Shown here in pieces: positions 1-4,866 of a stretch of DNA of 4,866 nucleotides (positions within the stretch are counted from its first letter, which is position 1; the number at the start of each line of letters is the position of its first letter). The notes beneath the pieces were generated by a model that worked only from the letters and a program-made list of their open reading frames with translations, made no database searches and had not been told where the DNA came from. The position numbers and the translations under genes are program-made. This DNA is from a virus (lineage: Duplodnaviria > Heunggongvirae > Uroviricota > Caudoviricetes), in IMG/VR virus record IMGVR_UViG_2671180415_000012. One strand, given 5' to 3'.

Positions 1-287
1 AACTAGATCTGAGTGATAAAAGCATATATTTCATAGAGTATCTAAATGACCAAGGACCAAATAGATACTTCCAAAAAGTCATGTATACTAATGGGTTTGA
101 AATTATTACATTAGATAGAACTGTATGGGAATTACGCAGATACTGCCGCTTACTAAATTATCAACTCAAAACCCCTAAAGGTGAGCTAATAGATATGCTA
201 GAAGTAGAATTACGGAAAATTGAGCACTCAAGGAATGTACCGCCACATAAATATAAAATCACAGATGGTTATTTGGAAAAGCGATGA
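1..287 (+). CDS. 3' end of an ORF that is open to the left window edge (about 95 codons visible, stop TGA at 285-287); unknown product, in an AT-rich segment
   Basis: Frame of the listed 81..287 ORF has no stop codon back to position 3, so the ATG at 81 is probably internal. Segment 1-600 is visibly AT-rich compared with the replication gene. No recognisable motif. Confidence 0.4.
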   Translation, partial: LDLSDKSIYFIEYLNDQGPNRYFQKVMYTNGFEIITLDRTVWELRRYCRLLNYQLKTPKGELIDMLEVELRKIEHSRNVPPHKYKITDGYLEKR

Positions 288-614
288 AAAGACAATAAAT
301 ATAATCACGGAAACATTTTAACATGGAAGAATCTATTTTTTGGGAAGACGAAAAAAAACACAATAAAAATTGGACGCTCACAACGTATCAGTTACCCTAC
401 TCAATATATACATCCTGAAAGCTTAGAGTTATTCAATAAATTTTTCAAAACTAACTAACTTATAGCGCTTATCTATTAATCCAGCAAACCAGAAAAGTGT
501 TTGCTGTTATGTACGTAATACTAAGCGACAAATATCCTCTTATGGCTAACTACCTGTCGGCTAAAACTTAATATTCCATGCTGTAATAAAATTTTTGTAT
601 TTTAACCCTTCACG

Positions 615-835
615 TGTTCACCTTTTGCTATTTTCTCTTTCAATTCATAATGTTAAGGGGTGAACAGTTTCACAAAAACTATTCACCAACTGTTCACCAC
701 TGTTCACCCTTGCAGCTCAATAAACAATCAAAAAGGTGAACAGTGAATAGTTTGGTGAACAGTTCATAAATAACTGTTCACCCTATAATATAATGATATA
801 AAAGACATTTATGACGGGGTGAACAGTGGTGAACA
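615..835. repeat. Iteron cluster, P4-type origin-like (ori or crr): octamer TGTTCACC / GGTGAACA, extended core ACTGTTCACC
   Basis: Perfect octamer copies at 615-622(+), 659-666(-), 691-698(+), 701-708(+), 735-742(-), 754-761(-), 775-782(+), 818-825(-), 828-835(-), plus degenerate copies at 680-687 and 742-749. AT-rich flank at 570-660. Sits immediately 3' of the alpha-like gene (stop at 850-852). TGTTCACC is, to my recollection, the type I iteron bound by phage P4 alpha protein. Confidence 0.8.
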
Positions 836-849
836 GTTATTCCATAAGT

Positions 850-2535
850 TTAATTTTTGCTATCGTCATTAGTGACCGATACACATGATGGCATCCAGTC
901 TTCTGATTCCTCCGTCAGTGTCACGTTTGAACGCAAACCGTGCTTCGTTTTCCGTTTCATATACTCCCTGCCATATTCCGCCATTGCCCCCGGCATATCT
1001 TTACCGAAGCGCGTCAGTGTTACAGGTTTACCAAACCCATGTGCCCTCATATAAGCCAGATAGGCATGATAGAGATACCTGCGTGGGCTGAATGGCACAA
1101 TTTCAGCATTACCCACTAACAGGCCATCACACATTACCGACGCCATGAGATAGCCGCAGAAGTCCACCAGCGAATCCCCCTCTCGCTTTATCGCCAGTGC
1201 TTCTTCAGATTTCTGCTGCTCATATAACAGGCGTCTGGCTTCGTCCTGGTCAGCAAACCGTGTAAGCAGATGGCGAATCACTACCGCCAGCTCACCTTCT
1301 ATTTTTTCCGCCAGCATTGGGTCGCGTTCGTTCTCCGGTACAACTTCCGAAAAATTGAATATCACCCGACGACGTGAGATCCCCCCGCTGCGGTCACTGA
1401 ATGACATGGCGTTATTGTTAACCGCCAGCACTACTGCCGGAATACGCGTTGAGTAGGGGGCTTTGTGTTTCGGGTCAATTGCCACCTTGTCACCGCCTGT
1501 AATGGCCTTAATCCCTGCCCCATCACCAGCGTAGCGGGTCATATCCGGCATGATAATCAGCGAAAAGCCAACCACTAACGCGCGTTCCCTTGCATCTTCC
1601 AGCGCCTTCATGCTTGCCGATACTGTGTTGGCCTTACCCGCCAGCATGGTGCAAATCTCCGCCATCACGCTTTTACCACTTCCCCCTGGACCTGTTACCT
1701 CAATGAATAACTGCCAGTCGTACCGGTTCGCCAGCACCATGAATAATGCAGCCAGTACGCGATCCGCCTTGCGGTCATTCTCAGCCACCGAACGGCGTAA
1801 CCACTTCCAGAAATTCGGCGCATGTGTTGCCAGCGTTTCCCCCTCTGCTGGTGGGCTGAAAGGTAATTCACTGGCAATTAACAACCAGTCGTTTTTGTTA
1901 TGCTCCCGAAAATTACCTGTTCTGGTATCAAATACCCCGTTACTGAATCCAATCAGGTTACGGGCTGTATTCCCCATTACAGGCAAACTTAACTTCATGG
2001 TATCGACCGCCGATTTAATGGCGTTCTGCGAATAGCTGATCTCCGCATCAATGAAAATCTGTGCCATAGCTCGCTGTAATTCTTTATCCTGTACTGGCTC
2101 CCATACAACGCCGTTGTAATGGTGAACAGTGTCAGAGTCAGCATGAATCGCCAGTTCACCGCCATAATGTGCCAGGAGAACTTCGCCGCGTTGACTTGCT
2201 CCCATCTGGTTAAGCGCCAGTGATGAAGCGTTATCGTCTTTTACCCGCTCTTTTTTCTTTACAGGCAGTTCAACTACCTTTTTCTTTTCCGCCTGCTCTG
2301 CCCGTTCACGTTCCAGATATTCGCGCCAGTTCTCCCGTTTCTGGCTGTGCATTCCTTCAGGGTAATAATCAGCATCCCTGACACCTGCCGCTGCCAGTTT
2401 CTGCCCGATGGTATTAACAAGCCCCGGACGCAATAACCCCGCCTGGTAGAGACGCACCCGATAGCGTCCGTCCGGTACGATTTGCAGCTTATCCAGTTCG
2501 GCAAGTTGTTGTTCTCCAAGCCAGACAGGAGGCAC
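850..2535 (-). CDS. P4 alpha-family replication protein (primase/helicase with SF3-type NTPase core and C-terminal origin-binding region); portion downstream of the N-run, true start lies upstream of the gap
   Basis: 561-aa open frame with Walker A GPGGSGKS and Walker B-like LIIMPD, a layout typical of phage/plasmid primase P4-family C-terminal helicase domains. Followed directly by the matching iterons. The GTG at 2535 is only where the frame meets the N-run, not a real start. Confidence 0.85.
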   Translation of the reverse strand: MPPVWLGEQQLAELDKLQIVPDGRYRVRLYQAGLLRPGLVNTIGQKLAAAGVRDADYYPEGMHSQKRENWREYLERERAEQAEKKKVVELPVKKKERVKDDNASSLALNQMGASQRGEVLLAHYGGELAIHADSDTVHHYNGVVWEPVQDKELQRAMAQIFIDAEISYSQNAIKSAVDTMKLSLPVMGNTARNLIGFSNGVFDTRTGNFREHNKNDWLLIASELPFSPPAEGETLATHAPNFWKWLRRSVAENDRKADRVLAALFMVLANRYDWQLFIEVTGPGGSGKSVMAEICTMLAGKANTVSASMKALEDARERALVVGFSLIIMPDMTRYAGDGAGIKAITGGDKVAIDPKHKAPYSTRIPAVVLAVNNNAMSFSDRSGGISRRRVIFNFSEVVPENERDPMLAEKIEGELAVVIRHLLTRFADQDEARRLLYEQQKSEEALAIKREGDSLVDFCGYLMASVMCDGLLVGNAEIVPFSPRRYLYHAYLAYMRAHGFGKPVTLTRFGKDMPGAMAEYGREYMKRKTKHGLRSNVTLTEESEDWMPSCVSVTNDDSKN

Positions 2536-2541
2536 GCTGTC

Positions 2542-2682
2542 NNNNNNNNNNNNNNNNNNNNNNNNNNNNNNNNNNNNNNNNNNNNNNNNNNNNNNNNNNN
2601 NNNNNNNNNNNNNNNNNNNNNNNNNNNNNNNNNNNNNNNNNNNNNNNNNNNNNNNNNNNNNNNNNNNNNNNNNNNNNNNNNN
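2542..2682. other. Run of 141 N (assembly gap or masked sequence) inside the replication gene
   Basis: Literal n characters in the sequence. Confidence 0.95.
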
Positions 2683-2840
2683 TGCTCTCCAAGCCAGACA
2701 GGTGGCACGTTATCGCCAGCCAGTCGCCCGTCCTGTTCCTGCCACTGTTTCGCATGTGCCCACGCATCACTACCCGCAAAAATGATGACTTCCGTCATTT
2801 TGTCACGCGGCTGGTGTTTTAAATTTGGCGCTTTTTTCAT
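2683..2840 (-). CDS. Probable N-terminal segment of the same alpha-like replication gene (MKKAPNLKHQPRDKMTEVIIFAGSDAWAHAKQWQEQDGRLAGDNVPPVWLGE...), separated from the body by the N-run
   Basis: ATG at 2840-2838 preceded by GGAGAGAG (2855-2848). The peptide ends in DNVPPVWLGE, the same motif that restarts the body after the gap. The frame differs by one nucleotide from the body, so the gap length is probably not exact. Confidence 0.5.
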
Positions 2841-3136
2841 TTCTGCTCTCTCCACGCGGCAATCATGTTTTTCAGTTCCTGTAGTTTTTTATCAACATCC
2901 ATACATGACACATGGTTATTTCTGGAAAGCGGGATTTCCCGCCTGAATCTGCTAATAAAGATCTCCACGTTCAGCGAACTATGAAATGAATAGCCATCAC
3001 GAATAAAATACACACGGTCAAACATCAGTTCTTTTACCGTTACTCTGTTACCGTTCTTATCCAGATAAATAGCGCCGGGGATAATTTTGGGGTGTGCATA
3101 ACCGCTGGCAGTCAAGCCAGATAAATACGTTCTCAT
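2837..3136 (-). CDS. Hypothetical 99-aa protein immediately upstream of, and translationally coupled to, the alpha-like gene
   Basis: ATG at 3136-3134. Its TGA stop (2839-2837) overlaps the alpha ATG (2840-2838) as ATGA. Globular-looking composition. Position matches that of the small cnr gene upstream of alpha in P4, but no sequence identity is claimed. Confidence 0.55.
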   Translation of the reverse strand: MRTYLSGLTASGYAHPKIIPGAIYLDKNGNRVTVKELMFDRVYFIRDGYSFHSSLNVEIFISRFRREIPLSRNNHVSCMDVDKKLQELKNMIAAWREQK

Positions 3137-3142
3137 GATTAT

Positions 3143-3438
3143 TTATCTCAGATTTGAATCAGTATTCGCTTTCTCTATGGCATTTAATGCATCTGTGGCA
3201 TTTTCAATGGTGCACCGTAACGAAATATCAAACTGCCCAAGCATTGCCAGTAACAAGCCAATATTACCCATGTCAATGCGCATAGCCTTTTCGTCATATT
3301 CCTCATTTTCTGACGCATGCCACATCAGGCTACCAATTGACGCAACAGCCATTGATATATTGTCAGTAGCCCCATCCGCAGCGGAATAAACCTTTTTAGC
3401 AATATCATGCTCACAGTTAAAATGCGGATTAATCAGGT
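3143..3438 (-). CDS. Hypothetical protein, 3' portion only (about 98 aa visible, ends ...AIEKANTDSNLR); 5' end lost in the N-run
   Basis: Open frame with protein-like composition running into the N-run at 3439. Stop TAA at 3145-3143, 6 nt before the next gene start, suggesting one operon with the 99-aa gene and alpha. Confidence 0.45.
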
Positions 3439-3633
3439 NNNNNNNNNNNNNNNNNNNNNNNNNNNNNNNNNNNNNNNNNNNNNNNNNNNNNNNNNNNNNN
3501 NNNNNNNNNNNNNNNNNNNNNNNNNNNNNNNNNNNNNNNNNNNNNNNNNNNNNNNNNNNNNNNNNNNNNNNNNNNNNNNNNNNNNNNNNNNNNNNNNNNN
3601 NNNNNNNNNNNNNNNNNNNNNNNNNNNNNNNNN
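3439..3633. other. Run of 195 N (assembly gap or masked sequence)
   Basis: Literal n characters in the sequence. Confidence 0.95.
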
Positions 3634-3690
3634 AACGACACTTGCGGGGCTTCGTCGTTTCAATTGCTGAATTGCATGTATCAGCACTTG

Positions 3691-3745
3691 TGGTATTCAC
3701 ATTACATTTAGGTGAATACCATTTCAAGTCTTTTTTGGTATTCAC
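3691..3745. promoter_or_regulatory. Operator-like repeat set: perfect inverted repeat TGGTATTCAC-N11-GTGAATACCA (3691-3721) plus a third direct copy TGGTATTCAC (3736-3745), overlapping a candidate leftward sigma70 promoter (-35 TTGAAA at 3727-3722, 17-nt spacer, -10 TAATGT at 3704-3699, minus strand)
   Basis: Read directly from the sequence. The repeats lie between the divergent plus-strand gene (start 3789) and the leftward operon. Half-sites resemble the origin iteron (GGTGAATA vs GGTGAACA). Confidence 0.45.
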
Positions 3746-3788
3746 TTTTGTATTACACTGCATCCCGTTATTAATGGGAGGTGCAAAC

Positions 3789-4094
3789 ATGTCCAGGAGT
3801 TCTGTTAACAATAAGTCACAGCAACTGAATGCCAGATTTCCACATGAAGTAGTGAGTGGCATTGAGGCATCCCTACAGCCAGGGGAAACTAAAGCGAATT
3901 TTATAGTTACGGCTGTACGCGGTGAGATCGCCAGGCGCCAGGCAGAAGGAAGTGGAGAAAATCCCCTTGTGTCTTCACTGGATGCCCTAGCTAATGTCGA
4001 ACAAATCGGCATCAAGGCAGCGGAGGAAATCGGGCAGCTTATCACCGTTGCACGCGAAGAACTCCAGCGCCGCAAGGCCAAAGAATCAGAATAA
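3789..4094 (+). CDS. Small 101-aa protein on the opposite strand from the flanking genes; candidate DNA-binding regulator/repressor (ribbon-helix-helix-like N-terminal region is a guess)
   Basis: ATG at 3789 preceded by GGGAGG (3776-3781) with a 7-nt spacer. Cys-free, protein-like composition (MSRSSVNNKSQQLNARFPHEVVSGIEASLQPGETKANFIVTAVRGEIARRQAE...). Operator-like palindrome upstream and a rho-independent terminator downstream. The 3642 start in the ORF track would read through the RBS and is less likely. Confidence 0.65.
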   Translation: MSRSSVNNKSQQLNARFPHEVVSGIEASLQPGETKANFIVTAVRGEIARRQAEGSGENPLVSSLDALANVEQIGIKAAEEIGQLITVAREELQRRKAKESE

Positions 4095-4151
4095 TCACTA
4101 TCAGCGCCGTGGTGTGAGGAACTCCGGCGCATTGCTTTACAGGCGCACACA

Positions 4152-4328
4152 ATGACCAACGAAGAATCAACCAAAAAAACATCACCTGCACGAAAAAGAC
4201 GACGCAGAAAGAAAGAGCATGAATCAGAACGATTCGCGCCGTGTTCTTTTGCCCTTGAGAAGTACCTTAAAGAATACTCATCAAAGGAGAGAGCTTCGCA
4301 GTTATGGCAACGCACTGAAACAGACTGA
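4152..4328 (+). CDS. Possible small basic ORF (58 aa, MTNEESTKKTSPARKRRRRKKEHESERF...), in the same frame as the preceding gene
   Basis: Below the ORF-track size cutoff. Only a weak AGG Shine-Dalgarno. Lies between the 101-aa gene and the plus-strand terminator. May be non-coding. Confidence 0.2.
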   Translation: MTNEESTKKTSPARKRRRRKKEHESERFAPCSFALEKYLKEYSSKERASQLWQRTETD

Positions 4329-4392
4329 TAGCATTGCCCACCAGCCTGATAGCGGCTATCATTGACATGCTTATGTTTAGTGTTTCCAAACT

Positions 4393-4420
4393 GGCGACCG
4401 CCCCAGGTCGCCTTTGTTTT
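4393..4420 (+). terminator. Rho-independent terminator for the plus-strand unit: stem GGCGACC / GGTCGCC, loop GCCCCA, then TTTGTTTT
   Basis: Perfect 7-bp GC-rich hairpin followed by a T-tract, located between the convergent plus-strand gene(s) and the alpA stop at 4440. Confidence 0.6.
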
Positions 4421-4439
4421 ATGTGTCATATGCTCCCCT

Positions 4440-4649
4440 TTACACTGCCTTACCTGAATTAATGCGATCCCGGCTTTTAACCCATTCCATAACCTCGGAC
4501 AGCAGCCACCCTACAGAACGACCGCCCAGATTAAGACGTGACGGAAAGCGCCCTTTTTTCTCCAGTTCGTAACGTGTAGTGCGGCACACTCCAGTTAACT
4601 TACGACATTCATCCTCACGGATTACGCGATCTTCATTTATTTCACGCAT
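4440..4649 (-). CDS. alpA: AlpA-family (P4 Vis-like) phage transcriptional regulator/excisionase-type HTH protein, 69 aa
   Basis: Translation MREINEDRVIREDECRKLTGVCRTTRYELEKKGRFPSRLNLGGRSVGWLLSEVMEWVKSRDRI... aligns by eye with the conserved TG..R.T.Y / FP / LG.RSVGW / EW..R positions of E. coli AlpA. The internal ATG at 4649 is preferred over the GTG at 4736 because it gives the usual family size and places the HTH near the N-terminus. Confidence 0.8.
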   Translation of the reverse strand: MREINEDRVIREDECRKLTGVCRTTRYELEKKGRFPSRLNLGGRSVGWLLSEVMEWVKSRDRINSGKAV

Positions 4650-4763
4650 ACAAAAACCTACATAAAAATTACGTATATAAACTTTTCTCTTAGCTGTAGA
4701 TATATGAGATCGGATATTACTTAGATTCTTTTTCACCTCTTAAATTAAAAACACAACCATGCT

Positions 4764-4866
4764 GGTAATGACTCCAACTTATTGATAGTGTTTTATGTTC
4801 AGATAATGCCCGATGACTTTGTCATGCAGCTCCACCGATTTTGAGAACGACAGCGACTTCCGTCCC
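4764..4866 (-). mobile_element. IS1 insertion sequence, right end (IRR GGTAATGACTCCAACTTATTGAT at 4764-4786), continuing beyond the window
   Basis: The reverse complement of 4764-4866 matches from memory the last about 103 nt of IS1 (...GGGACGGAAGTCGCTGTCGTTCTCAAAATCGGTGGAGCTGCATGACAAAGTCATCGGGCATTATCTGAACATAAAACACTATCAATAAGTTGGAGTCATTACC). Confidence 0.9.
4779..4866 (-). CDS. insB: IS1 transposase InsB, C-terminal end (partial; ...GRKSLSFSKSVELHDKVIGHYLNIKHYQ*)
   Basis: Minus-strand translation ends with the remembered InsB C-terminus. Stop TAA at 4781-4779 inside the IS1 terminal repeat region. Confidence 0.85.
   Translation of the reverse strand, partial: GRKSLSFSKSVELHDKVIGHYLNIKHYQ

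Follow-up and report, generated by a model that had tools for sequence, protein, structure and literature searches.

A prematurely terminated HEPN-domain gene in the accessory slot of a PICI-type phage satellite

The left end of a 4,866-nucleotide stretch of viral DNA (IMG/VR record IMGVR_UViG_2671180415_000012; the whole stretch is referred to here as the window) carries part of an open reading frame that faces the replication genes of a phage satellite. It raises the questions of what this gene encodes, whether it is cargo or part of the element proper, and whether the copy in the window is intact. The frame lies on the + strand and is open for 94 codons, from position 3 to a TGA at 285–287, with its left edge running off the window. 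The ORF list places the primase gene opposite it on the − strand, in convergent orientation and with its stop at 850. A 94-codon open frame is expected by chance in about 4e-4 of frames at this composition. The GC content was 32.4% in 1–586 compared to 47.7% in 850–4760, and the AT-rich left segment with an ORF opposite to the replication operon, noted in a preliminary description of this DNA, was thereby borne out. The same description had placed the drop in GC to the left of the iterons, which is wrong: the iteron/ori region (587–849), at 33.5%, is equally AT-rich as the ORF region, and the drop occurs near 850, at the primase stop. What changes near position 600 is the homology and not the composition, since positions 587–860 are common to 594 of 5426 complete E. 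coli genomes, whereas 1–586 are present in only 25.

The same DNA was found in E. coli NZ_CP031134 (99.8% identical), where the gene is annotated as WP_029397291.1, a “HEPN domain-containing protein” of 237 aa. Comparison with this genome showed that the part of the HEPN gene in the window (1–287, + strand) encodes residues 87–180, from positions 3–284, including the conserved residues Arg107–Tyr108 (codons at 63–68), Asp124 (114–116), Arg131 (135–137) and Gly175 (267–269). The N-terminal 86 residues, including Glu51, Lys55 and His70, are encoded off the window. At position 286, the window has a G where NZ_CP031134 has a T, changing the TTA codon for Leu181 to TGA; in NZ_CP031134 the frame continues past this point to a TAA at 456–458. 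The end of the ORF in the window had been taken as the C-terminus of the protein, but it is a nonsense change, and the former codons 182–237, together with the natural stop, lie untranslated at 288–458 (+ strand). The only other difference from NZ_CP031134 within the gene, at position 359, is synonymous.

Within 226–346, none of the 25 complete E. coli genomes with this segment matches the window exactly. Each of 21 near-identical genomes has a single mismatch over this interval, which fits position 286 (the base-by-base alignment at 286 was made for one genome, NZ_CP031134). The exact 180-aa product is recorded on 103 Shigella sonnei contigs, as “HEPN domain-containing protein [Shigella sonnei]”, which rules out a sequencing error as the source of the TGA and demonstrates that the truncated allele is real. 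The window itself matches S. sonnei contigs at 100% identity over 3634–4866 and at 99.9% over 1–2541. The N-terminus of the S. sonnei product is identical to that of the E. coli protein; the frame is thus uninterrupted upstream of the window, a point on which the preliminary description had proposed to judge its own account. From these sequence comparisons, the TGA at 285–287 is a lineage-specific nonsense mutation. It removes 57 C-terminal residues that are conserved across the family, including Leu192 and Asn196 (both 99%), Trp194 (87%) and the motifs WKNxFFG and HPE. Consequently, what is left of the gene in the window is probably a non-functional remnant, and no activity can be assumed for it. 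The S. sonnei satellite has also been damaged by insertion sequences, with pri carrying an IS3-family insertion in one strain and an IS1 element abutting alpA, which fits the known decay of Shigella genomes.

The gene is real and under strong purifying selection, as indicated by a dN/dS of 0.08 against the Klebsiella homologue. Synonymous sites were saturated in comparisons with homologues of 65–83% protein identity, and the reading frame was undisturbed. An AlphaFold2 model of the protein (pLDDT 89.5, pTM 0.88) has the four-helix up-and-down bundle of the HEPN superfamily, and the best five Foldseek matches were all HEPN proteins. The E. coli protein matched the Pfam HEPN model PF05168 over aa 20–80 with 22.2 bits, which is borderline relative to the gathering threshold of 22. 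When six other family members were compared with the same model, four scored 24–38 bits, one scored 18.6 bits and one had no match. A search of the PDB with a sequence profile gave 1wol as the sole match (E = 0.25). The N-terminal ≈130 aa are thus modeled as a four-helix HEPN domain of the PF05168/AF0298-like type, followed by a family-specific C-terminal extension of ≈100 aa, for which profile searches of the PDB and Pfam returned no credible relative. The preliminary description had considered the family unassignable from the fragment, an assessment overturned by the Pfam and structure matches.

The canonical Rx4-6H motif of HEPN nucleases at the end of helix 3 is absent: Arg107 is invariant, but there is no histidine within the following 4–6 residues (RYFQKVMYT). 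Any nuclease activity would therefore rest on the alternative-histidine site that has been proposed for the AF0298-like HEPN-T proteins and AbiV, which consists of an Ex3[KR] motif, the retained arginine and a histidine in an insert between helices 2 and 3 (Anantharaman et al. 2013, PMC3710099). An Ex3[KR] motif is present in helix 2 (Glu51-Lys52-Tyr53-Ile54-Lys55), and His70 is located in the helix 2–3 loop. Among 159 members with a median identity of 34%, Glu51, Lys55, Arg107, Tyr108 and Arg131 were 100% conserved, while His70 and Asp124 were 99% conserved. Glu51-x3-Lys55, the “alternative” His70 and Arg107–Tyr108 probably constitute the active site, judging from this conservation.

We considered the possibility that the domain is non-catalytic and that the protein is an adaptor or regulator binding nucleotides, RNA or protein, with neither a nuclease role nor any meaning for defence. 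Both the missing Rx4-6H motif and the borderline Pfam score are consistent with such a role, and some HEPN families that lack the motif probably act by binding, without catalysis (Anantharaman et al. 2013, PMC3710099). However, seven polar or charged residues conserved at 99–100% in a family this divergent are typical of a catalytic site, and their constellation matches that proposed for AF0298 and AbiV. A purely binding function is thus improbable.

Relatives of the protein are numerous. A word-indexed search retrieved 37 clusters, while an exhaustive profile search retrieved 1,600 representatives (50% clustering) at E ≤ 1e-3, with 411 at E ≤ 1e-30. Among the 150 matches listed, most were full-length, and nearly all were proteins of 170–330 aa (one had 520 aa); one metagenomic member is fused to DUF5677. 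A dedicated model for this family of ≈1,600 representatives is absent from Pfam, NCBIfam and PADLOC. The HEPN protein itself had no match in NCBIfam or PHROGs, matched none of the families in PADLOC-DB 2.0 at E ≤ 0.1, and gave neither a tblastn match in 50,697 phage genomes nor a fold match in BFVD.

The nature of the element was established from two complete relatives, L001 and L114, which are islands of ≈10 kb. They encode, in order, an integrase, an AlpA-type regulator, Icd-like and DUF4222 genes, a D5-type primase, the iteron origin, the HEPN gene, a 64–69-aa gene, a fusion of a ClpP protease and the major capsid protein (NF045540, 904 bits), DUF1441 and a 93-aa ORF. DUF1441 corresponds to a small terminase (TerS), as indicated by its match to phrog_141 (1.5e-57). 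(A literature search found DUF1441 in only three papers, all on phage genomes.) No portal, large terminase (TerL) or tail genes were found within the ≈10-kb elements, and psu, delta and sid are likewise absent from both. In SatelliteFinder (PMC10085698), P4-like satellites are defined by the psu-delta-sid operon plus alpA, epsilon, alpha and the integrase, while PICIs are defined by an integrase, AlpA, a primase-replicase, a capsid-morphogenesis gene and a small terminase in an element that lacks tail, holin, portal and connector genes. Matched to these definitions, the gene content is that of a PICI-type satellite. The affiliation with P4-like elements suggested previously does not hold, because psu, delta and sid are missing and the combination of a protease-capsid fusion and a small terminase follows the PICI pattern. 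Nor is the element a cfPICI, since L001 and L114 lack portal, TerL and connector genes.

The genes characteristic of cfPICIs (portal, connector and large terminase) do occur in five sister elements with the same replication module, and in other strains the DUF4222-primase-ori module is combined with at least four distinct capsid/packaging modules, which shows that this satellite family is highly mosaic. The AT-rich origin of replication (587–849) contains repeat families D1–D5 and inverted pairs; between 615 and 842, GGTGAACAGT is repeated more than 10 times, in both orientations. The presence of the origin in 594 E. coli genomes identifies this segment, by sequence homology, as conserved satellite backbone and not cargo. 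The primase-helicase gene pri (850–2840, − strand; D5_N/DUF5906/Pox_D5 from a Pfam scan of the L001 orthologue) is broken in the window by a run of N at 2542–2682, flanked by an imperfect 32-bp duplicate, and measures 1991 nt in the window compared to 1818 nt in L001. Prophages that carry a ClpP-capsid fusion 55–58% identical to that of the satellite, with a DUF1441 TerS gene about 4.3 kb upstream, are candidate helpers.

Alignment of HEPN-bearing with HEPN-less elements delimited the HEPN gene to a cassette of 899 bp (14688–15586 in L001), whose flanks are 95–98% identical to those of elements without it. The right end of the cassette falls at 586/587 of the window, with homology to the HEPN-less elements restarting at 587, and the 3′ two-thirds of the cassette correspond to positions 1–586. 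The cassette has a GC content of ≈31% (about 27–35% for the HEPN gene in the five copies measured) and carries a single gene in its own orientation, preceded by 57 bp and followed by 128 bp. It was present in 25 of the about 224 E. coli genomes that have the same capsid-side flank. The usual content of the slot in E. coli is an 81-aa ORF and ssb on the replication strand, a pair whose place is taken by the HEPN cassette; variants have these two with or without PerC or other ORFs, or only a decayed ssb remnant (one element), or the HEPN gene. In satellites of other genera, the slot is either empty or holds other small AT-rich ORFs, none of which was recognised by Pfam or PADLOC. These observations uphold the statement of the preliminary description that the segment is mobile AT-rich accessory cargo beside a satellite replication module.

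The slot lies between ori/pri and the operon formed by the 64–69-aa gene and the ClpP-capsid fusion. In PICIs, the middle of the element, adjacent to and downstream of pri, is an accessory region that harbors immune genes (Tai) (He et al. 2024, PMC11364771), and in the present elements, as in that description, the genes found between pri and the packaging genes are variable. Sister satellites with the same replication module also carry systems recognised by PADLOC, TIR (PDC-S35) and AbiJ, at other accessory positions.

Signals for expression of the HEPN gene were identified by eye: a perfect TATAAT −10 box, which precedes the ATG by about 55 nt, and a Shine-Dalgarno sequence, AGGAAGAG. A promoter scan of the cassette gave 9 promoter-like sites, not above the 6.4 ± 2.5 found in shuffled sequence, and a terminator scan gave 0 terminators. 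In the 3′ untranslated tail of the cassette (459–586, + strand), a hairpin, CAGCAAAC-N9-GTTTGCTG, is present at 482–506. With a fold z-score of −1.9 and an empty terminator scan, it is a weak candidate for a terminator.

The simplicity of the cassette bears on whether the HEPN protein could be an addiction toxin that keeps the satellite in the chromosome, with a small protein, an RNA or its own C-terminal extension as the antitoxin. In favor of this, one distant homologue (L100) has a HicB-like antitoxin gene just upstream, and another (L112) is found near a ParE-like toxin. However, HEPN is the only ORF in the cassette, and neither a minimal nucleotidyltransferase (MNT) nor any other conserved neighbor was found in the about 20 contexts examined. 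MNT-HEPN systems are recognised by an adjacent MNT gene, normally 5′ of the HEPN gene, and the present genes have none. A 42-aa + strand ORF annotated in RefSeq upstream of the HEPN gene was considered as a partner and rejected, as it overlaps the conserved 64–69-aa gene on the opposite strand. The latter (phrog_4934) is the first gene of the capsid operon and occurs in elements without HEPN as well, which argues against a role as antitoxin. An RNA antitoxin found no candidate either: the tail has no Rfam match or significant structured RNA, and matches at E ≤ 1 were limited to spurious miRNA hits on the ori palindromes. We therefore give the addiction module a low probability.

Beyond E. coli, homologues with 83% (Klebsiella), 65% (Citrobacter) and 47% identity occupy the same slot, divergent from the ClpP-capsid operon and convergent with the replicase. 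They keep this position in elements with different replicases (D5 primase or AAA_25 RepA), different integrases and different integration sites. Between E. coli and Citrobacter, DNA similarity extends through the 5′ end of the capsid gene (74%) and the HEPN gene (68%), with about 240 bp between the two matches. Such a recurrent association with a single capsid module speaks for a rival explanation, in which the HEPN protein would serve the life cycle of the satellite as a semi-core partner of the ClpP-capsid module, for example as an RNase that degrades late transcripts of the helper or processes those of the satellite, favoring the satellite's own protease-capsid protein and TerS. Same-slot homologues down to 47% identity could indeed mean that the function is tied to the capsid module and is not that of a free-floating defence gene.

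This explanation is nevertheless unlikely, considering how often the two are found apart. As described above, the E. coli capsid module usually lacks the cassette, and in other species none of the 80 loci retrieved with the capsid protein as query (satellites and prophages, most of them full prophages) had a HEPN homologue, which led us to reject HEPN as a constant companion of the ClpP-capsid module. The Pectobacterium copy (70% identical) is a solitary chromosomal gene with no surrounding mobile element, and most of the distant relatives, including L100 and two others, are also solitary chromosomal genes. L112 adjoins a transposase gene, and one further member was found in another kind of satellite-like element, where it lies inside the packaging operon on the opposite strand. 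Furthermore, the gene can be lost or truncated, as in S. sonnei, while the rest of the element persists.

The most likely function of the family, by analogy with characterised HEPN effectors, is that of a stand-alone ribonuclease acting in abortive infection or another form of anti-phage defence. We infer an anti-phage function from the fold, the conserved polar residues, the sporadic, moron-like distribution and the published role of the slot in immunity. Our preferred reading of the locus, at a probability of roughly 55%, is an accessory, solo HEPN gene of the RNase type in the PICI slot, probably anti-phage and inactivated in the window. If it works like HepS, AbiV and other HEPN effectors, the protein would be a latent ribonuclease, probably dimeric, and its C-terminal part might hold the predicted RNase in check or sense infection. 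An infecting phage would trigger the protein, which would then cut tRNA, rRNA or mRNA and abort the infection, to the benefit of the satellite's host and hence of the satellite. A solo RNase that was constitutively expressed would need some form of control, and none was discerned. More tentatively, and at somewhat less than even odds, the family of ≈250-aa proteins with a HEPN domain and C-terminal extension may represent a new single-protein abortive-infection system, with an alternative-histidine site and a C-terminal sensor or autoinhibitor, that is spread by Enterobacterales PICIs from the pri-side slot.

For annotation, the element should be listed as a PICI and not as a P4-type satellite, and the fragment in the window as a gene that is probably dead. 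Its full-length relatives make a reasonable subject for experiments. Should the intact protein prove to be an anti-phage RNase, a widespread solo-HEPN family would join the catalogue of defence systems, the alternative-histidine HEPN site, predicted in 2013 and little studied, would receive its first functional test, and the accessory region beside pri in PICIs would extend beyond Tai. If the family is an abortive-infection system, the S. sonnei allele would provide a natural loss-of-function control. The protein described here is an uncharacterised HEPN family member, while solo HEPN accessory genes and the satellite cargo slot as such are already known.

Several known systems resemble the present one in part. 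In P4 satellites, the hotspot between psu and int holds variable anti-phage cargo, including uncharacterised systems with HEPN domains (Rousset et al. 2022, PMC9122126), and the present element shares with P4 an alpha-like D5 primase, AlpA and an Icd-like gene. It differs from P4 in lacking psu, delta and sid, in having its own capsid and TerS genes, and in the location of its slot downstream of pri/ori. The pri-side region of PICIs in which Tai was described (PMC11364771) is in the same kind of element and at the same position, and likewise carries small genes unrecognised by DefenseFinder and PADLOC. Tai proteins, however, act by blocking the assembly of phage tails and have no relationship to HEPN.

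At the level of the protein, the AF0298-like HEPN-T proteins (PF05168; PDB 2hsb, 1ufb, 1wol and 4nqf) share the Ex3K motif in helix 2, the retained arginine and the alternative histidine in the helix 2–3 loop. They are only ≈120–150 aa long and in most cases have a minimal nucleotidyltransferase as their partner, whereas the present proteins have ≈250 aa and no MNT; sequence identity is only 11–18%, and the ≈100-aa C-terminal extension is unique to the present family. HepS, a single-HEPN abortive-infection anticodon nuclease of the Gifsy-1 prophage, is triggered by a phage tail-tip protein and cleaves tRNAs (PMC13043305). Like the present protein, it is a single HEPN protein with no partner gene, and the mobile element of Enterobacteriaceae that carries it does so as accessory cargo. 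It differs in its carrier, a prophage instead of a satellite, and in its canonical RX4-6H motif (R100–H105), which is absent from the present family, and comparison of the HEPN protein with HepS gave no specific match in sequence or fold. The lactococcal AbiV (PDB 9bj5 and 9bj7) has a HEPN domain with the same type of alternative-histidine site, and AbiV is itself an anti-phage protein that acts singly.

Sister satellites that share the replication module of the window (L102-L111) combine it with different structural genes. A single module, consisting of a DUF4222 gene, the D5-type primase gene and the iteron-containing origin (ori), was found joined to at least four head and packaging modules: a ClpP-capsid fusion with DUF1441; a lambda-E-type capsid with a decoration protein and Nu1; an HK97-type capsid with an S78 protease and portal; and an HNH protein with the small (TerS) and large (TerL) terminase subunits. 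The integrases and integration sites in these elements were likewise of several kinds. The satellites thus form an extensive PICI/cfPICI mosaic.

ClpP-capsid fusions 49-58% identical to that of the satellite were present in full prophages of many Enterobacterales and Pasteurellaceae (L013-L065), where the DUF1441 small terminase gene lies about 4.3 kb upstream of the fusion (L013, for example, at 5674-6126 and 10001-11953). The capsid and TerS genes of the satellite were likely derived from prophages of this type, which are plausible relatives of the helper phage.

Within the window, the 10-mer GGTGAACAGT occurs more than ten times in the ori (615-842), both as direct and as inverted copies, and an imperfect palindrome of 54 nt occurs among these repeats at 636-689 and 752-805. 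Rfam matches of the ori palindromes to miRNAs were rejected as spurious. The sequence is also broken by two runs of N, at 2542-2682 and 3439-3633. The first of these is flanked on its two sides by an imperfect 32-bp duplicate, so that "PPVWLGE" is encoded both to the left and to the right, and owing to this region the primase gene exceeds the length of its orthologue (1818 nt) by 173 nt. This N-run has the appearance of a gap left by scaffolding, where the overlapping ends of two contigs came from satellite copies that differ slightly, and the window may therefore be a chimeric join. In the S. sonnei contig L115, the primase gene is interrupted by an IS3-family transposase and is in part duplicated.

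The right edge of the window (4764-4866; terminal sequence GGTAATGACTCCAACTTATTGATAGTG...) extends into an IS1 element. When used as a query, this segment had matches in 5094 of 5426 E. coli genomes. L115, which is 100% identical, carries an IS1 transposase at the same point (Pfam matches to InsA and the IS1 DDE domain), immediately adjoining the gene for an AlpA-type regulator.

Upstream of the HEPN gene, RefSeq annotates a "hypothetical protein" of 42-57 aa (14485-14613, plus strand, in the complete relative L001). This open reading frame is probably a spurious annotation, with a conserved gene opposite to it: a gene of 64-69 aa (phrog_4934, 1.8e-33; 8273-8482, minus strand, in the HEPN-less element L007), found in satellites from several genera, with a stop codon that lies within the beginning of the ClpP-capsid gene. 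In L007, which also lacks ssb, the slot is occupied by a 429-bp filler (8572-9000) composed of pieces that match ssb and DUF1441 genes in other elements; the site is not empty but contains a decayed remnant.

Two unusual members of the HEPN family offer leads toward its function. P0093, a metagenomic protein of 520 aa, has a DUF5677 domain fused at its C-terminus (7.5e-21), and in L113, a metagenomic integrase/Prim-Pol element, the family member (8001-8756) sits inside the portal-capsid-TerS-TerL operon, on the opposite strand.

The same satellite family has further cargo slots, seen in sister elements that share the replication module: one between alpA and an icd-like gene, occupied in L104 by a TIR-domain protein (4055-4930; PADLOC candidate PDC-S35, 6.9e-67), and one past the TerS gene, occupied in L008 by an AbiJ-type protein (4112-4873; 2.2e-21). 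A gene of 197-205 aa whose product matches phrog_32 (7.6e-79), the phage tail assembly protein I family, follows TerS in L002 (6760-7353, minus strand) and also lies past TerS in L004-L006, L010, L047 and L086. PADLOC returned no match for this gene. Since tail assembly inhibition (Tai) systems have been published for PICIs, it could, by analogy, be a Tai-like interference gene.

Follow-up and report, generated by a model that had tools for sequence, protein, structure and literature searches.

The window analysed here, the whole of a 4,866-nucleotide stretch from a Caudoviricetes virus record (IMG/VR IMGVR_UViG_2671180415_000012), carries an operon ending in a replication gene, rep, together with a cluster of short repeats (iterons) that starts 14 bp beyond the rep stop codon (850-852; Table 1). 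The rep start codon (ATG, 2838-2840) overlaps the stop codon of the upstream DUF4222 gene (ATGA), and the two genes are translationally coupled; the DUF4222 gene occupies the same position in L001, a complete related island, and in EcCICFT073. Further upstream lies alpA, and transcription is mostly unidirectional, an arrangement that serves as a criterion for PICIs. On its alpA side the window terminates in IS1, and the int, capsid and TerS genes are known only from relatives.

Table 1. Features of the window, by position in the 4,866-nucleotide stretch.
Feature	Position	Strand	Remarks
Iteron array, predicted origin of replication	615-835		9 perfect TGTTCACC and 1 imperfect copy
Perfect TGTTCACC	615, 691, 701, 775	+	
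Perfect TGTTCACC	659, 735, 754, 818, 828	-	
Imperfect iteron	680		TATTCACC, one mismatch
Origin module A	713-850	+	Colinear alignment with P4 ori core 9288-9430
Origin module B	592-730	-	Repeats module A in inverted, slightly degenerate form
AT-rich spacer between inverted iterons	783-817		35 bp; 77% A+T
Second AT-rich spacer, between inverted iterons 615+ and 659-	623-658		36 bp; 75% A+T
rep (annotated 'pri-rep' / 'DNA primase family protein')	850-2840	-	605 aa, gap closed
C-terminal winged-helix origin-binding domain (OBD)	889-1179	-	aa 497-593 of 605
SF3 helicase ATPase core	1369-1695	-	Pfam DUF5906 (PF19263), 1.1e-10
Walker A GPGGSGKS	1669-1692	-	Aligned with P4 alpha
D5_N domain	1795-2184	-	Pfam PF08706, 1.6e-13
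N-terminal domain (aa 1 to ~135), no named family, and Lys/Glu-rich linker	2263-2840	-	Interrupted by N run
N run	2542-2682		Flanks overlap
DUF4222 gene, upstream member of rep operon	2837-3136	-	Pfam PF13973, 7.4e-17
alpA (PICI activator/excisionase family)	4440-4649	-	Pfam PF05930, 1.7e-16

The octamer TGTTCACC occurred 10 times without mismatch in the whole window against an expectation of 0.11, a number reached in none of 200 shuffles. Nine of these copies were confined to the 221 bp of the array, four on the plus strand and five on the minus strand, which agrees with the initial annotation of at least nine perfect octamers in both orientations within about 220 bp; the AT-rich DNA noted at the repeats was likewise found (65% A+T for the array, 75-77% for its two spacers). 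As eight of the nine array copies have AC just before the octamer, the repeat can in effect be written ACTGTTCACC. L001 has an identical array. No promoter or terminator was found in a scan of 380-960, no DnaA box, IHF site or GATC lay within or adjoining the array, and a full-text literature search for TGTTCACC returned unrelated primer sequences only. The tenth perfect copy (2121-2128) lies inside rep; because it is not conserved in the homologues from P4, vB_KppS-Ant and CFT073, it was rejected as a site resembling the P4 'ori2' and is treated as probably due to chance. A candidate second iteron cluster, formed by three GGTATTCAC repeats at 3692-3755 that bear a resemblance to the TATTCACC variant, was rejected because these repeats are missing in L001 despite the same Rep and iterons. 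Since L001 and CFT073 have other repeats at that place, the GGTATTCAC repeats track the local regulatory allele and not Rep.

As written, rep measures 1991 nt from start to stop, which is not a multiple of 3, and its frame is therefore broken. A stretch of approximately 27-32 nt is present on both sides of the N run with 2-4 mismatches, and the run most likely marks a scaffold gap where contig ends overlap rather than real sequence. Joining the flanks at the overlap gave a 605-aa protein that differs from RefSeq WP_001547125.1 at two residues; the 561-aa translation reported initially was an artefact of the N run. The repaired protein contains a D5_N domain, an SF3 ATPase with Walker A and B motifs and a C-terminal winged-helix OBD. 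Both Walker motifs (GPGGSGKS and LIIMPD) align with those of P4 alpha, so that the repeats do lie directly after a Walker A/B NTPase gene, as originally described. The ATPase core matched SaPI5 PriRep5 (PDB 7OLA, E 2.6e-10), and the OBD matched that of P4 alpha (PDB 1KA8, E 1.8e-24) as well as Pfam Pox_D5 (PF03288, 2.5e-12). Rep residues 145-595 and P4 alpha residues 320-771, which comprise the helicase and OBD, are 51% identical, and assignment of these two parts of Rep to the P4 alpha family is supported at the level of sequence similarity. Among the similarities that had been proposed as checks, those to P4 alpha and D5_N were found, whereas the NCBIfam model TIGR01613 gave 95.4 bits, under its curated cut-off of 108.7, though with an E-value of 2.8e-27; by this comparison Rep qualifies as a TIGR01613 relative scoring under the trusted cut-off.

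The earlier designation of the gene as an alpha-type primase/helicase thus held for the helicase and OBD and failed for the primase half, since the zinc-finger/Toprim portion of alpha (residues 1-319) is missing from Rep and a different 144-aa domain, without demonstrable primase features, stands in its place. An hhalign comparison of the N-terminal family with alpha 1-344 gave a probability of 0.3%, a Pfam search of the domain at E<=10 gave no match, and Foldseek gave no significant match to the PDB. The N-terminal 146 residues of Rep contain no cysteine, and hence no zinc ribbon. The consensus Toprim motifs used for comparison are EGxxD and DxDxAG; at the corresponding places all 24 of the 24 diverse family members aligned carry FAGSDAW and R-x-Y/F-x-AG, and the family alignment lacks the zinc-binding domain as well as the catalytic residues of Toprim, the Glu that follows strand 1 and the DxD that follows strand 3. 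On the basis of the missing motifs and weak fold matches, Rep is probably not a primase, and as regards the primase part there is no support for its RefSeq label 'DNA primase family protein'. The N-terminal domain family, with 137 clusters in a set of 1.84 billion representative proteins, is small, and the domain is joined to three unrelated helicase bodies, namely D5/SF3, DUF927 and RepA-like AAA_25. The 'Pri' of the enterobacterial PICI Pri-Rep could be not a primase but a catalytically dead Toprim-like adaptor that might bring in a primase or replisome from the host or helper.

The array is built from two inverted modules. In each, iterons are followed by one in inverted orientation, then by an AT-rich spacer of ~35 bp and finally by a pair of iterons 10 bp apart. 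Module A reads 735-, (743-), 754-, inverted 775+, the 35-bp spacer, 818- and 828-, with spacings of 43 bp and 10 bp that are the same as in P4 (9353, 9396, 9406). Module B reads 701, 691, 680, then 659, the 36-bp spacer and then 615, and is supported by the inverted repeats detected in the array (I1, I2). In the origin alignment, the iteron columns were 88% conserved versus 46-62% for other columns, which shows that the iterons are kept while the spacers drift. The spacers equivalent to 783-817 have 83% A+T in P4 ori and 86% in vB_KppS-Ant, and 783-817 is the proposed melting site. As TGTTCACC is the P4 type I iteron, the repeats do match a P4-type module, in accordance with the initial annotation, and the alignment points to homology between this origin and P4 ori.

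The island context was provided by relatives, above all L001, which is 99.4% identical over positions 1-2536 of the window and forms a 10.9-kb island between thiM and rcnR in a complete genome. This island carries all five PICI core components: int, alpA, pri-rep, a protease-capsid (protease-MCP) fusion and a TerS-like DUF1441 gene (phrog_141, 2.4e-57). [quoted passage not shown] 2023, PMC10085698). The window AlpA is 45% identical to P4 Vis; AlpA/Vis-type regulators are common to PICIs and P4-like satellites, and this gene therefore does not discriminate between them. The window as a whole had no match in a complete E. coli genome, and the right-hand part (3634-4763) is only ~89-92% identical to other islands, so that the window is either mosaic or of another lineage. 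We conclude with high confidence that the region is the replicon of an EcCICFT073-type Gram-negative PICI, composed of a self-loading SF3 initiator-helicase, Rep, and a sole origin immediately 3' of its gene. Such an element is of a known kind, and its replication module is an ordinary one for PICIs (phage satellites) of the E. coli type. With respect to the alternatives named at the outset, a P4-like satellite or a PICI, the latter is borne out by EcCICFT073 synteny and Pri-Rep homology, while the former does not agree with the single array and the lack of sid, psu, delta and epsilon.

One competing explanation is that of a P4-like satellite in which the array is crr, the cis replication region 3' of alpha, and ori lies at a distance. 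The iteron is the same, the position fits (P4 crr starts 50 bp after alpha), and iterons 691/701/735/754/775, in the order + + - - +, look like one 120-bp crr unit; however, in the alignment with P4 ori and crr that had been suggested earlier, the modules were colinear with the ori core and aligned better with it than with crr. Furthermore, no second iteron array was found in the complete relatives L001 and L003, even allowing one mismatch, whereas P4 itself has two iteron regions; in the window itself there was none outside the masked DNA (195 bp masked, 3439-3633). Because complete relatives have a single array, it is predicted to be the sole origin of the island, and the choice between ori and crr, which had been considered undecidable, is settled by these related islands. 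The proposed search for sid, psu, delta, int and att sites recovered int and the ~75-bp direct repeats at the ends of L001 but none of the three P4 genes: tblastn with Sid, Delta and Psu, the products of the capsid-hijacking operon of P4, gave no match at E<=0.01 in the window, L001, vB_KppS-Ant or EcCICFT073, and the helper derepressor epsilon (Ash), cI and cnr had no tblastn match in the window, L001, Ant or CFT073. Among all P4 proteins used as tblastn queries, only int, alpha 320-771 and Vis/AlpA found matches. The crr reading is therefore highly improbable and already largely refuted. It is also improbable, if somewhat less so, that the array serves mainly as a Rep-titrating, copy-control or incompatibility site, or as a crr-like Rep-dependent enhancer, with initiation elsewhere. 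Plasmid iteron arrays can act in copy control, and P4 crr binds alpha yet is not the start site (P4 annotation), but the complete islands have no other iteron site, and the succession of iteron, AT-rich spacer and iteron matches the P4 ori core and PICI origins in layout.

An assignment of the module to a conventional prophage or plasmid with a D5-like primase-helicase is the least probable of the readings. Homologues of 35-38% identity do occur in full-size phages, e.g. Serratia phage Scapp (43 kb), but near-identical copies reside in the 10.9-kb att-flanked island, which lacks tail and lysis genes, and 1169 of the 1171 matching places in E. coli genomes were chromosomal; the original view of a satellite-type replicon rather than a conventional prophage is thereby upheld. 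Some weight, albeit well short of an even chance, goes to the explanation that the replicon type is right but that this copy has decayed into an immobile remnant with an origin that has ceased to fire. An IS1A end starts at ~4764, next to alpA (~115 bp beyond), the neighbouring HEPN gene has a nonsense codon relative to L001 (TTA to TGA at 286), and rep is interrupted by the N run and its frame is broken as written. Within ~30 nt, the left gap flank has 4 differences from L001, a sign that the assembly may have mixed up two paralogous islands. Decay of such islands by deletion is suggested by database proteins in which the Rep N-terminus is fused to SSB or PerC sequences. On the other hand, all nine iterons are perfect, rep with the overlap closed differs from an intact RefSeq protein at only 2 of 605 residues, and the gap resembles a scaffolding artefact and not a mutation.

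For the PICI replicon, a course of events can be proposed by analogy with P4 alpha, the SaPI Reps and EcCICFT073. A helper phage would induce AlpA and thereby transcription of the operon ending in rep; Rep hexamers would bind the iterons via their C-terminal domains on either side of the AT-rich spacer, melt the spacer and unwind 3' to 5', and the island would then be replicated as a circle and as concatemers for packaging. Given an N-terminal domain without zinc ribbon, Toprim Glu or DxD, priming would probably not be by Rep but, more likely, by a primase of the host or helper; this is the step of which we are least certain.

P4 alpha-like gene and P4 iterons at this locus mark a PICI and not a P4-like satellite, a distinction that prevents misannotation. 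Because this PICI allele shares both iteron and ori-core architecture with P4, alpha and Rep might each activate, or titrate, the origin belonging to the other. We regard the two linked readings jointly, a 'Pri' that is a dead Toprim-like adaptor and origin cross-talk between P4 alpha and Rep, as speculative and rather unlikely. If true, cross-talk would let two satellite families that share a cell hitchhike on, or interfere with, each other at the level of replication, and the two ideas would bear on the competition of co-resident satellites and on the priming of primase-less SF3 initiators in bacteria.

Among known systems, EcCICFT073 (1,377,930-1,388,654 in CFT073) has the same order of alpA, ylcI/ynfO, icd-like, DUF4222, pri-rep and ori; identity to its Pri-Rep is 48.8% along the full length (residues 1-592) and 69% in the N-terminal domain. 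In both elements rep is followed directly on its 3' side by an origin with iterons around AT-rich DNA, as described for Gram-negative PICIs, in which two iteron sets surround an AT-rich region (PMC6092414). An EcCICFT073 rep-ori segment maintained a thermosensitive plasmid, with rep- or ori-mutated plasmids as controls (Fillol-Salom et al. 2018, PMC6092414). The two elements differ in the iteron (TGTCTACC/GGTAGACA in EcCICFT073 versus TGTTCACC here), in the OBD, which is only 35% identical, and in the cargo downstream of the origin, which comprises ssb, perC, capsid and decoration genes in EcCICFT073 and, unlike it, HEPN, the protease-capsid fusion and the TerS-like gene in L001.

The closest phage-database relative of Rep is that of vB_KppS-Ant (LR881103), a 16.5-kb induced element with capsid, portal, connector and terminase genes (cf-PICI-like); identity is 76% overall, 90% in the helicase and 80% in the OBD, and this element likewise has one array, with 8 perfect TGTTCACC copies in the same module layout, 31 bp after rep. 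Its N-terminal domain, however, is only 47% identical, and its packaging module is different and much larger. These comparisons show that satellite replication modules are mosaics in which the N-terminal domain, helicase and OBD have different nearest relatives. P4 shares the type I iteron, an array directly 3' of the gene in the position of crr, and the ori core, colinear with each module down to the 43-bp and 10-bp spacings and the AT-rich 35-bp spacer. It differs in that ori and crr lie 4.5 kb apart and are both required in cis, whereas a single array is present here, in that there is no terminator between gene and array here, and in its zinc-finger/Toprim primase half, cnr, sid, psu, delta and epsilon, none of which occur here.

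SaPI1 Rep1 and SaPI5 PriRep5 are likewise SF3 ATPases whose origins have an AT-rich centre with at least two opposed iterons on each side, and in the SaPI Reps a C-terminal winged helix reads iterons immediately downstream of rep. Their iterons are 5-6 nt long, their hosts Gram-positive and their N-terminal regions not recognisably similar, and homology to the window Rep is detectable in the ATPase core only. These proteins are self-loading 3'-5' SF3 hexamers that bind the downstream iterons through the winged helix (PMC9371898). Across satellite families, the OBDs of Ant (80% identical) and P4 (49.5%) go with TGTTCACC and that of CFT073 (35%) with TGTCTACC, so that, as judged from these alignments, iteron identity is shown to track OBD similarity.

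Ten copies of the octamer TGTTCACC were found in the 4866-bp window against an expectation of 0.11, a count reached in 0 of 200 shuffles, and nine were clustered at 615-835, so that the repeat cluster reported in the initial annotation was real. This array (65% A+T) begins 14 bp beyond the stop codon of the minus-strand helicase gene rep (850-852), and because AC precedes eight of its nine copies, the functional unit is nearer ACTGTTCACC. The tenth perfect copy (2121-2128) lies inside rep, where its codons specify T-V-H-H in the D5_N domain. L001, a near-identical island locus in the complete E. coli chromosome NZ_CP087578, has this copy too, but it is probably a chance occurrence since it is missing from the homologues of vB_KppS-Ant (LR881103; Ant), EcCICFT073 and P4.

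Features of the window and their coordinates
Feature	Position	Strand	Remarks
TGTTCACC iterons	615, 691, 701, 775	+	perfect copies
TGTTCACC iterons	659, 735, 754, 818, 828	-	perfect copies
Imperfect iteron	680		one mismatch to TGTTCACC
AT-rich spacer	623-658		between inverted iterons; 75% A+T, ~35 bp
AT-rich spacer	783-817		between inverted iterons; 77% A+T, ~35 bp
HEPN-domain gene, C-terminal part	1-458		converges on origin
Walker A GPGGSGKS	1669-1692	-	in rep
Second N run	3439-3633		195 bp
Three GGTATTCAC repeats	3692-3755		two direct, one inverted
Small ORF, 58 aa	4152-4328	+	phrog_21027, 7.8e-13; Arg/Lys-rich N-terminus

Whether the array corresponds to ori or crr had been considered undecidable, and the complete relatives settled it: L001 and Ant each carry a single array directly after rep, even with one mismatch allowed. 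P4 has its crr (4291-4590) 50 bp past alpha and its ori (9310-9413) 4.5 kb off; the window array would thus be classed as crr-like by position, and by architecture it consists of two inverted P4 ori cores. The proposed alignment with P4 ori bore this out: P4 9288-9430 and the Ant origin were colinear with two stretches of the window, 713-850 read forward and 592-730 read as its reverse complement. In the order that they have in common, three GGTGAACAG-type repeats are followed by an inverted TGTTCACCC, then by ~35 bp of AT-rich spacer and finally by a pair of GGTGAACAG 10 bp apart. Spacings of 43 bp and 10 bp equal those of P4 (9353, 9396, 9406), and conservation was 88% in iteron columns versus 46-62% in other columns. 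Being the sole array, it must be the predicted origin of replication. It matches the published rule for PICIs, in which ori lies immediately 3' of rep and two iteron sets flank an AT-rich region, a rule put to the test for EcCICFT073 by means of a thermosensitive plasmid (PMC6092414); SaPIs have the same rep-then-ori layout (PMC9371898).

The 561-aa reading frame assigned to rep was truncated by an N run (2542-2682), and the gene as written measures 1991 nt from start to stop, which is not divisible by three. Window 1-2536 matched L001 14001-16536 at 99.4% and window 2683-3438 matched L001 16510-17265 at 97.8%; the two pieces overlap on L001, and ~27-32 nt are therefore repeated on either side of the Ns; the last ~30 nt of the left flank have four mismatches to L001 and the right flank has none. 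The run is most simply read as a scaffold gap joining overlapping contig ends, perhaps from two related island copies in the genome. Closing the overlap yields a 605-aa Rep that differs at 2 residues from RefSeq WP_001547125.1; its start codon (ATG, 2838-2840) shares bases with the stop codon of DUF4222, the gene upstream (ATGA). Masked DNA in the window amounts to 336 bp.

Assignment of Rep to the P4 alpha primase/helicase type held for the helicase and origin-binding parts and failed for the primase half. Pfam detected D5_N, DUF5906 (SF3 ATPase) and Pox_D5; residues 145-595 were 51% identical to P4 alpha 320-771, residues 497-593 matched the crystal structure of the P4 origin-binding domain (1KA8, E 1.8e-24), and the ATPase core matched SaPI5 PriRep5 (7OLA, E 2.6e-10). 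The TIGR01613 model scored E = 2.8e-27, yet its 95.4 bits fall under the curated cut-off of 108.7. The N-terminal 144 residues gave no BLAST match to the alpha primase half, an hhalign probability of 0.3% against alpha 1-344 and no Pfam match even at E 10, and they contain zero cysteines and therefore no zinc ribbon. Toprim enzymes have EGxxD and DxDxAG where this family has the invariant motifs FAGSDAW and R-x-Y/F-x-AG, so that the catalytic acids are missing in every member aligned. Judged from sequence, 'primase' is an inherited label, unsupported as a function, because primase matches, zinc ribbon and catalytic acids are all absent. The family is small, with 137 clusters at 50% identity in a set of 1.84 billion proteins. 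In all cases the domain sits at the N-terminus, and it is joined to three different helicase bodies (D5_N/SF3/Pox_D5, DUF927 and RepA-like AAA_25). In four database proteins from outside the window (P0002, P0005, P0092, P0051) it is fused directly to SSB or PerC. Because pri-rep and the origin are closely followed by ssb and perC in EcCICFT073, these fusions look like in-frame deletions that lost helicase and origin in decaying islands. This unnamed domain is one of two points worth following up.

Between a P4-like satellite and a PICI, the two identities initially offered, the evidence favored the latter. The L001 island (10.9 kb, thiM-rcnR interval) is flanked by imperfect direct repeats of ~75 bp (9925-10005 and 20770-20845, core TGACCACACAACTGACCACACATTT), likely attL and attR, and encodes int, DUF6387, alpA, ylcI/ynfO, an icd-like gene, a hypothetical protein, DUF4222, rep, HEPN, a ClpP-protease/major-capsid fusion and DUF1441, a small-terminase homologue (phrog_141, 2.4e-57). 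The full set of five core components that de Sousa et al. 2023 (PMC10085698) give for PICIs is present in it; for int and the packaging genes the evidence comes from relatives rather than the window. EcCICFT073, the experimentally studied E. coli PICI (PMC6092414), has the same order of alpA, ylcI, icd-like, DUF4222 and pri-rep, and the Pri-Rep that it encodes shares 48.8% identity with the window Rep over the full length. With all P4 proteins as tblastn queries, int, alpha 320-771 and Vis/AlpA were the only matches; sid, psu and delta, for which a search had been suggested, gave none, nor did epsilon, cI and cnr. Fillol-Salom et al. separated PICIs from P4 by the same pattern (PMC6092414). 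Ant, the best phage-database relative of Rep (76% identity), is an induced element of 16.5 kb that encodes capsid, portal and terminase of its own and therefore looks like a cf-PICI. The initial interpretation was thus half right: the module is a predicted routine PICI rep-ori replicon whose iteron and origin core are common to P4.

This island copy may be decaying, given an IS1 end at alpA, a HEPN nonsense codon and the finding of no complete E. coli genome that matches the whole window. The IS1A-family end (~4764-4866) lies ~115 bp past the alpA start; the BLAST match confirms only IS1A, and the IS1 inverted repeat places the boundary at probably ~4764. DUF6387 and int occupy this place in relatives, and the present copy may have become separated from its integrase. 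Relative to L001, a TTA-to-TGA change at 286 (nonsense codon 285-287) removes the last ~57 HEPN residues; what remains is probably a pseudogene, once with an accessory or defence role. The second N run hides the icd-like gene region and truncates a minus-strand gene (3143-3436, phrog_15327 family) in its 5' part; to its right, likeness to L001 ends and other islands match at only 89-92%. The GGTATTCAC repeats occupy the promoter region from which the icd-like/rep operon and ylcI/ynfO diverge, where L001 and EcCICFT073 carry other repeats (GTAAG/CTTAC-type and GGTGTGGCCCAC x2). Those of the window probably serve an allele-specific regulator as operators and are probably not Rep sites. The 58-aa ORF sits between ylcI/ynfO and alpA.

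Rep domains, iteron geometry and the conservation pattern were seen directly, and the following steps are modelled on P4 alpha, SaPI Reps and EcCICFT073. Helper-induced AlpA would turn on the operon, winged-helix domains would dock Rep hexamers onto the iterons flanking an AT-rich spacer, and the hexamers would open the spacer and then unwind 3' to 5'. Copying of the excised circle by host polymerase would yield concatemers for packaging, with primers more likely supplied by a host or helper primase than by Rep itself.

Comparison with known systems gave different identities for each part of Rep: the N-terminal domain was 69% identical to EcCICFT073 and 47% to Ant, with none to P4; the helicase 47%, 90% and 51% to EcCICFT073, Ant and P4, respectively; and the origin-binding domain 35%, 80% and 49.5%. 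The three parts therefore have separate histories. The iteron of EcCICFT073 is TGTCTACC and that of both Ant and P4 is TGTTCACC; iteron identity therefore tracks the origin-binding domain. Cross-talk in replication that may occur between P4 and this PICI is the other point worth following up.

Follow-up and report, generated by a model that had tools for sequence, protein, structure and literature searches.

A YlcI/YnfO-family ribbon-helix-helix protein, encoded antisense within a long open frame, as the probable repressor of a satellite element

We describe here a small opposite-strand gene of a P4/PICI-type phage satellite whose product, a 101-aa ribbon-helix-helix (RHH) DNA-binding protein of the YlcI/YnfO family, is probably, to judge from the sequence and a structural model, the satellite's own repressor. 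The fold and family of the protein, the architecture of a set of repeats beside its gene, the conservation of the promoter that they flank, the co-variation of repeats and protein and the openness of a long antisense frame were all established by computation. The original prediction had placed here a divergently encoded protein repressor whose operators cover the replication operon's promoter, and the fold, the co-variation, the promoter and the searches for an immunity RNA all agree with it at the computational level.

Results

The module and its features

The module lies in the window, by which we mean the whole 4,866-nt stretch of DNA that was analysed, and its features are the following.

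3634-3665, plus strand: conserved leader hairpin, right arm and T-rich tail, the left arm lying inside an assembly gap
3634-4429, minus strand: visible part of a long eta-like ORF (ATG at 4429-4427), antisense to the terminator, the 58-aa ORF, ylcI and the operators
3691-3700, plus strand: candidate operator site 1, TGGTATTCAC, overlapping the -10 box and predicted start point of P_L
3699-3727, minus strand: predicted leftward promoter P_L, with -35 box TTGAAA (3727-3722), a 17-nt spacer and -10 box TAATGT (3704-3699)
3712-3721, minus strand: candidate operator site 2, TGGTATTCAC, occupying the P_L spacer beside the -35 box
3736-3745, plus strand: candidate operator site 3, TGGTATTCAC, immediately upstream of the -10-like box of the ylcI promoter
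3751-3756, plus strand: putative, weak -10-like box TATTAC of the rightward ylcI promoter P_R, aligning with TATAAT/TATACT/TATATT of relatives
3776-3781, plus strand: ribosome-binding site GGGAGG of ylcI, 7 nt upstream of the ATG (3789)
3789-4094, plus strand: ylcI-like gene, 101 aa, stop codon at 4092-4094
4152-4328, plus strand: candidate 58-aa basic ORF, in the frame of ylcI after a single TAA and 19 more codons
4393-4422, plus strand: predicted intrinsic terminator of the ylcI transcript, a 7-bp stem (4393-4412) followed by TTTGTTTTAT
4430-4439, minus strand: 10-nt gap between alpA and the eta-like ORF, AGGGGAGCAT, with a Shine-Dalgarno-like GGGGAG inside
4440-4649, minus strand: alpA, 69 aa (Pfam PF05930, E 1.7e-16), an activator/excisionase-type regulator of such satellites

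Directly to the left of the module, an N-run (3439-3633) marks the assembly gap, which measures 260 nt in identical chromosomes and contains the leader and the start of the icd-like gene. Most relatives have a GGAG-type site at the same position before ylcI, and the terminator sequence is almost unchanged in two related loci (L001 and L002). For P_R, no recognisable -35 box was found.

A ribbon-helix-helix protein

Family search and structure prediction, suggested along with the repressor idea, gave an RHH fold and a match to NCBIfam NF041551, the YlcI/YnfO family (60.3 bits against a cutoff of 30, E 1.3e-16, residues 9-50); homologues carry the source-database name 'YlcI/YnfO family protein'. 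In the protein, the RHH domain comes first (residues about 9-54) and a short Gly/Ser linker joins it to a conserved C-terminal helical domain (about 59-100); short members of the family (55-65 aa) are made up of the N-terminal domain and a basic tail. The AF2 model of the N-terminal domain (pLDDT 90.4) has an extended N-terminus followed by two helices, the beta-alpha-alpha order of ribbon-helix-helix (MetJ/Arc) proteins, and a structure search with this model returned almost solely RHH repressors and antitoxins. At the sequence level, PF07704 (RHH clan, VapB-like) was weakly matched in 20 of 27 members (best E 0.0011, all below the gathering score). In Pfam, the 101-aa protein had no above-threshold match to Arc or another RHH family, and none of Pfam, NCBIfam and PHROGs matched it to a repressor family. 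Searches of the PDB returned weak DNA polymerase beta matches only (single sequence) and a weak Hef/XPF helix-hairpin-helix match (profile, E 0.0067), which we keep merely as a lead because a Pfam search of C-terminal fragments found no helix-hairpin-helix family. Our guess is that the C-terminal domain serves as a dimer linker.

Candidate operators over a conserved leftward promoter

A sequence scan found all three exact copies of TGGTATTCAC that had been described as a 10-bp inverted repeat with a third half-site, at 3691-3700 (+), 3712-3721 (-) and 3736-3745 (+), and no fourth exact copy anywhere in the whole window. Further matches, within 10-19 kb of two relatives, are 1-mismatch copies only and lie outside the intergenic region. 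Three exact 10-mers inside 55 bp far exceed chance; from centre to centre they lie 21 and 24 bp apart. In the xKNxRx types, sites 1 and 2 form a direct repeat, whereas all other types have them inverted; their spacing is identical either way, and the placement of site 1, about -98 relative to the ylcI ATG, is kept in all types. Relatives also have sites near -53 and/or -30, on either side of the TATAAT/TATACT box, and site 3 of the window is likely the autoregulation site of ylcI.

Two other uses of the repeats were considered and rejected: an RNA/DNA hairpin or attenuator, since some types have sites 1 and 2 as direct repeats and a U-run is absent in both directions, and replication iterons, because identical repeats accompany three different initiators. 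A TGT-N12-ACA motif at 3689-3706, which we take to resemble an Ogr/Delta activator box, was also discarded, since it is not conserved in the inspected upstream sequences of other types.

The leftward promoter originally proposed to overlap the repeats, TTGAAA-17-TAATGT, is present, and its -35/17/-10 arrangement is conserved: distant relatives have TTGACn-17-TAAnnT in the same place although their repeats differ. Across the related loci the repeats always flank a promoter of this type, site 2 sitting inside the spacer while site 1 spans the -10 box and start point. A generic promoter scan of the window did not call P_L, because its -10 box agrees with TATAAT at 3 of 6 positions only. P_L heads the entire replication operon, the icd-like gene being the first; as the counterpart of P4 PLE it would drive the icd-like, X, DUF4222 and alpha genes.

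It is possible that the RHH protein binds the repeats as a local regulator and not as a master or immunity repressor, the quiescence of the island coming from the absence of AlpA alone; it may then limit expression of the toxic icd/kil-like gene, or act as an (anti-)activator of one divergent promoter. In this sense, the operator sites are confined to one intergenic region, the first gene after P_L is Icd-like, a cell-division inhibitor family, and the induction of Gram-negative PICIs has been explained by AlpA alone, with no repressor found (PMC6092414). We nevertheless regard a purely local role as unlikely: sites over the -10 box, spacer and start point have the geometry of repression and not of activation, P_L leads the whole replication operon beyond icd, and the specificity types are many, as is typical for immunity repressors.

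Repeats change with the N-terminus of the protein

The comparison across related satellites envisaged in the original prediction covered 104 loci with 49 distinct variants and 13 N-terminal beta-strand types, and in it the repeats vary with the N-terminus of the protein while the C-terminal half is conserved. The variable block, made up of residues 1-35 and the intergenic DNA, changes together; the leader is conserved like the C-terminal half. A repeat word recurs at least twice in the operator region of the partner variant in 234 of 268 same-type pairs against 115 of 2084 different-type pairs, where the repeats and the N-terminal codons of ylcI lie within about 100 bp and linkage alone therefore yields some co-variation. 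Across the related loci, the repeat sequence does not follow AlpA, Icd or the replication protein. Loci L016/L017 and L019 have near-identical AlpA with different repeats and YlcI types, as do L003 and L014. Conversely, E. coli and Photorhabdus/Xenorhabdus loci with the beta-strand LTTVRV have GGTGTGTTTCA sites in common despite unrelated AlpA proteins and divergence of the DNA between the sites. The repeats of the window accompany three different replication proteins (alpha-like, DUF927 and RepA). Within the MKNIRF type the sites differ noticeably among members, so the beta-strand is not their sole determinant. Because the repeats track the protein N-terminus and always flank the conserved promoter, the repressor-operator reading is supported at the sequence level, and the co-variation with the beta-strand is consistent with the antiparallel sheet of an RHH dimer lying in the DNA major groove.

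The same comparison bears on whether another factor (AlpA, a helper-phage protein or a replication initiator) binds the repeats, the YlcI-like protein having some other task. AlpA, whose gene is adjacent, is a DNA-binding regulator, and the short iterons bound by P4 alpha have GGTGAA in common with the repeats (window 600-850). We find such a binder quite improbable, given that near-identical AlpA proteins go with different repeats and unrelated ones with identical repeats, that identical repeats stand alongside three unrelated replication proteins, and that the repeats shift in step with the YlcI N-terminus; a helper-phage factor would leave the 13 co-varying types unexplained.

An open antisense frame across the module

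The original prediction was right about the opposite-strand small gene and did not see the long minus-strand frame that encloses the entire module in antisense orientation. Ungapped, this eta-like ORF has 271 aa and ends 26 nt before the icd-like start; in the window's element it thus stops short of icd and is not fused to it. In L016 and L003 the long minus ORFs hold an Icd-like domain in frame, and a 314-aa long ORF in L023 ends in the same Icd sequence. The arrangement of alpA stop and eta ATG is also found in L001, L002, L003 and L014, and the 10-nt gap with its GGGGAG suggests that the eta-like ORF is translationally coupled to alpA. With its own ribosome-binding site and an ATG right after alpA, the minus frame is stop-free over a median of 375 codons, and in 44 of 49 variants it stays so even across the non-coding operator region. 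Where no plus-strand gene constrains it, substitutions in the minus ORF are flat over the codon positions (8/8/8). The visible 265 aa gave no family match and five eta-like products no Pfam domain, and on these grounds the antisense ORF was rejected as a real Icd-like protein.

On the plus strand, GGGAGG, ATG, stop and terminator are all present, the gene being as well formed as first described, and the substitutions agree. In comparison with two relatives, 19-22 codons of the plus frame have synonymous changes only and 6-9 non-synonymous ones, and second-codon-position changes number 0-1 in the ylcI frame against 7-8 in the minus frame, a pattern that supports the plus strand as coding. If ylcI were not a gene, the plus ORF would be a by-product of codon structure and the real product a minus-strand eta-like protein; the stop-free minus frame with its own start signals would suit this, and PGAP calls the region an 'Icd-like' pseudogene, at times leaving ylcI out. 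We hold this to be very improbable, as the plus frame has the family HMM match, the confident RHH model, almost exclusively RHH structural neighbours and the lower second-position counts, while the minus ORF stands at 8/8/8 where unconstrained and has no Pfam/NCBIfam domain except its C-terminal Icd part. The better reading is that both frames are used. The module also brings to light an annotation error that recurs: the antisense frame is named an Icd-like pseudogene and ylcI is dropped. It offers a clean natural example of an ORF conserved for openness and not for sequence.

The downstream open reading frame

The 58-aa ORF matches phrog_21027 (E 7.8e-13), has homologues in L001, L017 and L023, and shows weak periodicity in its codon-position substitutions (13/8/13). 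No conserved cognate toxin gene was found next to ylcI, and the antitoxin role first entertained as a weaker alternative is unsupported, since relatives have a variable downstream ORF or none. A toxin-antitoxin-like addiction module of ylcI and this ORF, with the RHH protein as antitoxin, could invoke the frequency of the RHH fold in antitoxins, the weak similarity to PF07704 (VapB-like) and the shared direction of the two frames, and is scarcely credible against an ORF that has no toxin-family match in Pfam, NCBIfam or PHROGs, weak periodicity and 57 nt between it and ylcI, that is absent in L016, gives way to unrelated ORFs in L002 and L020, and whose homologue in L023 sits beside a different RHH gene.

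Discussion

For the probable repressor, we infer DNA binding, the sign of regulation, the oligomeric state and the induction route as follows. RHH dimers would bind the 10-bp repeats through the N-terminal beta-strand, and the C-terminal helical domain would join dimers two helical turns apart. Sites 1 and 2 would span the P_L spacer, -10 box and start point; as they cover P_L, their occupancy would shut off the operon of the icd/kil-like gene and the primase-helicase in the quiescent island. Site 3, beside the weak promoter of ylcI, would serve autoregulation. A helper phage would then turn on the alpA promoter, giving rise to ribosome-coupled transcription through ylcI and the operators into the replication operon. 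Such alpA-initiated transcription would bypass repression and would probably silence ylcI by convergent transcription.

A more extended reading, which we advance tentatively and consider less likely than not, combines a two-strand switch, a cis-antisense RNA lock and an exchangeable immunity cassette. The repressor gene and its operators would lie antisense in an ORF selected solely for staying translatable and not for its sequence, and helper-triggered transcription from alpA, coupled to translation of this ORF, would meet the repressor gene head-on, silence ylcI, clear the operators and deliver the replication operon in one step. Next to the ribosome-binding site of icd, the conserved plus-sense hairpin with its T-rich tail would be the sign of a cis-antisense RNA that locks the toxic Icd-like gene a second time. 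The content of the slot would be exchangeable, being CI RNA, long YlcI, short YlcI or an Arc-like RHH protein; elsewhere, the same slot holds an Arc-like RHH gene in L023 and a short YlcI in L028. If this were true, the slot cassettes would define incompatibility types among Gram-negative satellites.

The module occupies the same slot as P4 immunity, between an alpA/vis homologue and the primase-helicase operon, and in both systems a promoter lies within a long ORF, which begins directly behind alpA and has an Icd/Kil-like end (PMC10111431). The P4 eta/kil ORF contains PLE and the CI RNA (PMC10111431) and carries the same Icd-like domain as the long ORFs of L016 and L003. The alpha protein of the window shares about 51% identity with P4 alpha, and after its gene come P4-type ori repeats. 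However, P4 immunity is a sense-strand RNA that causes premature termination, whereas the slot here has an opposite-strand gene for an RHH protein, the internal promoter being overlaid by candidate DNA operators. No C4 or IsrK RNA came up when the window, L001 and ungapped L027 were scanned with Rfam (E up to 1-5), the matches being at chance level alone, for example mir-499 and RsaJ. A circuit that is unusual beside the RNA immunity of P4, as had been anticipated, is supported at the computational level by these scans, the RHH fold and the co-variation of repeats and protein.

Among protein repressors, Mnt/Arc of P22 immI are likewise small RHH repressors at divergent, overlapping promoters. 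The window protein differs in having no above-threshold match to Arc or RHH families in Pfam, in its 10-mers, present in three or four copies 21-24 bp apart, and in the genes regulated, a satellite replication operon versus an antirepressor. The Omega repressor (pSM19035; cf. 2bnw) binds short non-palindromic repeat arrays, direct or inverted, and sites 1 and 2 also occur either as direct or as inverted repeats, depending on the type. Omega heptads follow one another without a gap, against two helical turns between the sites here; sequence identity is about 10%, and Omega has no large C-terminal domain. Stl is a helix-turn-helix protein. As with SaPI Stl and PICI Rpr, the regulator opposes the replication module on the int side and would control the main operon (PMC6092414), but here it has an RHH fold, no homology to them and a gene embedded antisense in a translated ORF. 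The likeness to the Stl module drawn in the original prediction thus holds for the layout and does not extend to homology, the RHH protein matching no repressor family. YlcI/YnfO of the E. coli K-12 prophages DLP12/Qin belong to the same family, NF041551, the window protein being a long form with an extra conserved C-terminal domain. In immI of P1/P7 (c4 RNA, icd, ant) the controlled operon also begins with an Icd-like gene; there c4 is an RNA repressor, and here no C4 match was found.

The activator AlpA is at present the explanation given for Gram-negative PICIs, capsid-forming PICIs and P4-like satellites. In the paper that defined Gram-negative PICIs, the global repressor was "unclear" and the islands were transcribed in one direction (PMC6092414). 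In the searched literature, no protein "immunity" switch of this kind is described for such satellites, nothing is reported on the function of RHH proteins in P4-like satellites or PICIs, and no paper on YlcI, YnfO or DUF3950 assigns a function. As a concrete candidate for the missing repressor, the module comes with operators and a target promoter that are both predicted; it gives the uncharacterised YlcI/YnfO family a candidate function and predicts immunity or incompatibility types among satellites.

In a tblastn search of a phage collection, the long and short forms were both absent: the YlcI-type family resides in satellites and prophage remnants, not in sequenced phages. The 807-nt query matches, at least in part, 1856 of 5426 complete E. 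coli genomes, strain 042 and a Nissle-derived strain among them, and close relatives of the module are found across Enterobacterales.

YlcI and its candidate operators

The original prediction proposed a plus-strand gene with an inverted repeat, a third half-site and a leftward promoter upstream of it. We found all of them in the window:

3789-4094, plus: ylcI (101 aa), with an intrinsic terminator of its own and a good ribosome-binding site
3691-3700 (plus), 3712-3721 (minus), 3736-3745 (plus): sites 1, 2 and 3, exact copies of TGGTATTCAC in orientation + - +, centre distances 21 and 24 bp
3699-3727, minus: candidate promoter P_L (TTGAAA-17-TAATGT), toward the icd-like gene and, beyond it, the replication operon

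Only single copies of the TGGTATTCAC type with one mismatch were found outside the intergenic region in the 10-19 kb scanned in L027 and L001, two related elements. P_L was not called by a consensus scan. In relatives with differing repeats (Enterobacter, Erwinia, Pantoea, Klebsiella, Phytobacter, Photorhabdus, Xenorhabdus and other E. coli), a TTGACn box directly adjoins site 2 and is followed after 17 nt by a TAAnnT box, placed between sites 1 and 2. The conservation of these boxes, although the repeats differ, argues that the candidate P_L is real.

The protein, left without a family in the prediction, belongs at residues 9-50 to YlcI/YnfO (NCBIfam, E 1.3e-16), for which the PHROGs entry gives function unknown. 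The family is small (77 clusters at 50% identity with E <= 0.001 among 1.8 billion representatives), with members of ~100 aa (long form) and of 55-65 aa (short form). A model of the N-terminal 56 residues, built with 48 relatives, has an extended N-terminus and two helices (pLDDT 90.4) and fits the ribbon-helix-helix (RHH) fold. Known RHH repressor-operator pairs are those of Arc/Mnt, omega and CopG. The C-terminal half models as a single long helix, includes the invariant G74 and shows a weak helix-hairpin-helix-like similarity to Hef/XPF (E 0.0067, without Pfam confirmation). The 58-aa basic ORF (window 4092-4328 region) lies in the ylcI frame after one TAA and 19 sense codons; it has homologues in L001, L017 and L023, and its purifying selection is weak (8-9 synonymous-only codons vs 15-16 non-synonymous).

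Co-variation of repeats and protein

Whether the gene is conserved or variable across satellites, as the prediction had asked, depends on the part considered. The C-terminal half is the most conserved in protein and in DNA (3891-4091, ~75-86% DNA identity between immunity types, above either flank), while YlcI residues 1-35 and the intergenic DNA constitute a single variable block with conserved sequence on both flanks. In 104 loci, with 49 distinct variants and 13 types of N-terminal beta-strand, every type carries a repeat word of its own, which occurs three or four times, at roughly -98, -76, -53 and/or -30 relative to the ATG.

Beta-strand types of YlcI and their repeat words
LNARF: TGGTATTCAC
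LTTVRV: GGTGTGTTTCA
ISIRI: GGTGTGATT(T/C)A
MTTIRV: GTGA(G/T)ATATAC
KLQARA: TGGATTCCA

The word of one variant was found again in the operator region of another in 87% of same-type pairs vs 5.5% of different-type pairs. Genetic linkage contributes to this co-variation. The copies within one locus change together and the spacers between them drift. Loci of E. coli and Photorhabdus/Xenorhabdus with the same beta-strand have common sites and unrelated AlpA, and near-identical AlpA occur with different sites and YlcI types (loci L016/L017 vs L019; L003 vs L014). Since copies change jointly and sites follow the beta-strand and not AlpA, these comparisons argue for a real protein-site relationship beyond linkage. 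The sites of the window also co-occur with three replication proteins that are unrelated to one another. Sites 1 and 2 form direct, not inverted, repeats in some types, which excludes a conserved hairpin as their role; this resembles omega-type RHH dimers, which use repeats in either orientation.

The satellite element

From right to left, the remaining map is:

4764-4866: IS1 end, an insertion that separates alpA from the integrase side and abuts the alpA side
4440-4649, minus: alpA (Pfam PF05930)
3439-3633: assembly gap, between alpA and ORF "X"
next after the gap, minus: ORF "X" (phrog_15327)
2837-3136, minus: DUF4222 gene
850-2855, minus: P4 alpha-like primase-helicase gene (~51% identity to P4 alpha)
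~600-850, downstream of the alpha gene: cluster of GGTGAACAG repeats of P4 ori/crr type, matching P4 ori type-1 repeats

The GGTGAACAG cluster is probably the crr/ori of the element. L027, the form without the IS1 interruption, has capsid genes, and therefore the element is a member of the P4 / PICI / capsid-forming PICI satellite group. The IS1 junction is also present in L024-L026, complete chromosomes with 100% identity over 3634-4866 and 97-98.6% in the left part. The N-runs (3439-3633 and 2542-2682) are assembly gaps, not masks of true length: in place of the first, the identical chromosomes have 260 nt, with the start of the Icd-like gene and the leader, and the second, within the alpha gene, has a duplicated 32-nt overlap on its flanks.

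An antisense frame and the comparison with P4

The module reading of the prediction is supported, but the embedding of ylcI antisense in a long frame went unnoticed there:

3634-4429 (running on into the gap; L027 4826-5641), minus: eta-like frame, crossing ylcI and the non-coding operator region

Its ATG (4429) lies 10 nt past the alpA stop and is preceded by a GGGGAG ribosome-binding site. The frame shares wobble positions with ylcI, and its median stop-free length is 375 codons. Across the 189 nt between the genes it lacks stops in 44 of 49 variants, vs 0/49 for each of the other two minus frames (mean stops 5.2 and 5.65). Many relatives have it extending, still in frame, into the Icd-like domain; in the element of the window it ends 26 nt short of the icd start. 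Substitutions are flat by codon position (8/8/8) where the frame is free of plus-strand gene constraint, and no Pfam domain was found in its products, so that it appears to be conserved for openness, not sequence. RefSeq (PGAP) annotation is inconsistent here: the frame often appears as a pseudogene of Icd-like type (incomplete 'host cell division inhibitor Icd-like protein' at L001 9335-9784 and L023 3392-3985), and the plus-strand RHH gene is sometimes left without annotation, as in L023.

The eta/PLE/CI arrangement of P4 is already known. P4 eta shows translational coupling with the alpA homologue and holds an internal constitutive promoter as well as the CI RNA, and Eta translation prevents termination (PMC10111431). 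We found that the old P4 "cI ORF" (8168-8584) has the same Icd-like domain as the eta-like frame has in relatives. The window therefore shows the architecture of P4, with the presumed immunity determinant exchanged: P4 uses a sense-strand RNA, whereas the window has an opposite-strand RHH gene and predicted DNA operators. No C4 or IsrK relative was found by Rfam scan of the window, L001 and L027.

In L023, an E. coli O157:H7 island, the slot (3300-3545) holds a 57-aa Arc-like RHH gene, and the upstream palindromes, TGGTAAT(C/T)ACCA, are unlike those of the window. Some long YlcI forms match the ELQQRGIEPKG at its C-terminus, which suggests cassette exchange through recombination within the gene. 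The related locus L028 (3680-4270) has a 61-aa short-form YlcI in the same alpA-to-primase slot with the same site layout, overlapped by a 195-aa minus-strand ORF; its leader hairpin is followed by a clean T-run.

Proposed mechanism

The finding is real, and the repressor interpretation is supported by the fold, architecture and co-variation that the computation shows; that YlcI binds, the direction in which it regulates, its oligomerisation and the route of induction are our inference. Dimers of the RHH protein at sites 1 and 2 would occlude P_L and keep both the Icd-like gene and the replication operon off, and site 3, joined in most relatives by a fourth, flanks the -10 box of ylcI's own promoter and may serve autoregulation. 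Helper phages switch on alpA (PMC6092414). Induction would come from upstream: the transcript of alpA, with translation continuing along the eta-like frame, would run head-on through the repressor gene as far as the replication genes, whether or not repressor is bound.

In the literature that could be searched, we found neither YlcI/YnfO as a candidate repressor of these satellites nor the antisense embedding of ylcI in the eta-like frame. An E. coli 042 island carries ylcI; strain 042 supplied one reference island of the paper defining Gram-negative PICIs, which may be the ylcI-bearing one. In that paper the global repressor is "unclear" and the islands are "transcribed unidirectionally" (PMC6092414), and the ylcI of the 042 island stands in contrast to this statement.

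Leader hairpin

Between P_L and the icd ribosome-binding site lies a conserved hairpin:

3634-3665 (right arm and tail only; L027 4822-4875; L001 8975-9030): GGTTAGA-GCCCC...GGGGCTTCG with T-rich tail

It is more stable as plus-sense RNA in 44/59 variants (-22.8 vs -18.7 kcal/mol; RNAalifold, plus-sense vs opposite, -24.3 vs -8.9), with compensatory changes and ~1.9 G.U pairs per stem, and a TAnnnT hexamer is conserved just left of the icd start. The strand bias, the compensatory changes and the hexamer suggest that a cis-antisense RNA, transcribed rightward, may cover the ribosome-binding site of icd. L027 also has, on the minus strand (4745-4765), a terminator-like hairpin with a T-run inside the first icd-like codons of the leftward transcript; absent from some relatives, it could be an attenuator dependent on icd translation.
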